In this document: positions 1 to 64,000 of the stretch, in pieces | Layout: the number at the start of each line of letters is the position of its first letter | Position numbering within the stretch: the stretch's first letter is position 1 | The notes under the pieces: model-generated | Databases searched by the model: none | Seen by the model: the letters and a program-made list of their open reading frames with translations, nothing else | Told to the model about the DNA's origin: nothing | Translations under genes and position numbers: made by a program | DNA from: Acidimicrobiia bacterium | Lineage (GTDB): Bacteria > Actinomycetota > Acidimicrobiia > IMCC26256 > JAGPDB01 | Reading direction: 5' to 3' | Length of the DNA: 64,000 bases | Assembly: GCA_046331265.1 (NCBI GenBank) | Contig: JAXLRE010000003.1 | Location: 10,538-74,537 of the forward strand

Positions 1-616
1 CAATAATGTCTGTAACTTTTTCACATATTTCTAATGCGAATTCAGGTTCCGTTCCAGTAAAACTTTCTGGAGAGTATTCATAGCGTATAAAAGTTTCAGG
101 TATTGTCTCTTCTAAGTTTCTACATAATCTTGCAGCATCTAATCCAATATCAACAATTCCTGGTTTTTCTAATCTAAATACAACACATCGTTGCAAAGGA
201 GAAGTTGAATTATAAAAATGAACGATTGCTTGTTTTGCACCTTTTAACGATTCATAAGTTTTACGAATCAAGTCTTCACGGCATTGAGTAAGAACCTGAA
301 TAGTCACGTCATCTGGAATTAAATCTTCTTCGATTAATTGTCGTATGAATTCATAGTCTGTTTGGCTTGCCGAAGGAAATCCAACTTCTATTTCTTTGAA
401 TCCCATATTTACAAGAGTTTCAAAAAGACGCTTCTTCCTAACTGGATCCATAGGATCAATTAATGCTTGATTGCCATCACGTAAGTCAACTGAACACCAT
501 ATAGGTGCTTTGTTTAGGAATTTATCTGGCCATGTTCTCTCCGGAAAAGATAGAGGAGTAAATCTCTCGTATTTATCGAATGGCATTTTCTTTGGAGTTA
601 CATTTTTTGGTGGCAT
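1..616 (-). CDS. leuA: 2-isopropylmalate synthase, N-terminal part (gene continues beyond window start)
   Basis: Not in ORF track because it is truncated. My minus-strand translation from the ATG at 616 reads MPPKNVTPKKMPFDKYERFTPLSFPERTWPDKFLNKAPIWCSVDLRDGNQALIDPM... The VDLRDGNQ signature matches long actinobacterial LeuA. It lies directly downstream of leuC-leuD on the same strand. Confidence 0.85.
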   Translation of the reverse strand, partial: MPPKNVTPKKMPFDKYERFTPLSFPERTWPDKFLNKAPIWCSVDLRDGNQALIDPMDPVRKKRLFETLVNMGFKEIEVGFPSASQTDYEFIRQLIEEDLIPDDVTIQVLTQCREDLIRKTYESLKGAKQAIVHFYNSTSPLQRCVVFRLEKPGIVDIGLDAARLCRNLEETIPETFIRYEYSPESFTGTEPEFALEICEKVTDII

Positions 617-640
617 TTTAATTCTTTCGCTTAAATAGGA

Positions 641-1234
641 CTACAAACTTGGCTTATATGTAGGCCTTGTCAGTTCAAAATTTGAGATATCTTCACTATG
701 TTGAAGTGTAATACCAATATCATCAAGACCATTTAACATGCGGTATTGAGAAAATTCATCGAGATCAAAACTTCTATTAGCTATACCTGCTTGTTCACAA
801 CTCCAGGTTTTTGTCTCTACATTGACATCTACTGATATAGAAGAGTTTTCTAATGCAAGCTCCAATAATTTTTCTACATCTTCTTTAGACGCAACAACAG
901 GAACCAAACCAAGTTTTAAACAATTGTTTCTAAAAATATCAGCAAAGCTAGGAGCTATTACGGCTTCGAAACCATAATCTTGTAAGGCCCAAGGGGCATG
1001 CTCTCGTGAAGACCCACATCCAAAGTTCTCTCTAGCAACTAATACATGACCATTTTTATATTCAGCTTTATTCAATATGAACTCTGGGTCGTCACGCCAA
1101 GCAGAAAAAAGGCCTTCACCAAAACCAGTTCTCTCTACACGCTTTAACCAAACTGCAGGTATTATTTGGTCTGTATCGACATCGCTTCTATCTAACGGAA
1201 CAACTGTTGAAGAAATTTGTGTTACTTGTTGCAT
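641..1234 (-). CDS. leuD: 3-isopropylmalate dehydratase small subunit
   Basis: 197 aa with an aconitase swivel domain (NFGCGSSREHAPWAL). Follows leuC. Confidence 0.95.
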   Translation of the reverse strand: MQQVTQISSTVVPLDRSDVDTDQIIPAVWLKRVERTGFGEGLFSAWRDDPEFILNKAEYKNGHVLVARENFGCGSSREHAPWALQDYGFEAVIAPSFADIFRNNCLKLGLVPVVASKEDVEKLLELALENSSISVDVNVETKTWSCEQAGIANRSFDLDEFSQYRMLNGLDDIGITLQHSEDISNFELTRPTYKPSL

Positions 1235-1242
1235 GATTAACC

Positions 1243-2661
1243 CTAACTATCTAAATCTTGTGGTTCTGCAAATTTGCCTACGATGGCTGTCGCTGCTGCG
1301 ATTGCAGGTGAAACTAAATGAGTTCTACCGCCTGGGCCTTGTCGTCCTTCGAAATTTCTATTGCTTGTAGAAGCGCTACGTTCTCCAGGTGTTAGCTTGT
1401 CAGGATTCATTGCTAAACACATTGAACAGCCGGGTTCTCTCCAGTCGAAACCAGCTTCAATAAATATTTGATCTAAACCTTCGTTTTCTGCTTGTTCTTT
1501 AACTTTATGGGATCCAGGAACAACCATTGCGCGAACACCGCTAGCTACTTGTTTTCCTTTGGCAACTTTTGCGGCACTTCGAAGATCTTCAATACGAGAA
1601 TTTGTGCAACTACCTATAAATACTGTGTCCACACTTATATCTTTTATTGGAGTTCCAGGTTCTAATCCCATGTATTCAAGAGCTCGCTTTGCTGAATCAC
1701 GAGCACTTTCGTCGGCAAAATCTTGTATTGACGGAACATTATTATCAATAGTCACACTCATTGCTGGAGTGGTACCCCAAGTAACGAATGGTTTTAAGTC
1801 TGCAGCATCAATCACAATTTCTTTATCAAAAGTTGCATCTTCGTCTGTGCAAAGTTTTTTCCACTGTTCAACAGCTTGATCAAAAAGTTCACCTTTTGGT
1901 GCGTATTGTTTGTCCTTAATGTAATCAAATGTTGTTTGGTCTGGAGCAACTAAACCAGCTTTAGCTCCCGACTCTATTGACATATTACATAATGTCATTC
2001 TTCCTTCCATTGATAAATCACGAATTGCTTCGCCGCGATATTCAATGATGGATCCTTGACCGCCAGAAGTTCCGATTCGATTAATTATTGCAAGAGCAAT
2101 ATCTTTAGCGCTAACACCTTCGGGGGCTTTCCCATTAACAGTTACAGCCATTGTTGTGGGTTTATTTTGAGGAAGAGTCTGTGTAGCTAAAACATGTTCT
2201 ACTTCACTGGTGCCGATTCCAAAAGCAATTGACCCGAAAGCTCCATGTGTTGATGTGTGACTGTCACCGCAAACAATTGTCATTCCTGGTTGAGTCAAAC
2301 CTAATTCTGGACCAATGACGTGGACTATGCCTTGATTCTTATTACCCATCTCGAAACATGTTATGGAAAATTCTTCACAATTTTGTTTTAAGACATCCAT
2401 TTGTTTTTTACTTATAGAGTCAGAAACAATGATTTCACCATTGACTGGGTGATCTGTAGGAACATTATGATCCATAGTCGCCACAGTAAGATCTGGACGA
2501 CGTACCTTACGGCCGTTCATTCTTAAACCATCGAATGCTTGAGGGGAAGTCACCTCATGGACTAAATGAAGGTCTACATACAAAAGATCTGGCTCGCCAG
2601 TTGCTTGACGGACTATATGAGCATCCCAAATTTTTTCAGACAATGTACGTGGTTTATCCAT
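1243..2661 (-). CDS. leuC: 3-isopropylmalate dehydratase large subunit
   Basis: 472 aa with aconitase-family Fe-S motifs ([35 protein letters not shown]). Confidence 0.95.
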
Positions 2662-2728
2662 ATATAAAGTCTAATTAATAAAAAACGTAAATATCGAACG
2701 ATTATTTACTTTTTCTAATAGGTTTCTA

Positions 2729-3196
2729 CTAGCGAGGTCGAACTGAATGGATTGTTACTTCAAATGTGGCTCTAGGGCCTTCATAAGAAACCTTGTCTCC
2801 TGCTTTTGCTCCCATTAATACTTGTCCTAAAGGTGAGCTAGTTGTGAGCATGTCATATTCATCGTGTTTTTCTTCGATTGAACCGACAAAATATGTGGTG
2901 GTTTCTTCGTCGCCTTCCATTGAGATTTCAACTATGGTCCCAATTGCTACTACGTCACCACTAGGGCCTTCAACGATAGAAGCATTTTTAATAATATGTT
3001 CAAGTTCTCGAACGCGTGCTTCGCTCAAACCCTGTGCGTCTTTTGCTGCATGGTATTCGCCGTTTTCTTTAAGATCACCATGTTCACGGGCTTTTTCTAT
3101 CATTTCAGCAAGCTCTAGACGGTGTTTACCTTTGCGCCATTCGAGTTCTTCAACCAAACGGTCATAAGCCTCTTGAGTTAATTCGTGATTTTCCAT
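2729..3196 (-). CDS. greA: transcription elongation factor GreA
   Basis: 155 aa. N-terminal coiled coil with DLKENGEYHAAK and a C-terminal GreA/GreB domain. Confidence 0.9.
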   Translation of the reverse strand: MENHELTQEAYDRLVEELEWRKGKHRLELAEMIEKAREHGDLKENGEYHAAKDAQGLSEARVRELEHIIKNASIVEGPSGDVVAIGTIVEISMEGDEETTTYFVGSIEEKHDEYDMLTTSSPLGQVLMGAKAGDKVSYEGPRATFEVTIHSVRPR

Positions 3197-3213
3197 GTTT
3201 ATCCTTTAAAAAA

Positions 3214-3894
3214 TTAAGCAGGGACAAAAAGTAACTGCAATTTAAGTTTGCCCGAATCATCTACCTTAGTAAATCCATTATCTGGAGGAAGAATCTTATA
3301 GTCAGCGAGACTGATTTCAAGTTCGCCGCTTACAGTTATAGTTTTACCATCCCATATTGCGTCAAGAGCGATAACGATATTATTTGTTTCACCATGAAGA
3401 GTTAAATCGCCTTCAACATTAATGGTCATTTCTTTATTCTTGATAATATCTTGAACTATCGAAGCAGGAGATGTTTGTTTAAATATTGCTTCGGGAAAAG
3501 CATCTGTTTCTAATCCAGAAGTTTGCATTTCCGAATCTCTTCTAGAAGAGTCACTTTCTAATTTTGTCGTATCTAAAGTAACTCGTGTATCACTTAATGT
3601 TGAACCTGAAATTGTAAATGATCCTGTTACAGCTTTTGATTTTCCAGAAGCAGTTTTCTTAGTGGTATTACCTGCGAATATTTCTTCAATCTCATAGCCA
3701 GCAAAAACATCACTTTGTTGCTTGATTTTCCAATTTCCGTCTGCAGTTGATTTTTCCTGAATCGATTGGTCAGTTTTTGATTTATCAATATTCTTATTAG
3801 AAACCTTCAAATTCTCATCGCGAATCGCAAAATACCATACTGCAACTGATCCTAAAATAAGTACGATAAGTATCGGTATGACAATTTTCTTCAT
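3214..3894 (-). CDS. YceI-like domain protein with N-terminal membrane anchor
   Basis: 226 aa. Has an N-terminal TM helix. Its beta-rich C-terminal part ends GDLTLHGETN...ISLADY, typical of YceI-like polyisoprenoid-binding domains. Confidence 0.6.
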   Translation of the reverse strand: MKKIVIPILIVLILGSVAVWYFAIRDENLKVSNKNIDKSKTDQSIQEKSTADGNWKIKQQSDVFAGYEIEEIFAGNTTKKTASGKSKAVTGSFTISGSTLSDTRVTLDTTKLESDSSRRDSEMQTSGLETDAFPEAIFKQTSPASIVQDIIKNKEMTINVEGDLTLHGETNNIVIALDAIWDGKTITVSGELEISLADYKILPPDNGFTKVDDSGKLKLQLLFVPA

Positions 3895-3971
3895 AAATTT
3901 ATAGTACTAAATGTAAGGAATGCGTGATAGCGCAATGTCCAAATAGTCCCTAAAAATGATAGAATTTCCAA

Positions 3972-5213
3972 ATGTCAAAATCACATGGAATGGGACCTGA
4001 CGAATACGCGAGATATTTGTTTGATCAAGAATTCGCCAGAAGAACACCAAAGGAAAAGAGAGATTTTTTAATTTCTACTATTGATGATTTTGCAAACAAA
4101 GCACAATACTCAAGTCACCGAAATCCAGTTTCTCTTCTAGAAGCTAATACAGCTATCTATGCAGCTGAGTTATTTCTTGGCGTAACAATCAATCTTGGTC
4201 AAACATTATCTGATACTGATAAATATCGAATCACAAAATTGATAGAGCTGCTAGATGGATTACGTTTTGATGATGGAGAAATAAGTACTAAAAAACTAAA
4301 TGAACTTAATAGTCAATTATCAAAACCTCAAGAACAGAAAATTGCTGAACCACAACATCATCAAAATCCGGAAGGTAAGTCCAAACCAAATACTCCTAGA
4401 GAAAAAGTTGAATTAGATCAAGCGATTGTAAAAATTACTTTGAAAGATACTCCTAATCTTCCGAATTCAGAAAAAGCATACTTTGTTCAAATACTTCCTC
4501 AGGAAGAAGGTGATGATCCATTTACAAGTGATTTGAAAAAATTAGTCAGATCTCGATTCGAAAGAGGAGTGCATTCTAACCCTAGAGACGACATAAATGC
4601 TTTATGCCAACAATATGACTGCGTCGATAAATACGACAACACAATTAGACGATTTAACACCTTAGCGGCCAAGTGTGTTAATGAATTATCAAAAATGATA
4701 AGAAATCCAAGTGGAATTACTGACGATCCTAAAACAGCAGTGTATCTTCGAAATACTGCAGTTGGCGCAATAGGTTTATTTTACGAGAACCTACATGAAG
4801 GTCGTTATCAGTCAGATACGATTGTTGATAAAGCATTAAGTGCGAAGAAATTTTTTGTGAGCGATGATTTTAGAAAAATATGTCGTCATGAATGCGCAAA
4901 ATTTCTCTATAGTGATAAAAAAATAGATCGAAAAAATCTCAGAAGATATATGACAATAGGTCATGTTTACGGTAATAGTGATGTTGAATTTTTAGCTGCA
5001 GTTACTCACGTAACCCACGGTCAAAACCATGGAGAGCCCGCAAGAGGTATTGATCCTCACATACGTAAGCACATATCACCAGCAGCACTAAATAAGATGC
5101 CTAGCTGGTTAATGAATGTACGTTATTGTCGCACTAGCGATACAACGTGGAGAGAAGTGGCTCAAAATACAGTTGCTTTATTGCACCCAACGAGAGATAA
5201 TCCTGCGCGTTAG
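3972..5213 (+). CDS. hypothetical protein (no recognisable domain)
   Basis: 413-aa ORF with no TM segment or signal peptide. It fills the gap between core genes. Confidence 0.5.
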   Translation: MSKSHGMGPDEYARYLFDQEFARRTPKEKRDFLISTIDDFANKAQYSSHRNPVSLLEANTAIYAAELFLGVTINLGQTLSDTDKYRITKLIELLDGLRFDDGEISTKKLNELNSQLSKPQEQKIAEPQHHQNPEGKSKPNTPREKVELDQAIVKITLKDTPNLPNSEKAYFVQILPQEEGDDPFTSDLKKLVRSRFERGVHSNPRDDINALCQQYDCVDKYDNTIRRFNTLAAKCVNELSKMIRNPSGITDDPKTAVYLRNTAVGAIGLFYENLHEGRYQSDTIVDKALSAKKFFVSDDFRKICRHECAKFLYSDKKIDRKNLRRYMTIGHVYGNSDVEFLAAVTHVTHGQNHGEPARGIDPHIRKHISPAALNKMPSWLMNVRYCRTSDTTWREVAQNTVALLHPTRDNPAR

Positions 5214-5257
5214 CTCTAGATTTACGCCTAGAATAGTGGCCAAAGAATTGAGGAAAA

Positions 5258-6361
5258 ATGACAGAGCAGATAAAGATAATTAAAAGCTCATCTCCCGCTA
5301 GTGATGAGAAGCGTGAAAATATTTTAGAGAATCCTGGTTTTGGTCTTTCTTTTACAGATCATATGGTTGAAGTTAAATATTCGAGTGATACGCATTGGCA
5401 CGACGGTCAAGTGAAAGCTTTCGGTGATCTGAATTTTTCTCCTGCAATGATGGTCTTTCATTATGGCCAAGCAATATTTGAAGGGTTGAAAGCGTATAGA
5501 ACACCTGAAAATAATTTAGTTTTATTTAGACCTGAAAAAAATGCTCAACGTTTAAATAAATCAGCTGAACGTATGGCAATGCCTATGCTACCAGAAGAAA
5601 TTTTTATTGAAGCATGTGACAAATTAGTTAGGACAGATGAAAATTGGGTTCCTAGTGGTGAAGGACAATCCTTATATCTGCGCCCATTCATGATTGCATC
5701 AGAACAACATTTAGGTCTACGAGCTGCAAATCAATATTTATTCATGGTAATAGCATCTCCAGTAGCACCATTTTTCAGTTCAATTTCTGATGTTCCCGCG
5801 ATAAGCATTTATGCTACAGATAAATATGTTCGTGCAGTACAAGGTGGGACTGGTGCTGCAAAATGTTCTGGTAATTACGCGGCAAGTTTGATAGCTAAAG
5901 ACGAAGCATATGAGTATGGATGTCAAGATGTTTTATGGCGTGACGCGAAAGAACAAAAATATATTGAAGAAATGGGTACGAGCAACGTTTGTTTTGTTTC
6001 AAAATCAAATGATGGAAAGGTCAAATTAATTACTCCAGAACTTTCTGGCTCAATTCTCGATGGTATAACAAGAGATTCAATTCTAACTTTGGCTCAAGAC
6101 AGAGGATACGAGGTGGTTCAAGAACATCTAGTCTTTAACGATGTTCTGTCCAAATTGGAATCTGGTGAAATAAGTGAAGTTTTTTCTTGCGGAACGGCTG
6201 TAACAATTTCTCCAGTTGGTGCGATTGTGACTAAAGATTCGAAAACTGTTGTAGGTGATGGCTCTGCAGGTGAAGTAACAATGTCTTTGCGAAGCGATTT
6301 AATAGACATTCAATATGGCAGGCGTGAAGATCCTCACGGTTGGGTTCACATAATTAAATAA
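5258..6361 (+). CDS. ilvE: branched-chain amino acid aminotransferase
   Basis: 367 aa. Class IV aminotransferase motifs (FHYGQAIFEGLKAYR, GTGAAKCSGNYA), like the 368-aa mycobacterial IlvE type. Confidence 0.9.
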   Translation: MTEQIKIIKSSSPASDEKRENILENPGFGLSFTDHMVEVKYSSDTHWHDGQVKAFGDLNFSPAMMVFHYGQAIFEGLKAYRTPENNLVLFRPEKNAQRLNKSAERMAMPMLPEEIFIEACDKLVRTDENWVPSGEGQSLYLRPFMIASEQHLGLRAANQYLFMVIASPVAPFFSSISDVPAISIYATDKYVRAVQGGTGAAKCSGNYAASLIAKDEAYEYGCQDVLWRDAKEQKYIEEMGTSNVCFVSKSNDGKVKLITPELSGSILDGITRDSILTLAQDRGYEVVQEHLVFNDVLSKLESGEISEVFSCGTAVTISPVGAIVTKDSKTVVGDGSAGEVTMSLRSDLIDIQYGRREDPHGWVHIIK

Positions 6362-6374
6362 AGAGGAAAAATCA

Positions 6375-7370
6375 ATGAGTAAATATTCAATTGCAACAAT
6401 TGGTGGAGACGGAATTGGTCCAGATGTTGTGCAAGAAGCAGAAAAGGTATTACGTGCTGCAGGTTTAGACTACGAATCGACTTCATTCGATTTAGGTGGC
6501 GCAAGATACCTAAAAGATGGCGAAATTCTTAGTGACGATACATTAGAGCAACTGCGAAAGTATGATGCAATTCTTTTAGGTGCTGTTGGTACACCAGATG
6601 TGAAACCGGGCGTAATTGAACGGGGTCTCTTACTCAAAATGCGTTTCGACTTAGATCAATACATAAATCTTCGACCATTTAAAGCAGAAACATCTCCAAG
6701 TGGTCAAAGTGTTGACATGGTATGCGTTCGAGAAAATACTGAAGGGCCATATGTAGGTGAAGGTGGTTTTCTTCGCAAAAATACTCAAAACGAAATTGCA
6801 ACACAAGGTTCAGTAAATACATACCATGGTGTTCAACGCTGTATCCGTTATGCATTTGAACTTGCAAATAAACGTGAACGAAAACATTTAACTTTGGTTC
6901 ACAAGATTAATGTTTTAACTTTTGCTGGTGATCTCTGGAATAGAGTATTTAATGAAGTTGCGTTAGATTTTCCTCAAGTTCAAACTGCATATTGTCATAT
7001 TGATGCTGCATGCATTTATTTTGTTGAAGACCCGTCAAGATTTGATGTGATTGTTACAGACAACTTATTTGGCGACATATTGACTGATTTAGGTGGAGCT
7101 ATCTCTGGCGGAATTGGTCGAGCTGCAAGTGGAAATTTAAATCCAACGAAAACGACTCCTTCAATGTTTGAGCCGGTACATGGCTCAGCACCAGATATTG
7201 CAGGGAAAAATATTGCAGACCCGAGAGCTGCAATAATTTCTGCACAGATGCTTTGTGAATTTTTAGGTGAAGATGATATTGCACAGAAAATATCGAGTGC
7301 ATTAAAAGCTACAAATGACTTTGTTGGATCAACAACAGAAATAGGAGATGCAGTAGCTGCTGCCTGCTAA
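6375..7370 (+). CDS. leuB: 3-isopropylmalate dehydrogenase
   Basis: 331 aa. Motifs GGDGIGPDV and NLFGDILTDLGGAISGGIG place it in the isocitrate/isopropylmalate dehydrogenase family. Confidence 0.9.
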   Translation: MSKYSIATIGGDGIGPDVVQEAEKVLRAAGLDYESTSFDLGGARYLKDGEILSDDTLEQLRKYDAILLGAVGTPDVKPGVIERGLLLKMRFDLDQYINLRPFKAETSPSGQSVDMVCVRENTEGPYVGEGGFLRKNTQNEIATQGSVNTYHGVQRCIRYAFELANKRERKHLTLVHKINVLTFAGDLWNRVFNEVALDFPQVQTAYCHIDAACIYFVEDPSRFDVIVTDNLFGDILTDLGGAISGGIGRAASGNLNPTKTTPSMFEPVHGSAPDIAGKNIADPRAAIISAQMLCEFLGEDDIAQKISSALKATNDFVGSTTEIGDAVAAAC

Positions 7371-7378
7371 CAGATTCC

Positions 7379-8980
7379 ATGGATGAAGAAAAAGAAAAGG
7401 TCTATATTTTTGATACAACATTAAGAGATGGTAGCCAGCTCGAAGGAATATCGTTAAGCGTTGAAGACAAGTTCGCAATATGTGAACAACTAGATCTTTT
7501 AGGTGTTGATTTCATTGAAGCTGGTTGGCCTGGCGCTAACCCAAAAGATTCAGAATTTTTCTCACGGGCAAAAGACGAACTTCATTTGATGAATTCGAGA
7601 CTAGTAGCTTTTGGTTCTACACGTAAAGCAAACAATAATGCACAAAACGATCCAGTAATGGCAAGTTTGCTTGAAGCAAATGTTGATGATGTATGCATTT
7701 TTGGTAAAACATGGGATTATCACGTTACTGAAACTTTAAAAACTTCCTTAGATGAAGGAATCAAGATGATTTTTGATTCTGTTTCATATTTGGTATCAAA
7801 AAATAAAACTGTTCATTTTGATGCAGAACATTTTTTTGATGGATATAAAAACAATCCAAAATATGCACTTGATTGTATCGAATCAGCATGTAATGCAGGC
7901 GCAAAGTTTGTTGTTTTGTGTGACACGAACGGAGGTACATTACCTCATGAGATTAAGGAAATAATTTCACAAGTTAAACAAGTATTGACTAAGTATGATG
8001 TCGTAATTTCAATTCATACACATGACGATGGGGCGTTGGCTGTTGCTAATGCCTTAGAAGCTGTAAGGGCTGGTGCGAGAGAAGTTCAAGGAACAATTAA
8101 CGGTTATGGCGAAAGAACAGGAAACTGTAATTTAATACCAGTAATAGCCAACTTATCTCTCAAGACGAAATACAAAACGAATTCCGATCTTTCACTTCTC
8201 TCAAATGTGGCAATATCAGTTGCTGAACTGGTCAATATGCCATTAAATCCACAAGCAGCATACGTTGGAGAAAAAGCATTTGCTCATAAAGCAGGAGTGC
8301 ATACCTCTGCGATATCTCGTAGAAGCGATGCATATGAGCATATTGATCCTAGTGTCGTGGGAAACAAAACTCGTTTTGTTGTTTCAGAAATGGCCGGAAA
8401 ATCAGCAATTGAAATAAAGGCACATGAATTAGGAATTGAATTAACACAACTACAGATTTCTGAATTAACACAAAAATTAAAAGAACTTGAATATAACGGT
8501 TACCATTTTGAAGTAGCTGAGGCTTCTCTAGAACTGTTGATGCGAAAATTGACAGGATATAAACAGGATTGGTTTGAAATAATAGGTTACGAAGTTCAGG
8601 TAAATGAAAATAATGCTACTTCTCTTAATTTTGACGAATCATCAACTTTATCAACTACTGCGAAAATCGAATTGAGAATTGGCTCAGAAAAATTTATAGA
8701 AATGGCTCATGGGAATGGTCCAGTTAATGCATTAGATAATGCTTTGCGTCAAGCAATTTCTTCGAAGTACCCACAAATAAATAAAGTTCATTTGCTTGAT
8801 TACAAGGTTAGAATTCTAAATTCAGATAAAGCGACAGGAGCTGTTACTCGTGTTCTTATAGTTTCATCTAACGGTAATGAGAGCTGGACAACAATTGGTG
8901 TAAGCCAAAATATTATTGAAGCTTCATGGCAGGCATTGTGTGATGCACTCATTATTGGCTTAATACGAACACAAGATTAG
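7379..8980 (+). CDS. cimA: citramalate synthase / LeuA-family 2 enzyme
   Basis: 533 aa. Starts IFDTTLRDGSQLEGISLSVEDK and has a C-terminal LeuA-dimer-like domain. It is a second LeuA-family gene in addition to leuA at 1-616. Confidence 0.75.
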   Translation: MDEEKEKVYIFDTTLRDGSQLEGISLSVEDKFAICEQLDLLGVDFIEAGWPGANPKDSEFFSRAKDELHLMNSRLVAFGSTRKANNNAQNDPVMASLLEANVDDVCIFGKTWDYHVTETLKTSLDEGIKMIFDSVSYLVSKNKTVHFDAEHFFDGYKNNPKYALDCIESACNAGAKFVVLCDTNGGTLPHEIKEIISQVKQVLTKYDVVISIHTHDDGALAVANALEAVRAGAREVQGTINGYGERTGNCNLIPVIANLSLKTKYKTNSDLSLLSNVAISVAELVNMPLNPQAAYVGEKAFAHKAGVHTSAISRRSDAYEHIDPSVVGNKTRFVVSEMAGKSAIEIKAHELGIELTQLQISELTQKLKELEYNGYHFEVAEASLELLMRKLTGYKQDWFEIIGYEVQVNENNATSLNFDESSTLSTTAKIELRIGSEKFIEMAHGNGPVNALDNALRQAISSKYPQINKVHLLDYKVRILNSDKATGAVTRVLIVSSNGNESWTTIGVSQNIIEASWQALCDALIIGLIRTQD

Positions 8981-8998
8981 TGATAGATTTTATTAGTT

Positions 8999-9532
8999 AT
9001 GGCAACACAAGATTTTATATCACCACAAAAAATAGACCGTCCTCGTCACGAGCAAAATATGCCAGAAGGTATTGAGACTCCCGCTCCAGAATCTTGGTTG
9101 GCAACGCGCCCTGGTGATGACATTAGTAACTCAAATTTTACGAATTCTTATCGTGGTTATAGTGGACCAAATATTGGTTATGCATTAAAACTTGTAAAAC
9201 TTGTTCTGGATGATTTAGTGATCCTTAAGTCCGAGAATAAACATGATGTTGAAGCATTGCTTAGTGAAATTGCTATGAGACGAGCGGCACATTTTGGACG
9301 TGCTCCAATTAAAGACGATGTAATTTTTGCTGCAAATATTTTGGGATATTTAGAAGAACCAAGTCAGGGTGAAGAGAAATGGCGACCCATTTTGGTGCAT
9401 GATTGTGCTCATGATGAGCATCGACGTAGAAAAATAGTCAATTCTGTTCCTGATGTGATTATTGAAGGTAAACACGGTGAGGTTCAAGATTATATATTTA
9501 CATGGTGGGATAATATTAAAGATCTTTTCTAA
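8999..9532 (+). CDS. hypothetical protein
   Basis: 177-aa ORF between cimA and gltX with no recognisable motif. Confidence 0.5.
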   Translation: MATQDFISPQKIDRPRHEQNMPEGIETPAPESWLATRPGDDISNSNFTNSYRGYSGPNIGYALKLVKLVLDDLVILKSENKHDVEALLSEIAMRRAAHFGRAPIKDDVIFAANILGYLEEPSQGEEKWRPILVHDCAHDEHRRRKIVNSVPDVIIEGKHGEVQDYIFTWWDNIKDLF

Positions 9533-9548
9533 AGCTAGACTCATTTAG

Positions 9549-10961
9549 ATGAGTTCTAAACCAGTTTTAAGAATGGCCCCTTCACCTACAGGTCAGTTGC
9601 ATGTAGGTACTGCACGTACAGCATTATTCAACTTCTTATACGCACGACACTTAGGTGCAACATTTCGAATGCGTATTGAAGATACCGATGTAACTCGATC
9701 GAAGCGTGAACATGCTGATGCATTCTGTGAAATGCTTAACTGGATGGGGATAGATTGGGATGACGAAATTGTTTACCAGTCGGACAGATTCGATAAATAT
9801 AGCGAAGCAATAAATGATTTATTGGGTAAAGGTTTAGCTTACGAATGCTTTGAGACTGTTGAAGAACTTGAACAGATCAATGAAGAAAGAAAAGCTAAAA
9901 AACTTCCCCCTGGATACGATGGTCGAGCAAGAAATTTAAGTACGCAACAAATTGAAGAATACAAACAACAAGGTCGTCCCCGTACTGTTCGATTTATAAC
10001 TCCAGATTCCGGCACGAGTGAATTCGAAGATGCGATTCGTGGAACTGTTTCTGTCCAATGGGAAAACGTTAGTGACTTTGTGATTGAAAGAGCAGATAGA
10101 ACTCCTACATTTTTCTTAGCAAATGCTGTAGATGATATAGACATGGGAATCACACACGTTGTTAGGGGAGAAGACTTAATAGACTCGACTCACAGGGTTT
10201 TAGCACTTCGAAAAGCTCTAGGTAGTCAAGAGCAACCCTTTTATGCACATACGCCAATGATTTTGGCACCTGACAGATCGAAGCTTTCTAAACGACACGG
10301 TGCTGTATCTCTAGAAAGCTATAAGCAAGCAGGTTATCTACCTGAAGCCGTAGTGAACTATTTAGTTTTACTTGGATGGTCTCCTCAAGATGGAAGAGAA
10401 ATTGTTTCTTTAGAAGAAATGATAAGTGAATTTGATATTCATAATGTAAATCATTCAGGTGCAATATTTGATATCAAAAAATTGGAATGGATGAATGGTG
10501 AATATATTCGATCAATTTCTAAAGATGATCTTGTAACAAGAATTAAACAAGATGTAGATAACTTATACCCTGATGCTGATCCAAAAGTCGTAGACAGAGC
10601 AGTAGAGCTTGCTCAACCAAGGGCTACAACAGTTAACGCAATAATTGATCAGATGGACTGCTTATTTAATCGAGATTTTTCATTGAGCGAAGAATCAGTG
10701 GAAAAATTAAAGGCTGATGAAAACTCAATAAATATTTTGACTCATGTCAAAAACTATCTGGAGACATGTCAATGGAATATTGAATCAATTGATTTACGTG
10801 AATTAGTAAATAGTCTTGATCTAAAGCCGCGCAAGGCCTTGCCTCTTGTTTACTTAGCAATCGAGAACTCAAACACTGGGCTTCCTTTGTTTGACGTTAT
10901 TTATTTAATCGGCAGAGAAAAATCGTTAGATAGAATAAGTAAAGCAATTAGTTCAATTTAG
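9549..10961 (+). CDS. gltX: glutamate--tRNA ligase
   Basis: 470 aa. HIGH-type motif (PTGQLHVGTARTALFN) and KMSKS-type motif (KLSKRHG). Confidence 0.95.
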   Translation: MSSKPVLRMAPSPTGQLHVGTARTALFNFLYARHLGATFRMRIEDTDVTRSKREHADAFCEMLNWMGIDWDDEIVYQSDRFDKYSEAINDLLGKGLAYECFETVEELEQINEERKAKKLPPGYDGRARNLSTQQIEEYKQQGRPRTVRFITPDSGTSEFEDAIRGTVSVQWENVSDFVIERADRTPTFFLANAVDDIDMGITHVVRGEDLIDSTHRVLALRKALGSQEQPFYAHTPMILAPDRSKLSKRHGAVSLESYKQAGYLPEAVVNYLVLLGWSPQDGREIVSLEEMISEFDIHNVNHSGAIFDIKKLEWMNGEYIRSISKDDLVTRIKQDVDNLYPDADPKVVDRAVELAQPRATTVNAIIDQMDCLFNRDFSLSEESVEKLKADENSINILTHVKNYLETCQWNIESIDLRELVNSLDLKPRKALPLVYLAIENSNTGLPLFDVIYLIGREKSLDRISKAISSI

Positions 10962-10968
10962 GTTATAA

Positions 10969-11610
10969 GTGATTACTAAACGAATAACTAAAAAGAAGAT
11001 TTTATTATTAGTTGTTATTTTATTTGTCTCCTATATTTTTTATAATTTTGCCCAGGTCTATTATTTCGCACGGAATGACCAAGTAACAAGCAAAACAAAA
11101 GCTGATGCAATATTGGTTTTAGGTGCTGCGCAATTTAATGGTAAACCTTCAAAGGTTTTACAAGCTCGGCTTGATCATGCGATTGAACTATACAAACAAA
11201 AAACAGCACCTGTGATTATTGTAACTGGAGGAAATCAACCGGGTGACATTACGACTGAAGCCAGCGCTAGCGCAAATTATCTTTTGAAGCATGGTGTTAG
11301 GGACGAAAATATTTTAAGAGAAGTAAGAGGCAAATCGACTTATGATTCAATACGAGATGCGGAGGCATTTTCTAAGCCGAAAGGCATAAAGAAAATTGTA
11401 ATTGTTACTGATGGATTTCATGAGTTTAGATCTAGATGTATTGCGCAAGATTTTGGATTCAAAGTAGTTTCGTCACCAGCAAAGAATTCTCCTATCAGCG
11501 GTAAAGATGAATTTATGCAATTTATAGGAGAAACTGGCAGAGTGAGCTTAGGTAAAATTATTGGCTTTAGAAGGGTATCTAAAGACTCTTCAATTGTAAA
11601 TTTGATTTAA
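10969..11610 (+). CDS. DUF218 / YdcF(ElyC)-like membrane-anchored protein
   Basis: 213 aa with an N-terminal TM helix. ILVLGAAQFNGKPS...VIIVTGG resembles DUF218. GTG start. Confidence 0.65.
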   Translation: MITKRITKKKILLLVVILFVSYIFYNFAQVYYFARNDQVTSKTKADAILVLGAAQFNGKPSKVLQARLDHAIELYKQKTAPVIIVTGGNQPGDITTEASASANYLLKHGVRDENILREVRGKSTYDSIRDAEAFSKPKGIKKIVIVTDGFHEFRSRCIAQDFGFKVVSSPAKNSPISGKDEFMQFIGETGRVSLGKIIGFRRVSKDSSIVNLI

Positions 11611-11635
11611 AAAAAATTTAAACTCTATACACAAT

Positions 11636-11707
11636 TCGGGAGTGGTGTAATAGGCAACACGACAGTTTCTGGCACTGTTATTGAGGGTTCGATTCCTTCC
11701 TCCCGAG
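11636..11707 (+). tRNA. tRNA-Gln (anticodon CUG)
   Basis: Hand-folded 72-nt cloverleaf. Acceptor TCGGGAG/CTCCCGA (U1-A72, G73). D stem GTGT/ACAC. Anticodon stem ACAGT/ACTGT with loop TTCTGGC. T arm GAGGG-TTCGATT-CCTTC. CCA is not encoded. The position after gltX is conserved in Actinobacteria. Confidence 0.85.
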
Positions 11708-11811
11708 CACATCATCCGTGTTGGGCAGATTTGAGTTTTGCGAATTACGCGAATAAGCATAAAGGCTCAAAACATCTAAAGTCCTCCTAAGAATGAACCG
11801 ATTTTATATGT

Positions 11812-13446
11812 ATGAGTTTTGGAAACGGGGTTGGGAGACTGTGCAGGGGCGTGTTACAGGTATTTCCAATAATTTTAATAGTCATAGTAGCTTTTAACGG
11901 TCTACATTCATTTGATAATAATGAGCAGAAAAATAAACTTAAGCCAATAATTTCTTCTAGTTCCGCTATTAGTCCACTTATCCGCATTAGTTCAGACGCT
12001 AACGTGTATTTAGTTAATGGAAATCAGCGTAATAAATTAATAAACCAAGATATTATAAATGACTACTCCATTTTAGGTCCTGTAAGAACAGTAGATCAGA
12101 GTTATTTTGATAGCCTTACGCCTGGTCCAGATTTAGGACGTATTGTAAAGTCGTCAACGGATTCAAAAATCTATTTATTGATTTCGGGTATAAAATTATT
12201 ATTTAGTTCTTGTGATCTTGTTACAAACTATGGAGCTGATTGCAATAACTTACCTGAGGTTTCTATAGATGTGCTATCGAAATTTGTGAATGGTCCTGGA
12301 GTTACACGATTTATTAAAAGTTCAATTGGGTCAACCGTATACTTCATCCAAAATGGAAAGAAAAGGCCAGTTGCAAGTTGGTCTAATCTTGTTGGTTTAG
12401 GATTTCCTATAGCAATAAATTGGTTGAATGATTCGTCTGTTAATTCGATACCAACTGGAGAATTGGCTTTTGGCTCAGGTGGTCTAATTAAAACTTCTTC
12501 ATCTGCAAGCGTGTATGCAATTAATGATTGGACAGATCCCTCGACGATATTCCCTGTGACTAGCTTTGGAATAACAATAGATTTAGGTTTAGGTACAGAT
12601 GTTAGTGTTGTAGATAATAGTGTTTTGTCGACGTATAGCATCGGAGCAAATTTGCGAAATACTATCAAATGTGGTTTGAATTACTATTCTGGTTCTAATG
12701 GCATACTGTATCAAATTAACCCATCATTATTTGCTCAATTTAGTCTATCTCAGTCAGATTTTCTAGAAAGTGGCGGTATTTGTAGTAGGTTCACAATAAG
12801 TCAAACCCAGATGTCGAGATTTATTCTCAACAGGGGCACAATTTACTTTGTTGAAAACGGCACAAAACGAGGGTTCACAAGCTATCGGGCATATTTAGAA
12901 AACGGAGGTACTCCTGAAACAACAGTTCCTGTCAGTGACAGTTTTGTAAATAGATTGCCAAATGGCTCACCAATCGTTGCAACACCTCCGAGAGGTGAAT
13001 CTGAAATCGCTAACGATATTTATAATAGGGTTAATCAGGAACGTGCTGCAAGAGGTTTAAATTCGCTTGGATGGGATAGCTTTTTAAATGCTAATGCTAG
13101 GAACTGGTCAGTAGCGATGGCTAATTCAAATTCATTTGCTCATTCTAATTTGTATCCATTACTTAACCGCTTCACTATTGCTGCTGAAAACATTGGTCTC
13201 GCTGGACCAGGTGCAAAATCTAGTGCATTGCACTTAGCATGGATGAACTCAACAGGGCATAGGGTTAACTTATTAGCTCCAAATCTTGATGTAATAGGTA
13301 TCGGTGTATATTGCGCACCTGATGGTCGACTTTGGGTAACGCAACAATTTGGTCGATGGCCAAATTCAGGTTTACCGATGTCTTTTGGTCCAACACCAAG
13401 TGTGGCACCTATTGTTGCAAATGATGACGGTGGGGCTACTTGCTAA
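11812..13446 (+). CDS. membrane-anchored/secreted protein with a repeat module and C-terminal CAP/SCP (PR-1-like) domain (gene A)
   Basis: 544 aa with an N-terminal hydrophobic anchor. About 300 aa are paralogous to gene B (13459-15225). The C-terminal segment NQERAARGL...AHSN...ENIG...WMNSTGHRVNLL resembles bacterial CAP/YkwD domains. Confidence 0.6.
   Translation: MSFGNGVGRLCRGVLQVFPIILIVIVAFNGLHSFDNNEQKNKLKPIISSSSAISPLIRISSDANVYLVNGNQRNKLINQDIINDYSILGPVRTVDQSYFDSLTPGPDLGRIVKSSTDSKIYLLISGIKLLFSSCDLVTNYGADCNNLPEVSIDVLSKFVNGPGVTRFIKSSIGSTVYFIQNGKKRPVASWSNLVGLGFPIAINWLNDSSVNSIPTGELAFGSGGLIKTSSSASVYAINDWTDPSTIFPVTSFGITIDLGLGTDVSVVDNSVLSTYSIGANLRNTIKCGLNYYSGSNGILYQINPSLFAQFSLSQSDFLESGGICSRFTISQTQMSRFILNRGTIYFVENGTKRGFTSYRAYLENGGTPETTVPVSDSFVNRLPNGSPIVATPPRGESEIANDIYNRVNQERAARGLNSLGWDSFLNANARNWSVAMANSNSFAHSNLYPLLNRFTIAAENIGLAGPGAKSSALHLAWMNSTGHRVNLLAPNLDVIGIGVYCAPDGRLWVTQQFGRWPNSGLPMSFGPTPSVAPIVANDDGGATC
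12784..12884. repeat. inverted repeat, left copy (101 bp, 100% identical to the reverse complement of 13559-13659)
   Basis: Base-by-base comparison by eye. It lies inside gene A and starts at codon phase 1. Confidence 0.95.
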
Positions 13447-13458
13447 TTGTTTATTAAT

Positions 13459-15225
13459 TTAATTAGAGATTGTTGGACCGTTTTGGATTCCATCTGCAAA
13501 TAAATTACTAACACTAATAGTAGGTGAACTTCCTCCTCCATTTGCAAGAAATGCAGAGTAGCTTGTGAACCCTCGTTTTGTGCCGTTTTCAACAAAGTAA
13601 ATTGTGCCCCTGTTGAGAATAAATCTCGACATCTGGGTTTGACTTATTGTGAACCTACTGCAGATATCACCGCTACTTAAGAAAGTATTATTTGTGTATC
13701 CAAAATGGGAATAAATGGATGGATCAATTTTATATAGAATACCATTCGTTCCGACATAGGTATTTAAACCACATTTAACTGTAGCTTTCAGATTACTACT
13801 CACATTAAAACTTGATAACTGGTTTGATGATACTGTTCTAACATCTGTTCCTAAACCTAAGTCGTTTGTATAACCGAAACTTGTTACAGGAAAAATGGTC
13901 GGATTTCCGTTCCAATCATTTACTGCATAAACTGATGCTGAAGTTGAGACTTTAATTAAGCTACCGCCTGTAACAACTAGATCTCCGGTGGGTATAGAGT
14001 CGAGTAACTCATCTGTCACTGAGTTGATACTATAACCAACATTGAGTTGAACTAAGTCTTGCCACGAGCCAATAGGACGTTTCTTGCCATCTTTGATATA
14101 GAAAACGGTAGATTGACTATTTGATTTTATTAATGAAGTGACAAGAGGCCCATTGACGAACATATTGAGTTGTATTGGAGTTAGCCTGTTAACACTTGCA
14201 CAACTGAAGCCATAGTCTGAAACAAGTTGGCAAGAAGTAAACGGAAGTTTAATTCCTGCAACAATTAAATAAAGGGTGCTGTCATTGACATCGGTAGAGC
14301 CAACCATTCTCGTTAAGATAGAACCGGATGAAATGTTATTTAGATAGCTCTGATCTACTATGCTAAGCGGTCCAAGAATACCATAATCGCTAAGAATCGC
14401 TCCTGAACTTATAGGGTATTTAACATTGTTGCTCAATAGGTATACGGTATTGTCGGATAGGCTTCTCACAAGATCACCAGTTGGTGAACCGAACCAGTCT
14501 GTAAAATCTCTCCAGAAATTTCGATTACCATAAGAGCTACATGAGTCTCCAGTGCCGTAAAGATTAGAAAGTGCTGCAGCATTAGGTTGGTATGGAGTAT
14601 ATGAATATAAAGCAGCTGTTCCGCGCGACTGGATGTTGACTACTGTGCCTCCACATGCGCCGTTAGGATGCCAGCCAATATAATAATTTCCTACTTTGAA
14701 AGGCACAAAAGAAAGAGAGTTATTATAAAACCCTTTTAGGTGTCTAGCCCCTTGGTACAGCTGTTTCGATAGTCCATACCACTGTGCATCGCAAGGGGCG
14801 GTATCAGGACATCCAAATCCCATTGCCGAACGATATTTACTGTCACTGCAATTTGTTGTAGTTATTAAACTTTGTTCTTTTTGTAAGGTCACAAGGATTA
14901 CCTGTGGATTGAGCCCGTACAGTGTACTTACATCAGAGATTGCTTGTGCAGCTGAAACTGGTCCACCATATGTGTTATTGCCAAGTGGTTGATCAGTTAT
15001 ATAATTCTTTAAACAAGTCGAGCCAACACCATTTACTGTATTTAAAAAATTCTGAATTTGTTGAGTGTTCATTGAAGAAGTGTTTGTAAAGATCCGGTCA
15101 TCAATAATTCGACCTGGGTTGAATCTAGATGCATCTGCTGCGTTTGCATCTGAGATATTAATAAGTTGGACGCTACCAAAAGTAGAGATAACAAGTAGAA
15201 GAACTAGAGCAATTCGCTTGATCAT
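13459..15225 (-). CDS. secreted protein, paralog of gene A with a distinct N-terminal domain (gene B)
   Basis: 588 aa. Signal peptide MIKRIALVLLLVISTFGSVQLINISDANA. The Cys-rich N-terminal domain (FNPGRIIDDRIF...QIQNFL) is seen in Gram-positive wall-associated proteins. The C-terminal roughly 330 aa are paralogous to gene A. Confidence 0.6.
   Translation of the reverse strand: MIKRIALVLLLVISTFGSVQLINISDANAADASRFNPGRIIDDRIFTNTSSMNTQQIQNFLNTVNGVGSTCLKNYITDQPLGNNTYGGPVSAAQAISDVSTLYGLNPQVILVTLQKEQSLITTTNCSDSKYRSAMGFGCPDTAPCDAQWYGLSKQLYQGARHLKGFYNNSLSFVPFKVGNYYIGWHPNGACGGTVVNIQSRGTAALYSYTPYQPNAAALSNLYGTGDSCSSYGNRNFWRDFTDWFGSPTGDLVRSLSDNTVYLLSNNVKYPISSGAILSDYGILGPLSIVDQSYLNNISSGSILTRMVGSTDVNDSTLYLIVAGIKLPFTSCQLVSDYGFSCASVNRLTPIQLNMFVNGPLVTSLIKSNSQSTVFYIKDGKKRPIGSWQDLVQLNVGYSINSVTDELLDSIPTGDLVVTGGSLIKVSTSASVYAVNDWNGNPTIFPVTSFGYTNDLGLGTDVRTVSSNQLSSFNVSSNLKATVKCGLNTYVGTNGILYKIDPSIYSHFGYTNNTFLSSGDICSRFTISQTQMSRFILNRGTIYFVENGTKRGFTSYSAFLANGGGSSPTISVSNLFADGIQNGPTISN
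13559..13659. repeat. inverted repeat, right copy (101 bp)
   Basis: Reverse complement is identical to 12784-12884. It lies inside gene B in the same codon phase. Confidence 0.95.
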
Positions 15226-15728
15226 TTTATTACAATCTTTCTAGTGTCTGATTTAGCGCTTCCATTAGGTGCATCAACTTCCATTATTAATTCCCAAGTA
15301 CCTTTAGATTGGAATTTAGTATTTTCTACATCAAATCCTGCGCATGTGAAATAAGTTGGACCTTGTACAACATCTGCGTTTAGAACTATATCTTCAGAAC
15401 CTTGTTTATTAAATGTAGCCGTACAAGTACCTTCTGTCGCTCCATAAATAATTGCCCTTACAGGAACCATTTCATTTTCGAATGATTGATCATTAACAGG
15501 TGAACTTATAGAGATAGAAATATTTGAGTTAGATGTCGTGCTTGGTAACTCAGGCTGCGTCGAATCAGGAGTTGAAGATTGATTTGTTGTGGATGTTGTA
15601 TTTTCTGTTCGATCGGATTTTTTGTCTTTAGAACCATTTCCGTTGTTTAGTGTTAGAAGAAGAGCTGCTGTGGCTACAAGCAAAACTAATACTGTTACAA
15701 TTAGTGAAACTTTTGTTTTTGTTATCAT
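15222..15728 (-). CDS. membrane-anchored Ser/Thr-rich small protein
   Basis: 168 aa: a TM helix, a low-complexity S/T/N linker, then a beta-rich domain. Its stop overlaps the start of gene B by 4 nt, so the two look like an operon. Confidence 0.5.
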   Translation of the reverse strand: MITKTKVSLIVTVLVLLVATAALLLTLNNGNGSKDKKSDRTENTTSTTNQSSTPDSTQPELPSTTSNSNISISISSPVNDQSFENEMVPVRAIIYGATEGTCTATFNKQGSEDIVLNADVVQGPTYFTCAGFDVENTKFQSKGTWELIMEVDAPNGSAKSDTRKIVIK

Positions 15729-16019
15729 TTACTTGCCACCTCGCATTGCACACAATATGTTCTTTACTAATTTGTATATTAGATTTCATATAGATCATGT
15801 TTAGATCTATTGAAAGAACTCTCCCTATTGCATGAAGTCCTACAAGTCTATGCTTTTGACTTATTAAATATCGACTGAAACCAGAAATATCTTAACTTAT
15901 GAGCATTTTTTTCTCACCCTAAGTAAACGCGATATTCGCGTTGAGCATTGCTCAAAGAAAAAAGTGTGAAATATCTATCATATAGATACTAAAAATCTTT
16001 AAAACTAGACTCGATCTTT

Positions 16020-16286
16020 ATGGATTTAGAAAAATTAGAGGCTCGTATTACATCTATAGAAGAAAGAAATGTAAGAGTTGAAAAAAACAAGATTTGGGAA
16101 ACTTCACCTGTACGAAGAATTTCTATTGCACTATTAACTTACACTTCAATAGTTTGTTACCACTTGGCTATTGGGGCTAAAAATGTTTTTGTTATTAGTG
16201 CGGTTCCTGTTGTAGGTTTTATTTTGTCTACATTGTCTTTAGGTTTTATCAGAAATATTTTTGAGAAGCGAAAAAATGAAAAGTGA
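16020..16286 (+). CDS. small two-TM membrane protein
   Basis: 88 aa: an N-terminal coiled segment followed by two hydrophobic helices. Confidence 0.4.
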   Translation: MDLEKLEARITSIEERNVRVEKNKIWETSPVRRISIALLTYTSIVCYHLAIGAKNVFVISAVPVVGFILSTLSLGFIRNIFEKRKNEK

Positions 16287-16533
16287 TTTAACGAAAATTC
16301 CTTATGTAGGTCCTGCAATTGAAAAAGATTTTCTGTTATTAGGAATTAATGAAATTGATGATTTGAGAGGCAAGTCACATACTGAATTATTTAACCAGCT
16401 ATGCAAAACAACCTCATCGAATCAGGATCCATGCGTATTAGATACTTTCCAAATGGCAATACATTTTGCAGAAACTGGAGAGTCTCTACCTTGGTGGCAT
16501 TTTTCGCGGATAAGAAAAGCATCTGGTTCGTAA
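16276..16533 (+). CDS. helix-hairpin-helix domain protein (Cdd1 / 'pathogenicity locus'-like)
   Basis: MKSDLTKIPYVGPAIEKDFLLLGINEIDDL is an HhH-type motif. I prefer the ATG at 16276 over the track start at 16261. Confidence 0.45.
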   Translation: MKSDLTKIPYVGPAIEKDFLLLGINEIDDLRGKSHTELFNQLCKTTSSNQDPCVLDTFQMAIHFAETGESLPWWHFSRIRKASGS

Positions 16534-16589
16534 GTTTATTATTCTCAGATTGTATATAGTTTTTATCAATAGTAGCCTTTCTGGTTCAT

Positions 16590-16662
16590 GTCCCCGTCGA
16601 CTAGCGGCCTAGGTCGCCACCCTCTCAAGGTGGAAACGGCGGTTCAAATCCGCTCGGGGATG
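16590..16662 (+). tRNA. tRNA-Glu (anticodon CUC)
   Basis: Hand-folded 73 nt with the same architecture as E. coli tRNA-Glu. Acceptor GTCCCCG/CGGGGAT (G1-U72 wobble). D stem GACT/AGGTC. Anticodon stem CCACC/GGTGG with loop CTCTCAA. T arm GGCGG-TTCAAAT-CCGCT. Discriminator G. Confidence 0.8.
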
Positions 16663-16697
16663 CAATGAAAAGATCCGCTTGGGGATGCAATGAAAAT
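16648..16697 (+). repeat. tandem 25-bp duplication of the tRNA-Glu 3' end plus 10 downstream nt
   Basis: ATCCGCTCGGGGATGCAATGAAAAG is followed directly by ATCCGCTTGGGGATGCAATGAAAAT (23/25 identical). Confidence 0.9.
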
Positions 16698-17475
16698 CTT
16701 ATTATTTGATGTCTCATGGTGGAAACTTCCAATAGCAACATTTATAGCATTTATTGGCGGAATTATGAACGCCACATCCGGTGGAGGATCATTTCTTACC
16801 TATCCTTCACTACTCGCATTAGGAGAATCGCATATAGGTGCTAATGCAACCTCAACTGTTGGGCTGTGGCCTGGGCTTATCGCCAATCTACCTGGTTTTA
16901 AAGATGAAATATCTTCAAATAAGAAGTTTCTTAAGATATTCGTAGTGCCGACTTTAATAGGTGCTTCAATCGGAGCATTTATATTAACTAGAACTTCAGA
17001 TAATGTTTTTGGTTTTGTTGCACCTATTCTAATTTTTACTGGTGCAATTGTTTTGCAATTTCATCATAAGCTTGAACATTTTTTTGATCATATGAGAATG
17101 GGATCAATTAATCGTCGAACTGTTGTTGTGACATTTGTAGTTTTTATAATAGCGATTTATGCTGCATATTTTGGAGCAGGGATAGGAGTTCTTTTTCTTG
17201 CTGCGTTTTCATTTTTACATTTAGAAAACTTTTATCATAGTGTTGCAATTAAGAATGTTCTAGCTTTAGTAGCAAATACAGTAGCAACAATTTATTTTTC
17301 GTTTACAGGTTTAATACATTGGCCGATATCAATTGCAATGGCGTTGGGGTCAATTGCAGGTGGAATATTTGGCGCAAAAATTATTAGAAAAATTGATAAA
17401 GAAAAATTGAGAAGTTTCGTAGTAGTCTATGGTTTAGCAACTTCAGTAATATTATTAATTCTACAACTTATATGA
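16690..17475 (+). CDS. TauE/SafE family (DUF81) anion exporter
   Basis: 261 aa and polytopic. The NATSGGGSFLTYPSLL motif is typical of TauE/SafE. Confidence 0.8.
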   Translation: MKILLFDVSWWKLPIATFIAFIGGIMNATSGGGSFLTYPSLLALGESHIGANATSTVGLWPGLIANLPGFKDEISSNKKFLKIFVVPTLIGASIGAFILTRTSDNVFGFVAPILIFTGAIVLQFHHKLEHFFDHMRMGSINRRTVVVTFVVFIIAIYAAYFGAGIGVLFLAAFSFLHLENFYHSVAIKNVLALVANTVATIYFSFTGLIHWPISIAMALGSIAGGIFGAKIIRKIDKEKLRSFVVVYGLATSVILLILQLI

Positions 17476-18020
17476 ACTCATTAATACAAATTATTTTCAT
17501 TGCTATTGGTTTAGCTATGGATGCGTTTTCTGTTTCAACTGCAATAGGGATGAGAGCTAAGAATCATCGTATCAAGCAAGCAATTAAAATTTCATTTATA
17601 TTCGCGACTTTCCAAGCTGTTATGCCATTAATTGGCTGGGGGATAAGTGCTGTAGTGAGAAGTTTTGTAGAAGATTATGGAAAGCAATTCGCATTTATAG
17701 TGCTTTTAGTTTTGGGTCTAAAGATGATATATGAATCATTAAAGAGTGATCGTGAAAATATATCTGATCACCCAAGTATTAACCGGCTATTGATCTTAGG
17801 TTTTGCTACAAGTATTGATGCACTATTAGTTGGAACAACATTGCGTCTTATAAAAATAAATGTTCTAGTATCGATTTTTATTATTGGTCTTATAACATTT
17901 TCATTATGTATTGTTGCATATTATTTCGGAAAACAAGTTGGTAAAATTTTCAAAAATCATGTTGAAATAGTAGGCGGAGTCGTTCTAATTATTATTGCAA
18001 TTACTTTTTTATTCTCATAA
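17472..18020 (+). CDS. mntP: manganese efflux pump MntP
   Basis: 182 aa. AIGLAMDAFSVS and ATSIDALLVG are the duplicated DUF204/MntP motifs. Confidence 0.8.
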   Translation: MNSLIQIIFIAIGLAMDAFSVSTAIGMRAKNHRIKQAIKISFIFATFQAVMPLIGWGISAVVRSFVEDYGKQFAFIVLLVLGLKMIYESLKSDRENISDHPSINRLLILGFATSIDALLVGTTLRLIKINVLVSIFIIGLITFSLCIVAYYFGKQVGKIFKNHVEIVGGVVLIIIAITFLFS

Positions 18021-18432
18021 ATAAAGAACTTTTTTTTATTTTTTAATAAATTTTTATAAAAAAATATTTACACAAAGCGTGAAAGTTTTTTACGCATTTT
18101 CATTTTTTGAAAATGATTAAAAATTAATTCGAAAAATTTAAATGCAAAATTTTGTTAACACATCGTTTTTATTTTGCATTTTATGTAAAACACCTAATAA
18201 ACTTAACTTTGTTAACTTTTGTGATGCACAAAAGTTAAGTTAAGAAAAAATGAAAGGAAGTTTTTTCTCGAATATATTAACGGGGGAGTTTTTCACTCTT
18301 TGTGAAAGATTTAAGTTTCTAACACATCTCATATTTCTCCAAAATATTTCGCGAAAATCTTTAAATACTTGACATTACTATCAAAACCAACTCGACTTGA
18401 TAGTTAACGGGCGAAAAACTTGGAGGTTAACC

Positions 18433-18711
18433 GTGAACAAGACAGAGCTTATTGAAGCAGCATCAGAACAAACAGGACTACCAAAAAGCAGTGTGGAAGC
18501 TTGCCTAAAAGCAATCACTGACACAATCGTTTCTAAGGTAGCAAAGAAAGAGCAAGTTACTCTTCCTGGTTTCGGAACATGGAAAGCATCAGAGCGAGCA
18601 GCTCGTGTTGGCCGTAATCCACAAACCGGTGAAGACATTAAGATCGCAGCAACCACTGTACCTAGCTTTAAAGCAGGATCTGCATTTAAAGAACAGGTTA
18701 AAAAAGGTTAA
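18433..18711 (+). CDS. hup: DNA-binding protein HU
   Basis: GTG start at 18433, 7 nt after GGAGG. The track start at 18397 is probably too early. [16 protein letters not shown]...[28 protein letters not shown] is canonical HU. Confidence 0.9.
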
Positions 18712-18776
18712 AGCGAAAAGTGACCCTTTTGGGTCTTGATCAAGACACCCTCAAGAAAAAGCGAAAGGTGGCAAAA

Positions 18777-19274
18777 ATGCCAGCAGCTAAGAAAGCAACA
18801 GCAGCAAAGCGCAAGCCTGCTGCAAAGAAAGCAGCAGCTAAAAAAGCTCCTGCAAAGAAAACAGCGGCACGTAAGCCAGCAGCTAAGAAAGCAGCAGCAA
18901 AGAAAACTACTGCTAAGAAAACTGCAGCTCGTAAGCCAGCAGCTAAGAAAGCAGCAGCAAAGAAAACTACTGCTAAGAAAACTGCAGCTCGTAAGCCAGC
19001 AGCTAAGAAAGCAGCAGCAAAGAAAACTACTGCTAAGAAAACTGCAGCTCGTAAGCCAGCAGCTAAGAAAGCAGCAGCAAAGAAAACTACTGCTAAGAAA
19101 ACTGCAGCTCGTAAGCCAGCAGCTAAGAAAGCAGCAGCAAAGAAAACTACTGCTAAGAAAACTGCAGCTCGTAAGCCAGCAGCTAAGAAAGCAGCAGCAA
19201 AGAAAACTACAGCTCGTAAACCAGCTGCTAGAAAAACAACTGCACGTAAAACTGCAAAGCGTAAAGCTCGATAA
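18777..19274 (+). CDS. Lys/Ala-rich histone H1-like protein (corresponds to the C-terminal tail of mycobacterial HupB)
   Basis: ATG at 18777 preceded by AAAGGTGG. About 165 aa of (P)[19 protein letters not shown] repeats. The reading frame stays open upstream to 18702. Confidence 0.75.
18871..19210 (+). repeat. perfect 60-bp tandem repeat, about 5.7 units
   Basis: The sequence lines beginning at 18901, 18961, 19021, 19081 and 19141 are identical. Each unit encodes 20 aa ([20 protein letters not shown]). Confidence 0.95.
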
Positions 19275-19290
19275 ATTTCGTAGCTATGGA

Positions 19291-19316
19291 AAAGGGGCCA
19301 TATGGCCCCTTTTTTT
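19291..19316 (+). terminator. rho-independent terminator
   Basis: GGGGCC-ATAT-GGCCCC followed by seven T, located 17 nt after the stop of the Lys-rich gene. Confidence 0.75.
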
Positions 19317-19318
19317 AT

Positions 19319-19963
19319 ATGAGTAACAAACATTCACTCTTGTATAAATTTTCTAGTTCTATATTGCTTTCTTTATATTTGCTATTAACTCGAAACAAAA
19401 TTGAAGGAGAGCATTTTTTACCTAAAAGTGGACCGGTAATTCTTGTCAGTAATCATATTTCATTTATAGATCCTTTTGCGTTGGGTTACCTAGCTCGTCG
19501 AAGAAAAAGACAAATTCATTTTTTAGCTAAAAGTGAGCTATTCAAGAATAAAATATTAAGAAAATATTTTTTAGCATGTGGACAAATCCCCGTTAACCGC
19601 CAATCGGAAAACGCAAAAGATGCATTAATTTATGCAAGGCAATCTTTAGAGAATGGACATGTCGTTGGGATCTTTCCAGAAGGAACAATGCCGCTTGATC
19701 TAGTTCAATTGCCCATAAAAACTGGTGCTATACGATTAGCACAAGATACTGGTGCCCCTATAGTTGTGGTTGGGGCATTTGGTGCGCATGATATTTGGCG
19801 AAAAGGACATAAGCCGAAGCTTAAATTTAGAGCCAAACATTATATGGTTTTACTTCCAGAATATTTTGTTTCCAAAGATGCTTCAATTGAAACCGAAAAG
19901 GTAGTGCTTGCAGAAAAAATGCTTGATGCGACAGCAAAAGCAAAATCAAAGTTAAGATTATAA
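19319..19963 (+). CDS. plsC: 1-acyl-sn-glycerol-3-phosphate acyltransferase
   Basis: NHISFIDP (HX4D) and FPEGT motifs. I prefer the ATG at 19319 because the track start at 19286 lies inside the terminator hairpin. Confidence 0.75.
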   Translation: MSNKHSLLYKFSSSILLSLYLLLTRNKIEGEHFLPKSGPVILVSNHISFIDPFALGYLARRRKRQIHFLAKSELFKNKILRKYFLACGQIPVNRQSENAKDALIYARQSLENGHVVGIFPEGTMPLDLVQLPIKTGAIRLAQDTGAPIVVVGAFGAHDIWRKGHKPKLKFRAKHYMVLLPEYFVSKDASIETEKVVLAEKMLDATAKAKSKLRL

Positions 19964-19965
19964 GC

Positions 19966-20949
19966 GTGATCGGAATTGTAGGCGCGGGAGCGTGGGGGAC
20001 AACACTTTCTCATATATTAAGCGACAAAGATGATGTTGTTTTATATTTACGAGATAAAGATTTAGCTAAAGAAATTGAAGAGCATCGAGTAAATAAAAAA
20101 TATTTACCGGAAGTAAATTTATCTTCACGAGTTCGTGCTACTTCAAACATCGAAGAAATGTCAGAGGCAGAACAAGTCGTTATTGCTGTTCCCTCAATAG
20201 GATTTCGTCAAGCGGTAGTTGAATTATCATTTTTACCTTCTGAAATAACATATGTTTCAGTAACTAAAGGTTTGGAACAGCAAACTAATCTAAGAATGAG
20301 TGAAGTAATTACTGATGCTGATAATCGAAAAACGTTTGAATCAATTGCAGTTTTATCAGGACCTAATTTGGCACACGAAATAGCATCAGGCCACCCTGCT
20401 GCAACTGTGATTTCAAGTACTAATGAGGATGTTCGTTTAGTCCTGCAAAAGAAATTCATGACAAAGAATTTTCGTGTATATACAAGTGATGATGTTCTTG
20501 GATGTGAAGTTGGAGGTATTGCAAAAAATGTTGTGGCTATAGCTGTTGGGATCGGCGATGGTTTTGGATACGGAGATAATGCAAAAGCAGCGATTATGAC
20601 AAGATCATTGGCAGAAATTACACGCCTTGGAATAGCTATGGGCGCAAATGCTTCTACCTTTTCCGGATTAGCTGGTATTGGAGATTTAATTGCTACATGT
20701 TCTAGTGATTTATCTCGAAATAGAACTGTTGGATATCAGCTAGGAAAAGGTCAAACTTTAGAAGAGATAAGAAGTTCAAGTCATGATATTGCAGAAGGTG
20801 TTTTTTCTGCTGCATCATTAGCATCTATTGCAAGACAATTTAATGTAGACATGCCTATCGTGAACTCGACTCTTAAAGTTATACAGCAAGGATACGTAAC
20901 GAAAAGTGATGTAGAGACATTAATGACTAGGCCTCCGTCGAAAGAGTAG
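19966..20949 (+). CDS. gpsA: NAD(P)H-dependent glycerol-3-phosphate dehydrogenase
   Basis: 327 aa. Has GAGAWGT Rossmann motif, and the full-length sequence resembles GpsA. Confidence 0.9.
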   Translation: MIGIVGAGAWGTTLSHILSDKDDVVLYLRDKDLAKEIEEHRVNKKYLPEVNLSSRVRATSNIEEMSEAEQVVIAVPSIGFRQAVVELSFLPSEITYVSVTKGLEQQTNLRMSEVITDADNRKTFESIAVLSGPNLAHEIASGHPAATVISSTNEDVRLVLQKKFMTKNFRVYTSDDVLGCEVGGIAKNVVAIAVGIGDGFGYGDNAKAAIMTRSLAEITRLGIAMGANASTFSGLAGIGDLIATCSSDLSRNRTVGYQLGKGQTLEEIRSSSHDIAEGVFSAASLASIARQFNVDMPIVNSTLKVIQQGYVTKSDVETLMTRPPSKE

Positions 20950-20951
20950 TT

Positions 20952-21608
20952 ATGTCATTGACAATTTATCCGGGCAACGAAATTGAGCAAAAGTTAATAG
21001 TCGCTGGTAAAACTGTCTGCGCAATGGACGAAGTCGGTAGAGGTGCATGGGCTGGGCCTTTAGTAATCGCATGTGTTATCCCAGGTGCTGGAACTATTGA
21101 AGGTGTTCGTGACTCAAAAAAAATATCAATAAAAAAACGAGAGCAACTTAGCGAAAAAATTTGGGCATGGGCTAAGACTATAGGTATAGGTGCGACAAGC
21201 AACGAAGAGATTGATAAATATGGTCTAGGCAGATGTCTGACCATAGCTGCTATTCGTGCATTAGAAAATATAGATAAATTATTCAAACCTGATTATGTGC
21301 TGTTAGATGGTTCGCACAATTTCATTAAAAATAACTCTTATGAAGTTCAGACTATTGTTAAAGGCGACAATATTTCTCACGCAATTGCAGCCGCATCCAT
21401 TGTTGCTAAAGTCTACCGAGACAATATTATGAGTTCGACAGAATGTATCGACAAATATGGCGTATATGGTTTTGAAAAAAATAAAGGATACCCATCTCCC
21501 GCGCATAGACAAGCACTTTCTCAATATGGACCTTGTGATATGCATCGTGTTTCGTGGAATATATTTGAACCAATAGATGAAAGTATGATCGCTGACGCAC
21601 TAGTCTAG
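20952..21608 (+). CDS. rnhB: ribonuclease HII
   Basis: 218 aa. Has the DEVGRGAWAGPLV catalytic motif. Confidence 0.9.
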   Translation: MSLTIYPGNEIEQKLIVAGKTVCAMDEVGRGAWAGPLVIACVIPGAGTIEGVRDSKKISIKKREQLSEKIWAWAKTIGIGATSNEEIDKYGLGRCLTIAAIRALENIDKLFKPDYVLLDGSHNFIKNNSYEVQTIVKGDNISHAIAAASIVAKVYRDNIMSSTECIDKYGVYGFEKNKGYPSPAHRQALSQYGPCDMHRVSWNIFEPIDESMIADALV

Positions 21609-21612
21609 AAAT

Positions 21613-21906
21613 ATGGGACAAAACATCACTATATCTAAATTGCCTAGTGCATCTGATTCTATTCATTTATATCAATTAAATAGATCGTTATCAGGAATGG
21701 AAATTCTTAATTATGCTGACCATGATATGGTCGTTGACGAAAATGATCCTTCACAAGTTTTGGCAAAACGTCTTTTTGATATAGGGGTACAAGAAGTAAG
21801 CGTATATTCAAATGTCGTAACTATTACCTGCGAAAATGATGTTTTCAATAAGATTCAAAACAAAATCGAGAAAATTATCGAAGATCTTTTCATTTATTAT
21901 ATTTAA
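21613..21906 (+). CDS. Nfu/NifU N-terminal-like domain protein
   Basis: 97 aa. The pattern LAKRLFDIGVQEVSVYSNVVTITCE resembles the Nfu_N scaffold domain. This is a weak call. Confidence 0.4.
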   Translation: MGQNITISKLPSASDSIHLYQLNRSLSGMEILNYADHDMVVDENDPSQVLAKRLFDIGVQEVSVYSNVVTITCENDVFNKIQNKIEKIIEDLFIYYI

Positions 21907-21945
21907 ACCTGATTTTATTTGCTTTAAGCGTCTAATCTGGCCGGA

Positions 21946-23184
21946 GTGAAATTACGACTTACGCCTACGAGATTATTTACGCGTGCAACTGCTTTTGTGC
22001 GTAATGATCCTGTTAGTGTAAAAACAGGATTTGTCTCGCTTGTAATTTCAATGATTGCTGGTTTAATAGCCGGAATTGTTTTAGGTTCTATCACGAAAAC
22101 GCTTGTGGCATTGCCTGGATTAGTTGTCTTAGCCCCAGCAGCTATTGGCTTGCGGGGAAATGTTTTTGGAGCTCTAGCTAGTCGACTGTCAACAATTGCT
22201 CAACTGGGAGATTTGAGATTTAGCAAAAGATTAAATACAACGATTGGTCAAAACCTTGTTTCCTCAACTTTGCTTTCTTTATCATGTTCTTTCTTTTTAG
22301 CGGGAATTGCAAAGATCGTTTCTGAAGCTTTTGGAATTAAAAATGCTATCTCATATACTGATTTTTTTGTCATATCAATTCTTGGAGGATTAATCCCAAC
22401 ATTGCTTGTGATGATAATGACTATATTTCTGGCATTGGCATGTGTAAAAAAACAATGGGATTTAGATAATGTTGGAGCACCACTAATAACAGCTACAGGG
22501 GATATGGTTACAATCCCATCATTAGTGTTAGCTACGTTAATTGTTAATCGTTCATGGATAACAGTATCAGTTTCTATATTGGCGTCAATTTTTGCATTGA
22601 CCTTATTCGTTTATGGACTAGCTACAAGACAACTAGTCCTAAGACGTATTTATAGAGAATCGTTTCCTCTTTTAATAGTTGGTGGTTTTATCTCAATACT
22701 TGCTGGTCTAACAGTTCAAGGAAGAATATCGTCATTGTCTCAGTACCCGATTTTTATCATGATGGTTCCTCCATTGCTGAGTCTAAATGGAGCTATAGGT
22801 TCTATTTTTTCTGCAAGGGTTTCTACTAAGTTACATCTTGGTCTTGTTCGTTCAGAAAAATTTACTCTTTCTCCAATAACAGAAGATATAACTTTGGCGT
22901 ATGTTCTTAGCGTTCCTATATTCATGTCTTTTGGTATTTTTTGCGGTATATATTCAAATTTTGGACATCTAACTGGACCTGGTATTGGTTCAACGATAGT
23001 AGTCGCATTCATAGCCGGAATTGTTTCAACAACATTATCGAATATTGTTGGGTATCTGACTGCTGTTATGTCATATCGTTTCGGTCTAGATCCGGATAAT
23101 TTTGCTGTTCCTGCAGTGACTAGTTTGTCAGATCTTATTGGCGCCGTAATACTCATGTTAGCTATTGGAGTTTTAAATGTATAA
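21946..23184 (+). CDS. MgtE-like divalent cation transporter membrane protein (duplicated domain)
   Basis: 412 aa and polytopic. Two repeats carry LRGNVFGALASRLST / LNGAIGSIFSARVST motifs, as in the SLC41/MgtE membrane domain. Confidence 0.6.
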   Translation: MKLRLTPTRLFTRATAFVRNDPVSVKTGFVSLVISMIAGLIAGIVLGSITKTLVALPGLVVLAPAAIGLRGNVFGALASRLSTIAQLGDLRFSKRLNTTIGQNLVSSTLLSLSCSFFLAGIAKIVSEAFGIKNAISYTDFFVISILGGLIPTLLVMIMTIFLALACVKKQWDLDNVGAPLITATGDMVTIPSLVLATLIVNRSWITVSVSILASIFALTLFVYGLATRQLVLRRIYRESFPLLIVGGFISILAGLTVQGRISSLSQYPIFIMMVPPLLSLNGAIGSIFSARVSTKLHLGLVRSEKFTLSPITEDITLAYVLSVPIFMSFGIFCGIYSNFGHLTGPGIGSTIVVAFIAGIVSTTLSNIVGYLTAVMSYRFGLDPDNFAVPAVTSLSDLIGAVILMLAIGVLNV

Positions 23185-23213
23185 CAATATATTCTTATTA
23201 AAAGGAGCAAAAA

Positions 23214-24443
23214 ATGGATGAGTCCCCGCGCAATCTGCGGAACATGCTTGCAGAGGCAAAAGATCATTCTGAGCTTATGATTGATTTAGCTTACGCGGCT
23301 TTGTTTTTTAACGATGAAAACATGGCACAAGAAGTTGATGATCTAGAAGATGACATGTTGGATCGTATACATGATATGCGTGAGATATGTATCCTCGCAG
23401 CACGAAATGTTCGTGAAGCAGAACAAATGAGTTCTGTATTGCTTGTTGTAAGTGCAATAGAACGTATGAGCGTCGCTGCAACCGATATAGCGCGCATCGT
23501 AACGCACGATCTTGGTATACCTGCCGCTTTATTACATGATCTTGCGCATGCGCAAGAAGTATCTCATCGTGTACGTGTTCGTGAAGATTCCGGCTTAGCT
23601 CAAAAAAGTCTCGAAGAGCTCGAGTTACCAACAGAATTATCTATGCGTGTCGTTGCAATAAGACGATCGAAAGCATGGATTATTGATCCTGATGGTGATG
23701 AAATAATAATGCCAGATGATGTCTTAATTGTTAGAGGATCTCCAGACGGAATTGCTGGGTTACGCTCCATGGCAGGTGCTCCAGAATTTAATCTGCCTCC
23801 CGCTGTTGACGATGGTGCTCTAACCGATTTGGATCGTGCTGTAGATGTGCTCGTAGAGATGAAAGATATTTCTGAAGTAGCAGTTGGACTTGCATACAGT
23901 GCAATATTATTTTCAGATCGATCATTGGCTGCGGAAGTAGCCCATCTTGAAGACAGAATCGATGAAATGCGTGAACATCTTGAGGTTTGGATATTACGTT
24001 CAGCAGCTGAAACAATCGACCCATCTTCACTTCGTGGTTTACTCCGTCTTGGTGGCGCTGCTGAAGAGATCGGTGATGCTGCTCAACAACTTGTTTGGCT
24101 GATCGAACGAGATGAAGAGATGCATCCAATATTACAAATTTCTTTAGGTGAAAGCGATGAAGTTGTTGTGCGTATGCCAGTTGCTGCTAACAGTCAAATA
24201 AGCGAAAAAACTCTGAAAGAAACACAACTTGAAATTGAAACAGGTTTCTTTTTACTTGCAATAAGACGTGCATCTCGATATGTTTATCGTCCACGTAGTA
24301 CACAAGTTATAAAAGCAGATGATGAGTTAATTGCAATTGGGCCTGGGGAAGGTCGAGAATATTTAGCTCAACTATGTGGGTATAACTTTATGCAAGACGA
24401 TGAAACAGGAGAATTTGAAATAGTTCTAGCAGATCAAAATTAA
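23214..24443 (+). CDS. PhoU-like plus TrkA-C (RCK_C) domain regulatory protein
   Basis: 409 aa with an alternating helical PhoU-like region and TrkA-C-like repeat (LEELELPTELSMRVVAIRR...IIMPDDVLIVRG). This type of protein is commonly paired with the upstream transporter type. Confidence 0.55.
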   Translation: MDESPRNLRNMLAEAKDHSELMIDLAYAALFFNDENMAQEVDDLEDDMLDRIHDMREICILAARNVREAEQMSSVLLVVSAIERMSVAATDIARIVTHDLGIPAALLHDLAHAQEVSHRVRVREDSGLAQKSLEELELPTELSMRVVAIRRSKAWIIDPDGDEIIMPDDVLIVRGSPDGIAGLRSMAGAPEFNLPPAVDDGALTDLDRAVDVLVEMKDISEVAVGLAYSAILFSDRSLAAEVAHLEDRIDEMREHLEVWILRSAAETIDPSSLRGLLRLGGAAEEIGDAAQQLVWLIERDEEMHPILQISLGESDEVVVRMPVAANSQISEKTLKETQLEIETGFFLLAIRRASRYVYRPRSTQVIKADDELIAIGPGEGREYLAQLCGYNFMQDDETGEFEIVLADQN

Positions 24444-26365
24444 GTAGCAGGAGTAGCTGTTGTGCTTGGTTGTCCTGCCACTGGTTTTGTTCCTCGATTA
24501 ACTTTTCGGGGAACCATATTGTATGTCCAGCGATAGCGTTCTTTTTTCCCTGGCTTACCAGGTCGGTCGACAGTTCTGAAATTATCGACAACAATTCCTG
24601 GATATCCTTTTTGTGTTTCTTTTTCTTTTCCAACTTCTAATGTTGGATCATCTGTATACTTTGTTTCGATTTCTGTACGTGAAATTTCGACTGGACCTTC
24701 GAGGGTAACTTTTCTGCCTTCTTTATTTCCATAGAGTGTAACTGTAACGCTTGTTGCTCCGACATAAGTTTTAATTAATATTCCAGATTTGGAATCATTG
24801 TTAAATGCCATGTCAATTGATCCATAATTTAAGGTCGCTTCACGGCCCATTGGATATCTGCTTATATAAATACTGTGGGGTGAATGCGTAATATCTTTAT
24901 ACCCACCTATGAAAGCTGCATTAAATAATGTTGTTGAAAATTGTGATGCGCCTCCACCAAAATCTTCAAAAAATCCATCTTTATCTGAGAAAACAGGGGC
25001 TTTTACATATCCGTTTTCTGCTGTTCGTCTGCCGAGCTTATTATTTAGTGAAAAAGTTACACCTGGTTCAAGGACTGTATTATTTACAACTTCTGCAGCA
25101 CGTCGGATATTTTTAACTCGTTCTTGACCTGCTGTAAAGTTTGTTGTGAAAGATGAAACAACTTCTGTGATATTTAAACTCTTTGCCCAACCAGTGTCAT
25201 GTTTAGGAGAAAAGTTTTTAATTGCTGCGACAAAGTTATGTTCGCCCTTTATCCAGAGTTTTAGTGCTGCAGTAAAATCTATTTGCTTCCCATCAACGCT
25301 CGGAACGACACTTACGCCCGTACCATTAACTGAAAATGAAGCATCTACAGGGGCTACTTCTACAGCACTTAGCTGAGAGGCTAATAAAGTTCTTATTTTT
25401 TCGTTATTTATACCAATCTTTAGAACTTTGTCCTTAGGAGTCACTTCTATAGATTGTGCTAATTGTGATGCGGTTATAGCTAATGTGTTTCCACCAGGTG
25501 TTGTTAATACAGAATCAGCACTAAACATTTTGCGCAATATGTCTGCAGTTTTATTTGCTTGTTCTAGAGATATTTTCGCTTGAACTTTCTCTACATTCAA
25601 GGATTGTTTCTTATCATTAAAGCTGACGATAGAAGCAGAGATAGCTGATTCTACTTGCTTCTCGGTTACACCTAATCCTGATTTAGGCTTTATAATGCTT
25701 ACTTTTGTTCCATCTATTTTTACGCCAGCATTCGCTTGGCCTTTTGAGAATCTATCTACAACTTTTGCAACAGCTAAATCATATTTTTTCGAATTTAATT
25801 TATATTCAATATTAATTTTTTCTTTTACGCTGTATCTTTTTATTGTGCCAGGAACAACCTCTAATGGGTTAAGAGAATCACCAATTTTTGAAGCTTTCAA
25901 TACAGATTTTTTGGTTTCGTAGATTAATCCAATATCTTGAGAAGAAATTGAAACCGATTTGTTGCCTAGAGTCAGTGTTATTGGCGTTTCTAGAGCATTT
26001 TTGACATTTTTATCTAATGTATTTGCTGCTTGGGTTATTGTCTTTCCGCCAACATTTACACCACTAATTGAGACACCTTTTGCGATTTTATTTCCTCTAA
26101 AAATCACATCTGCGTAACATAGAGAAAAAATTAAAGCTAGGACTATAAGAAAAGCAACAATTATTCGCTTATTAATTTTAAAAAATTGATTAAAAGATTT
26201 TTTTTCAACTTGAATTTCGTTTTTGTCGCCATCATGACCAGTGAGTATCTCAATACCATGAGAATCTTCGAATAAAGTTAAATCGATAACTGGCTGTTCA
26301 CCAAAATTTTCTCGAGAACGCGCAACTTCTATTAAGTCTTGTGATGTTGTCGGGGAATTGGCCAC
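24440..26365 (-). CDS. VanW-family protein with N-terminal TM anchor and C-terminal G5-like domain
   Basis: 641 aa. The VanW core is LEPGVTFSLNNKLGRRTAENGYVKAPVF...FGGGASQFSTTLFNAAF. A G5-like segment lies near the C-terminus. Confidence 0.8.
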   Translation of the reverse strand: MANSPTTSQDLIEVARSRENFGEQPVIDLTLFEDSHGIEILTGHDGDKNEIQVEKKSFNQFFKINKRIIVAFLIVLALIFSLCYADVIFRGNKIAKGVSISGVNVGGKTITQAANTLDKNVKNALETPITLTLGNKSVSISSQDIGLIYETKKSVLKASKIGDSLNPLEVVPGTIKRYSVKEKINIEYKLNSKKYDLAVAKVVDRFSKGQANAGVKIDGTKVSIIKPKSGLGVTEKQVESAISASIVSFNDKKQSLNVEKVQAKISLEQANKTADILRKMFSADSVLTTPGGNTLAITASQLAQSIEVTPKDKVLKIGINNEKIRTLLASQLSAVEVAPVDASFSVNGTGVSVVPSVDGKQIDFTAALKLWIKGEHNFVAAIKNFSPKHDTGWAKSLNITEVVSSFTTNFTAGQERVKNIRRAAEVVNNTVLEPGVTFSLNNKLGRRTAENGYVKAPVFSDKDGFFEDFGGGASQFSTTLFNAAFIGGYKDITHSPHSIYISRYPMGREATLNYGSIDMAFNNDSKSGILIKTYVGATSVTVTLYGNKEGRKVTLEGPVEISRTEIETKYTDDPTLEVGKEKETQKGYPGIVVDNFRTVDRPGKPGKKERYRWTYNMVPRKVNRGTKPVAGQPSTTATPAT

Positions 26366-26467
26366 CCAGTAACGCTAGTAGAACAAGTCCAATTTTGTCA
26401 GATCCGACATAGATTAATTTATGGGATTTGTTGATATGGCAAAGGTAATCGGTGATAGCCTACATAT

Positions 26468-26818
26468 GTGAAAATTCACATTTATGACTCGTCTTCGAAA
26501 GAATTTGTATTAGTTGATGACCAGGCTGACCTGGTATATCGAGCCATGGGAACTTCGTCAGATCCCAGAATATCATCATGTCTTGATTGTCGAAGCTGTG
26601 TTGTAGCTACAGAACCAATGAGTGTTTTGATCGATGAGCTAAGCGTGATTAATGTAAATGAATCAGATTTTCTAGGAAATTTAGCGGAATATGTTGAAAA
26701 TTCGGAATCTGTCCACCTTTATCTACAAGAGGAAAACGATTGTGGTCACTTTCTTTGGAGAGATCCATTAGCGGTGGAGTGGAGTTCAATAACCGGCGAA
26801 AAGCGGCTACATCGTTAA
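26468..26818 (+). CDS. hypothetical protein
   Basis: 116-aa ORF with a GTG start and no recognisable motif. Confidence 0.35.
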   Translation: MKIHIYDSSSKEFVLVDDQADLVYRAMGTSSDPRISSCLDCRSCVVATEPMSVLIDELSVINVNESDFLGNLAEYVENSESVHLYLQEENDCGHFLWRDPLAVEWSSITGEKRLHR

Positions 26819-27342
26819 AATACGATGAATCTGCAAGCCAAATATCCAAAAAGCAAACCTAAAATTAGACCTGCAGTAATATCGCTTAAATGATGCATCC
26901 TTGTATAAAGTCTCGTATAAGCGACGAGAATTCCTAGAGGAAACAAAAATATTGCAGCTAAATGATAAGAACTTGAAAGCAAAGTTGCTGCGCACATTGC
27001 GGCAACGGCGTGACCAGATGGAAATGAAGAAGTTATTGGCATTCTTAGTCCATATGGCAATTTTTCGTGCTTGTTGTATGTATTTTCTTTTTCGTGTGGT
27101 CTGGCCCTGCGAAACATCCATTTTATCGGCCCGTTTGTTAAGCCTGATTCAACCAACATAACTACAGCGAAACGAAGAATATCTTTCCAGTCTCGAACTA
27201 TGAGAAAGCGTATAACTGCAAGTGCGAACCAGAGTATTGAATGATCAGCAAAATGTGAGAGACGATATAGAAAGGCATCTCTAATTTGGGTTCTTTTTAA
27301 AAGTAAATATTTGTCACCAAAATTATCTATGGTTTTAATCAT
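26815..27342 (-). CDS. PAP2-family phosphatase
   Basis: KWMFRRARP, PSGH and a TRMHHLSD-containing segment form the three PAP2 motifs. I prefer the ATG at 27342 (MIKTIDNF...), which overlaps the upstream gene by 8 nt rather than 95 nt. Confidence 0.75.
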   Translation of the reverse strand: MIKTIDNFGDKYLLLKRTQIRDAFLYRLSHFADHSILWFALAVIRFLIVRDWKDILRFAVVMLVESGLTNGPIKWMFRRARPHEKENTYNKHEKLPYGLRMPITSSFPSGHAVAAMCAATLLSSSYHLAAIFLFPLGILVAYTRLYTRMHHLSDITAGLILGLLFGYLACRFIVF

Positions 27343-28105
27343 GCTTTTTCCCTTGAGCTGGACAGATTTCCTTATATGAACACCAGTGACATAAAGGCCC
27401 GATATTTGCTCTGAAATCATTCTTTTCACATGCAGTACTAACTGCTTTATGTATCGCAGTGCTTTTAATTTCTATGCCTTTTAATTTAGAAAATGTTGGA
27501 GTTGCAGTAATAATTGTTGGTTCTTTTAAATATATAAGTTGAACTTTTGCAGGAAGAACACCAAAGATCTGGTGACATAAATAAGAATATAAATACACCC
27601 CTGCAAATTTTGAATCTTCATTTGAGGTTCTTGGGGTTGATCCAGTCTTGTAGTCGGAAACAATAAGATTTGAATTATCATCTAATTCTAACCTGTCTAT
27701 GATTCCTCTTAAAAGTGTGTTCTCGTTTTTATATTCAAGTTTTATTTCAATACCAATTGGGATTATTAGCTCTGGATTTTCTAATTTAAAATAATTTTTG
27801 ATTAAAGATTCACAATCGTGCTTTAATTGTTTTTGTTCAACATCATTAAGATTTAATTCACAAAGTTCAGGCATTGATGAGTATTCAATAAAGGATCGAT
27901 CGAGCATTTCAAAAGCTAGATTTTTAGATCTTTTATTTGGCTCATGATGAAAAAGAAGTTCAAGTGCTCGATGGACAATATTCCCACGTGTTGCCGCTAG
28001 CTGAGGCTTTTGTGGAAGCTTATCTATATATGCATATTTGAAAGCCAATGGACAGTTAGTAAACTGGGCTAGCGAGGTAGGTGAGTAGCTATTTGGTGCA
28101 AGCAT
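27335..28105 (-). CDS. PD-(D/E)XK nuclease (RecB/Cas4-like, Cys-cluster)
   Basis: 256 aa. GIIDRLEL...VSDYKTG nuclease motif. An N-terminal Cys (FTNCPLAF) plus C-terminal CHWCSYKEIC resembles Cas4/AddB-type Fe-S ligands. Confidence 0.65.
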   Translation of the reverse strand: MLAPNSYSPTSLAQFTNCPLAFKYAYIDKLPQKPQLAATRGNIVHRALELLFHHEPNKRSKNLAFEMLDRSFIEYSSMPELCELNLNDVEQKQLKHDCESLIKNYFKLENPELIIPIGIEIKLEYKNENTLLRGIIDRLELDDNSNLIVSDYKTGSTPRTSNEDSKFAGVYLYSYLCHQIFGVLPAKVQLIYLKEPTIITATPTFSKLKGIEIKSTAIHKAVSTACEKNDFRANIGPLCHWCSYKEICPAQGKKHD

Positions 28106-28122
28106 TACTTTTAGCTTAATTG

Positions 28123-28974
28123 CTAGGCAATGCTGTTTATAAAGTTTGTAATACTTTTTGCCGCGTTATAGGGCTGTTCAAAAAGGGTAAAGTGCCCTAC
28201 GTTGGGCATCATTTCAATTTTTGCTTTTTTCATTTGATGAGCAATTTTTTGAGCTAATGCAAGGGTGACGGTGTTTGAGTGTTCACCGTATACGATCAAT
28301 GATGAAACATCTATATTTGAAAGTGCTTCCCAAACTCCATTTGCTGTACCTGATAAATATATTGCTTCTTCATCTTCTTTATTGCATTTTAATGTAATTG
28401 AGTTATCGAGAAGTTCAAAACCATTTGAGACGTATAGACCTAAAGCACTTTTTGACAAATGGCTTAAAGCGCCTTTGTCTTTGTATTTGAAAAAAGCTTC
28501 ATCATATGAACCAAAGCTATCTCTTCTTCTCCGGGCAGACAAGGCTAAAGATTCCCTATGTGCTAAATCTGTTCCTGGTGGAAACAAAATCGGCTCTGAC
28601 AAATACAAGCCAGAATATAGATCTTTATTTATTGAAGCATTTAATATATGAGCACTTGCCCCAGAAGAAATTCCTAAGCCAATAAAATTATTGTGTTTTG
28701 TGAAATCTTTTAGAAAATCAAAAACACTATCTAAATCTTTCTGAAATCCATTCCATGAAGTTAAGCTTCCTCGATCGCTTTCACCATGAGAACGAGCATC
28801 GAGTGCGAAAACATTGGCATTTCTTAAATGGGCAGTTACCGAAGCATAAGCTAATCCACAAAAGCCAGTTGGGTGACACATAAGTACAACAGGTTTATTT
28901 GCGCTTGCTTTAGGAGTTAGATGATGGACTTTGAGTCTTACGTTAGATTGAACGTCATAAGAAGGGATAATCAC
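28123..28974 (-). CDS. alpha/beta hydrolase
   Basis: 283 aa. Nucleophile elbow GISSG and a C-terminal HF motif. Confidence 0.7.
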   Translation of the reverse strand: MIIPSYDVQSNVRLKVHHLTPKASANKPVVLMCHPTGFCGLAYASVTAHLRNANVFALDARSHGESDRGSLTSWNGFQKDLDSVFDFLKDFTKHNNFIGLGISSGASAHILNASINKDLYSGLYLSEPILFPPGTDLAHRESLALSARRRRDSFGSYDEAFFKYKDKGALSHLSKSALGLYVSNGFELLDNSITLKCNKEDEEAIYLSGTANGVWEALSNIDVSSLIVYGEHSNTVTLALAQKIAHQMKKAKIEMMPNVGHFTLFEQPYNAAKSITNFINSIA

Positions 28975-28992
28975 ACAAGATATTGTATTGGA

Positions 28993-31305
28993 TTACTTTC
29001 CTAAAAATTCAAGCAACTTAGAAAAGCTCAATGGATGAGAGTAAAAATAGCCCTGTGCTAGATCACATCCGAGTTCTCTTAGTAAGTTCACTGTTTGTTT
29101 AGACTCTACTCCTTCTGCCAGAGCTTGAAGTCTTAAACCGTGTGCTAGTCCTATTACTGCAGACACTATTTCAGTAGATGCTTTTGTTCTGCCTAATTCT
29201 GAAATAAATGTTTGATCTATTTTTACTATATCTACTGGAAAGCTCTGCAAATAGGCAAGAGATGAGTATCCGGTACCAAAATCGTCGAGAGCAAGGGACA
29301 TCCCCATAGCTTTTAATTTGTTTAGTGTTTCACATGCAGAGTCAGAGTTTTCCATAACGGCAGTTTCTGTTATTTCAATACCAAACATATAAGGAGGGAC
29401 ATCAGATTTTGATACATGTTTTGAAAGAAGTTTTGGTGTCGTGTTAATCATGAATTGCTTTGCACTTAAATTTGTCCAGAGTGTGAAGTCGTACCCATTA
29501 GAAAATAAATTTTGTGCATCTATAACAACTTGAGAAAAAACTCTTTCGAATAACGGATCAATTAATCCACTTTCTTCTGCTAGTGCTATGAAATTATCTG
29601 GAGTTAACAAACCTAGTTTTGGGTGATTCCACCGTACAAGTGCTTCAGCCCCGATTATTCTTCCAGAAATTAATTCGATCTCAGGTTGGTAGAAAACACA
29701 AAGTTCATCAGAACGTATTGCATGATGTAATTCACGTTCATATTTAAGTTTTTTATATGCTTCGCTAGACCTTGAAACACTTGCAAAAGAATACCTAGAT
29801 ACATTTGAGTCCCTAGCTTGTGTCATGGCTGCATGTGCATCGTGTAAGACCATGTCTGCATCTTGCTCAACAGAAAGATCAGAAAATGCAATACCGACTG
29901 ATGGTACGAGATTTATTTCTTGTGAATCAATTTCAAATGGGGTCCTAAAAGTGTCAACAATATTTAAAGCAAAATCACGTGCTTGTTCTGCAGTGTGTAT
30001 ATGTTCAATCAGTATCGCGAATTCACTTGAACCAACTCGTGCAATTAAATCAGTAGAAGGTACAAGTGAATCTAGACGTTTTGCCACCTTGCTTATTATT
30101 CGATCTGCTGCGTCATATCCTAATGATTCAACTATAAATGCATATCGGCCAACTTCTAGTGCGAGAACGCAGGTAGACACATTGTTTTTTGAATTGTGAT
30201 TCAATGTTGTATTGAGTCTGTCGTGAAAGAGTATGCGATTAGCTAAACCAGTACTTTGGTCATGGAGCATCTCATGCTCAAGTTGTTCTTCTGCTTGTTT
30301 TCTATCAGAAATATCAACAAACATAATTATTGCTGTTTCTTTATCAGGCATTATCGACATGGTTGCTAAATACCATCTGTGAAATCCTGCCCGAGTCAAT
30401 AAAAGGTCAAGTCTTGAATGTGTTGTGCCAGTTTCAAATAAATCTTTGATACTCTGTCTCAACTCGCGCACATAAGAATTTGATTGCATGGGGTTGTCGA
30501 ATAATTTGAATATATTTGTTGAGTTTTCATCGATTGTTCTTGAGTGAAATACTTCTACAATTGACCGAAATGCTGCATTGACATGAATAATTGTTCCATC
30601 TTTTTTACACATCATTGTGGGGGAGGACAGCGCATTTAACATGTTTGCAGCCAGTGCTTCTTGAGATTTTAATTTTGTTGAAATTGCTTCTCGCGTGAGT
30701 AGAGCAGATATATGATGTCCAATTGTCTCAGCCCATGCAATTGTTTCTTTATCTATAACAATGTGATGAGAAGTTGCTATAGATAAAACGCCGTTTGTTT
30801 TTCCATCAACAAAAAGGGGCACTCCAATGTAGTGGTATACGTGAAATGGTTTTGAGAAACTTGGACAGATCAAATAATCATGTTCGTGAGCGTCGCTTAA
30901 AATTAATGTTGAACTTCTTCTAATAACTTCACCAGCGAGTGTGCTTGCTAAAGATATTTTTATCAATGTTGGATCTTGCACTACACCATGAGCTAAAGAC
31001 GTTGCGCTAAAACTGACGATGTCTCCATCGTATGTTTCAATACCCGCAAATGTAATAGGAAATGAAGAAGTAATTACTGATGCAATGTCATTTAATATTG
31101 GAGAAACTAATGTTTCGTCGATAACATCGTGGCTAATTTTGTGAATTAGTGATAGAGCATCGCTTCGCCATTTTTTATTAGCAAGTACGGGTGCAGACGT
31201 GTCTTCATTTTCTGCGCGTGAAATATCGTCTACTTTGTATAGATACGGATTTACTTGCGTGTTAATTAAAGGTTGATCATCAGTGTCTTCGCCGAATGCT
31301 CCCAT
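28993..31305 (-). CDS. GAF-PAS-GGDEF(degenerate)-EAL c-di-GMP signalling protein
   Basis: 770 aa. The GGDEF site reads GSSEF (RVGSSEFAIL). The EAL domain looks intact (EALVRW, DDFGTGYSSL, EGVE, QGY). Confidence 0.85.
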   Translation of the reverse strand: MGAFGEDTDDQPLINTQVNPYLYKVDDISRAENEDTSAPVLANKKWRSDALSLIHKISHDVIDETLVSPILNDIASVITSSFPITFAGIETYDGDIVSFSATSLAHGVVQDPTLIKISLASTLAGEVIRRSSTLILSDAHEHDYLICPSFSKPFHVYHYIGVPLFVDGKTNGVLSIATSHHIVIDKETIAWAETIGHHISALLTREAISTKLKSQEALAANMLNALSSPTMMCKKDGTIIHVNAAFRSIVEVFHSRTIDENSTNIFKLFDNPMQSNSYVRELRQSIKDLFETGTTHSRLDLLLTRAGFHRWYLATMSIMPDKETAIIMFVDISDRKQAEEQLEHEMLHDQSTGLANRILFHDRLNTTLNHNSKNNVSTCVLALEVGRYAFIVESLGYDAADRIISKVAKRLDSLVPSTDLIARVGSSEFAILIEHIHTAEQARDFALNIVDTFRTPFEIDSQEINLVPSVGIAFSDLSVEQDADMVLHDAHAAMTQARDSNVSRYSFASVSRSSEAYKKLKYERELHHAIRSDELCVFYQPEIELISGRIIGAEALVRWNHPKLGLLTPDNFIALAEESGLIDPLFERVFSQVVIDAQNLFSNGYDFTLWTNLSAKQFMINTTPKLLSKHVSKSDVPPYMFGIEITETAVMENSDSACETLNKLKAMGMSLALDDFGTGYSSLAYLQSFPVDIVKIDQTFISELGRTKASTEIVSAVIGLAHGLRLQALAEGVESKQTVNLLRELGCDLAQGYFYSHPLSFSKLLEFLGK

Positions 31306-31433
31306 GTGTTCTCCCCATCACCTGAGATAAGTGTCTCATAAGTAACATGCGAATGGAAGGGCTTAACGCGAAATTTTATGCGACAAAAAAGACATTATTG
31401 TCTAATCTTGCACATATTTTTTGTAAATTTTCT

Positions 31434-32096
31434 TTATTTATTATCTAAAACCCAAGTCTCTAATGCAGGACTTGATTCAACGCTAGTAATCAATGAAAAG
31501 CGAGGTTTATCTGTAGGGTTCATAACGACATGGTACATACGTTCTGAATCAACCATGTATCGCATGCCTTTATGAAGAGGTAGTTGAATTTCTGTAGAAG
31601 GATCATCTTTGACTGTTCTAAGAATCATTGCTGCACCAGGAGTCTCAGTAAGTTCCAGCCATGTTCTAACAACCCAACCAGAACCAGCAGGGTTAATACG
31701 GTTATTGTCATCTAAATGTATTTGAGTTAAAGCTTGTTCGTAGTTTTGAGGATTCAATTTTATTGTGCGTACACGACCGTAGTTAGCGCCAATAGATTCA
31801 ACATATTTCTTTAGCGTTGGACAAGTTTGCGCATTCTTTGTCCAAATGCCATCCTTATCTGGTTTTGAATGTTCCCAAAAACCTGCACATTCCATTTCAC
31901 CAAGAGCAGAAGCAATAGGGGCAAAGTTAGTGTCCCCACCTGATTTCCAATCCATATATTCCATGTTGACGAATTCTTCTTCTGGTACATCAAAATCTGC
32001 ATCAGATAAAAGGACATAACCATTTTCACGTAGTGCGTCTAAATGGTAATAATCTTTTGGATCTACTTTGCTTGGAGCTGTATCTGCATAAGTCAT
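31434..32096 (-). CDS. hypothetical protein, possible Fe(II)/2-oxoglutarate oxygenase fold
   Basis: 220 aa. HLD (HxD) ... MYHVV, then R-F-S exactly 10 to 12 residues after the distal His. This is the HxD...H-X10-RxS pattern. Confidence 0.4.
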   Translation of the reverse strand: MTYADTAPSKVDPKDYYHLDALRENGYVLLSDADFDVPEEEFVNMEYMDWKSGGDTNFAPIASALGEMECAGFWEHSKPDKDGIWTKNAQTCPTLKKYVESIGANYGRVRTIKLNPQNYEQALTQIHLDDNNRINPAGSGWVVRTWLELTETPGAAMILRTVKDDPSTEIQLPLHKGMRYMVDSERMYHVVMNPTDKPRFSLITSVESSPALETWVLDNK

Positions 32097-32166
32097 AAGA
32101 GTATTCTACTCCTGTTGTGATTATTCTCGTAAGCTAGATGTGAATTAATAATTAAGGAGGCCTAAA

Positions 32167-32946
32167 TTGCCTGCAAACATTGCAGTATTAGTAAAGCAGA
32201 TACCTGATCCAAGTCAAGTCGGTTCGCTAGATGAAAATTTCAGATTTGTTCGTGAAGGCAAAATTGTAATAGATGATGCAGATTTGTATGGGGTAGAGGT
32301 TGCTCTTCAATTAAAGGAAAAACTTAGTGATGCGCAAGTGATTGCTGTATCAATGGCTCCAGACGAACAAAGTTCTGGACTCAGAACTGCTTTGCAAATG
32401 GGTGCAGATAAAGCCGTTGTAATTTCTGATCCAGATTTAGCCAATGCCCACTCTTTAGCAACAGCGAAAGTGCTAAATGCAGCAATAGAAAAAATTGGCG
32501 AATGCCAACTTATTATTTCTGGAACTGAAAGTAGTGATGGATATGCAGGAACATTGCCGGCACAAATTGCTGCATTAAGGAACATTAGTGCATTAACATT
32601 TGCAACATCAGTCGATCTTGATGGAACGACAATAACAACTAAACGTCAGAGCAACGATTCGTTAGATACTCTAAAAGCTCAACTGCCATGCGTTGTTAGC
32701 GTGACTGCCGGGGTTGTGGAACCACGTTATCCAAATTTTAAAGATATTATGGCTGCTAAATCAAAACCGGTAGATACATATACTCTTGCAGATCTTGAAT
32801 TGAGTAAAGATGATCTCGAAGTTGATTCTCAACAAGTAGTTTCATTAGAAGATGCACCTGGAAGAAGCTCTGGGGAAAAGATTGAAGATATAAGTATTGC
32901 TGCTGACAAGATTATTGAATTTTTAGAAAATGCGGGAGCACTTTAA
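32167..32946 (+). CDS. etfB: electron transfer flavoprotein beta subunit
   Basis: 259 aa. TTG start 7 nt after AGGAGG. Has VLVKQIPD and an ETF beta-like profile. Confidence 0.9.
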   Translation: MPANIAVLVKQIPDPSQVGSLDENFRFVREGKIVIDDADLYGVEVALQLKEKLSDAQVIAVSMAPDEQSSGLRTALQMGADKAVVISDPDLANAHSLATAKVLNAAIEKIGECQLIISGTESSDGYAGTLPAQIAALRNISALTFATSVDLDGTTITTKRQSNDSLDTLKAQLPCVVSVTAGVVEPRYPNFKDIMAAKSKPVDTYTLADLELSKDDLEVDSQQVVSLEDAPGRSSGEKIEDISIAADKIIEFLENAGAL

Positions 32947-33954
32947 ATGGAAAAAGATACGACAAAAGTCATAGTTGTTGGAGAACTGTCTCATGGTGAA
33001 CTTGCAAGTCACACATTTGAACTGGCTATTTTAGCTAATAAATTAGGTAGTCATACCAGCATGTATATATCTGCATCTGATAAATCACAACTTAATGTCG
33101 AAGGAATAAGACAATCATTAGGGGACAACTCGGTTAATTGTTTATATCTAACAAATTGTGGTCAAGGTCTATCTGGCAATGCACTTTCGAAGCAGATATC
33201 TACAGATGTAACAAAAATAATTGAAGGAAACCAACAAGTGATTGTGTTAGCTCCTCAAACATATTTAGGTCGAGATGTTATTTCGCATTTAAGTGTTTAT
33301 TTAGATACTCCTGTTTTATCTAACTGTGTTGATGCTCAAATAATAGATGGACTTATTGAAACAAAGCACATGATATTTGGTGGTACGAAAATTGTTAAAG
33401 CAAAATCAAATAAATCTGAGATTGCAATTCTCGGTATTCGCCCAAAATCTATTGCAATCGAACCAGTAAACACGGTTGAATGTGAACTCATTGAAGTTGA
33501 CGCAAGCTCATTGCTCTCAGAGGCAGAAAAAACTGAGATAGTTGAAAGAGAAATAATCCAAAATGTTGGTCCTGAGTTAGAAGATGCAGCTGTTGTTGTT
33601 TCAGGAGGACGAGGGCTGGGTTCAAAAGAGAATTATGAGAACTTAATTGGTTCTTTGGCTAATGAGCTTGGCGCTGCTACTGGAGCGTCCCGTGCAATTG
33701 TTGATGCTGGTTGGGTACCTTACTCTAAGCAAGTAGGTCAAACGGGAAAAACAGTAAAACCAAACATATATTTTGCTTGTGGTATCTCTGGTGCTACTCA
33801 ACATTTGGTTGGCATGAAAGGTTCAAAAAATATTATTGCAATCAATACCGATGATCAGGCACCTATTTTTTCAGTAGCAGATCTAGGAATTGTTGGAGAT
33901 GTTAATGTTGTTGTCCCTGAGTTGATTGAAAAAATAAAAGCTAAGAAAAATTAA
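32947..33954 (+). CDS. etfA: electron transfer flavoprotein alpha subunit
   Basis: 335 aa. The C-terminal FAD motif is YFACGISGATQHLVGM. Confidence 0.9.
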   Translation: MEKDTTKVIVVGELSHGELASHTFELAILANKLGSHTSMYISASDKSQLNVEGIRQSLGDNSVNCLYLTNCGQGLSGNALSKQISTDVTKIIEGNQQVIVLAPQTYLGRDVISHLSVYLDTPVLSNCVDAQIIDGLIETKHMIFGGTKIVKAKSNKSEIAILGIRPKSIAIEPVNTVECELIEVDASSLLSEAEKTEIVEREIIQNVGPELEDAAVVVSGGRGLGSKENYENLIGSLANELGAATGASRAIVDAGWVPYSKQVGQTGKTVKPNIYFACGISGATQHLVGMKGSKNIIAINTDDQAPIFSVADLGIVGDVNVVVPELIEKIKAKKN

Positions 33955-35696
33955 CCTTGGGGGTTAATTGACCCTGAACGAAATTGAGAAACATTACTAG
34001 GTGTTTTATTGAATGTTTGTTTTGCGATTTGCCCGGTTATATTGCCAAGATCGACTTCTTCATTTTCTATAAAATTTTCTGCATCAACAATTGAAACGAC
34101 TTCAATAACTGTTGACAAAATTCTCCAGGGTTGGCCGTTAGAGGCGACTTCAATTGATTCTTGGGTTGCTTGAGAATGTGAACTAAGAGACAAGGCTGTT
34201 GTTGTTTGTATGGAGAATTCACCGATTAGTGGCTTACCTGAAATGAACACAGATGCACCGCCATGTGTAGCAGCACTTATCTGGCCATTTACAACTTTTA
34301 CTGCTGCAATTGTAGTTTCAATGTCTCTTGCTCGAGCATGATCCCGTATTAAGTCGACATATTGCTCAATAGATTCAGTTCCTGATGAAAGAACGTCAGC
34401 AATTGTTGAAACTAAAACAGAATTTATTATGGCTTGATTTCGACTTGTTGCTGTTGCAGAACCTACTGCATAAATGTATGAAGACGAATTTAATTGTCTT
34501 ACAACATGCCATGTTCCAGCATCTTGTCTTGAGTGGATAATATTTACATCACTAGTTGTCGGAATTAATGTTTCGAAAAGTTTCTTTTCAAAATCTTCAA
34601 GACTTTCCTCGGCATCAAGTCGAGCAGACTCTTCCATAGCGATTCGTGTTTTCCATGCAGCTTCGACTTCTTGCTCGTCACGATATTGTTTTGCAATAGC
34701 AACCCATTGTGTTGTTGTTTTATCATGCAGCGGACGACCAGTTAGCTCTAGGCGTAAATCTTGCTCAAGTGTGTGAATATTTACAATGGTCTTGAATTTA
34801 TTATGTTTATCTAACTCAGAAAATAACTCTTTGACTCGTTCTTTGTCATCTTGTCTGAAAGTTTCTAGCCATGAATTTATAGTTCCATTAAACGTCTCAT
34901 TATTGATACCACACCACGTTGCCAGTCGATCTGAAATATATGCATCTCCAGTAGCTGAATCAAAAAAGCACATACCCATATCTCCAGCTTTTAGCGCCAG
35001 AGATAATGCTGTTTCGGAACCAGATGCATCTGTAGCATTTTCTTGAGTATCGAAACGCAAATTCAACAAAGAAATAAACATTTCTATTGTCGATAAAGCA
35101 TTTGGAGTTAAACCATGATGTGAATCAGGAATTAATACAAGTTCGTAGTTGGTTCCATCAAGTGAAGATATATTTTTTTCGATTGTAGGGAAGCGGTTGA
35201 AAACTTCATTATTATCTGTTGAGCTTGCAATTATTTCGCACTGTGTTGTGCTCATGTTCCTGATGCATGCGTATTTCGCTATTTCTAAACTGACAAGGCT
35301 CTTACAGACATGTACGAATGGATCATCATTTGTGTTTGAAAGTGTCGTTACTGCATTTACGATTAAATTTTCATTTGTTGAAGTTACATTTTTTAATAAT
35401 ATGACTTTAAATATTTCATCGTTAGAGACAATCTCTTTTGATGCTGCTAAAAGTTGAAGGTTATGAGAATTTGTTACGAAATTTATTTGTTTTGGAACAG
35501 ATGTAATAATTTCATTATTGGGTGTATATCTTGAAATATTGCCACCTTCTAAATATTCTTTTGGAATACCTAAAATCTTCGAAGCTGCAATATTTGCCAC
35601 AATAATGTTGTCGTTTGAATCTAAAACCAAAATGGATGTAGGCAAAGCATGAAGAATAGCCCTAGTTATTGAGCTTAGATTTTTATCTTCCACCAA
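33951..35696 (-). CDS. PAS-domain sensor protein with C-terminal SpoIIE/PP2C-like region (possibly degenerate)
   Basis: 581 aa. N-terminal PAS (ILHALPTSILVLDSNDNIIVAN). A second PAS-like region lies around MGMCFFDSATGDAY. The C-terminal third only loosely resembles SpoIIE. Confidence 0.45.
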   Translation of the reverse strand: MVEDKNLSSITRAILHALPTSILVLDSNDNIIVANIAASKILGIPKEYLEGGNISRYTPNNEIITSVPKQINFVTNSHNLQLLAASKEIVSNDEIFKVILLKNVTSTNENLIVNAVTTLSNTNDDPFVHVCKSLVSLEIAKYACIRNMSTTQCEIIASSTDNNEVFNRFPTIEKNISSLDGTNYELVLIPDSHHGLTPNALSTIEMFISLLNLRFDTQENATDASGSETALSLALKAGDMGMCFFDSATGDAYISDRLATWCGINNETFNGTINSWLETFRQDDKERVKELFSELDKHNKFKTIVNIHTLEQDLRLELTGRPLHDKTTTQWVAIAKQYRDEQEVEAAWKTRIAMEESARLDAEESLEDFEKKLFETLIPTTSDVNIIHSRQDAGTWHVVRQLNSSSYIYAVGSATATSRNQAIINSVLVSTIADVLSSGTESIEQYVDLIRDHARARDIETTIAAVKVVNGQISAATHGGASVFISGKPLIGEFSIQTTTALSLSSHSQATQESIEVASNGQPWRILSTVIEVVSIVDAENFIENEEVDLGNITGQIAKQTFNKTPSNVSQFRSGSINPQG

Positions 35697-35759
35697 AATC
35701 CTCCATCCTTGGGGCTAGTGACATTCTACTCGTAGTAACTATGCACTCGAAAATTAGTT

Positions 35760-35777
35760 ACTTATTGGTCAATAAGT
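35760..35777. promoter_or_regulatory. candidate operator palindrome upstream of bioY
   Basis: ACTTATTG-GT-CAATAAGT has 8-bp perfect arms. It lies 62 nt upstream of the bioY ATG. Confidence 0.3.
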
Positions 35778-35838
35778 GCAAACTATTATTTGCCTTCACG
35801 TCGAGATATAAGTCAATTAGGCAATAAATTATTTGACC

Positions 35839-36465
35839 ATGACAACAGCAACACTTACAAGACCAAAAACAATTCATGAAATAATACCGAAGACAATTTG
35901 GAGAGATGGCGTCCTTGTTATAGGTTTCGCATTATTTACTGCACTTATGTCGCAAATAAGCATTCCTCTATCGTTTACTCCTGTGCCAATAACAGGACAA
36001 ACTTTGGCCGTATTGCTATCTGGGGCAGTCTTAGGGCCATACCTTGGAGCCAGCTCTCAAACTCTTTATGTTTTTCTAGGAGCAATCGGCTTACCATTTT
36101 ATGCTGAAGGCACGTCTGGTTGGAGTGTACTTAAGGCACCATCGGGCGGGTATTTAATAGGATTTATTTTTGCTTCAGCATTAGTCGGCTATCTATCAAA
36201 TAAGAAAAACGATCGTAATGTATTAAGTGCAATAGCAGCATTTGTTGCTGGCTCAATCGTTATTTATACTTTTGGTCTTATTTGGCTGGCACATGTACTG
36301 AAAATTCCCATGACAGCAGCCGTCGGCAAACCAAGCGCTATTGCATACGGGTTAGCCCCATTTGTTATAGGTGATGTCATAAAAGCAACTATGGCAGGTG
36401 TACTTTTGCCCACAAGCTGGAAGATAGTACAAAAATTTGATTCAAAAATGAAAGATGAAAATTAA
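35839..36465 (+). CDS. bioY: biotin transporter BioY
   Basis: Polytopic. Motifs PVPITGQTLAVLL and GGYLIGF. I prefer the ATG at 35839 over the TTG at 35833. Confidence 0.85.
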   Translation: MTTATLTRPKTIHEIIPKTIWRDGVLVIGFALFTALMSQISIPLSFTPVPITGQTLAVLLSGAVLGPYLGASSQTLYVFLGAIGLPFYAEGTSGWSVLKAPSGGYLIGFIFASALVGYLSNKKNDRNVLSAIAAFVAGSIVIYTFGLIWLAHVLKIPMTAAVGKPSAIAYGLAPFVIGDVIKATMAGVLLPTSWKIVQKFDSKMKDEN

Positions 36466-37628
36466 GGCCTAGGATCTCCAAGAATATTTAATACTTGATT
36501 TTCTAATTCATCTCTCGAGGTCACATCACTAGCAACAATAGTGATGTGACCAACTTTTCTAAATGGTCGAACTTCTTTTGAATACCAATGAAGATATACA
36601 TTATCTAAATTACTTAATTTTTCTCTCTGCTCTAGTGTCACTTCTCTACCAACAATGTTTATCAATGCGCTATAGCCAAGAGGAGTGGTCTCGCCTAACT
36701 TCATATCAGTTATTGCACGTAAATGTTGTTCAAATTGACTTGTAGTTGAGCCCTCAATTGTCCAATGACCAGAGTTGTGAACTCTTGGAGCAATTTCATT
36801 CACGATGAGTTTATTGTTTTTAACAAAACATTCGATAGCTATAGTTCCAACATAATTATTTTCTGAACATATTTTTTTAGCTATGTCGTACGCTTGGTTT
36901 TCTAATATATCTACATTTTCAACAATGGTCATAGGAGAATACGATCTAGCGAGAATAGAATCTTTATGAATATTATGAGACAACGGCCAAGATTTAAAAT
37001 CTCCGCTAATGCTTCGAGATGCAATAATTGAGCATTCAAAATCAAAGTCAACTAAACCTTCAACAATGCACCCAGGGTTTAATAATTTTGAATGTATATC
37101 ATTAAATTTTTCTTCGATATCAATATCAGTTTTAATTACCCATTGACCTTTACCGTCATATCCTCCATGACGAGTTTTAATGACGATGCCGTTGCTTGAT
37201 AATTTCTTATTTGCTATTAAATCTGTTAAGTACGTTTTTAAATTTTCTATAGAAATATCTTGATCAATCAATTCAAAAGGAGCAGTAGGAATCTTTAAGT
37301 TGAACAAATGCGACTTTTCAAAAAAGCGATCACCAGCTGTTTTAACAAACTCAGCATTTGGATAAACGGGAACATTGTATTTTTCAACTAATTTTGCAAT
37401 TTCGTAACCTTCATGCTCTGACTCAAAAGTAAAAGCACAAACACCATCTAAAAATTTCTTTAATTCTTTTTCGTAAGATAAATCTTGTATGAATCCTATG
37501 CAATCTGAAAAAGCACAGGAAGTCTCATCCCCAGCACAATTAATTTGAACGCCGATTTTTTTTCCGGCTTGACCCATCATCTGGGCTAGTTGTCCACCGC
37601 CAACAACAGAAACTTTTTTTATTTCCAT
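36462..37628 (-). CDS. purK: N5-carboxyaminoimidazole ribonucleotide synthase
   Basis: 388 aa. N-terminal VVGGGQLAQMM and an ATP-grasp domain. Confidence 0.9.
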   Translation of the reverse strand: MEIKKVSVVGGGQLAQMMGQAGKKIGVQINCAGDETSCAFSDCIGFIQDLSYEKELKKFLDGVCAFTFESEHEGYEIAKLVEKYNVPVYPNAEFVKTAGDRFFEKSHLFNLKIPTAPFELIDQDISIENLKTYLTDLIANKKLSSNGIVIKTRHGGYDGKGQWVIKTDIDIEEKFNDIHSKLLNPGCIVEGLVDFDFECSIIASRSISGDFKSWPLSHNIHKDSILARSYSPMTIVENVDILENQAYDIAKKICSENNYVGTIAIECFVKNNKLIVNEIAPRVHNSGHWTIEGSTTSQFEQHLRAITDMKLGETTPLGYSALINIVGREVTLEQREKLSNLDNVYLHWYSKEVRPFRKVGHITIVASDVTSRDELENQVLNILGDPRP

Positions 37629-38179
37629 TATTTTTTACTAGTTGAGATTTCGAGTACTTGAGGTGCGGAATATCCACCAAGCATGGCAGATATAAGTAGC
37701 CTCCAAGAAGTTCTTGCGGATTCATAGTCTTTAACTGATTTTTTATATTTATCCATATTTATAGAACCAGGTTCTGTGTTATCTAGATTTCTAATAGCAT
37801 CAGATAGCTCTTTTGAATTTACAAGCTTGTTAGAAAGCTTTGCATTTGCTCGGAGTCGGCCAATGACAATTTCTAAATTTTGTGCAGCGTTAAGTTGATT
37901 TTTTACATTTTTCTTTTTTATTGCTGAGTTAAATTCTTTCAGGTATTTTTTTCCTTCTGAAGTAACATCTCTTTTGCCGCCAACATTTTCAGCGATAGTT
38001 AATGCTTCATTCAATTTGCTGTATCTATTTTTTAATTCTGGAACTAAAACAGAAAAATTCTTATTTATTCTTGACTCTTTACCTGAAAGCTGAGAGCATC
38101 CACTGATGACAAAAACGAAAACTACTATCAATATGATAGGTAGAATTAGCCATATGCGACGCAGGCCAAGAAATTTCAT
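37628..38179 (-). CDS. lipoprotein (helical, unknown function)
   Basis: 183 aa. Signal peptide with a lipobox (FVISGC). Confidence 0.55.
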   Translation of the reverse strand: MKFLGLRRIWLILPIILIVVFVFVISGCSQLSGKESRINKNFSVLVPELKNRYSKLNEALTIAENVGGKRDVTSEGKKYLKEFNSAIKKKNVKNQLNAAQNLEIVIGRLRANAKLSNKLVNSKELSDAIRNLDNTEPGSINMDKYKKSVKDYESARTSWRLLISAMLGGYSAPQVLEISTSKK

Positions 38180-38714
38180 GCGAATAGGCTATCGGAATTA
38201 TATATATTCGCGCAGTTTGTTTACATTAATTTTTCTAATAGCTGTTTTTGCCTTTGCGAGTTTACTTATGGGGAATTATATATTTAGTGAAAACAATAAA
38301 ACAGATGGTGTTTATATAGATAAGGTCATTGATGGGGATACGGTAGTCGCTAAATTTCCTGATGGGCATAAAGAAACAATTCGCCTCTTAGGGATAGATA
38401 CTCCTGAAACCCATCATCCAACTAAGCCTGTAGGTTGTTTTGGTCCAGAAGCTGAGACATTCACTCGAAATACATTGTTGGGTAAAAAAGTTAAGCTCGA
38501 GTATGACGTCGAAAAGAAAGATAAATATTCGCGTACATTAGCTTTTATTTATCTTGGTGATAAGCGATTTAACGATGTATTGGTTTCTCAGGGTTACGCC
38601 AAAGTTATGACAATAGAACCAAATACGAAATATTCCGAGATATTAGTAATAGATCAAGTAAATGCGATGAAAAATAATAAAGGTATGTGGGGCTATTGCA
38701 CTAACGATAATTAA
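38178..38714 (+). CDS. thermonuclease (SNase-like), membrane-anchored
   Basis: DGDTVV...IRLLGIDTPET...YSRTLAFIY motifs. The start is uncertain, with candidates from 38106 to 38178. All of them overlap the divergent lipoprotein gene's 5' end. Confidence 0.75.
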   Translation: MRIGYRNYIYSRSLFTLIFLIAVFAFASLLMGNYIFSENNKTDGVYIDKVIDGDTVVAKFPDGHKETIRLLGIDTPETHHPTKPVGCFGPEAETFTRNTLLGKKVKLEYDVEKKDKYSRTLAFIYLGDKRFNDVLVSQGYAKVMTIEPNTKYSEILVIDQVNAMKNNKGMWGYCTNDN

Positions 38715-38716
38715 AA

Positions 38717-39034
38717 CTAAGACTTCATGTTTGTTCGCATTTTACCAAGAGCGCTACCTAATACTTCTCTTGCCTGTGAATGGGTGATGCCTAAATCTGC
38801 TGCAATTTGTTTCATAGATTCTGCATCTCCATTTAAACCGAAGCGTCGATCAACGATTGAATATTCTGCAGCAGTTAAGAAAGCATAAGCATTTGGATCA
38901 GTGCGAAGTTCAATGTAATCATCATCGCTAGTTGGATCTTCAACATCATGCGATGTGTAACTCATATAAGAATCTTCATCTTGATAGATCCATGAATCAT
39001 CCGCATCGAAAACTGTTTCAAAAGGGCTTCTCAT
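38717..39034 (-). CDS. sigma-70 region-4-like HTH protein
   Basis: The C-terminal segment SMKQIAADLGITHSQAREVLGSALGKMR is an HTH. The ATG at 39034 lies 5 nt after GGAGG. The track start at 39046 is a TTG that overlaps this SD. Confidence 0.5.
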   Translation of the reverse strand: MRSPFETVFDADDSWIYQDEDSYMSYTSHDVEDPTSDDDYIELRTDPNAYAFLTAAEYSIVDRRFGLNGDAESMKQIAADLGITHSQAREVLGSALGKMRTNMKS

Positions 39035-39088
39035 GTCTACCTCCAAACAATTGTGTTGCGTTAATACTGCTACTAAATTGTCATAAGG

Positions 39089-40840
39089 TCAAGACTTGTT
39101 TTCGGTGTTTTTTTCTAGATATTTCGCGCGAATGTCCTCAATACGTTTGATTGCCTCTTGTGTAGAAAAAAGGTCGTTTCGAATATCTAGTTGTGATATG
39201 TGTTGATTTATATCTTTTAAAAATGGAGATTCCTTACAAACAAGAATTTGTCCATGGCGTGTACGTACACAAGCTCTCGTAATATGCAATTCATCTAGAG
39301 CCCGAGACATTGCGACATATGCTAAACGTGCTTCTTCTTTAATTCTTATGCGGTCGTTATATAAAGGTACCAGGCCTTTTTCGAAACCTGCGACGATAAC
39401 AGTATTAAATTCAAGTCCTTTTGCCTGATGAAAAGTTAAAAGAGAAAATCCTGCGCTGTGACTATTTGAGCTATCTAATTTTTCCCTTATGTATTCAAAA
39501 AAACCATTTACGTCACCGTGTTTATCATAAGGGAAAAGAGAGATATATTCTTTGGCAGCTTTTCGAAGGTTTAGGTGGACATTAGCTTGTTCTTCGGAAA
39601 GTTCACTGCCAGTGGATTTATCTAGCGAATTTATATCATCTAGTGCATCGTAAATAGATTTCCATTTACGCTTTTTACGCAATGTTGTTATTTGTTGCCA
39701 TATTTCTTTTTCAAATTCACTTTTAAACTCATGGCGTCCAACATGATATTTGATTCCTAACTTATTAGCTGCATTTATAAAGAGTTGTTTTTGAGAGTTG
39801 GTTCTAACTAAAACTGCAATTTCATTTAGCGCTACACCTTTTGCATGAGTTGATGAAATTAAATTTAGGACAGATTTTGCTTCTTCATTTTCATCAGAAA
39901 AAACATGAACTTTTGGTAATACATTTGAAGGTCTAATTGCTTCAACTTTGTATTCTTCGTTTTCAATAACGCTAAGTGCAACCTCTACGTTGGCTTTAGT
40001 TGATCGATAATTTTTATTTAAAAAAACAACTTGAGATCCTGGAAAGAAATCTGAAAAATTATTTAAATAAACATCACTTGATCCTGCGAAAGAAAATATA
40101 GATTGATTAGGGTCACCAACAACAGTTATGGATCCATTTCCTCCTACAAGCATTTGATATATACGCATATGTAAGGGTGTGGTGTCCTGAAACTCATCGA
40201 CTAGCAGATGTCTATATAAGTATCTCCTTGTATTTAAGAAGTTTTCGTTCTTAAGACGATTATGGTATTCGATAAGGAGATCGTCATGGTCCATAAGACC
40301 ATTGTCTTTAAGGTATTTTTTATATTTTCTTGAAGATTCTAAGAACGACTCTAAAGAAATAGATGTTCCGTTTATATGAACATTCTTAAGTATCTTACGA
40401 AAGCTTTCATTATCGATTTTGTTTTCATCTATAAATCTTGTTTTACACCATGAAATAATCCGTAGGATTTTTGTTTGATCTTTAACTTCAAGTTTTTTTA
40501 ATATCTCAACTGAATTTTCGACAAGGTTACGTATTTTTGTCGAGTTGTCATCATGAAAATTTTTCAATTCATTTAAAGCAAATGCATGTAAAGTGCCGAC
40601 AATAGGCCGTTCACGTGAAGTGTCGCCAAATATTTTTGCAATTCTGTTTGCAAGCTCAAATCCTGCTTTTCTAGTAAAAGTAATTGCAACAATTTGTTCA
40701 GGTAAGCATTTTTCAGACTTGATTAAGTATTCAATACGTTTAACTAGGACTCTTGTTTTTCCTGAACCTGCAGAGGCCACTATGCATAGCCTGCTTGCTG
40801 GGCTGTAAGCGGCATTGTGCTGATCTGCGTCGAGATCCAT
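39089..40840 (-). CDS. UvrD/PcrA-family DNA helicase
   Basis: Walker A (ASAGSGKTRVL), DEFQDT and further helicase motifs. I prefer the start at 40840 (MDLDADQHNAA...), which leaves a 92-nt divergent intergenic region. The track start is 40909. Confidence 0.8.
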   Translation of the reverse strand: MDLDADQHNAAYSPASRLCIVASAGSGKTRVLVKRIEYLIKSEKCLPEQIVAITFTRKAGFELANRIAKIFGDTSRERPIVGTLHAFALNELKNFHDDNSTKIRNLVENSVEILKKLEVKDQTKILRIISWCKTRFIDENKIDNESFRKILKNVHINGTSISLESFLESSRKYKKYLKDNGLMDHDDLLIEYHNRLKNENFLNTRRYLYRHLLVDEFQDTTPLHMRIYQMLVGGNGSITVVGDPNQSIFSFAGSSDVYLNNFSDFFPGSQVVFLNKNYRSTKANVEVALSVIENEEYKVEAIRPSNVLPKVHVFSDENEEAKSVLNLISSTHAKGVALNEIAVLVRTNSQKQLFINAANKLGIKYHVGRHEFKSEFEKEIWQQITTLRKKRKWKSIYDALDDINSLDKSTGSELSEEQANVHLNLRKAAKEYISLFPYDKHGDVNGFFEYIREKLDSSNSHSAGFSLLTFHQAKGLEFNTVIVAGFEKGLVPLYNDRIRIKEEARLAYVAMSRALDELHITRACVRTRHGQILVCKESPFLKDINQHISQLDIRNDLFSTQEAIKRIEDIRAKYLEKNTENKS

Positions 40841-40932
40841 ATATAAATTTTGTTCAGCAAATGTCACCATTAAAAGATAGTCAATAAACTTAATCGACGT
40901 CACATGCAAGCATTTAGCAGTAGTATTTATAC

Positions 40933-41460
40933 ATGCGTTGCGCTATTAGTATTTTTGGTACAGATCGACCTGGGATAATTGCAAATGTGACTTCGATACT
41001 TGCAGATAATTCTGTAAATATTGAAGATGCATCTATGACATTGCTTCAAGGTCATTTCGCGATGATATTGGTGGCAGAAATAAATGCAGATAAATATGAA
41101 AAAGTTCAAGAAACTTTAAATGGCCATTCTCAACTAGAGAATGTTTCTTTTAATTTTCTAGAGATTGAAGATGTGCCTGAGGTAGAACCTACTAGTTCAA
41201 TATCTAAGTACGTTTTTCACTTATCCGTTTCAGACACACCAGGTATTGTCGCAAGTGTGACACAAGTTCTATCTAAATATGGTGCAAATATTGTTGACTG
41301 TGCAACAAGAAAAAACAATGACACTGGTGTATTTACGATGATTCTCGATGTTGATGTTGAAACAGATAAAGAAGATGAAGTCGTAAAAGAAATTGATAAA
41401 GTAACCCATCAGTATTCAGGCGACATTGTGTTTCAGAAATTAGATGATGTTGATCTTTAA
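40933..41460 (+). CDS. tandem ACT-domain protein (GcvR-like)
   Basis: 175 aa. Two ACT-like repeats (GTDRPGIIANVTSIL and VSDTPGIVASVTQVL). Confidence 0.6.
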   Translation: MRCAISIFGTDRPGIIANVTSILADNSVNIEDASMTLLQGHFAMILVAEINADKYEKVQETLNGHSQLENVSFNFLEIEDVPEVEPTSSISKYVFHLSVSDTPGIVASVTQVLSKYGANIVDCATRKNNDTGVFTMILDVDVETDKEDEVVKEIDKVTHQYSGDIVFQKLDDVDL

Positions 41461-41964
41461 ATGTGTAACAACGAAATAGTTTTATATCCAAACGAAATAC
41501 TCAAATCAAAAACAAAAAGTGTTGATGATGTTAATTCTGAAGAAATTCAGAATTATATAGATGATCTTTTAAACACGATGAATGCATACAACCACTGTGT
41601 TGGTCTAGCCGCAAATCAGATAGGTATTAATTACCAGATTTTTGTTGCGGATGCTTCAAAAAATAAAAGCTGTAACATGTCTCATGGTTTGATCATTGCA
41701 GTTAACCCAAAGGTTACTGTCAGCGAAGGAACAGAAATTTCTCGGGAAGGTTGTATGAGTGTACCTGACCTTACAGGTAACGTGACGCGTTCTGTCCAAC
41801 TTGAATTTGAGGCGCGAGATCGAAATGGTGAAGTTTTCAACTTAAGCGTGAATGGATTTGAAGCTAGAGTTATTCAACATGAAATAGACCATCTAAATGG
41901 CAAAGTCTTTTTAGATAGGGTCAAATCAGCCCGAGATGTGTATTCACGTAAGAAATATAGGTAA
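41461..41964 (+). CDS. def: peptide deformylase
   Basis: The three deformylase motifs are present: GLAANQIG, EGCMSVP and QHEIDHLNG. Confidence 0.9.
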   Translation: MCNNEIVLYPNEILKSKTKSVDDVNSEEIQNYIDDLLNTMNAYNHCVGLAANQIGINYQIFVADASKNKSCNMSHGLIIAVNPKVTVSEGTEISREGCMSVPDLTGNVTRSVQLEFEARDRNGEVFNLSVNGFEARVIQHEIDHLNGKVFLDRVKSARDVYSRKKYR

Positions 41965-42008
41965 AGCCTATTCCGTATTTTTCTATATAAGAGAACTAAT
42001 ATTTACGA

Positions 42009-42704
42009 ATGGCTTATCCAAGAGAATTATTAAATGATGGAGAAGAGCTTTCGCTCGACCTTCGTCCACACTGGTGGTTTTTTGCTAGAAACTTCCTTTT
42101 TGGTGGTGTGCTTCTAATCGCTTTAATTGTAATCGGATTTATTCCAAGTGGTGATTCGACAGCTAAAACTGGTTCGACAGAGAATCTTCTATATGTAGCA
42201 CAAAAATATGCTCTTCTTATTTGGTTTATAGTTTTACTTGTCTGGGCTTTTTTTCTTGTAGCAGCATATCTGCAATGGATCTATACATTGTTTGTTGTAA
42301 CAAGTGACAGAATAATTTATCGCCATGGTGTTATCGCAAAAAGAGGAATCGAAATTCCGTTAGAACGTTTGAACAATATAAATTTTGAGCAAACAATATT
42401 CGAACGAATAATTGGTGCTGGCACATTGATTATTGAATCTGCTGGTGAAGACGGACGCAGTACATTTAAGGATGTTCGCCATCCTGACGCTGTACAACAA
42501 GAAATAAATCGATGCCGTGAAATTAATGATCGCAATACTTCACGTTACGCAACAGAAGGTCTAGAAAGTCTCATATCAAACGGCGGTCATTCTATGATGT
42601 CGATACCTGAGCAAATAGAAAAACTGGCACAGCTTCGAGATCAGAATGTAATTACAGAAGCAGAATTTATCGAGAAGAAACAAAGACTTCTAGATCAAAT
42701 GTGA
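42009..42704 (+). CDS. bacterial PH (YdbS/DUF304-like) membrane protein with C-terminal SHOCT domain
   Basis: Two TM helices followed by a bPH-like region (VTSDRIIYRHGVIAKRGIEIPLERL). The C-terminal segment IPEQIEKLAQLRDQNVITEAEFIEKKQRLL is SHOCT-like. Confidence 0.6.
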   Translation: MAYPRELLNDGEELSLDLRPHWWFFARNFLFGGVLLIALIVIGFIPSGDSTAKTGSTENLLYVAQKYALLIWFIVLLVWAFFLVAAYLQWIYTLFVVTSDRIIYRHGVIAKRGIEIPLERLNNINFEQTIFERIIGAGTLIIESAGEDGRSTFKDVRHPDAVQQEINRCREINDRNTSRYATEGLESLISNGGHSMMSIPEQIEKLAQLRDQNVITEAEFIEKKQRLLDQM

Positions 42705-43081
42705 TGAATGAACTAGAACGTTTTCACCACGACTTTGCATACTTAGCAATTGCAATAAATATTCTTGCAAGTATCTGGATGTTTTTATCTTTAAAAATTG
42801 TGGATTTAAAAAGGAAAAAATATTTCTTTGCGCCTGTTTACATTGGTTGGTTAGCAATATGTGTTCAAGCATTTTTAGGCATATCACTTTTCATGTCAGG
42901 CGAAAAACTAGGAACTGGAAAAGGTTTTCATTATTTCTACGGATTCATTGCGATGATGACTGCAGCAATTTTGTTTTCATATTCTAAAACGATGGGAAAA
43001 AAGAAAATACTTATATATGCGGTTTCTTCTTTGTTTTTAGGCGGACTGGGCATTAGAGCAGCTTGGATTGCTTTCTCTTAA
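42701..43081 (+). CDS. small polytopic membrane protein
   Basis: 126 aa with four hydrophobic segments. Confidence 0.4.
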   Translation: MMNELERFHHDFAYLAIAINILASIWMFLSLKIVDLKRKKYFFAPVYIGWLAICVQAFLGISLFMSGEKLGTGKGFHYFYGFIAMMTAAILFSYSKTMGKKKILIYAVSSLFLGGLGIRAAWIAFS

Positions 43082-43123
43082 GTTTTTGGACAGAAAACCC
43101 GACTGTTGGTCTAGAATAAATCT

Positions 43124-44212
43124 ATGGATAAGCAATTTAAAGATTCACGTTTACGAGTTGGCGTTATTTATGGTGGACAAAGCGCTGAAAGAGATGTCTC
43201 TGCTGTAAGTGCTCGTGCTGTAGTGCAAAATCTTGATCCTGAAAAATATGAAGTTCTTCCTGTTGTTATTACTGAAACTGGCGAGTGGGTTTTTGCTGAA
43301 GAAACATATAAACAACTTCAACAGTCAAGATTCGAACTTCCTAAGTCGTTATCACTTAATGGTGCTGAACTTGTAGAAAGATCTGGCGCTATTGCTGTTG
43401 GTGGCAATCCGGTAGATATTGTGATCCCTATGCTTCATGGTCCTTATGGAGAAGATGGAACGATTCAGGGTCTATTAGAAATGGCAGATATCCCATATGT
43501 TGGTACATCAGTTTTAGGTTCAGCGATATGTATGAACAAAATTGCGTGTAAAAATATGTTGACATCGCATTTAATTCCGATTGCTCCGTTTATTTATACA
43601 CGCGAAAGTGAACTAGTTGGTTTTGTCGATAAAGTCGAAACAATTATTTCATATCCTTGTTTTGTTAAACCAGCAAATCTTGGTTCTTCAGTTGGTATAA
43701 CTAAAGCACATGATCGAGATGAACTTGCAGATGCAATTGAAATTGCTTTGAAATATGACGAATGGATTGTTGTAGAAAAAGCTGTTGATGCACGCGAAAT
43801 TGAACTATCTGTAATGGGTGATGTAGACGTTCAAGCTAGTGTTCCAGGAGAAATTGTTCCCGGCGAAGAGTTTTATTCTTATACCGATAAATATGTGACA
43901 GATGCAGCTGAGCTTAGGATCCCTGCACCATTGTCTGAACGTGAAATGGCTGCGGCACAAGACTTAGCTATACGTGCATATAAAGCTTTGTGCTGTGACG
44001 GTATGGCTCGAGTTGATTTATTTTATGAAAAGGGAACAGGCAAGTGGATGGTTAATGAACTAAACACTATTCCAGGATTTACCCCTATATCGATGTTTCC
44101 AAAACTTTTTGAATATTCAGGTAAAAGTTATTCACAGCTCTTGGATGAATTAATTGCAATCGCACTAGATCGTCATGATCGACGTAACTCTAAGAAAAAT
44201 CTAGAACATTAA
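43124..44212 (+). CDS. ddl: D-alanine--D-alanine ligase
   Basis: 362 aa. Has HGPYGEDGTIQGLLE, an ATP-grasp domain and a C-terminal NELNTIPGFT motif. Confidence 0.9.
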   Translation: MDKQFKDSRLRVGVIYGGQSAERDVSAVSARAVVQNLDPEKYEVLPVVITETGEWVFAEETYKQLQQSRFELPKSLSLNGAELVERSGAIAVGGNPVDIVIPMLHGPYGEDGTIQGLLEMADIPYVGTSVLGSAICMNKIACKNMLTSHLIPIAPFIYTRESELVGFVDKVETIISYPCFVKPANLGSSVGITKAHDRDELADAIEIALKYDEWIVVEKAVDAREIELSVMGDVDVQASVPGEIVPGEEFYSYTDKYVTDAAELRIPAPLSEREMAAAQDLAIRAYKALCCDGMARVDLFYEKGTGKWMVNELNTIPGFTPISMFPKLFEYSGKSYSQLLDELIAIALDRHDRRNSKKNLEH

Positions 44213-44215
44213 AAG

Positions 44216-44461
44216 TTATATGTGAACAACTGGGCAAGTTAGCGTTCTAGTTATTCCTCCAATTTTTTGGATATCAGATACAACTTTTTTGCCTAAATCG
44301 TCCATCGTTTCTGCTTCAACTTTAACTAGAACATCATATGGTCCAGTTATTGCGTCTACAAAAACAACACCGTTAACTTGATTAGCTGCTGTCGCAACAC
44401 CTGATGCTGCACCAACTTCGCTTTGGATAAGGATATGCTGAAACTGCCATTGTTGAATCAT
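44216..44461 (-). CDS. stand-alone Lrp/AsnC ligand-binding (RAM) domain protein
   Basis: 81 aa. GPYDVLVKVEAETMDDL resembles the AsnC_trans_reg effector domain. No HTH is present. Confidence 0.55.
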   Translation of the reverse strand: MIQQWQFQHILIQSEVGAASGVATAANQVNGVVFVDAITGPYDVLVKVEAETMDDLGKKVVSDIQKIGGITRTLTCPVVHI

Positions 44462-44482
44462 AGCCCATTTCCTAAGCTGCTT

Positions 44483-44538
44483 GGTGTTACGATTTTCTAT
44501 CGAAATTCGATAGTAAACAAACCCGCCCCAACACGGGG
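44483..44538 (-). repeat. third copy of the about 55-nt palindromic element (family shared with 52563-52618 and 53670-53725)
   Basis: Shares the blocks GATTTTCTATCGAAA, CGATAGT and CCCAACACGGG with 53670-53725. Contains the 17-bp perfect palindrome CTATCGAAATTCGATAG (44497-44513). Confidence 0.7.
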
Positions 44539-44598
44539 TAAGCGGTAGCTAAATATGGGAGAATTGCCCGAAAATTCGCATTTTGATATTATTTTTAC

Positions 44599-45948
44599 AT
44601 GGGAATTTTTAAACGAACACCTCAAATAACGATTTCAGACGATGTATTGGCAGAAATTGGTCGACGAAAAACAGAACGTGAAAGAGTTATTGCAGAAAAT
44701 GAAGTTACTCCGGAAAAAGTGCGAGCAGCAATAACAGATCGTGATTGGGCTCGCTTGGAAAAACTTTTTAGAACCAATGATCATTTTATTGTCAATTACG
44801 CAGATATAACTGATGAAGAACGGAGAGGTATTGAAGATCTTCATGATGAGATCACTGAACTAATACGAAATTCAGATGTCACACCAGAATTAGTTTCGTT
44901 TATTTCATTTTATTATGAGCGTACATGGATCGGTGTGGAAGACGTTGATGCCCTGTGTGCTGATCGAATTGATGAAGCAGGCCTAGAGATACGAATTACT
45001 TTTCCAAATCTTAAATGGGGGACTCCTCCACGCGACATAGCTGAATTTATATCGAAATCAGATTTATTTACGAGTAAATTTGGCGAGAAGCTTGTTAGCC
45101 ATGTAATTAGTCATATTCGTATTGATAACGCTGCCGATGCTGAAGAATTTGCAACGGCACTCGATCCGATTATTGACTTAAAAGGCGATTGGAATTTATA
45201 TGGCTTCTTGAGAAGATTTGAAGGATTAGATGACTTCCAACTGATAATCGACAAATCACAATTTCAAAAAATGTTAAGAAATAGTCAAAATGGTTCAGTA
45301 GCTTATCTATTAGCAAATGGAAAGTATCCAAATGTAGATCATAGTGATTTTGAAATTGCTGTTAGGGCTATTGGGGAAGAAAATATCCATCCATTTTCTG
45401 GCGGCACTGAAAACAGCCAAACTAACGTCGCAAAATTAATTTTAGATAAATTACCAAAAGTAACTAAATCTGATATTGATGTAATCGTAGAACAATTGAC
45501 TTTACATCCAACCAACTCTCAGCTAAACCTGATACTTTCAAAAGCTCTTGATAAATTACCTTCACGAAACGGTAGTAACGATGCCATAGTCTCAGCGTTA
45601 ATACCTCTTAATAGAGACGGTGTTACAAAAGTATTAATTGAAAAAGGCATCTATTCTCCAGATTCAGAAAGCATCACTCGCTTTTTTACTGAAGGACATT
45701 ACGGTTCGGTTGAAGCGTTGGCCGTAAAAGGATTTATACCTAGTTCAGAAGAATTCGATAGAGCGCTAAGCGATGAAAGGAGCGATTTAATCGGAATGTT
45801 CATTGCTAACGGTTATGTTCCATCAACAGTCGATCAAGTCCGTGCATTGCCAGACTATATAATGACAGCTCTTGAAGAACGACTTAGCGCTAACGGTGTA
45901 AAAATACCAACAGTTGCAACGAATTTAATAGAAGCACCTGGCCTTTAA
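44599..45948 (+). CDS. hypothetical protein with C-terminal short helical repeats
   Basis: 449-aa ORF with no known motif. The repeated pattern is described in the findings. Confidence 0.5.
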   Translation: MGIFKRTPQITISDDVLAEIGRRKTERERVIAENEVTPEKVRAAITDRDWARLEKLFRTNDHFIVNYADITDEERRGIEDLHDEITELIRNSDVTPELVSFISFYYERTWIGVEDVDALCADRIDEAGLEIRITFPNLKWGTPPRDIAEFISKSDLFTSKFGEKLVSHVISHIRIDNAADAEEFATALDPIIDLKGDWNLYGFLRRFEGLDDFQLIIDKSQFQKMLRNSQNGSVAYLLANGKYPNVDHSDFEIAVRAIGEENIHPFSGGTENSQTNVAKLILDKLPKVTKSDIDVIVEQLTLHPTNSQLNLILSKALDKLPSRNGSNDAIVSALIPLNRDGVTKVLIEKGIYSPDSESITRFFTEGHYGSVEALAVKGFIPSSEEFDRALSDERSDLIGMFIANGYVPSTVDQVRALPDYIMTALEERLSANGVKIPTVATNLIEAPGL

Positions 45949-47778
45949 TCAAATAACATCAACATCCATTTCATTAACGCGTTTAGTTAGATTTTCTAGT
46001 TGTACGCCAAGAGCTGAAGGTAAACGGTCACCAAAAGTCTCATAGTGAGATGCAATAGATTCGCATTCTGTTTCCCATTGAGATTTTCTTACAGCCAATG
46101 CTCTAGCAACGTAATCTGAATTTAATGCGTTATCGAAATTGATTTCTTCTGCATGAGCAACAATTCCAACAGGTGTCTCAACACCATCAGTTCTACCTTC
46201 AAGACGATCAATGATCCATGATAAGACACGAATATTGTCACCAAAACCAGCCCATAGAAATTCGCCAGTTCCGTCAGCTTTTCTAAACCAGTTAACACCA
46301 TAGATCCTAGGTAATTTATCTCTATCAATTTTGTCTTCCATTGACAGCCAATGTGCAAAGTAGTCACCCATGTTATATCCGCAAAACGGCAACATAGCCA
46401 TAGGATCACGACGAACTTCACCGACCACACCTTCAGCGGCTGCAGTTTTTTCAGACGCAATTGCGCTTGCTATGAAAACACCATGCTCCCAGTCGAATGC
46501 TTCATATACCAAAGGAACAGTTGTAGCTCGCCGTCCACCTAACAATATTGCGCTAATTGGAACACCAGCAGGATCTTCCCATTCTGGAGCAATAGATGGG
46601 CACTGAGAAGCAGGTGCAGTGAAACGTGAATTTGGATGAGCAGCCACTTCACCAGAAGCAGGATCATAAGGTTCGTGCTTCCAAGTTGTTAAGTTTTCTG
46701 GTGCTTGTTTTGTTAAACCTTCCCACCATATGTCGCCATCTTGTGTAATTGCAGTATTGGTAAATATCGTGTTCTTGTCCAATGTTCCTAAACCATTAGG
46801 ATTAGTTTTTTCAGATGTTCCAGGTGCTACACCAAAGACACCGAACTCTGGGTTAATTGCGCGAAGGCGACCATCTGATCCGATCTTCATCCAAGCGATA
46901 TCATCACCGATCATTTCAACTTTGTATCCAGGTAAAGAAGGAACAACCATCGCTAAATTAGTTTTACCGCATGCGGATGGAAATGCTCCAGCCATATAAT
47001 GAACTTCGCCGCGCGGAGAAGTTACTTTAATTATCAACATGTGTTCAGCTAACCAGCCCTCGTCGCGTGCAATAACGCTTGCTATACGTAGAGCAAAACA
47101 TTTTTTACCTAATAACGCATTGCCGCCATATCCTGAACCATAAGACCATATTTCTCTTGTCTCTGGGTAATGAACAATATATTTTTCATTATTACAAGGC
47201 CAAGGAACATCTTCTTTTTTGTTTCCAGATTCATCGATTAATGCCATACCAACACTATGAACACATGGAACATAGTTTGTTGAATCACCAAGTTGATCTA
47301 AAACTTTTGATCCCATGCGAGTCATTGTCCTCATGGAAAGTGCTACATAAGGTGAGTCAGTCAATTCGACACCAATATAAGAAAGTGGGGAACCAAGCGG
47401 TCCCATACAAAATGGAACAACATACATAGTTCGTCCTTGCATGGTGCCATCAAACTTTTCGTTTAAGATCGATCGCATTTTTTCAGGATCCATCCAGTTA
47501 TTTGTTGGCCCGGCATCTACTTCTTTTTCTGAACAAATAAAAGTACGATCTTCAACACGCGCTACGTCACTAGGATCAGAAGTTGCCCAATAACTATTTG
47601 GTCTTAACTCCTCATTTAGTTTTGTGAGAGTTTTCGAGTTAATTAATAATGATATTAAATAATCTTTTTCTTCTTCGCTACCGTCACACCAGTGAACACT
47701 CTCTGGCTTTGTCAGGTTAGCAACTTGGTTTACCCAATCGATAAGGTGAGCATTTTTGGTATTAGGTTGTTGGACCAT
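45949..47778 (-). CDS. pckG: phosphoenolpyruvate carboxykinase (GTP)
   Basis: 609 aa. Has the FPSACGKTN kinase-1a motif, and the full-length sequence resembles GTP-type PEPCK. Confidence 0.95.
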
Positions 47779-47881
47779 TTATCTTCCTTTAAATGTAGAT
47801 TGGTTTATTTATATAACCCTATACCTAGAAATAGTTTCCAGGTAAATAATTGTGAAGAAAATATTGATGTTGACCTAAGGT

Positions 47882-48112
47882 TTATACACGTGCGGTAGAG
47901 ATACCCATGTCACCTTCGGATCCTATACGAACATTTATCGCGTGAGAGTCATCATCTATTTCAAAATTAACTCGTTGTCCTTGGCGCAATATATTGAATA
48001 TTGAATTATCCAATGCGCTGGTCGATAGTGGATATATGGTCCTATCTGCGGTATCAGACATAACGGTACCATTTTGGGTTGCTGGATCGAAAGATACAAT
48101 TACTCCTTGCAT
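47882..48112 (-). CDS. small hypothetical protein (possible OB/cold-shock-like fold)
   Basis: 76-aa ORF with only weak resemblance to CSD-like proteins. Confidence 0.35.
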   Translation of the reverse strand: MQGVIVSFDPATQNGTVMSDTADRTIYPLSTSALDNSIFNILRQGQRVNFEIDDDSHAINVRIGSEGDMGISTARV

Positions 48113-48129
48113 ATGATTAGCCTAGTTCT

Positions 48130-50259
48130 ATGGCAACTACAAAAGCGGATCTTGCGCAAATCAAATTAAGTGATGTTAAGTCACTTAGTAGTTCTGTTGT
48201 AGAAAAGCTAGAGTCAATGTCGATAAACACAGCTTTAGATCTACTAGAGCTTTATCCGCGTCGTTATTTAGATAGGACAAAACAGCTAAAAATCTCTGAA
48301 TTAGTACCTGGGGAAGAAGCAACATTTTATGGTGTAGTCGAGGCAATAAGCTCGAGAAGAACAAAAAATCGTAAGTCGTTAGTCCAAGCCGTTGTGGCAG
48401 ATGGCCAAGCGAGAATAAAGATTTCTTTTTTTAATCAGGCATGGCGTGCCAAGCAGCTAAAAGTTTCTACTGAAGCTGCATTTTTTGGAAAGGTTAATGA
48501 TTACAAAGGAAATATTGGGTTAATAAATCCTCTTGTAGATATTATTCGCGAAGGTAGTGGATCCCAACGAACTGGTGTCTTTTTACCTTTGTATCCGCAG
48601 AGTCCAAAAGAAAATTTATCTACAAGCGATATTTCTAAAGCAATAATCGAAGTTCTAAAATTGGTTGAAGATTTAGCTGAAATTTTGAATAAAGAAATTT
48701 TAGATGAATTAAAACTTATTCCTAGAGCGCAAGCATACCGTTTTATCCATACACCAGAAAATGATGATGAAGCACGTAAAGGTGCCCGTAGGCTTCGGTT
48801 CGATGAATTTTTAATGTTGCAAATGATAATGGTTTCAAAATATTTGCTCTATGAAAATTCTGTCACTTCTTTAACGTTGCCAAAAAACGAAATAGAACAG
48901 AAATTTATAAATTCTTTGCCATTTGAATTAACAAATTCGCAGAAGACGGCAATAAAAACAATTGATGAAGAAATGTCTAGCAATCATCCAATGCACCGAT
49001 TACTTCAAGGTGATGTTGGATCAGGAAAAACGGTCGTAGCTTTAGCTGGAGTCGCACGGGCTGCGAGTAATGATGCTCAAAGTATATTTTTATCACCAAC
49101 CGAAGTATTAGCGAATCAACATTTTGAGTCTGCAAAGAAATTATTTAAAGGTATAGAAAAAGTAAGTACAAATAATTTATTTAGCAAACGAGATTTCGCA
49201 GTTGAAATATTAACCAGTTCAACGAGTGCAAAAAAAAGAAATGAAATAATAGCCAAGCTTGAGAGTGGGGAAATAGATTTATTAATTTCAACTCACGCTG
49301 TTTTATATCATGACATAAACTTCCATAATTTAGGGCTCGTGATCGTAGATGAACAACATCGCTTTGGAGTTGATCAGAGGAGTGCTCTAATCGAGAATCG
49401 AGAGGTACGCCCACATCTAATAGCAATGAGTGCTACCCCTATCCCTAGAACTGCTGCAATGCTTTATTTTGGTGATTTGAAAAATACGATTATGAAAGAT
49501 ATGCCAAAAGATCGTCTAGAAATCAAAACAAAAATTGCTAGAACTAAAAAACAAAGAGAATCTGCTTATAAAAAAGTGAGATCTGAAATTGAAAACGGTA
49601 GACAGGCCTATGTTGTTTGCGCTTTAGTAAATGAATCAGACAAAATTGAGGCCGCATCTGCTGTTGAGCATATTGAAAGATTAAAGAGCGATGAATTATC
49701 GGGAATCAACATTGGTCTAGTTCATGGACAAATGTCTTCTCAAGAAAAAGATGCTGTTATGTCACAATTTAAAAATGGAGAAATAAAAGTATTGGTTTCA
49801 ACAACAGTTATAGAAGTAGGTATCGATGTTCCAAATGCGAGCGTGATGGTTGTTGAAGATGCAGACCGTTTCGGCTTAAGTCAATTACACCAGTTGCGAG
49901 GCCGTGTAGGTAGAGGGCAATATCAGTCATATTGTTTTTTGCTATCTGAAAAAAGTTCTAATGAAGTTCAAAATCGTTTAGGTGCAATGGAAAAAACTTC
50001 GGATGGGTTTGAACTTTCCGAAATTGATCTTGAATTACGTGGAGCTGGTCATATTTTGGGGGGCATACAATCTGGTGTAGGTGATTTAAAACTTGGTAAA
50101 TTGCCTCGTGATGCAAAATATGTTGAGTATGCAAAAGATGTTGCAACACGAATACTTAAAAATGATCCACAAATGGCAAGCATCGAAAATAAAACTATAG
50201 CTATTGAACTTAAACTGAATGAAGATTTTCAGTCTTACGAATACATTTTCAAATCTTGA
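48130..50259 (+). CDS. recG: ATP-dependent DNA helicase RecG
   Basis: 709 aa. Has GDVGSGKT, DEQHRFG and LRGRVGRG motifs plus an N-terminal wedge domain. Confidence 0.95.
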   Translation: MATTKADLAQIKLSDVKSLSSSVVEKLESMSINTALDLLELYPRRYLDRTKQLKISELVPGEEATFYGVVEAISSRRTKNRKSLVQAVVADGQARIKISFFNQAWRAKQLKVSTEAAFFGKVNDYKGNIGLINPLVDIIREGSGSQRTGVFLPLYPQSPKENLSTSDISKAIIEVLKLVEDLAEILNKEILDELKLIPRAQAYRFIHTPENDDEARKGARRLRFDEFLMLQMIMVSKYLLYENSVTSLTLPKNEIEQKFINSLPFELTNSQKTAIKTIDEEMSSNHPMHRLLQGDVGSGKTVVALAGVARAASNDAQSIFLSPTEVLANQHFESAKKLFKGIEKVSTNNLFSKRDFAVEILTSSTSAKKRNEIIAKLESGEIDLLISTHAVLYHDINFHNLGLVIVDEQHRFGVDQRSALIENREVRPHLIAMSATPIPRTAAMLYFGDLKNTIMKDMPKDRLEIKTKIARTKKQRESAYKKVRSEIENGRQAYVVCALVNESDKIEAASAVEHIERLKSDELSGINIGLVHGQMSSQEKDAVMSQFKNGEIKVLVSTTVIEVGIDVPNASVMVVEDADRFGLSQLHQLRGRVGRGQYQSYCFLLSEKSSNEVQNRLGAMEKTSDGFELSEIDLELRGAGHILGGIQSGVGDLKLGKLPRDAKYVEYAKDVATRILKNDPQMASIENKTIAIELKLNEDFQSYEYIFKS

Positions 50260-50278
50260 TATTGATTAGAGTAATTAA

Positions 50279-50848
50279 ATGCGTATAGTTGCAGGAAAAC
50301 TAAAAGGAGCAAACTTAAACTCTAAAGTAGCTGAAACAACCCGTCCAACTAGCGACAGCATTCGTGAATCTATTTTTAATTTACTGCAAACAAGATTCGA
50401 TTTTGAAAATGCAAATATTGCGGACCTTTATGCAGGAACTGGTGCACTCGGTCTTGAAGCATATTCAAGAGGCGCAGGCAAAATCTGTTTCGTAGAGTCA
50501 AATAAAAAAGCATGCCAAGTGATTGAAGCCAACATTGGATTAGTTATTAGAAATTTTGATGAATCAAAAAATAACTTTGTACTTTTTAATCAACCAGTTT
50601 CGGTATTTATAAAGAACAAACAAAATGCAGAATACTTCGACTTGATCCTTGTTGATCCACCGTATGATATTAATTTTGAAATCGATATCATTTCTATAGT
50701 TAGGCCTGGCGGTTTAGTTGTCTATGAAACAACCTCAAAGAAGCTGGATGAATCTGTTGAGATTTTCGAAAACATAGAGTCGGTTGATGAAGTTCTAGTA
50801 GCCAGAAAAATGGGCAATAGCGCAGTTATTATTTTTTCGGTTTGTTAG
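50279..50848 (+). CDS. rsmD: 16S rRNA (guanine966-N2)-methyltransferase
   Basis: Motifs RPTSDSIRESIFN, DLYAGTGALGLEA and DPPY. The recG-rsmD-coaD order is conserved. Confidence 0.85.
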   Translation: MRIVAGKLKGANLNSKVAETTRPTSDSIRESIFNLLQTRFDFENANIADLYAGTGALGLEAYSRGAGKICFVESNKKACQVIEANIGLVIRNFDESKNNFVLFNQPVSVFIKNKQNAEYFDLILVDPPYDINFEIDIISIVRPGGLVVYETTSKKLDESVEIFENIESVDEVLVARKMGNSAVIIFSVC

Positions 50849-50889
50849 TAGTTACCTAAATGCACAGGTTAATAGTAGAATAAACACAT

Positions 50890-51381
50890 ATGTCACACGC
50901 CTTATGTCCAGGAAGTTTTGACCCGCCAACATTTGGCCATATTGAAATTATTGAGAGAGCAAAAAATCTTTTTGATGAAGTAACTGTTGCAGTTATTCGA
51001 AACTCAACAAAAAATGCTGTCCTATCGGCTGAAGAAAGAGTCGATTACTTGAAAAGATGTTTAGATGGAAAAGACAATATTCATGTAATTTCTTTCGATG
51101 GGCTTTTAGTTGATTGTGCTAATAGCGTTGGTGCGAACGTAGTAGTTAAAGGATTGCGTGCTGTTTCAGATTTTGATTATGAATTGCAGATGGCTCAAAT
51201 GAATCGGAAGCTAAGTAGTATTGAAACAGTTTTCTTAAGTACTAATCCAGACCATAGCTTCTTATCTTCATCGATGGTCAGAGACGTTGCTCGTTATGGA
51301 GGAGATGTATCTTCCCTGGTCCCAGCCGCAATAGCAGACGATGTCAAAAGACGTTTTGCATTTGATCCGTCAAATGTCTAA
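50890..51381 (+). CDS. coaD: phosphopantetheine adenylyltransferase
   Basis: PGSFDPPTFGH motif, 163 aa. Confidence 0.95.
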   Translation: MSHALCPGSFDPPTFGHIEIIERAKNLFDEVTVAVIRNSTKNAVLSAEERVDYLKRCLDGKDNIHVISFDGLLVDCANSVGANVVVKGLRAVSDFDYELQMAQMNRKLSSIETVFLSTNPDHSFLSSSMVRDVARYGGDVSSLVPAAIADDVKRRFAFDPSNV

Positions 51382-51408
51382 TTTAATAAGGTACAAAAGG
51401 TAGGAAAT

Positions 51409-51978
51409 ATGTCTGATTTAGATTTGGAAGAAGAAGTGGTCACGGAGGACGAATTCGTCCCAGCACCAGTTGGGGTAGAAGAACTTCTTCTTAGGGTTAG
51501 AGATTTAATCGATACTGCACGATCAATGCCTATGTCAGCATCTGTGCTTGTTAATCGTGAAGAACTTCTTGAGCTTCTTGATGATGCATTAGATGGTTTG
51601 CCCGAAGAACTTAGACACGCTCGATGGTTGCTCAAAGAACGCGAAGAATTTTTAGAAGATGCTCGCCGTGATGCGCAAGATATTAGAGACCGTGCAGCTG
51701 CGACAGCTGCACGCATGGTTGAAGAGCGCGAGATCGTTAGACAAAGTGAAGTTACTGCTCAACGAATAGTTACAGAAGCTGAAGCAAATGCTCGTCAGAT
51801 CCAACATGAAGCAGAAGATTATATCGATCAAAAACTTGCAAGTTTCGAAGTTATTTTGGACCGAACAATGCAAACAATCCAAAAAGGTCGAGATCGTTTA
51901 AGTGTTCAACTTGAAGCAGAAGAAACTGTTGAACAAGATCAAAACGAAAACGGTTTTTTCGATCAAGATACAATCTAA
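51409..51978 (+). CDS. acidic coiled-coil protein (DivIVA/ATP-synthase-b-like)
   Basis: 189 aa and Glu/Arg-rich. It occupies the conserved position between coaD and yceD. Confidence 0.5.
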   Translation: MSDLDLEEEVVTEDEFVPAPVGVEELLLRVRDLIDTARSMPMSASVLVNREELLELLDDALDGLPEELRHARWLLKEREEFLEDARRDAQDIRDRAAATAARMVEEREIVRQSEVTAQRIVTEAEANARQIQHEAEDYIDQKLASFEVILDRTMQTIQKGRDRLSVQLEAEETVEQDQNENGFFDQDTI

Positions 51979-51985
51979 TTAATTT

Positions 51986-52558
51986 ATGATTGAATGTCGT
52001 GTATATGTTGGCGACCTTTTAAATCATTTAGGTTCAAAACGAGAAATTCATTTATCAATACCAGGTGTAGGTTTTTCATCAGCTCTTTGTTCTGTAATTG
52101 ATGATGTTGAATGTAATCTAACTTTAGAATCTGTAACTGGTGGAATTGTTGTTCATGGTTTTCTAGATGGAAACTATTCTGCACAATGTAGTTATGGTTT
52201 GACAGATATAGTTGACAGTTTTCATTTCAATGTTAATGAACTTTTTGAATCACCAAGAGAACGAGATAAGAAAATAATTAATATTGATGTTGAAGGACAG
52301 CTTGGTCAAGATGATAATTATCAATTCACAGGAGACGAATTAGATCTTGAACAAATGTTTCGTGATGTAATAATTACAGGATTGCCCTTAGCGCCTGTTT
52401 GTGCTCATGGGCCAGAAAATTGTTCTGTTTGTTCAGTGCAAATCAAGAAATTTATATCTAAGCGTTTTGATAAATCTGATGAAGTAATTGGTGGAATCGA
52501 TGACGTTTTAAATCAACATGACCCAAGGTGGTCGGCGCTGGACGACTTCAAGCCCTAA
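51986..52558 (+). CDS. yceD: YceD/DUF177 family protein
   Basis: 190 aa. The C-terminal Cys motif (PVCAHGPENCSVC) and the position upstream of rpmF fit YceD. Confidence 0.75.
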   Translation: MIECRVYVGDLLNHLGSKREIHLSIPGVGFSSALCSVIDDVECNLTLESVTGGIVVHGFLDGNYSAQCSYGLTDIVDSFHFNVNELFESPRERDKKIINIDVEGQLGQDDNYQFTGDELDLEQMFRDVIITGLPLAPVCAHGPENCSVCSVQIKKFISKRFDKSDEVIGGIDDVLNQHDPRWSALDDFKP

Positions 52559-52562
52559 CTCT

Positions 52563-52618
52563 TTCCCGTGTTGGGTCGAAAAACTATCGTTTTTCGATAG
52601 AAAATCCCACAAACACAT
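52563..52618 (+). repeat. 56-bp inverted repeat, left copy (structured palindromic element)
   Basis: Its reverse complement is identical to 53670-53725, verified base by base. It contains two overlapping palindromes: TCGAAAAAC/GTTTTTCGA and CTATCG/CGATAG. Confidence 0.95.
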
Positions 52619-52629
52619 ATAATTAGTGA

Positions 52630-53670
52630 ATGAAATATGCATTTTACGCTGACTATTCTGAAGGTGCTCATGAAGAAATACTTAAAGCATTATCGAAATT
52701 TTCTTCTTCGCAAGATCTCACGTATGGGTACGACAAACATAGCGAAAACGCTCGTAATCTAATTAGAGAAGAATTTAATTTAACCAATGCTTTTGTTGAT
52801 TTTGTTCCTTCTGGAACTATGGCAAATATTGTTTGCTTGGCCTCACTTCTAAAACCATATGAAGCAGCTATTGCAGCGACAACCGGACATATAAATGTTC
52901 ATGAATCAGGTGCGATAGAAGCTACGGGTCATAAAGTATTGTCATTTGAAACTGATGATGGAAAAATCACAAAAGAAATTATTGATAAAGCTCTCGGAAC
53001 TTATGAAGATGAGCACACTGTCATTCCTAAAGTTATTTATGTATCGCAAACAACAGAAGTTGGTACTGCTTATACAATAAAAGAACTAACAGAAATTATT
53101 AACTATGCAAAACAAAATAATCTTTTTGTATACTTAGACGGAGCAAGGCTTGCTATGGCGATTGCCAGCGATGCTTGTGATTTCAGCGCTGAAAGTTTCT
53201 CGGAAATCGCTCAATTATTAGATGCTTTTTATATTGGTGGAACAAAAAATGGTGGATTATTTGGTGAAGCTGTTGTCGTAAACAATTCAGAAGCTGCTAA
53301 TAACTTTCGACATATTATGAAGCAGCGTGGAGCAATTATCGGTAAGGGGCGTGCTATCGGGCAGCAATTTGAGAGATTTTTCGCCGAAGATAAGTTATAT
53401 ATTCAGACTGCTAAGCATGCTGTTGATATGTCAAAAAAACTTTATGATGGTTTAAAAAATTTAAGTATTAAATTTGATCATGAATATGTTTCTAATCAAC
53501 TTTTCCCAATTTTAGAAACAAGAGTGATAGATGAGCTTGAAAAATCTTATGGTTTTTATCGATATGAAAAGATTGGCGATAATCTCCAAAAAATTAGGCT
53601 TGTTACATCTTGGGGTACTCCATCTAATGCAATAGACCAGTTTATTGAAGATTTAAATCGCCTTATTTAA
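52630..53670 (+). CDS. ltaE: threonine aldolase-like PLP enzyme (beta-eliminating lyase family)
   Basis: 346 aa. SGTMANI, YLDGARL and the PLP-lysine context GGTKNGG. The gene symbol is tentative. Confidence 0.75.
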   Translation: MKYAFYADYSEGAHEEILKALSKFSSSQDLTYGYDKHSENARNLIREEFNLTNAFVDFVPSGTMANIVCLASLLKPYEAAIAATTGHINVHESGAIEATGHKVLSFETDDGKITKEIIDKALGTYEDEHTVIPKVIYVSQTTEVGTAYTIKELTEIINYAKQNNLFVYLDGARLAMAIASDACDFSAESFSEIAQLLDAFYIGGTKNGGLFGEAVVVNNSEAANNFRHIMKQRGAIIGKGRAIGQQFERFFAEDKLYIQTAKHAVDMSKKLYDGLKNLSIKFDHEYVSNQLFPILETRVIDELEKSYGFYRYEKIGDNLQKIRLVTSWGTPSNAIDQFIEDLNRLI

Positions 53671-53725
53671 TGTGTTTGTGGGATTTTCTATCGAAAAACG
53701 ATAGTTTTTCGACCCAACACGGGAA
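53670..53725 (-). repeat. 56-bp inverted repeat, right copy
   Basis: Perfect reverse complement of 52563-52618. It starts at the last base of the ltaE-like stop codon. Confidence 0.95.
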
Positions 53726-53745
53726 GGTGTGGGGGGGGTAGGGAA

Positions 53746-53775
53746 TTGAGGTATTTGTCGTTAATGGGGTAGAAT
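53746..53775 (+). promoter_or_regulatory. candidate promoter giving a leaderless transcript for the 53783 ORF
   Basis: TTGAGG (53746-53751), an 18-nt spacer, then TAGAAT (53770-53775). The ATG at 53783 lies 7 nt after the -10 element, and no SD is present. Confidence 0.3.
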
Positions 53776-53782
53776 TGCATTT

Positions 53783-54454
53783 ATGTCTAACAAACCTGGA
53801 ACAACAATTTTTTCAAACGCACTACCATCATCTGCGATGCCAACATTTAATGGACCAAAACAACTTCTTGAAAAAGTAGGTGCATCTATCATCCCTACAG
53901 CTGTTAAACAAACATTTGGTCAAATTGGCGATTCATTCGAAATTAGCTTGATCAGATTTGCTGGTGGAGTTCAGCGTGTCAAATTATCGGCAATAACTTC
54001 TGGTACAAGTGGACAATATGACCATGGTTTTAAAAATGTTGACGAAATGGTTTTTTGGTTTCAAGGTGATAGAAAACCTTTTGGGCCTACATCAGCAAAG
54101 CATCATATTCAATCTGCAAACTTTCAATTTGAGTTAGTTAGAGAAATAGAAACAGGACGTAAAGCTGCACAAACAAATGCTGCCAAACTTTTAGCACTAC
54201 TAGAAGAACATGGTGCAGAATTTCTAGATTCTATTGATGACCCAAACTTAGCAAGTGACGCTGCAGTAGCGTTGCTAGGGGTAAGAGCTAAATTATCTAA
54301 TCCTGTAAAAACTTTCGGACCAGGTGCGATCGAAGCAGATCTAAGCCCTGATGCAATTAAAGTTTCAGATCGATTTAGAAGACACGCTGAGGGCAAAATT
54401 CTTTTAGAACCAGCATTTGATATAAGTCCTAAAGGTGTATTTCATGCACGATAA
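53783..54454 (+). CDS. hypothetical protein
   Basis: 223-aa ORF with no recognisable motif. It is part of the insertion between yceD and rpmF. Confidence 0.45.
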   Translation: MSNKPGTTIFSNALPSSAMPTFNGPKQLLEKVGASIIPTAVKQTFGQIGDSFEISLIRFAGGVQRVKLSAITSGTSGQYDHGFKNVDEMVFWFQGDRKPFGPTSAKHHIQSANFQFELVREIETGRKAAQTNAAKLLALLEEHGAEFLDSIDDPNLASDAAVALLGVRAKLSNPVKTFGPGAIEADLSPDAIKVSDRFRRHAEGKILLEPAFDISPKGVFHAR

Positions 54455-54550
54455 AATCATCTAAATGCTAAGGTTAGAAAAATATAACCTATTTAGGCTA
54501 TTATTTTAACCCGGAAATAATGATTTCGAATAAATTCTTAAGGAACACAA

Positions 54551-54730
54551 ATGGTTGAGCCAAAGCGTAAAACACCGCAAAGTAAAACAAGATCGAGAAA
54601 AGCGGCTGCGTGGAAACTAGAAGCTTCAGCTCAATCATCATGTCCTAACTGCGGTGTAGCAAAACTTCCTCACGTCGTATGTTCAAACTGTGGACACTAT
54701 AAAGGCCGAGTTGCAATAGACGTCGGCTAA
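54551..54730 (+). CDS. rpmF: 50S ribosomal protein L32
   Basis: Not in the ORF track (59 aa). My translation is MVEPKRKTPQSKTRSRKAAAWKLEASAQSSCPNCGVAKLPHVVCSNCGHYKGRVAIDVG. It has the L32 KRKTS-type N-terminus and a CxxC...CxxC zinc ribbon. Confidence 0.9.
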   Translation: MVEPKRKTPQSKTRSRKAAAWKLEASAQSSCPNCGVAKLPHVVCSNCGHYKGRVAIDVG

Positions 54731-54732
54731 AA

Positions 54733-55743
54733 ATGACTGACCAAAAAATTACTATTGCATTAGATGCACACGGTACAGATCACAACACAAAAGTAATTGT
54801 AGATGGCGCAATTGATGCTGTAGAAAAATTAGACATCAACGTCGTACTGGTCGGTGATAAAACCGAAATTGAAGAATGCTTGCCGACAAACAACTGGCCT
54901 GATGGATTATTGCATGAACAAGCTAGCGATGTTATACATATGCATGAGGAGCCAGCATCATCAGTAAGAAAGAAAACCGACTCGTCAATTGTTGTTGCAT
55001 CAAAAATTGTAAAAGATAATAAAGCTCACGCTCTAGTAGGCGCAGGAAATACTGGAGCCATGATGGCTGCGGCACTTTTGAATTTAGGAAGAATAACGGG
55101 TGTAGCTAGACCCGGTATTGCAGTTGAATTGCCTGCTCCGGGTAGCGTTCATGGTTCTACAAGTCGTCAAATACTCGTCGATGCCGGAGCAACCATAGAC
55201 CCTGAACCAGAGTGGTTAGTCCAACAAGCACTAATGGCAAAAGCCTATGTTGAACACAGATTAGGTATCTCTGAGCCGACAATAGGTTTATTAAGTAACG
55301 GTGAAGAATCTACAAAAGGTGATGAGTTGCGTAAAAAAACTCATGAGCTATTAAAAAATGTTGAGGGATTTATCGGAAACTGTGAAGGTCGTGACTTAAC
55401 AAGTGGTTCTCCAACAATTGTTGTAACAGATGGTTTCACTGGAAACGTTGCACTCAAAACTATTGAAGGTGTTTCTAAAGCTATATCGACGATGGTCATG
55501 AATGTATTGATGGAAGACGAAAATCAAGAAGCTGCAGCTAGCGTAATTGGGCCGTTGCTTAAGGCAGCAGAAAAAATTCACCCAGACACTTACGGTGGTG
55601 CAGTTTTGTTGGGAGTTAATTCACCTGTTGTTATATCGCATGGTTCAGCTAGCTCAATTGCAATCTATAATGCATTACGTGTTGCAAAAGAATGTGTAGA
55701 AACAGACGTTATCGAAGCAGTTAAGAATGCAATCAATAACTAA
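54733..55743 (+). CDS. plsX: phosphate acyltransferase PlsX
   Basis: 336 aa. Has the GFTGNVALK motif, and rpmF-plsX adjacency is conserved. Confidence 0.9.
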   Translation: MTDQKITIALDAHGTDHNTKVIVDGAIDAVEKLDINVVLVGDKTEIEECLPTNNWPDGLLHEQASDVIHMHEEPASSVRKKTDSSIVVASKIVKDNKAHALVGAGNTGAMMAAALLNLGRITGVARPGIAVELPAPGSVHGSTSRQILVDAGATIDPEPEWLVQQALMAKAYVEHRLGISEPTIGLLSNGEESTKGDELRKKTHELLKNVEGFIGNCEGRDLTSGSPTIVVTDGFTGNVALKTIEGVSKAISTMVMNVLMEDENQEAAASVIGPLLKAAEKIHPDTYGGAVLLGVNSPVVISHGSASSIAIYNALRVAKECVETDVIEAVKNAINN

Positions 55744-55996
55744 AGAAGAAATTCTTGAAATTATTAAATTAAAAATTTCTCAGATTCTTTTTATAGATGA
55801 AAATGATATCGAAATAAATTCACGTTTTGAAGAAGATTTAAGTGCTGATCAAATATTGATGCAAGATTTTTATGAATCATTAGAAGAACATTTTATGATT
55901 AGAAATTTAAATGTTTCTTTTGATGATAAAGACCGAAAAGAAGTAGAGAAAATAGGCGACTTAGTGGAACTGGTATCATTTCAAGTGAATGTTTGA
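55727..55996 (+). CDS. acyl carrier protein-like protein lacking the canonical phosphopantetheine serine
   Basis: 89 aa. FEEDLSADQILMQDFYESLEEHF aligns with the ACP consensus [23 protein letters not shown], with Gln in place of the modified Ser. Confidence 0.65.
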   Translation: MQSITKEEILEIIKLKISQILFIDENDIEINSRFEEDLSADQILMQDFYESLEEHFMIRNLNVSFDDKDRKEVEKIGDLVELVSFQVNV

Positions 55997-56005
55997 GGAG
56001 TAAAT

Positions 56006-56764
56006 GTGATTGACGAAACTACCGAAACAGAACAAGTTGAAGAAAATGAAGAGATAACTGTTGAAGATAGAGCTTACGATTGTGCGAAATTTTTAGGTTA
56101 CGAACCAAAAGATATCAATTTATTGAAAACTGCATTAACGCACAGAAGCTACAGCGCTGAGCATGGTGGCGTTGAAAATAATGAGAGACTTGAATTTTTA
56201 GGAGATGCTGTTTTAGATCTAGTTCTTTCTGACATTTTATTTCTTGCGAATAAAGATATGCCAGAAGGTGAATTAGCGAAGGCTCGATCTGCAGTTGTAA
56301 ATGAAGATACTTTGGCTGACATCGCAACTGAAATCAATTTAGGTTCATATATGTTTTTTGGTGTAGGTGAAGCTAAAAGCGGAGGAGCAAACAAAAGATC
56401 AATTCTGGCTGATGCAATGGAAGCTGTTATTGCCGCTATGTATTTAGATCTAGGTTACGAATTTGCAAAATCTTTTGTTTCTAAACATTGGGAGTCAAGA
56501 GCACAAATAAGCGCAAACAATCCAGGTATCGCTGATTACAAAACACGATTCCAAGAAGCAATTGTTAAATTTAATTCTTCTAAGCCAAGGTATTACTGCG
56601 AAGCAATAGGTCCTGAACACAATCGTGTTTTTAATGCACATGTTTATTCAAATGATATTGAAATGGGTTCAGGTGTTGGACGTTCAAAAAAAATTGCTGA
56701 ACAAGATGCTGCAAGAAACGCTCTTGAATATTTAGAGAAGCTTGAATCTCAAGACAAAAAATGA
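56006..56764 (+). CDS. rnc: ribonuclease III
   Basis: ERLEFLGDAVL signature and a C-terminal dsRBD. GTG start. Confidence 0.9.
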   Translation: MIDETTETEQVEENEEITVEDRAYDCAKFLGYEPKDINLLKTALTHRSYSAEHGGVENNERLEFLGDAVLDLVLSDILFLANKDMPEGELAKARSAVVNEDTLADIATEINLGSYMFFGVGEAKSGGANKRSILADAMEAVIAAMYLDLGYEFAKSFVSKHWESRAQISANNPGIADYKTRFQEAIVKFNSSKPRYYCEAIGPEHNRVFNAHVYSNDIEMGSGVGRSKKIAEQDAARNALEYLEKLESQDKK

Positions 56765-57678
56765 ATATTGTAATTCCTCCTGAAAATACTCTAGACAGAG
56801 CTGCTTCACTTGCTGCAGGTTGGGATCCAACAAGTAATGAAATCCCAACATATAGTTTTGGTGAACTTTCAAAAGATCTAACTGAATATAAAACATTTTT
56901 CAATGACCTAATCAACAATGTTGCTAATTCAGAACACAATGATTTACTTTCAGAAATAATTGATGTTGATGAGCCAGAAGACTTTCCTTTGATAAATAAC
57001 CCAGTTGAAGAAGAAATGTTAGTTATTGACCCCTCGAAGAGCTCCGAGATTGGTCTATACCCTAAAGCTGCTCTTTGGCAATCAGGATGGAATAATGCAT
57101 TACCTTATGTTTTTGTTAGAAAACAGGTTTATGACAATTTATGTAATGCTGTAGAAATTATTAAATCATTACATGAAGATTTGACACTTTGTGTTACAGA
57201 TGGGTGGCGTTCAATTGAACAACAAAGTGACTTGTATCATTCTTTTTATCCGGAAGGGCATATTGAAGGTGAACCTGTATACGTAAGTAAACCAAATGTC
57301 CAAGACCGATATGCTGCTCCACATCCAAGTGGAGGTGCAGTTGATGTACTTTTAGGAATAAAAGATCAAGCAATACGAATTGGCAGCGATTTAGATTACA
57401 TGGAAGCTCAAGCCAACACTGCACACTTTGAAAACTCAGATGATTATTTGGTGAAATCTATGCGGAGGATATTTACAAATATCATGACTAATGTTGGTTT
57501 TGTCTGTTTGGATTCGGAATGGTGGCATTTTGAGTACGGAACACGTAGATGGGCAGGCAAGAAGAAATGTGAACCACTTTATGGAAATGCATTTATAGAA
57601 CAAGAAGTCTATGAAAATATAAAGCCAGTTAAACATTTAGCAGGAAGCAAAAGATTATATATAGATAAGGTCCAGTAA
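56761..57678 (+). CDS. D-alanyl-D-alanine dipeptidase-like (VanX/DdpX, M15D) with about 105-aa N-terminal extension
   Basis: HPSGGAVDV (HxxGxAxD) and EWWHFEY motifs lie in the C-terminal 200 aa. The N-terminal extension has no recognisable motif. Confidence 0.7.
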   Translation: MNIVIPPENTLDRAASLAAGWDPTSNEIPTYSFGELSKDLTEYKTFFNDLINNVANSEHNDLLSEIIDVDEPEDFPLINNPVEEEMLVIDPSKSSEIGLYPKAALWQSGWNNALPYVFVRKQVYDNLCNAVEIIKSLHEDLTLCVTDGWRSIEQQSDLYHSFYPEGHIEGEPVYVSKPNVQDRYAAPHPSGGAVDVLLGIKDQAIRIGSDLDYMEAQANTAHFENSDDYLVKSMRRIFTNIMTNVGFVCLDSEWWHFEYGTRRWAGKKKCEPLYGNAFIEQEVYENIKPVKHLAGSKRLYIDKVQ

Positions 57679-57679
57679 A

Positions 57680-58498
57680 TTGCCTGAAATTGCTGAAGTA
57701 GAGACATTTAAAACTCAGCTGGAAAAGATTTTAGTAGACAAAACAATTGAACATTTTAATGTTTACCATAATCGAGCAGTGCGTAGGCAAAATATAAAAG
57801 AGTTCATATCCATAGTTGAAAAAACAAAGATCATAGAAATAATTCGTTACGGTAAATATTTATCATTCCATTTAGACAACTCAAAATATTTGAACGTCCA
57901 TTTACGAATGTCTGGTAGATTTCTGATTTTCGATAAAACTACATCCATAGATAATCTGCCTAAACATTCTCATGTTGTCATCTCAACAGATGAGCAATTA
58001 ATTGTTTATATTGATCCAAGAACATTTGGTGAATTTTGGTTAACCGACCATTTGCCTAGCCAAATAAAAAATGGAGTAGACGCGTTCTTATCGAAGTCAA
58101 GTGATTTACTCGAAGCTTTAACTAAAATGAAAAATTCTTCTAGACCTATAAAGTCGATTTTGCTAGATCAAGAAATTATTGCTGGTATAGGAAATATTTA
58201 TTCAGATGAAATCTGTTCTTGTGCGGGCATTAAACCGAGCAGGCAAATGAAGAAAATATCTGAAGACGAATTCAATGTATTAACCAAATGTATATCTAAA
58301 GTTATAAAACAAGCAATAAAAGATAGAGGATCATCCTTAAAAGACGAATCATTCAAAGATTTACATGGGCAGATAGGCTCCTATCAAAACAAACATGTTG
58401 TTCATGCTCGATCAAACTGCAAGAGGTGTGGTCTAAAAGTTACAAAAATAAAAGTCTCAGGCAGGTCAACTTATTTTTGTGATAATTGCCAGAACTAG
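57680..58498 (+). CDS. mutM: formamidopyrimidine-DNA glycosylase
   Basis: TTG start followed by PEIAEVE (catalytic Pro2/Glu3). C-terminal zinc finger CKRCG...CDNCQ. Confidence 0.9.
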   Translation: MPEIAEVETFKTQLEKILVDKTIEHFNVYHNRAVRRQNIKEFISIVEKTKIIEIIRYGKYLSFHLDNSKYLNVHLRMSGRFLIFDKTTSIDNLPKHSHVVISTDEQLIVYIDPRTFGEFWLTDHLPSQIKNGVDAFLSKSSDLLEALTKMKNSSRPIKSILLDQEIIAGIGNIYSDEICSCAGIKPSRQMKKISEDEFNVLTKCISKVIKQAIKDRGSSLKDESFKDLHGQIGSYQNKHVVHARSNCKRCGLKVTKIKVSGRSTYFCDNCQN

Positions 58499-58506
58499 TA
58501 TTGCAA

Positions 58507-58974
58507 CTAGTTAACGCAACGTTCACATACACTTTCGGGGATAACCCCTATTTTCATTAATATGGAAAATATTGCACATCCAAAGCAGAATCCAATGAAT
58601 GATTCAAAACTAGCTGCAATAAGAATCGCGAAAACAAATATTTTTGCAGTTAATACCGAATCGAATACTGTCCAAGATAACAATGCACTCATAGATAGCG
58701 TCGCACCTATACCTTGTGCGAAACGTTTTGGTGGCCCAGGAACTAGTTTGGGTTTTAAACCAAGTTTTGGTGTGATTACCTTTGTAGCCAATTGGCCTAG
58801 AGGGCTTAAAGTTGGGCCAGTCAGCACACGTGCTAGAAACCCATATGCCAACGGTATCAAAATCCACATTTGTGAGAATAAAACAATCACTAAACACATG
58901 GCCACTACACCCGCTGCAACTATGCGTGCAGAATGTTCATTAGCAGGATTTGGAAACGAAAATAGTGATTGCAT
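58507..58974 (-). CDS. DUF4395-like membrane protein
   Basis: 155 aa with four TM segments and an FGCAIF...CERC C-terminus. Confidence 0.55.
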   Translation of the reverse strand: MQSLFSFPNPANEHSARIVAAGVVAMCLVIVLFSQMWILIPLAYGFLARVLTGPTLSPLGQLATKVITPKLGLKPKLVPGPPKRFAQGIGATLSMSALLSWTVFDSVLTAKIFVFAILIAASFESFIGFCFGCAIFSILMKIGVIPESVCERCVN

Positions 58975-59109
58975 CAGATAATGCTAAGCAAATTCTAATG
59001 CGCTATGCAACATATAAAAAGATAAAGAAATCTTTATCGAGAACATACATAGACCTTATCTATCTAATAGAATGATAGGCCATTGGAGATTGGGCGCGAA
59101 AGGGCGTAG

Positions 59110-62100
59110 ATGTTTTTAAAGGCACTTACATTAAAAGGATTTAAGTCGTTTGCTGAAAAAACAGATTTAAGTTTCGAACCAGGAGTTACAGTTGTTGTTG
59201 GTCCTAATGGTTCTGGGAAATCTAACTTAGTAGACGCTATCGCTTGGGTGCTAGGTGCCCAAGGCGCACGTGCCTTGCGTGGCGCAAAAATGGATGACGT
59301 CATATTTGCTGGTACAACGAAAAAGCCAGCACTAGGACGTGCCGAAGTTTCATTGACTATTGATAATAGTGATTCAACATTACCAATCGAATTTAGTGAA
59401 GTGACAATCACTCGTACCTTGTTTAGAAGTGGTGAAAGTGAATATCGTTTAAACGATGTCCCGTGTAGATTATTAGATATTCAAGAGTTATTATCTGATT
59501 CAAGAATTGGTAGAACTCAGCACGTTATTGTTGGTCAAGGTCAGCTCGATTCTGTATTGAATGCTCGTCCTGAAGACCGTCGTGCAATTATTGAAGAAGC
59601 TGCTGGAGTTCTTAAATTTCGAAAACGTCGTGAGAAGGCGCAAAGACGTCTCGAATCTACGGAAGGCAATTTAACAAGACTAAACGATTTGGTTCGTGAA
59701 GTTAAAAGACAGCTAACTCCTCTTCAAAGACAAGCTGATGCTGCTCGTCGACATGATGGAGTACAAGAAGAACTTAAATCAATCAAACTATTTTTAATAG
59801 GAAAAGAAATACAAGGTCTGCAAGGTACCATTTCACGAATTGAAAATGATTCTCTTCGTTATAAGGAAGAAGAAAAAACTCTTCTTTCAGAATTGTCAGA
59901 TCTCGACTCATCAGTTCTTGACGCTGAAACAGCATTGATGAAAGTTGGAGATAGCGATGTTGCTACTTGGCTTACTAGAGCTGAAAGATTAGTAGCTAAA
60001 GCAAATGCAACAAAGGACATGTTGGGTGAACGCAAACGTTCTATCCAGATGCAGCTTGAAGCATCCGCCGATGAATCAGTTATAGAGTCGCTTATTGCGG
60101 AAAGAACTTCACTAGAGAGTGCAATTAAAGAACTCGAAAATTCAAACGAAGTACTAGCTCCGACATTGGAATCTTTAAGAAATGACTATAGGGAATTCAT
60201 GTCGAATTTTGATGGGTTTTTAGAGAATGCTCCTAGCGAGGATGTCGTTTTTGAGTTTGATCAAATGCAAAAAGAAAAGAAACTTCATGAAGAAAATCAT
60301 GTTGTCTTAAAAGATCGCTTAGATTCAGATGTTGCGCGATTAATAAATACTCAGCAAAGATTAGATTTGTTATCACAAGACAACTCGGACGCAAATGAAG
60401 TAATCGAAAGAGAAACAAAAGTCTTTGAAACCTTAAATAGTGACCTTGCATTAGTTAAAACAAATATTGATGGAATGAAGTCAAGCGTTGATCAATTAGA
60501 AAAAGAGAATCAAACTTTAAGAAACCAAAGTGCAAAATCAAAAGCACAATACGAAGTTATAAGTGAAGCATACGAGACGATGGTTGATTCAACAACTATT
60601 AAACAACTATCTCATTTGTCTGGAGTTTTAGGATTATTAATCGAAAATATTTCTATTGATGAAAGAGCAACAGATGCTGTTTCTACAGCTTTGGACTTCT
60701 TAAAAGATTCTATAGTTGTAAAAGATATCGATTCTGCACGAATGGCATTGAAAGAATTATCAACAAAAAATAGTTCTGCCAGATTAATCGTTTTGAATGA
60801 CCAGGTGCGCAACTCTAATGAAGTGCCACAAAACTGTGAACCATTAATTAAATATATTTCATCAAGTGATGAACAACTGATGAAATATTTACAAAATATT
60901 TTGTCTAATACAATGGTTACGGATTTGGATTGGCAACAAGCTTGCGAAATATCTGCACAAAATCCACACTTAACAATAGTCACATTTAATGGGGACAAGT
61001 TTGAAGGTACTCTGAACTGGAGCATCGGTAAAACAACAGCGAAAACGATAACTAAAGAAAATGTTGAACATGCTCAAAGAGAGAGTGAAAATAATTCGCG
61101 TTTACTTGAAGATAATACAAAAGTATTGATTGAAACAAAACACCGTTTAGATCAAGAAATGAAACAAGAATCTAACTTAATAAGTCAGATTAATTCTGTT
61201 AATTCTCGTAAATCAATTGCTTCTCAAACAGCAAGAACAACAGCCTCTGCAATTGAATCACGTAAGAAAGAAGTCGAAACTCTCGAAAATGAAATCGCTC
61301 AATTAAAAGAAATGATTTCTAGCGAGCTAGATCTAATTCAAGAACTAACTCTCAAATTAAATAATTTGCAAGAAATCAAGGATAACTTTGATGAGAAAAA
61401 GACTGAGTTTGATCAAAAACTTAGAGAACATGAATCGACAAAATCTACATTAGAGAACGAAATACGAAGAATTGAAATCGAAAACGAACGTATACAGACA
61501 AGGCTAAACGATTCAAAAATGAGATTAGAGAAAGTATTAAGTCGACTTGCTAAAGATCCTGAGCAAGAACAAAAAGTTTTACAAAGACGTAATGAACTTA
61601 TTGAAGCAATGCGAAGAATTGATGATTTATCAATTCGTGTAAGTGCCGTTGAACAAGGTTCTTCTCGAGTACGTGAAGTGTTAACAGATGAAAGAGAACG
61701 ACAAAAAGTTAAAGCTCATGAATCTACATCGCGTCTTGAATCTTTGCGTAAAACAAGGAAAGAAAAAGAAGAAAATCTTTTGCATATAAGAAACTCTATG
61801 CAAAAAGATGAAATTAATCAGGCAGAAACAAAAACAAAACTTTTCGCCACAATCGAAGCTTTAAGAGCCTCTTTCGATTGTGAACCACAGGTAGCAATCG
61901 ATGCATCAATGCCTGAAGTTACTGAAGGCATGACATTAACTTCAAGAGCTAGAGAGTTAGAACGTGATCTCAAATTAATGGGACCTATCAACCCTCTCGC
62001 AATTAGTGAATACGATGAATTAAACGAAAGACATATTTTCTTAAATGAACAATTAGATGATGTCAAAGCATCTAGACGTGAACTACATAAAGTTATTAAA

Positions 62101-62658
62101 AATATAGATGTAGAAATAGTTACTGTATTTGAAAAAGCTTTCGAAGATGTACAAAAACACTTTTCTGATTTGTTCTCGACACTCTTCTCAGGTGGCGCAG
62201 GTAGACTTACACTTACTGATCCTACTGATATGTTAAATACCGGCATTGAGATGGAAGCACGTCCATCAGGTAAAAATGTAAGAAGACTAAGTCTGCTATC
62301 AGGTGGAGAGCGTTCATTAACTGCTTTGGCATTCCTATTTGCAGTATTTAGATCTCGACCATCTCCTTTCTATGTTATGGACGAAGTTGAAGCTGCTTTA
62401 GATGAACCAAACCTTATGAGATTCTTAGATCTTGTTGCAGAGTTCAGAGATGACGCACAGCTATTAATTGTTTCTCACCAGAAAAAGACAATGGAAGCAG
62501 CAGACGAACTATACGGCGTCTCAATGGCTCCAGGCGGTTCATCGCGTGCAATAAAACAGCGTATTGAACAACCTAGTTCTAAAGAAAACTTTATAGATTT
62601 AAATAAGTTAGAGGAAGAAGAAAACAAGGAAGAGCCTATACTCGAAAGCTCTATATAA
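59110..62658 (+). CDS. smc: chromosome segregation protein SMC
   Basis: 1182 aa. N-terminal Walker A (GPNGSGKSN), long coiled coils, a hinge region, and a C-terminal LSGGE signature with Walker B. Confidence 0.95.
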   Translation: MFLKALTLKGFKSFAEKTDLSFEPGVTVVVGPNGSGKSNLVDAIAWVLGAQGARALRGAKMDDVIFAGTTKKPALGRAEVSLTIDNSDSTLPIEFSEVTITRTLFRSGESEYRLNDVPCRLLDIQELLSDSRIGRTQHVIVGQGQLDSVLNARPEDRRAIIEEAAGVLKFRKRREKAQRRLESTEGNLTRLNDLVREVKRQLTPLQRQADAARRHDGVQEELKSIKLFLIGKEIQGLQGTISRIENDSLRYKEEEKTLLSELSDLDSSVLDAETALMKVGDSDVATWLTRAERLVAKANATKDMLGERKRSIQMQLEASADESVIESLIAERTSLESAIKELENSNEVLAPTLESLRNDYREFMSNFDGFLENAPSEDVVFEFDQMQKEKKLHEENHVVLKDRLDSDVARLINTQQRLDLLSQDNSDANEVIERETKVFETLNSDLALVKTNIDGMKSSVDQLEKENQTLRNQSAKSKAQYEVISEAYETMVDSTTIKQLSHLSGVLGLLIENISIDERATDAVSTALDFLKDSIVVKDIDSARMALKELSTKNSSARLIVLNDQVRNSNEVPQNCEPLIKYISSSDEQLMKYLQNILSNTMVTDLDWQQACEISAQNPHLTIVTFNGDKFEGTLNWSIGKTTAKTITKENVEHAQRESENNSRLLEDNTKVLIETKHRLDQEMKQESNLISQINSVNSRKSIASQTARTTASAIESRKKEVETLENEIAQLKEMISSELDLIQELTLKLNNLQEIKDNFDEKKTEFDQKLREHESTKSTLENEIRRIEIENERIQTRLNDSKMRLEKVLSRLAKDPEQEQKVLQRRNELIEAMRRIDDLSIRVSAVEQGSSRVREVLTDERERQKVKAHESTSRLESLRKTRKEKEENLLHIRNSMQKDEINQAETKTKLFATIEALRASFDCEPQVAIDASMPEVTEGMTLTSRARELERDLKLMGPINPLAISEYDELNERHIFLNEQLDDVKASRRELHKVIKNIDVEIVTVFEKAFEDVQKHFSDLFSTLFSGGAGRLTLTDPTDMLNTGIEMEARPSGKNVRRLSLLSGGERSLTALAFLFAVFRSRPSPFYVMDEVEAALDEPNLMRFLDLVAEFRDDAQLLIVSHQKKTMEAADELYGVSMAPGGSSRAIKQRIEQPSSKENFIDLNKLEEEENKEEPILESSI

Positions 62659-63666
62659 ATGCTTTTATTAAAAACACCTGAACAACTTCTTGAACTGCAA
62701 AGAGCATGTGGTGATGTTGGAACGCGAGGAAAACTTTGTGAGTTGGCTTATGACTTAACAAAGTCTCAACATGTAGCAGAGATTGCTGATACTTTTTCTA
62801 AGCCAGTTCGTGTGCTTTTAATTATTCTTGGTGCGTATTTGGTTAATCTACTAGTCAGGTTCTTCATACGACGTAGCGTTAAAAAATTGGCTAAAGAATC
62901 GTCACGAATTTTTCTTTCCAACATAAAACGTCGAACGGGTATATCAAGGTTAGAAACTTCTGAGCATCCAACATATAGAACTGTTCAACGTGCGCAAACT
63001 ATTGGAATGGCATTACGTGGAATAGCAACTTTTACGATAATTATTGTTTCAATACTTTTAATCCTTGGAACATATCATATAAAACTTGGTCCAATAATTG
63101 CTGGTGCAGGTTTAATTGGAGTTGTTGTAGGTTTTGGCGCACAAAGTATGATCAAAGATTTTCTTGCTGGAATATTTATTATTGTTGAAGACTGGTACGG
63201 CGTAGGTGATGTTATTGACGCAGGTGAAGCTTCTGGAACTGTCGAACAAGTGACATTGCGTGCAACTCGTTTAAGAGATGTCTATGGTGTTGTATGGCAT
63301 ATACCCAATGGTGTGATTCAACGTGCAGGTAATAAATCTCAACAATGGGGTAGAGCTTTATTGGATATTGGTGTGGCGCTTGATACAGACATTGAACTTG
63401 CTCAACGCGTTATTAAAGAAACATCAGATGCTCTAGCTAGCGATCCTAACTATGTTACAGAAGTATTAGATGAACCTGATGTTCTAGGGGTCGAAGAAAT
63501 TGGTACAGACCGTATAGTTATTAGAGTTATTTTAAAAACTACTCCTGCTTCACAATGGAAAATTGCTCGAGAACTTCGTGCCAGAATCAAAGCTGCATTT
63601 GACGAAAACCAGATCGAGTTTCCACCGCCAAGTGCACCTGGTTTCCCAAGAGACGTGATGAAATAA
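62659..63666 (+). CDS. mechanosensitive ion channel (MscS family)
   Basis: 335 aa. GFGAQSMIKDFLAGIFIIVEDWYGVGDVI is the MscS pore-helix/beta-domain junction. Confidence 0.85.
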   Translation: MLLLKTPEQLLELQRACGDVGTRGKLCELAYDLTKSQHVAEIADTFSKPVRVLLIILGAYLVNLLVRFFIRRSVKKLAKESSRIFLSNIKRRTGISRLETSEHPTYRTVQRAQTIGMALRGIATFTIIIVSILLILGTYHIKLGPIIAGAGLIGVVVGFGAQSMIKDFLAGIFIIVEDWYGVGDVIDAGEASGTVEQVTLRATRLRDVYGVVWHIPNGVIQRAGNKSQQWGRALLDIGVALDTDIELAQRVIKETSDALASDPNYVTEVLDEPDVLGVEEIGTDRIVIRVILKTTPASQWKIARELRARIKAAFDENQIEFPPPSAPGFPRDVMK

Positions 63667-63708
63667 CACAATCGAAAACTATTTTTTTCTAGCTACTAAT
63701 ATCAATAT

Positions 63709-64000
63709 ATGACACAAAATGCGAAACTCCCATACAGCCCAGCTCGAAAAGCAGGAAATTTTATTTTTACTGCAGGTCAAATAGGTCGTGACCCCGAAAC
63801 GCTTGAAGCTAAAGCTGGTATTGAAGATCAAATGCATCAAACAATGAAAAATTTAAAGTTACATCTTGAAAATAACGGAGCAAGCTTTTCAGATGTGATT
63901 AAGATCAATATTTATTTAACTAACATGGACGATTATGAGAAATGCAATGAAATATACGCACAATATGTGACAGAACCTTACCCTGCTAGAACTGCAATTG
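63709..64000 (+). CDS. ridA: RidA/YjgF family protein (C-terminus beyond window end)
   Basis: Not in the track because it is truncated. My translation is MTQNAKLPYSPARKAGNFIFTAGQIGRDPETLE...NIYLTNMDDY...PARTAI, typical of RidA. Confidence 0.8.
   Translation, partial: MTQNAKLPYSPARKAGNFIFTAGQIGRDPETLEAKAGIEDQMHQTMKNLKLHLENNGASFSDVIKINIYLTNMDDYEKCNEIYAQYVTEPYPARTAI

Follow-up and report, generated by a model that had tools for sequence, protein, structure and literature searches.

The window, by which we mean the whole analysed stretch of 64,000 nucleotides from one Acidimicrobiia genome, contains a real palindromic DNA repeat of about 56 bp in three copies, A, B and C, all of them intergenic and with both orientations represented (Table 1). 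Copy A lies between the RAM gene and a divergent 449-aa ORFan. The ATG of the ORFan is 60 nt from the CCCG end of the copy, and its TAA abuts the TGA of pckG. Copies B and C enclose an ltaE-like gene, whose stop codon shares its final base with the start of C. A 223-aa gene follows; its ATG is separated from the CCCG end of C by 57 nt, which repeats the arrangement of A and the ORFan.

Table 1. Repeat copies, neighbouring genes and predicted signals, in window positions.
Feature	Position	Strand	Remarks
RAM-domain (Lrp/AsnC ligand-binding) gene	44216..44461	-	Pfam domain
Copy A	44483..44538	-	69.3 bits with covariance model R1
Parts of copy A			block 1 CCCGTGTTGGG 44527-44537; perfect 8-1-8 palindrome CTATCGAATTTCGATAG 44497-44513; AAAATC 44491-44496; AACAC 44484-44488
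Predicted ORFan promoter TTGCCC-17-TATTAT	44564..44592	+	-10 ends 6 nt upstream of ATG
449-aa ORFan	44599..45948	+	between pckG and the RAM gene; divergent from copy A
Extended left arm	52553..52626	+	74 nt, 91% complementary to 53662-53735; overlaps last codons of yceD
Copy B	52563..52618	+	left arm of perfect 56-nt inverted repeat; 87.6 bits with R1
Parts of copy B			block 1 52565-52575; palindrome CTATCGTTTTTCGATAG 52584-52600; AAAATC 52601-52606; AACAC 52612-52616
Predicted ltaE promoter TCGATA-18-TATAAT	52594..52623	+	10/12 consensus match
ltaE-like gene for PLP-dependent aldolase (threonine-aldolase-like)	52630..53670	+	346 aa; cargo bracketed by B and C
Extended right arm	53662..53735	-	overlaps last codons and stop codon of ltaE
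Copy C	53670..53725	-	right arm; 56/56 identical to B; 85.6 bits with R1
Terminator-like hairpin from copy C	53688..53714	+	ltaE sense strand; CTATCGAAAAACGATAG then TTTTTCGACC, 18 nt past the stop codon
Predicted promoter of 223-aa gene TTGAGG-18-TAGAAT	53746..53775	+	-10 ends 7 nt upstream of ATG
223-aa gene	53783..54454	+	rare family; without counterpart at the same site in relatives

Copy A reads CCCCGTGTTGGGG..CTATCGAATTTCGATAGAAAATCGTAACACC on the minus strand and ends at 44483, 21 nt upstream of an ATG at 44461, while copy B reads TTCCCGTGTTGGG..CTATCGTTTTTCGATAGAAAATCCCACAAACACAT and ends at 52618, 11 nt upstream of the ltaE ATG at 52630. The sequences, coordinates and distances that a preliminary description had given for these two copies proved exact on re-reading. 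Its two-copy picture was incomplete, as it had missed copy C. A and B have the blocks CCCGTGTTGGG (11/11), ACTATCG and TTTCGATAGAAAATC in common; the spacer between the blocks measures 13 nt in A and 8 nt in B and also differs in sequence, to the point of being unalignable. The palindrome is a perfect 8-1-8 in copy A (CTATCGAA-T-TTCGATAG) and 6-5-6 in B and C. The element had also been described as standing 5' of two genes in the same polarity. This is true of A and B and fails for the family, because C lies 3' of ltaE and converges on the gene. Per shuffled window, CTATCG-N5-CGATAGAAAATC with up to three mismatches is expected 0.08 times and CCCGTGTTGGG with up to one mismatch 0.13 times, so the similarity between A and B is not due to chance.

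Copies B and C, a recent duplication in inverted orientation, frame the ltaE-like gene exactly, from 11 nt upstream of its ATG to its stop codon. No other non-coding inverted repeat in the window reaches 30 nt. The two copies are 1,051 nt apart, and the enclosed unit measures 1.16 kb. Beyond the perfect 56 nt, the arms stay similar for 18 nt more (11/18 match). The complete identity of the inverted copy points to duplication rather than to constraint on an operator. No target-site duplication flanks the unit at either the 56-nt or the 74-nt boundaries (left flank ..CAAGCCCTAACTC(T), right flank GGTGTGGGGGGGGTAGGG). The nearest ltaE homologue outside this metagenome-assembled genome (MAG) is 58% identical and is found in another gene context, without flanking repeats. 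An invertible switch was considered and rejected: inversion between B and C leaves an equivalent -35 on either side of ltaE and thus provides no on/off logic.

A comparison with related Acidimicrobiia showed that the genes beside the repeats are additions to otherwise shared gene orders. In seven relatives (L026, L030, L032 and L041-L044), pckG is directly followed by the RAM gene at a distance of 26-106 nt, and both the ORFan and the element are absent between the two. At the yceD locus, rpmF follows yceD after 124 nt in L041 and L042, and an unrelated 160-aa ORF follows it in L030; ltaE, the 223-aa gene and the element are all absent from this locus in the three genomes. The RAM proteins of the empty-site relatives are only 78-84% identical to the one studied here, and at this distance the insertion boundaries can be drawn only approximately. 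The element is also absent from the RAM upstream regions of L026, L027, L030-L032, L037 and L042, where the contig of L037, the closest RAM homologue (84%), begins only 33 nt upstream of the gene, too little sequence to reveal an empty site, and from the ltaE homologue loci L022-L024. As the relatives lack the ORFan, ltaE and the 223-aa gene at these sites, all three copies lie at borders of lineage-specific insertions. Copy A is located at the junction of the inserted ORFan and the ancestral RAM promoter, and most likely came in together with this ORFan, which separates the RAM gene from pckG. The functional link that had been proposed from A and B, between ltaE and the RAM protein, rests on this one genome.

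For the two flanking genes of no assigned function, searches against Pfam, PHROGs, NCBIfam and PADLOC gave no match. The ORFan and the 223-aa protein show no relationship to one another, and neither is related to the 160-aa ORF of L030. Among 5.8 billion proteins, the sole match of the 449-aa ORF is itself, and its AlphaFold model is poor (pLDDT 51.6), with confidence only in C-terminal helical repeats. A set of 1.84 billion representatives contains 7 distant relatives of the 223-aa protein. The base composition and GC content of the window show no sign of a foreign island.

The start codons beside the copies are closely preceded by promoter-like sequences. For ltaE, which has no Shine-Dalgarno sequence, the predicted -35 is the right half of the palindrome of copy B, and the -10 ends 6 nt upstream of the ATG. 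The RAM start at ATG 44461, as assigned in the preliminary description, is probably not the ancestral one. All relatives' RAM genes start at the equivalent of 44450 (ATG.CAGTTTCAGCATATAT..), and the ATG at 44461 falls inside a -10-like TATGAT (44457-44462) that ends 6 nt upstream of the ancestral ATG; the ancestral frame has suffered a 2-nt deletion after codon 6. A TAnnnT box stands 6-8 nt upstream of the start in 27 of the 64 window genes, compared with 5.9% of all ATGs (p = 6e-17), and all four genes beside the copies carry such a box 6-7 nt upstream of their start codon. From this spacing, the four genes are predicted to be leaderless. Leaderless starts would place the element upstream of the transcription start and outside any 5' UTR. 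On the + strand, copy C is picked up by a terminator scan (6 bp with 3 G-C pairs, then TTTTT), with a weak hairpin. Copy A has no T-run on the equivalent strand, and copy B is terminator-like only on the antisense strand.

Searches for further copies by covariance model, BLAST and pattern scans found none in the window, 185,579 representative genomes, JGI metagenomes, IMG/VR or the syntenic loci of relatives. With model R1 (filters off) and blastn-short, the window and 19 loci from relatives and ltaE homologues yielded only the three copies, and nothing else in the window or the relatives scored above 11 bits with R1. The pattern CTATCGN5CGATAGAAAATC had 21 matches in the representative genomes, scattered over unrelated phyla and close in number to our estimate for chance; we regard them as chance, because none carries CCCGTGTTGGG. 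The single match of CGTGTTGGG-N4-20-CTATCGN5CGATAG in JGI metagenomes lies in high-GC coding DNA and was likewise rejected as chance. The same two patterns in IMG/VR gave 0 and 3 matches, and the 3, again about as many as estimated for chance, fit only the searched core, without block 1. Searches of the kind proposed in the preliminary description, here by covariance model, BLAST and pattern, have produced neither further instances nor compensatory changes. Within the window, the dyad alone with up to two mismatches matches the three repeat copies and one coding sequence, with 1.2 matches expected by chance. Pfam detected no transposase, integrase or recombinase in the 65 window ORFs scanned, and no helix-turn-helix regulator. 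A literature search on the hexamers found nothing relevant.

Asking what kind of element this is, we consider it about an even bet that it is a lineage-specific, dyad-symmetric DNA repeat of about 56 bp, REP/MITE-like, that marks the borders of recently acquired genes. The repeat would act as DNA, as a terminal or recombination sequence of small single-gene cassettes, and the blocks kept between A and B (CCCGTGTTGGG and CTATCG-N5-CGATAGAAAATC) may be the sites read by a protein that moves or recombines the element. At ltaE, the right half of the palindrome contains a -35-like TCGATA, which could combine with the TATAAT outside the repeat into a leaderless promoter, and on the opposite strand of the element the hairpin and T-run of copy C could end ltaE transcription. 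The best reading of the -35 box and the terminator-like hairpin is that the repeat supplies them incidentally. A and B would stand in front of the RAM gene and ltaE because the insertions landed there, in a genome with almost no intergenic space. Their position gives no reason to assume that an RNA leader co-regulates the two genes.

Several features of the locus sit less easily with a repeat at insertion borders. The B-ltaE-C unit has no target-site duplication, the window encodes no transposase, integrase or recombinase, and copy A is solitary. Conserved blocks with unalignable spacers between A and B would suit a transcription-factor site equally well. The terminator hairpin is weak at 6 bp, copy A has no T-run, and GC content gives no foreign signal.

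Among known systems, the unit can be compared with MITE-type, non-autonomous transposons with terminal inverted repeats, which can carry a passenger gene, as in the MITE-flanked 'integron mobilization units'. As in these, perfect inverted repeats bracket one cargo gene, the same site is empty in relatives, no transposase is encoded inside the unit, and a further solitary copy (A) exists. In contrast to them, the element has no target-site duplication and no known autonomous relative or transposase, its arms of 56-74 bp are long for a 1.16-kb unit, and three copies lie within 64 kb. With REP, BIME and REPIN sequences it shares its short, imperfectly palindromic, intergenic and lineage-specific character and its occurrence in both orientations near gene ends. 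However, the inverted pairs of REPINs are tens of bases apart, whereas B and C are separated by 1,051 nt around a gene of about 1 kb, and the conserved non-palindromic flanks of the element are longer than those of REPs. High copy number and an associated RAYT transposase further characterise the REP group. Outward-facing -35 boxes in the ends of insertion sequences can form hybrid promoters, and the element resembles them in that its -35, TCGATA, is internal to the repeat, with the -10, TATAAT, directly beyond the perfect part and before the cargo gene; the promoter predicted here points inward to the enclosed gene, while theirs point outward into host DNA.

A further parallel is provided by the pdif modules of Acinetobacter plasmids, in which genes are bounded by inversely oriented XerC/XerD sites. 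Here, too, a single gene lies between two inverted short dyad sites, with no transposase and no target-site duplication. Unlike pdif sites, the element is chromosomal, is built as 6-5-6 or 8-1-8 rather than as a 28-bp 11-6-11, and does not resemble dif; there is no alternating array and no copy after the 223-aa gene. A Xer/dif site as such was rejected, as the spacing is wrong and the arms are asymmetric beyond 6-8 bp. Integron attC was rejected on order and orientation; GTTGGGT fits GTTRRRY in copy B and does not in copy A. An integron gene cassette was rejected because the copies flank the gene in inverted orientation and the window contains no integrase.

The main rival to a repeat at insertion borders, possible yet doubtful in our estimation, is an operator for a dimeric transcription factor controlling ltaE and the RAM gene, and possibly also the two divergent genes of no assigned function. 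The dyad would be CTATCG-N5-CGATAG, with a 13-bp core ATCGA-ATT-TCGAT in copy A, and copy C would be a by-product of the duplication or a site for the 223-aa gene. Lrp-type sites have A/T-rich centres. The 13-bp palindromic form of sites bound by Lrp-type regulators is documented for FL11 (PMC2995911). In line with such operators, the dyad of the element has an A/T-rich centre overlapping a -35 box: in copy B it occupies positions -46 to -30, approximately, of the promoter predicted for ltaE, -35 included. Further points in its favour are the perfect 8-1-8 palindrome of copy A, the conservation of whole blocks between A and B although the spacers have diverged, and the Lrp/AsnC ligand-binding domain encoded by the gene beside A. 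In one related lineage the RAM gene adjoins a threonine dehydratase gene, a weak echo of a threonine link.

The likeness to Lrp-type sites is one of form. Outside the 56-nt repeat the dyad, even with 2 mismatches, occurs in the window only in the one coding match, and it is absent from the orthologous promoters of relatives. Measured from the four predicted starts, the centre of the dyad is at -38, -55, -87 and -94, a variation that leaves no common geometry. Between A and B, the spacing of block 1 and dyad changes by 5 bp, or half a helical turn. In addition, no helix-turn-helix regulator is encoded in the window, and the identity of B and C at 56/56 positions includes non-symmetric parts, which is not expected from selection on an operator. 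Unlike Lrp/AsnC-type operators, the element does not recur as in a regulon, is not conserved in orthologous promoters and has no cognate regulator close by, and its dyad is embedded in a longer duplicated unit. The DNA operator that the preliminary description had offered as one of two options keeps in its favour a true dyad over the predicted ltaE -35; what it lacks is recurrence and presence in relatives' promoters. LexA, AmtR, Zur and DnaA boxes do not fit the element.

A bolder form of the repeat interpretation, which we consider rather unlikely, is that streamlined Acidimicrobiia harbour a minimal, self-contained gene cassette of a previously undescribed kind, with one gene within inverted repeats of 56-74 bp. 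The inverted repeats would bring their own -35 or operator and a terminator. Movement would proceed without target-site duplication, by site-specific or hairpin-directed recombination, and insertion would be into the few intergenic gaps of a compact genome, for example after yceD or pckG. As a variant, the paired arms could form an RNase III-cleavable stem that insulates the host operon from the inserted gene.

The repeat could also be a REP-like extragenic palindrome that functions at the RNA level, stabilising or terminating 3' ends, and takes no part in gene movement. This would suit intergenic hairpins in both orientations: B starts 5 nt past the yceD stop codon and C at that of ltaE, the + strand of copy C forms a hairpin followed by TTTTT, and the minus strand of copy A reads CCCCGTGTTGGGG followed by a T-rich tail. 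Yet A and C differ in which part of the element is terminator-like, after yceD (copy B, + strand) neither hairpin has a T-run, and the fold z-scores are modest (-1.5 for copy A, -2.5 for copy B). As a role in RNA would also leave the coincidence of the copies with lineage-specific insertions unexplained, we judge it improbable.

A very improbable alternative is a long-range duplex, in which B and C would pair over 56-74 nt in a read-through transcript of yceD-rpmF-plsX-rnc and RNase III would cut the stem, excising or silencing the ltaE message as in rRNA processing stems. B and C do lie on one strand of a co-directional gene row, with perfect complementarity over 56 nt; yceD has no terminator-like site behind it on the + strand; and the RNase III gene lies 2.3 kb downstream in the same direction. 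But this reading is pure inference, the same complementarity would arise from any inverted DNA duplication, ltaE has a strong promoter match of its own, and copy A has no partner.

The other option of the preliminary description was a leader RNA with a cis-regulatory role, resembling a riboswitch or bound by a protein, in the 5' UTRs of ltaE and the RAM gene; we now give it hardly any weight. A and B do have the same polarity relative to the start codons that follow them 11-32 nt downstream, and two small hairpins, a variable linker and a possible outer helix between GTGTT and AACAC are compatible with an RNA fold. The element had not been recognised as a known riboswitch class, and we found no Rfam match to it either: at gathering thresholds, Rfam 15 matched only two tRNAs in the whole window, and at E <= 10 the regions 44400-44650 and 52500-53850 gave only noise (at most 20 bits against thresholds of 39-80). 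None of the 9 testable base pairs varies among the three copies, and the covariation score of 0 is uninformative on structure either way. The element is missing from orthologous RAM leaders and ltaE homologue loci and has no instance in genome, metagenome and viral collections. The predicted leaderless starts would leave no 5' UTR to hold it, ltaE has no Shine-Dalgarno sequence, and copy C is antisense at the 3' end of a gene. No more instances, no covariation and an opposite-orientation copy at a 3' end are the outcomes that the preliminary description had named as speaking against its proposal, and we consider a leader RNA unlikely.

An assembly artefact or chance similarity has next to no probability: the source is a metagenome-assembled genome, and a perfect repeat of 56 nt is near a common assembler word size (the largest default k of metaSPAdes is 55), but outside the arms unrelated genes keep the gene order of the family, the arms stay similar with mismatches for the further 18 nt, unlike an artefact, copy A is independent, diverged and 8 kb away, and chance is opposed by the shuffles.

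These results leave one candidate fewer among possible new riboswitches. What looked like a 'shared leader' of two amino-acid-related genes results from a repeat at insertion borders in a largely leaderless genome. The interest that remains is modest, and lies in a single metabolic gene enclosed by perfect inverted repeats with promoter-like and terminator-like signals in one compact, uncultured Acidimicrobiia genome. If this pattern recurs in the genome or the population, it would show how genomes of this sort acquire and express accessory genes without recognisable mobile-element genes nearby.

The similarity between the sequences preceding the RAM gene (Lrp/AsnC ligand-binding domain) and ltaE (an ltaE-like PLP-dependent aldolase gene), which a preliminary description had noticed and quoted exactly as they stand in the window, is real, because shuffled windows give only 0.08 and 0.13 expected matches to the two blocks searched, with mismatches permitted. 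Copies A and B of the repeat have CCCGTGTTGGG, ACTATCG and TTTCGATAGAAAATC in common, and the linker between block 1 (an 11-nt shared block) and the palindrome is 13 nt in A and 8 nt in B and cannot be aligned. That whole blocks were kept while the spacers diverged implies that something would recognise the blocks. The RAM gene ATG comes 21 nt past the end of copy A, and that of ltaE 11 nt past copy B. The same block searches yielded a third copy, C, which the preliminary description had overlooked and which matches B at all 56 of its positions. Since C lies at the 3′ end of ltaE and converges on it, the family does not keep to the placement described for A and B, ahead of a gene and with its polarity.

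Positions of the repeat copies, associated genes and other features in the window
Feature	Position	Strand	Sequence or remark
Copy A	44538 down to 44483	-	CCCCGTGTTGGGG-CGGGTTTGTTTA-CTATCGAATTTCGATAG-AAAATC-GTAACACC
Copy B	52563-52618	+	TTCCCGTGTTGGG-TCGAAAAA-CTATCGTTTTTCGATAG-AAAATC-CCACAAACACAT
Copy C	53670-53725	-	
RAM gene	44216-44461	-	
449-aa ORFan	44599-45948	+	
ltaE	52630-53670	+	
223-aa gene	53783-54454	+	
Non-coding inverted repeat	52553-52626 / 53662-53735		arms of B and C
Coding inverted repeat	12769-12908 / 13535-13674		
Convergent paralogue 1	11812-13446	+	CAP domain
Convergent paralogue 2	13459-15225	-	
Block-1-like site	11715-11725	+	TCCGTGTTGGG
Eight-G run	53731-53738		C on minus strand
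Weak common motif	44551-44565 and 53763-53777	-	GCAATTCT(AC)CCCAT

Two further features resemble or adjoin the repeat. The block-1-like site matches block 1 at 10 of 11 bases, lies 7 nt past the 3′ end of tRNA-Gln and has no palindrome after it; it is probably due to chance, 0.13 such matches being expected per window. The eight-G run lies directly outside copy C and, with GGTGT, gives an extra hairpin with CCCAACAC of block 1; homopolymer runs of this kind are liable to slippage and assembly error.

Extended by flanks of weaker similarity, B and C make up a 74-nt, 91% inverted repeat; among inverted repeats of 30 nt or more in the 64 kb of the window, it is the sole non-coding one. Its arms bracket ltaE, the left stopping just before the ATG and the right starting within the stop codon. 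B and C are related via recent inverted duplication or gene conversion. The other repeat of this size class (140 nt, 90%) is coding: two convergent paralogous genes just past tRNA-Gln carry its arms within their 3′ ends. Their proteins are 54% identical overall, yet 36 consecutive residues are identical near the shared C-terminal region, which suggests gene conversion between inverted paralogues that would have homogenised the 3′ ends. Conversion between inverted sequences is thus apparent elsewhere in this genome.

The ltaE-like, RAM and ORFan proteins are 100% identical to database entries of a metagenome-assembled Acidimicrobiia bacterium, on a 209,954-bp contig. The genome (~37% G+C) is very compact, with intergenic gaps mostly below 50 nt. 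Around copy A the order is ddl, RAM gene (-), copy A, the 449-aa ORFan (+) and pckG (-); onward it runs recG, rsmD, coaD, a 189-aa gene, yceD, copy B, ltaE and copy C, and then the 223-aa ORF, rpmF, plsX, acpP and rnc. In loci fetched from related contigs (L026, L030, L032-L036 and L041-L044), the RAM gene comes right after pckG, sharing its strand at a distance of 26-106 nt, and neither the 449-aa ORF nor the element was found between them. The insertion beside copy A begins right after the pckG stop (TAA/TCA) and reaches to about copy A, a short way upstream of the ancestral RAM promoter; the TAA of the ORFan abuts the TGA of convergent pckG with a gap of 0 nt. The yceD-rpmF spacer is a variable spot among these related loci: it is 124 nt long and empty in L041/L042 (L042 2193-2316), holds an unrelated 160-aa ORF in L030 (2610-3230) and holds ltaE plus the 223-aa ORF in the window (52559-54550). 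ltaE, the 223-aa gene and the element were absent from all the pckG-RAM and yceD-rpmF loci of relatives compared.

The inserted genes are themselves rare. Among 5.8 billion proteins the ORFan matched only itself, and a search for a family match found none; its single-sequence AlphaFold model is poor (pLDDT 51.6), with helical repeats at residues 250-430 reaching pLDDT 70-86. For the 223-aa protein, a search of 1.84 billion representatives gave seven distant relatives. Outside this metagenome-assembled genome, the best ltaE homologue (58% identity) lies in an unrelated context, and no repeats were found flanking it. Given this rarity and the absence of insertions and element in relatives, all three copies appear to sit on borders of conserved backbone genes with lineage-specific genes.

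The RAM protein has many Acidimicrobiia homologues at 74-84% identity. In all the related Acidimicrobiia examined (L026, L030, L032, L041-L044), GTP-dependent pckG has a stand-alone 78-aa RAM-domain gene directly behind it, and convergent threonine dehydratase and RidA genes come next in the L041-L044 lineage. In the stretch 44440-44465, two nucleotides that every relative (ATG.CAGTTTCAGCATATATTCTT..) has after codon 6 of the ancestral ORF are deleted from the RAM gene of the window. The ancestral ATG is at 44450, and the annotated ORF uses the upstream ATG, 44461, within the TATGAT box, a conserved -10-like hexamer. This may reflect a frameshifted pseudogene, a rescued start or an assembly error.

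Pattern scans of 185,579 representative genomes, JGI metagenomes and IMG/VR returned matches to the searched core only, the other block never being present, in numbers close to those estimated for chance. A covariance model, which the preliminary description had proposed for finding more instances, was made from the three copies, run with filters off, and gave 87.6 bits for B, 85.6 for C and 69.3 for A; in the window and 19 related loci the sole further match above 11 bits was copy A read on its reverse strand (19.7 bits). No conspecific contigs emerged from exact look-up of the proteins of this genome.

The best reading, to which we give an even chance, is a lineage-specific DNA repeat of REP/MITE-like type that sits where small gene cassettes end. 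It is suggested by the duplication or conversion of B and C, the block retention in A and B, the coincidence of the copies with insertions, and the lack of the element in relatives. As DNA, the repeat would mark cassette ends, and it would also contribute a -35 box and a terminator hairpin. The B-ltaE-C architecture is like that of a passenger gene with MITEs or terminal inverted repeats on either side, but unlike transposons it has no detectable flanking target-site duplication, and a Pfam scan of 65 ORFs across the window found no transposase or recombinase. In lacking both duplication and transposase it resembles pdif modules bounded by Xer sites, but its site does not have their 11-6-11 form. 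An integron cassette was rejected. The element is an intergenic palindrome, as REPs are, but its copies lack REPIN-type close pairing. We file it among small lineage-specific interspersed repeats, without assignment to one family.

A TAnnnT hexamer (often TAGnnT) ends 6-8 nt ahead of the start codon at 27 of the 64 gene starts in the window, compared with 5.9% of all ATGs (p = 6e-17), and Shine-Dalgarno-like sequences are rare. Leaderless transcription is common in Actinobacteria, and the enrichment is its putative signature. The boxes are TATAAT (ltaE), TATTAT (ORFan), TAGAAT (223-aa gene) and TATGAT (ancestral RAM start), the last kept in relatives as TAAGAT, TATGCT or TATAAT. From this signature, transcription of the neighbouring genes is predicted to start downstream of the element. 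The ltaE promoter scan gave TCGATA-18-TATAAT (10/12), its predicted -35 falling in the palindrome's right half. Read on the other strand, copies B and C give CTATCGAAAAACGATAG then TTTTTCG; in copy C this is a terminator-like site 18 nt past the ltaE stop codon. Between the CCCG end and the ATG there are 60 nt from A to the ORFan and 57 nt from C to the 223-aa gene; the extra sequence similarity of these parallel arrangements is weak (p ~0.012 by shuffling). The weak common motif in the two promoter regions matches at 13 of 15 bases with a 2-nt gap, at unequal distances from the repeat.

The main rival, an operator for a transcription factor, is less likely but has points in its favour: the dyad is perfect, overlaps the predicted -35 and is compatible in form with Lrp-type sites, which are 13 bp long (PMC2995911), a lead based on likeness of form. 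However, a scan of the window never found the dyad outside the repeat, and relative to the predicted starts the palindrome centre lies at ~-38 (ltaE), -55 (RAM gene), -94 (ORFan) and -87 (223-aa gene), so that the four genes share no geometry. Block 1 is displaced by half a helical turn, the site is not conserved in relatives, and the neighbourhood encodes no regulator. Of the two readings in the preliminary description, the operator is plausible but not favoured, whereas the leader RNA, its lead hypothesis, is unsupported and highly improbable: the element has no Rfam match, and the flanking genes are seemingly leaderless, with the element predicted upstream of their transcripts. The nine testable base pairs are invariant across the three copies and give no covariation, which in itself speaks neither way on the structure. 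The predicted folds are unlike between copies, a TCGAAAAAC/GTTTTTCGA stem beating the CTATCG stem in B and C, and fold z-scores are modest in A and B; nothing in the data speaks positively for an RNA element. Two minor possibilities are a long-range RNA stem of B with C, cut by RNase III, and an artefact of assembly.

The interest of a REP/MITE-like repeat at cassette ends is at present modest; a recurrent cassette system of this kind, if shown by genome-wide or population data, would be of greater interest.

Follow-up and report, generated by a model that had tools for sequence, protein, structure and literature searches.

The window, that is, the whole 64-kb stretch of DNA that was analysed, contains at 52630..53670 (+ strand) an intact gene for a PLP enzyme of the threonine aldolase family (346 residues; Pfam Beta_elim_lyase, E = 1e-30). 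The protein includes the GGTKNG motif with the PLP lysine, matches the threonine aldolase of PDB entry 1SVV over its full length (E = 8e-83) and has homologues that span 100% of its sequence. Its left neighbour is yceD (DUF177; Pfam YceD; 51986..52558, + strand), the last gene of an rsmD-coaD-x-yceD block, and on the right is a fast-evolving gene for a protein of 223 residues (53783..54454, + strand) directly upstream of rpmF, which encodes ribosomal protein L32 (54551..54730, + strand). The rpmF gene is the conserved right anchor of the locus and is followed by plsX, an acyl carrier protein gene and rnc. Within this interval, the aldolase gene is bracketed by two copies of a 56-nt sequence. 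The left copy (52563..52618, + strand) starts 4 nt past the yceD stop codon and ends 11 nt upstream of the aldolase ATG, and the right copy, which is inverted (53670..53725, − strand), starts at the last base of the TAA stop codon and is separated from the next gene by 57 nt. The whole unit, arms included, comprises 1163 bp; the enclosed 1051 bp (52619-53669) hold a single gene, the aldolase reading frame being the only long one present. An earlier note on this DNA had placed both copies at these positions around a single gene, and in this it was accurate.

The two arms are exact reverse complements at 56 of 56 positions, also as described in that note. A repeat finder stretches the pair to 74 nt at 91% identity; past the 56 nt, identity is close to background, with matches at 10 of 24 positions on the outer side and at 9 of 24 on the inner side, so the repeat unit has sharp edges. 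The 22-nt core had no match in 100 shuffles, and a perfect inverted repeat of 56 nt cannot have arisen by chance. Each unit has the potential to form a 17-bp imperfect hairpin (z of −3.7 to −4.0 as DNA); the left copy alone folds in this way at −11.6 kcal/mol as DNA (z −3.7) and −16.1 kcal/mol as RNA. The three sub-palindromes reported previously, TCGAAAAAC-TATC-GTTTTTCGA, CTATCG-TTTTT-CGATAG and CCC-GTGTT-GGG, are present. The outer flanks of the pair read ...CTAACTCT and GGTGTGGG..., with no direct repeat at any plausible boundary, in agreement with the earlier statement that a target-site duplication is lacking. The window has one other long inverted repeat (12769-12908 / 13535-13674), which reflects the coding similarity of two convergent paralogues and is unrelated.

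Conservation of the yceD-rpmF interval

The gene order rsmD-coaD-x-yceD...rpmF-plsX-acp-rnc is kept in five related lineages (L001, L003, L007, L025 and L026), and neither the aldolase nor the repeat is present at the syntenic site in any of the five; relative to these lineages, an aldolase gene between yceD and rpmF is found in this uncultured Acidimicrobiia genome only. The lineages are distant, with yceD sequences 49-57% identical, so intergenic DNA cannot be aligned. A scan of the genome collection based on plsX found no relative. The 223-residue protein has only 8 matches among 1.8 billion representatives, and its profile matches that of a 197-residue protein encoded in L007 (probability 85%, E = 6e-6); the 160-residue protein of L001 resembles the 182-residue protein of L026 (E = 3e-8). 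As judged from gene order and these profiles, the 223-residue gene corresponds in position to those that precede rpmF in relatives. Because the gene beside rpmF has such positional homologues, the aldolase gene would be the inserted piece.

The closest homologues of the aldolase are 50-58% identical; their spacing to the neighbouring genes is 4 nt, and inverted repeats are absent beside them. The earlier note had named relatives with the same gene, no flanking repeats and unchanged expression as evidence that would count against its account of the arms, and homologues of the gene that lack flanking repeats are what was found. The GC content of the aldolase gene (0.34) and its GC3 (0.20) are typical for the genes of the window. 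Recent foreign origin on the grounds of base composition was therefore rejected, both values being native to the window and giving no sign of it.

Modules of the repeat and a third copy

The 56-nt unit comprises module A (CCCGTGTTGGG), a spacer, module C (ACTATCG-N5-CGATAGAAAATC) and a tail. In the left copy, module A, a mini-hairpin, is at 52565..52575 (+ strand) and module C, with the sequence ACTATCG-TTTTT-CGATAGAAAATC, is at 52583..52606 (+ strand). Module C contains a 17-bp palindrome, CTATCG-N5-CGATAG, that extends from about −46 to −30 relative to the aldolase ATG. A third, diverged and older copy, absent from the earlier note, is located at about 44486..44538 on the − strand and retains both modules. 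Its module C (44491-44514) matches at 22 of 24 positions, a quality for which about 1e-6 matches are expected by chance, and module A recurs as exact 11-mers at 53713-53723 in the right copy and at 44527-44537 in the third, with the same order and orientation relative to module C at all three sites. The third copy has a spacer of 13 nt as compared with 8 nt in the arms, and its inner end differs. The window holds three copies in all, two identical and one diverged, and on this sequence evidence the 56-nt unit is a member of a small repeat family. No duplication, such as TA, was seen around any of the three units, and no flanking inverted repeats were found around other variable genes of the yceD-rpmF interval or of the surroundings of the third copy. 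Beside tRNA-Gln, positions 11715-11725 nearly match module A, but about one such match is expected by chance.

The third copy sits between two divergent gene starts: the start of a gene for a stand-alone Lrp/AsnC ligand-binding domain of 81 residues (44461-44216, − strand) and the promoter of a strict orphan gene for 449 residues (44599-45948, + strand) both adjoin it. It is followed by no obvious −10 box and has no T run, so the promoter and terminator roles considered below for the arms do not generalise to it. In the related lineage L001, the AsnC-domain gene is directly after the PEPCK gene, and both the orphan gene and the element are missing. Module C is the block best kept in the third copy, and both of its differences are in the loop, at the centre of the palindrome. 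The way in which modules A and C are kept as blocks resembles functional constraint, as at a site bound by a protein, more than it resembles a decaying transposon end, and the retention of sequence without covariation in module C suggests recognition by a protein.

These features are consistent with a reading in which the repeats are binding sites of a regulator, CTATCG-N5-CGATAG being the putative operator of one dimeric factor, possibly an amino-acid-responsive one. The factor would bind over the −35 region of the aldolase gene, where the left-copy palindrome occupies roughly positions −46 to −30 of the predicted promoter, and would perhaps loop to the downstream site. It would also govern the divergent pair of AsnC-domain and orphan genes, as the location of the third copy in their promoter region, next to an Lrp/AsnC ligand-binding domain, might suggest; both neighbouring functions concern amino acids. 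The identity of the arms would then be the result of a recent local inverted duplication or of gene conversion of the regulatory module, but identity at 56 of 56 positions, non-palindromic flanks included, is more than an operator needs. No regulator with a DNA-binding domain adjoins any copy, the AsnC-type gene lacks a helix-turn-helix domain, and the sites are not kept at the corresponding loci of relatives. Near-identical palindromes do occur just 3′ of canonical promoters in unrelated metagenome contigs; their number, however, is about that expected by chance. We consider this reading somewhat unlikely as the explanation of the arms.

Database comparisons place the repeat in no established family. 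A search of Rfam with all copies gave no match at the gathering threshold or at E values up to 5, and a pattern that combined the two modules had no match in 185,579 species genomes, the JGI metagenomes and viral contigs. The looser pattern of module C had 11 metagenome matches, on unrelated high-GC contigs and in about the number expected by chance. A blastn search of plasmids and phages with the 56-mer retrieved only palindrome matches of 26-28 nt with E values of 0.009 or worse. To our knowledge, LexA, dif, parS and DnaA boxes do not fit the repeat sequence.

The division of the unit into modules also bears on whether the locus was correctly assembled. The sequence is from a metagenome-assembled genome, and the repeat is one nucleotide longer than the common k-mer size of 55 (56 = k+1), as might be seen if the assembly had followed a wrong path through a 56-bp repeat node. 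Such an artefact is nevertheless extremely improbable. Synteny predicts the neighbours that are seen, yceD on the left and the block upstream of rpmF on the right, and since both join the module A side of a non-palindromic unit, the true path needs two inverted copies. The gene is intact, the junctions are exactly intergenic, giving the standard −10 spacing and a stop codon, and the independent, diverged copy shows that the element is real.

Transcription signals and possible RNA pairing and inversion

A TATAAT −10 box (52618..52623, + strand) lies 6 nt before the aldolase ATG and points to a leaderless promoter. The box overlaps the end of the left repeat by one base, and the repeat also contains a −35-like TCGATA (52594-52599); together, box and −35 form the top promoter-like site in the scan, with 10 of 12 positions matched. 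TANNNT is the actinobacterial −10 motif, and leaderless mRNAs are abundant (PMC3898074). In this window, 11 of 37 genes have TANNNT exactly 6 nt from the start codon (P = 3e-11), so that the case for a heavy predicted use of leaderless promoters in this genome, with the aldolase gene among those that use them, is statistically strong. The 223-residue gene likewise has a leaderless-type promoter of its own (TAGAAT, 53770-53775). Because the −10 box is 6 nt from the ATG, the aldolase gene's own mRNA should begin at the ATG and would not include the left arm. An antisense promoter in the right copy was rejected because the inner flank, TTAAAT or TAAATA, does not fit TANNNT.

Directly 3′ of the aldolase stop codon, the right copy presents on the + strand a terminator-like hairpin, CTATCG-AAAAA-CGATAG, followed by TTTTT (53688..53709); the same site, CTATCGAAAAACGATAG then TTTTT, is on the − strand of the left copy. 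The stem of 6 bp, with 3 G-C pairs, and the T run have the form of an intrinsic terminator, and comparable combinations of A run, AT-rich hairpin and T run are found at other gene ends here. A competing, more stable 9-bp hairpin in the repeat takes the T run into its stem, so the right copy would be a weak terminator at best, which is also how the earlier note had described it.

The arms could, as that note proposed, exist for a 56-bp double-stranded RNA stem around the aldolase, cut by RNase III in the manner of an rRNA processing stem; the cut would serve to free the aldolase RNA from a yceD...rpmF transcript or to set its stability. RNase III stems were taken to have flank complementarity of at least about 20 bp; here it is 56 bp. 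In an RNA read through from yceD to the right repeat, all 56 long-range pairs are in the minimum-energy fold, and the arm duplex amounts to −98.5 kcal/mol as compared with −16 and −17 kcal/mol for the two local hairpins, although the local hairpins form first in transcription. Read-through from yceD is plausible, the left copy having no terminator on the + strand, and RNase III is known to cleave the hairpins of Correia inverted repeats (PMC2649163). The two arms would, however, be on one RNA only in such read-through, since the leaderless aldolase transcript inferred above lacks the left arm. The part of the proposal that stands is that the duplex is thermodynamically real for read-through RNA; the predicted mRNA of the gene itself would not form it.

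As the purpose of the repeats, RNase III cleavage finds no support in conservation, and we regard it as distinctly improbable. None of the five related lineages has the arms, homologues of the gene lack flanking repeats, and the third copy stands alone, so that a long-range stem is impossible there. Both rpmF and the 223-residue gene have their own promoters, and insulation from upstream transcription is therefore not needed. The rnc gene is indeed 2.3 kb downstream of the right repeat, at 56006-56764, as the earlier note pointed out, but it is in the same place in all relatives, which lack the repeats, and its proximity reflects conserved synteny only. The likeness to rRNA stems lies in the long, perfect complementarity that flanks an RNA of at least 1 kb and in the dominance of the stem in the fold that spans it. 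The rRNA stems, in contrast, are conserved, show covariation and are part of an obligatory common transcript, whereas the unit described here encloses an mRNA, has a predicted promoter of its own inside the left arm boundary and is known from one genome only.

The arms might alternatively delimit an invertible segment of 1051 bp, flipped by RecA on the 56-bp homology or by a recombinase encoded elsewhere. A perfect inverted repeat of 56 bp suffices for low-frequency homologous inversion, and flipping would hold the arms identical through gene conversion; perfect identity with abrupt edges is the outcome expected of conversion between arms. Invertons are likewise defined by inverted repeats that flank a discrete segment (PMC11892184, PMC11602134), but in the present locus there is no nearby recombinase gene, and the 64-kb window encodes no invertase or integrase. 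Inversion would move the −10 box and the gene together to meet the same repeat, so no on/off switch of expression is predicted. Invertons usually carry promoters or gene fragments, unlike this segment, which contains a whole gene for a housekeeping-type enzyme. An invertible segment is thus an improbable account of the locus.

The locus as a possible gene cassette

The best explanation of the locus, to which we assign a probability of roughly 0.45, is a self-contained accessory-gene cassette bounded by inverted repeats, comparable with a mobile insertion cassette or a Correia-type repeat and possibly once mobile. Two opposed copies of the repeat, which is lineage-restricted and intergenic, would bound a one-gene cassette between yceD and the gene upstream of rpmF. 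Two copies distributed at random over the approximately 65 intergenic gaps would flank the same gene in inverted orientation in only about 1.5% of cases, which favours a single event, and the entire 1163-bp unit may have arrived or formed in one recent event of this kind. The likeliest route would be that of a passenger cassette with inverted-repeat ends, moved in trans; alternatively, the identity of the arms could have been upheld by gene conversion. Pfam scans of essentially all ORFs of at least 55 residues in the 64-kb window identified no transposase, integrase, resolvase or HUH enzyme, and the absence of a transposase noted previously is thereby confirmed. The suggestion of a non-autonomous, MITE-like pair that mobilises the gene comes close to the explanation favoured here, although the target-site duplication that would go with it was not found. 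Like MITEs and Correia elements, the repeat is short and non-coding, has inverted symmetry at its ends and can form a hairpin. DDE transposons do not usually have terminal inverted repeats that are 56 nt long and contain internal palindromes, and we know of no autonomous element with ends that match the repeat.

In such a cassette, the repeats would now punctuate transcription. The left copy would contribute the upstream half of a promoter, in which the −35-like TCGATA is accompanied by A and T tracts in phase and by a palindrome to which a regulator may bind, and the flank would complete the −10 box, as in the promoters made by Correia elements. The right copy, with its hairpin and T run, would act as a weak terminator for the aldolase gene. 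The arms being identical, either orientation would leave the gene with a promoter half on one side and a terminator on the other. The 56-bp RNA duplex, and hence cleavage by RNase III, would arise in read-through from yceD only and as a by-product. It is possible to combine these properties into an orientation-neutral, self-insulating frame in which the module serves as promoter half or terminator, RNase III excises the RNA of the gene from read-through transcripts and flipping keeps the arms identical; insertion would then be tolerated in an essential locus for ribosomal and lipid-synthesis functions. We judge such a frame to be very unlikely.

The nearest known kind of system comprises the mobile insertion cassettes (MICs), such as MIC231 of Bacillus cereus and mic-qnrD and mic-qnrS2 on small plasmids. 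In common with these, the unit has a passenger gene between two inverted repeats, lacks a transposase both within and close by, brings expression signals of its own and appears as an insertion relative to related sequences; one defining property of a MIC is that it has no transposase (PMC3913671). MICs, however, usually have a target-site duplication, for which there is no counterpart here, and their repeats are of 20-50 bp, often imperfect, and derived from the ends of known insertion sequences. The arms of the present unit, in contrast, are of 56 bp, perfect and internally palindromic, with no known parent insertion sequence, and mobility is putative.

The single repeat unit resembles the Correia repeat-enclosed elements of Neisseria, together with ERIC, REP/BIME and RPE sequences, in that all are short, non-coding, hairpin-forming and intergenic. 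The Correia elements have further properties in common with it: the −35 and part of the −10 box can be inside the element and completed by the flank (the 'Black promoter'), transcripts can be substrates of RNase III, and presence varies among relatives (PMC2649163; PMC2229807). It is the small inverted-repeat Correia element that can donate the −35 and part of the −10 box (PMC2649163). Correia elements, however, occur as single units that measure 70-157 bp, have TA target duplications and number 100-250 copies per genome. Here, two 56-nt units are spaced by 1 kb with a gene between them, the 64 kb contain 3 copies, and a TA duplication is missing. REP/REPIN sequences are palindromes of 20-40 nt in high copy number that go with a RAYT (IS200/IS605-like) gene in the genome; in the 64-kb window, Pfam detected no Y1/HUH transposase. 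Integron attC sites run from an inverse core site (RYYYAAC, 5′) to a core site (GTTRRRY, 3′), are directly oriented in succession and are accompanied by an integrase gene. They were rejected because the repeat carries GTTGGGT on the 5′ side, with RYYYAAC missing from the 3′ side whichever strand is read, its copies are inverted and no integrase is present.

The locus represents one instance in one metagenome-assembled genome and is a modest curiosity, not a new kind of system. If the cassette reading is correct, a conserved housekeeping locus in the small, compact genome of an uncultured actinobacterial lineage would have gained one metabolic gene, complete with a promoter half and a terminator on arrival, and the repeat family used would be one that no database yet holds. 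The locus also provides a natural test case in which cleavage by RNase III of repeats that flank an mRNA may be set against DNA inversion and against the scars of insertion.

An exact inverted repeat around one gene

As the earlier note had claimed, the two 56-nt arms (52563–52618 and its inverted copy, 53670–53725) are reverse-complementary at every base. They enclose 1051 bp whose sole long ORF is the threonine-aldolase-like gene (52630–53670, +). The left arm runs from 4 nt past the yceD stop codon to 11 nt short of the aldolase ATG, the first base of the right arm is the final base of the TAA stop, and the full order is rsmD, coaD, a 189-aa gene, yceD, left repeat, aldolase, right repeat, a 223-aa gene, rpmF, plsX, the acyl carrier protein gene, and rnc. 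The sub-palindromes described earlier were recovered, and the outer edges of the arms carry no direct duplication. A repeat finder reports the arms as 74 nt at 91% identity; matching outside the 56 nt is close to background (10 of 24 positions outward and 9 of 24 inward), so the repeat unit has sharp edges. Each unit folds on itself as a 17-bp imperfect hairpin (RNA, −16.1 and −17.0 kcal/mol; DNA z-scores, −3.7 and −4.0). A G-rich tract, GGTGTGGGGGGGGTAGGG (53726–53745), with a run of eight G, directly follows the right repeat and closely precedes the 223-aa gene's −35. It is rare for a 37% G+C genome, is able to base-pair with the repeat's CCCAACAC end, and could be slippage-prone.

The perfect identity and abrupt edges of the arms indicate either one recent event or ongoing conversion between them. 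If two insertions had landed independently and at random, they would bracket one gene in inverted orientation in only about 1.5% of cases. An assembly error is an unlikely source of the structure: both syntenic flanks attach to the same side of the non-palindromic unit, so that any true path holds two inverted copies. Inversion of the DNA between the arms is possible, and it would leave expression unchanged because whichever gene end faces an arm meets the same sequence. No transposase, integrase, invertase, or HUH enzyme turned up when virtually all ORFs of at least 55 aa in the 64 kb were scanned against Pfam.

The enclosed gene product matches Pfam Beta_elim_lyase (E = 1e-30) and, over residues 3–346, the threonine aldolase of PDB 1SVV (E = 8e-83). 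It carries a GGTKNG motif with the PLP lysine and belongs, over its full length, to the threonine aldolase family; an NCBI protein from a metagenome-assembled Acidimicrobiia bacterium is 100% identical to it. Its score is far under the NCBI cut-off for E. coli-type LtaE, and "threonine-aldolase-like" is therefore the correct level of naming. Its G+C content (0.34; 0.20 at third positions) is typical of genes in the window (36.8% G+C overall).

A third copy and other repeats in the window

A whole-window repeat search found a third, related copy at approximately 44486–44538. Its module C has 22 of the 24 bases of ACTATCG-N5-CGATAGAAAATC, with both differences at the palindrome centre, and its module A, CCCGTGTTGGG, is exact. 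The modules have the same order and orientation as in the arms; the spacer is 13 nt versus 8 in the arms, and the inner end is different. Approximately 1e-6 matches to module C are expected by chance in the 64 kb, and the window contains the composite pattern at exactly three sites. The third copy is therefore not a chance match, and the two arms belong to a small repeat family. On one side of the third copy is the start of a gene for an 81-aa stand-alone Lrp/AsnC ligand-binding domain (−), and on the other the promoter of a 449-aa gene (+); a search of 5.8 billion proteins matched the product of the 449-aa gene only to itself. Read from module A through the spacer to module C, the left arm and the third copy each point toward an adjacent gene start. 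The palindrome is conserved block-wise in the third copy, which keeps alive a possible role in binding a regulator, either as a rival explanation or as an additional function.

No Rfam family matched the element, and the species-genome, JGI metagenome, and viral collections gave zero matches. A looser pattern gave 11 unrelated matches, about the number predicted by chance, and plasmid and phage databases gave only marginal 26–28-nt palindrome matches. In metagenome contigs unrelated to the window (L016–L019, 52–55% G+C), the palindrome CTATCGRTTTTCGATAG is immediately downstream of a conserved TTGACA-N17-TACCAT/TACTAT promoter and precedes genes for TRAP-transporter binding proteins and a short-chain dehydrogenase; it looks like the operator of a sugar-acid-type regulon there.

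Other repeats are also present in the window. A 140-nt inverted repeat of 90% identity (12769–12908 and 13535–13674) is a coding block (...ICSRFTISQTQMSRFILNRGTIYFVENGTKRGFTSY...) that two convergent paralogues (11812–13446, +, with a CAP domain, and 13459–15225, −), both encoding large secreted-type proteins, share towards their C termini; its near-identity in DNA sequence suggests recent gene conversion between the paralogues. In 18397–19316, an HU-domain ORF (18397–18711) is followed in another frame by an ORF (18720–19274) of tandem 15-nt and 60-nt repeats coding a Lys/Ala-rich tail with a repeated 20-residue unit. Together they look like an actinobacterial HupB/Hlp-type histone-like protein in split form, because of a frameshift or assembly slip or because the two genes are genuine. 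Two 24-nt direct repeats (ATCCGCTYGGGGATGCAATGAAAA, 96% identical, 16648–16696) lie over or directly behind the tRNA-Glu 3' end (tRNA at 16590–16663) and look like a copied tRNA 3' end, for example the scar of an old integration.

Transcription signals and the proposed RNase III stem

A TANNNT motif whose end lies precisely 6 nt short of the start codon is present in 11 of the 37 genes that have an upstream gap of 35 nt or more (per-position background 1.8%, P = 3e-11). Leaderless mRNAs with a TANNNT −10 motif are common in Actinobacteria (PMC3898074). The spacing is a hallmark of such mRNAs and points to widespread leaderless transcription in this low-G+C Acidimicrobiia lineage. The aldolase belongs to the set of 11: its TATAAT (52618–52623) takes its first T from the left arm's final base and is separated from the ATG by 6 nt. 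A −35-like TCGATA (52594–52599) lies inside the left arm at an 18-nt spacing and is the top promoter-like site in a scan of the region; the left-arm palindrome spans about −46 to −30. Correia elements likewise supply a −35 together with a partial −10, which is completed by flanking sequence (PMC2649163). We infer that transcription of the aldolase from its own promoter begins at the ATG, leaving the left arm out of that mRNA. Predicted promoters of this type also precede the 223-aa gene (TAGAAT + 7 nt) and the 449-aa gene (TGaTATTAT + 6 nt). The third copy lacks a T run and is not followed by a −10.

The earlier note had proposed that the arms form an RNase III stem around the aldolase. For RNA transcribed from yceD to beyond the right arm, the minimum-energy structure includes every one of the 56 pairs between the arms (duplex, −98.5 kcal/mol), and the premise is therefore physically sound for read-through RNA. 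The left arm has no plus-strand terminator that would block such read-through. However, conservation lends it no support, the inferred promoter of the aldolase bypasses the stem, and the third copy is unpaired, so that long-range pairing is not general to the family. Where read-through occurs, the stem would be expected to form as a by-product. The elements of the weak terminator that the note proposed in the right copy, CTATCG-AAAAA-CGATAG and TTTTT, are present and fit the gene-end style of this genome (A run, AT-rich hairpin, T run), but a more stable competing 9-bp hairpin occupies the T run.

The locus in related lineages

The source organism's lineage is isolated: the protein collection holds only ten YceD homologues, the best 49–57% identical. 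Contigs from five related lineages keep the order rsmD-coaD-x-yceD ... rpmF-plsX-acp-rnc-(DUF4395)-smc, and their yceD–rpmF intervals contain neither the aldolase nor the repeat element. Between yceD and rpmF there is no gene in L003–L006, one in L001 and L002, two in L007, three in L026 and L027, and a convergent gene in L025. These zero to three small genes are very fast-evolving, have no known domain (window 53783–54454; L007 1098–2313; L001 8602–9084; L026 711–2337), and are in some cases relatable solely through profile comparison or weak BLAST. The profile of the 223-aa protein matches a 197-aa protein of L007 (probability 85%, E = 6e-6), and a 160-aa protein of L001 matches a 182-aa protein of L026 (E = 3e-8). 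The genes directly upstream of rpmF form a fast-evolving positional family, conserved in position and labile in sequence beside the L32 gene. Because the relatives lack the aldolase and the element and have positional homologues of the 223-aa gene, the aldolase with both repeats is an added piece between yceD and the 223-aa gene.

At the third-copy locus, the AsnC-domain gene of L001 directly follows PEPCK, with 81 nt and a terminator hairpin between them; the window has the orphan 449-aa gene and the third copy at that point. The window also encodes a VanW-domain protein (24440–26365), a D-Ala-D-Ala ligase (43124–44212), and a VanX-like M15 D-Ala-D-Ala dipeptidase (56761–57678); at the corresponding positions L001 is missing the ligase, and the dipeptidase and mutM. 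The other variable genes at the yceD–rpmF and third-copy loci have no flanking repeats. The closest aldolase homologues (50–58% identity) have no flanking inverted repeats, and their upstream neighbours are 4 nt away.

The anatomy of the aldolase and its arms best fits a mobile insertion cassette of the kind defined in PMC3913671: one intact gene with its own predicted expression signals is bounded by inverted repeats, without a transposase, and is inserted where an otherwise conserved locus varies, with an older solo repeat copy elsewhere in the window. In contrast to such cassettes, the arms have no target duplication and no known parent element, so membership cannot be claimed. We put slightly below even odds (about 0.45) on the feature being a variant of the known cassettes bounded by inverted repeats or of known small palindromic repeats. 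The arms and the third copy constitute a new, lineage-specific repeat family that is real and non-random.
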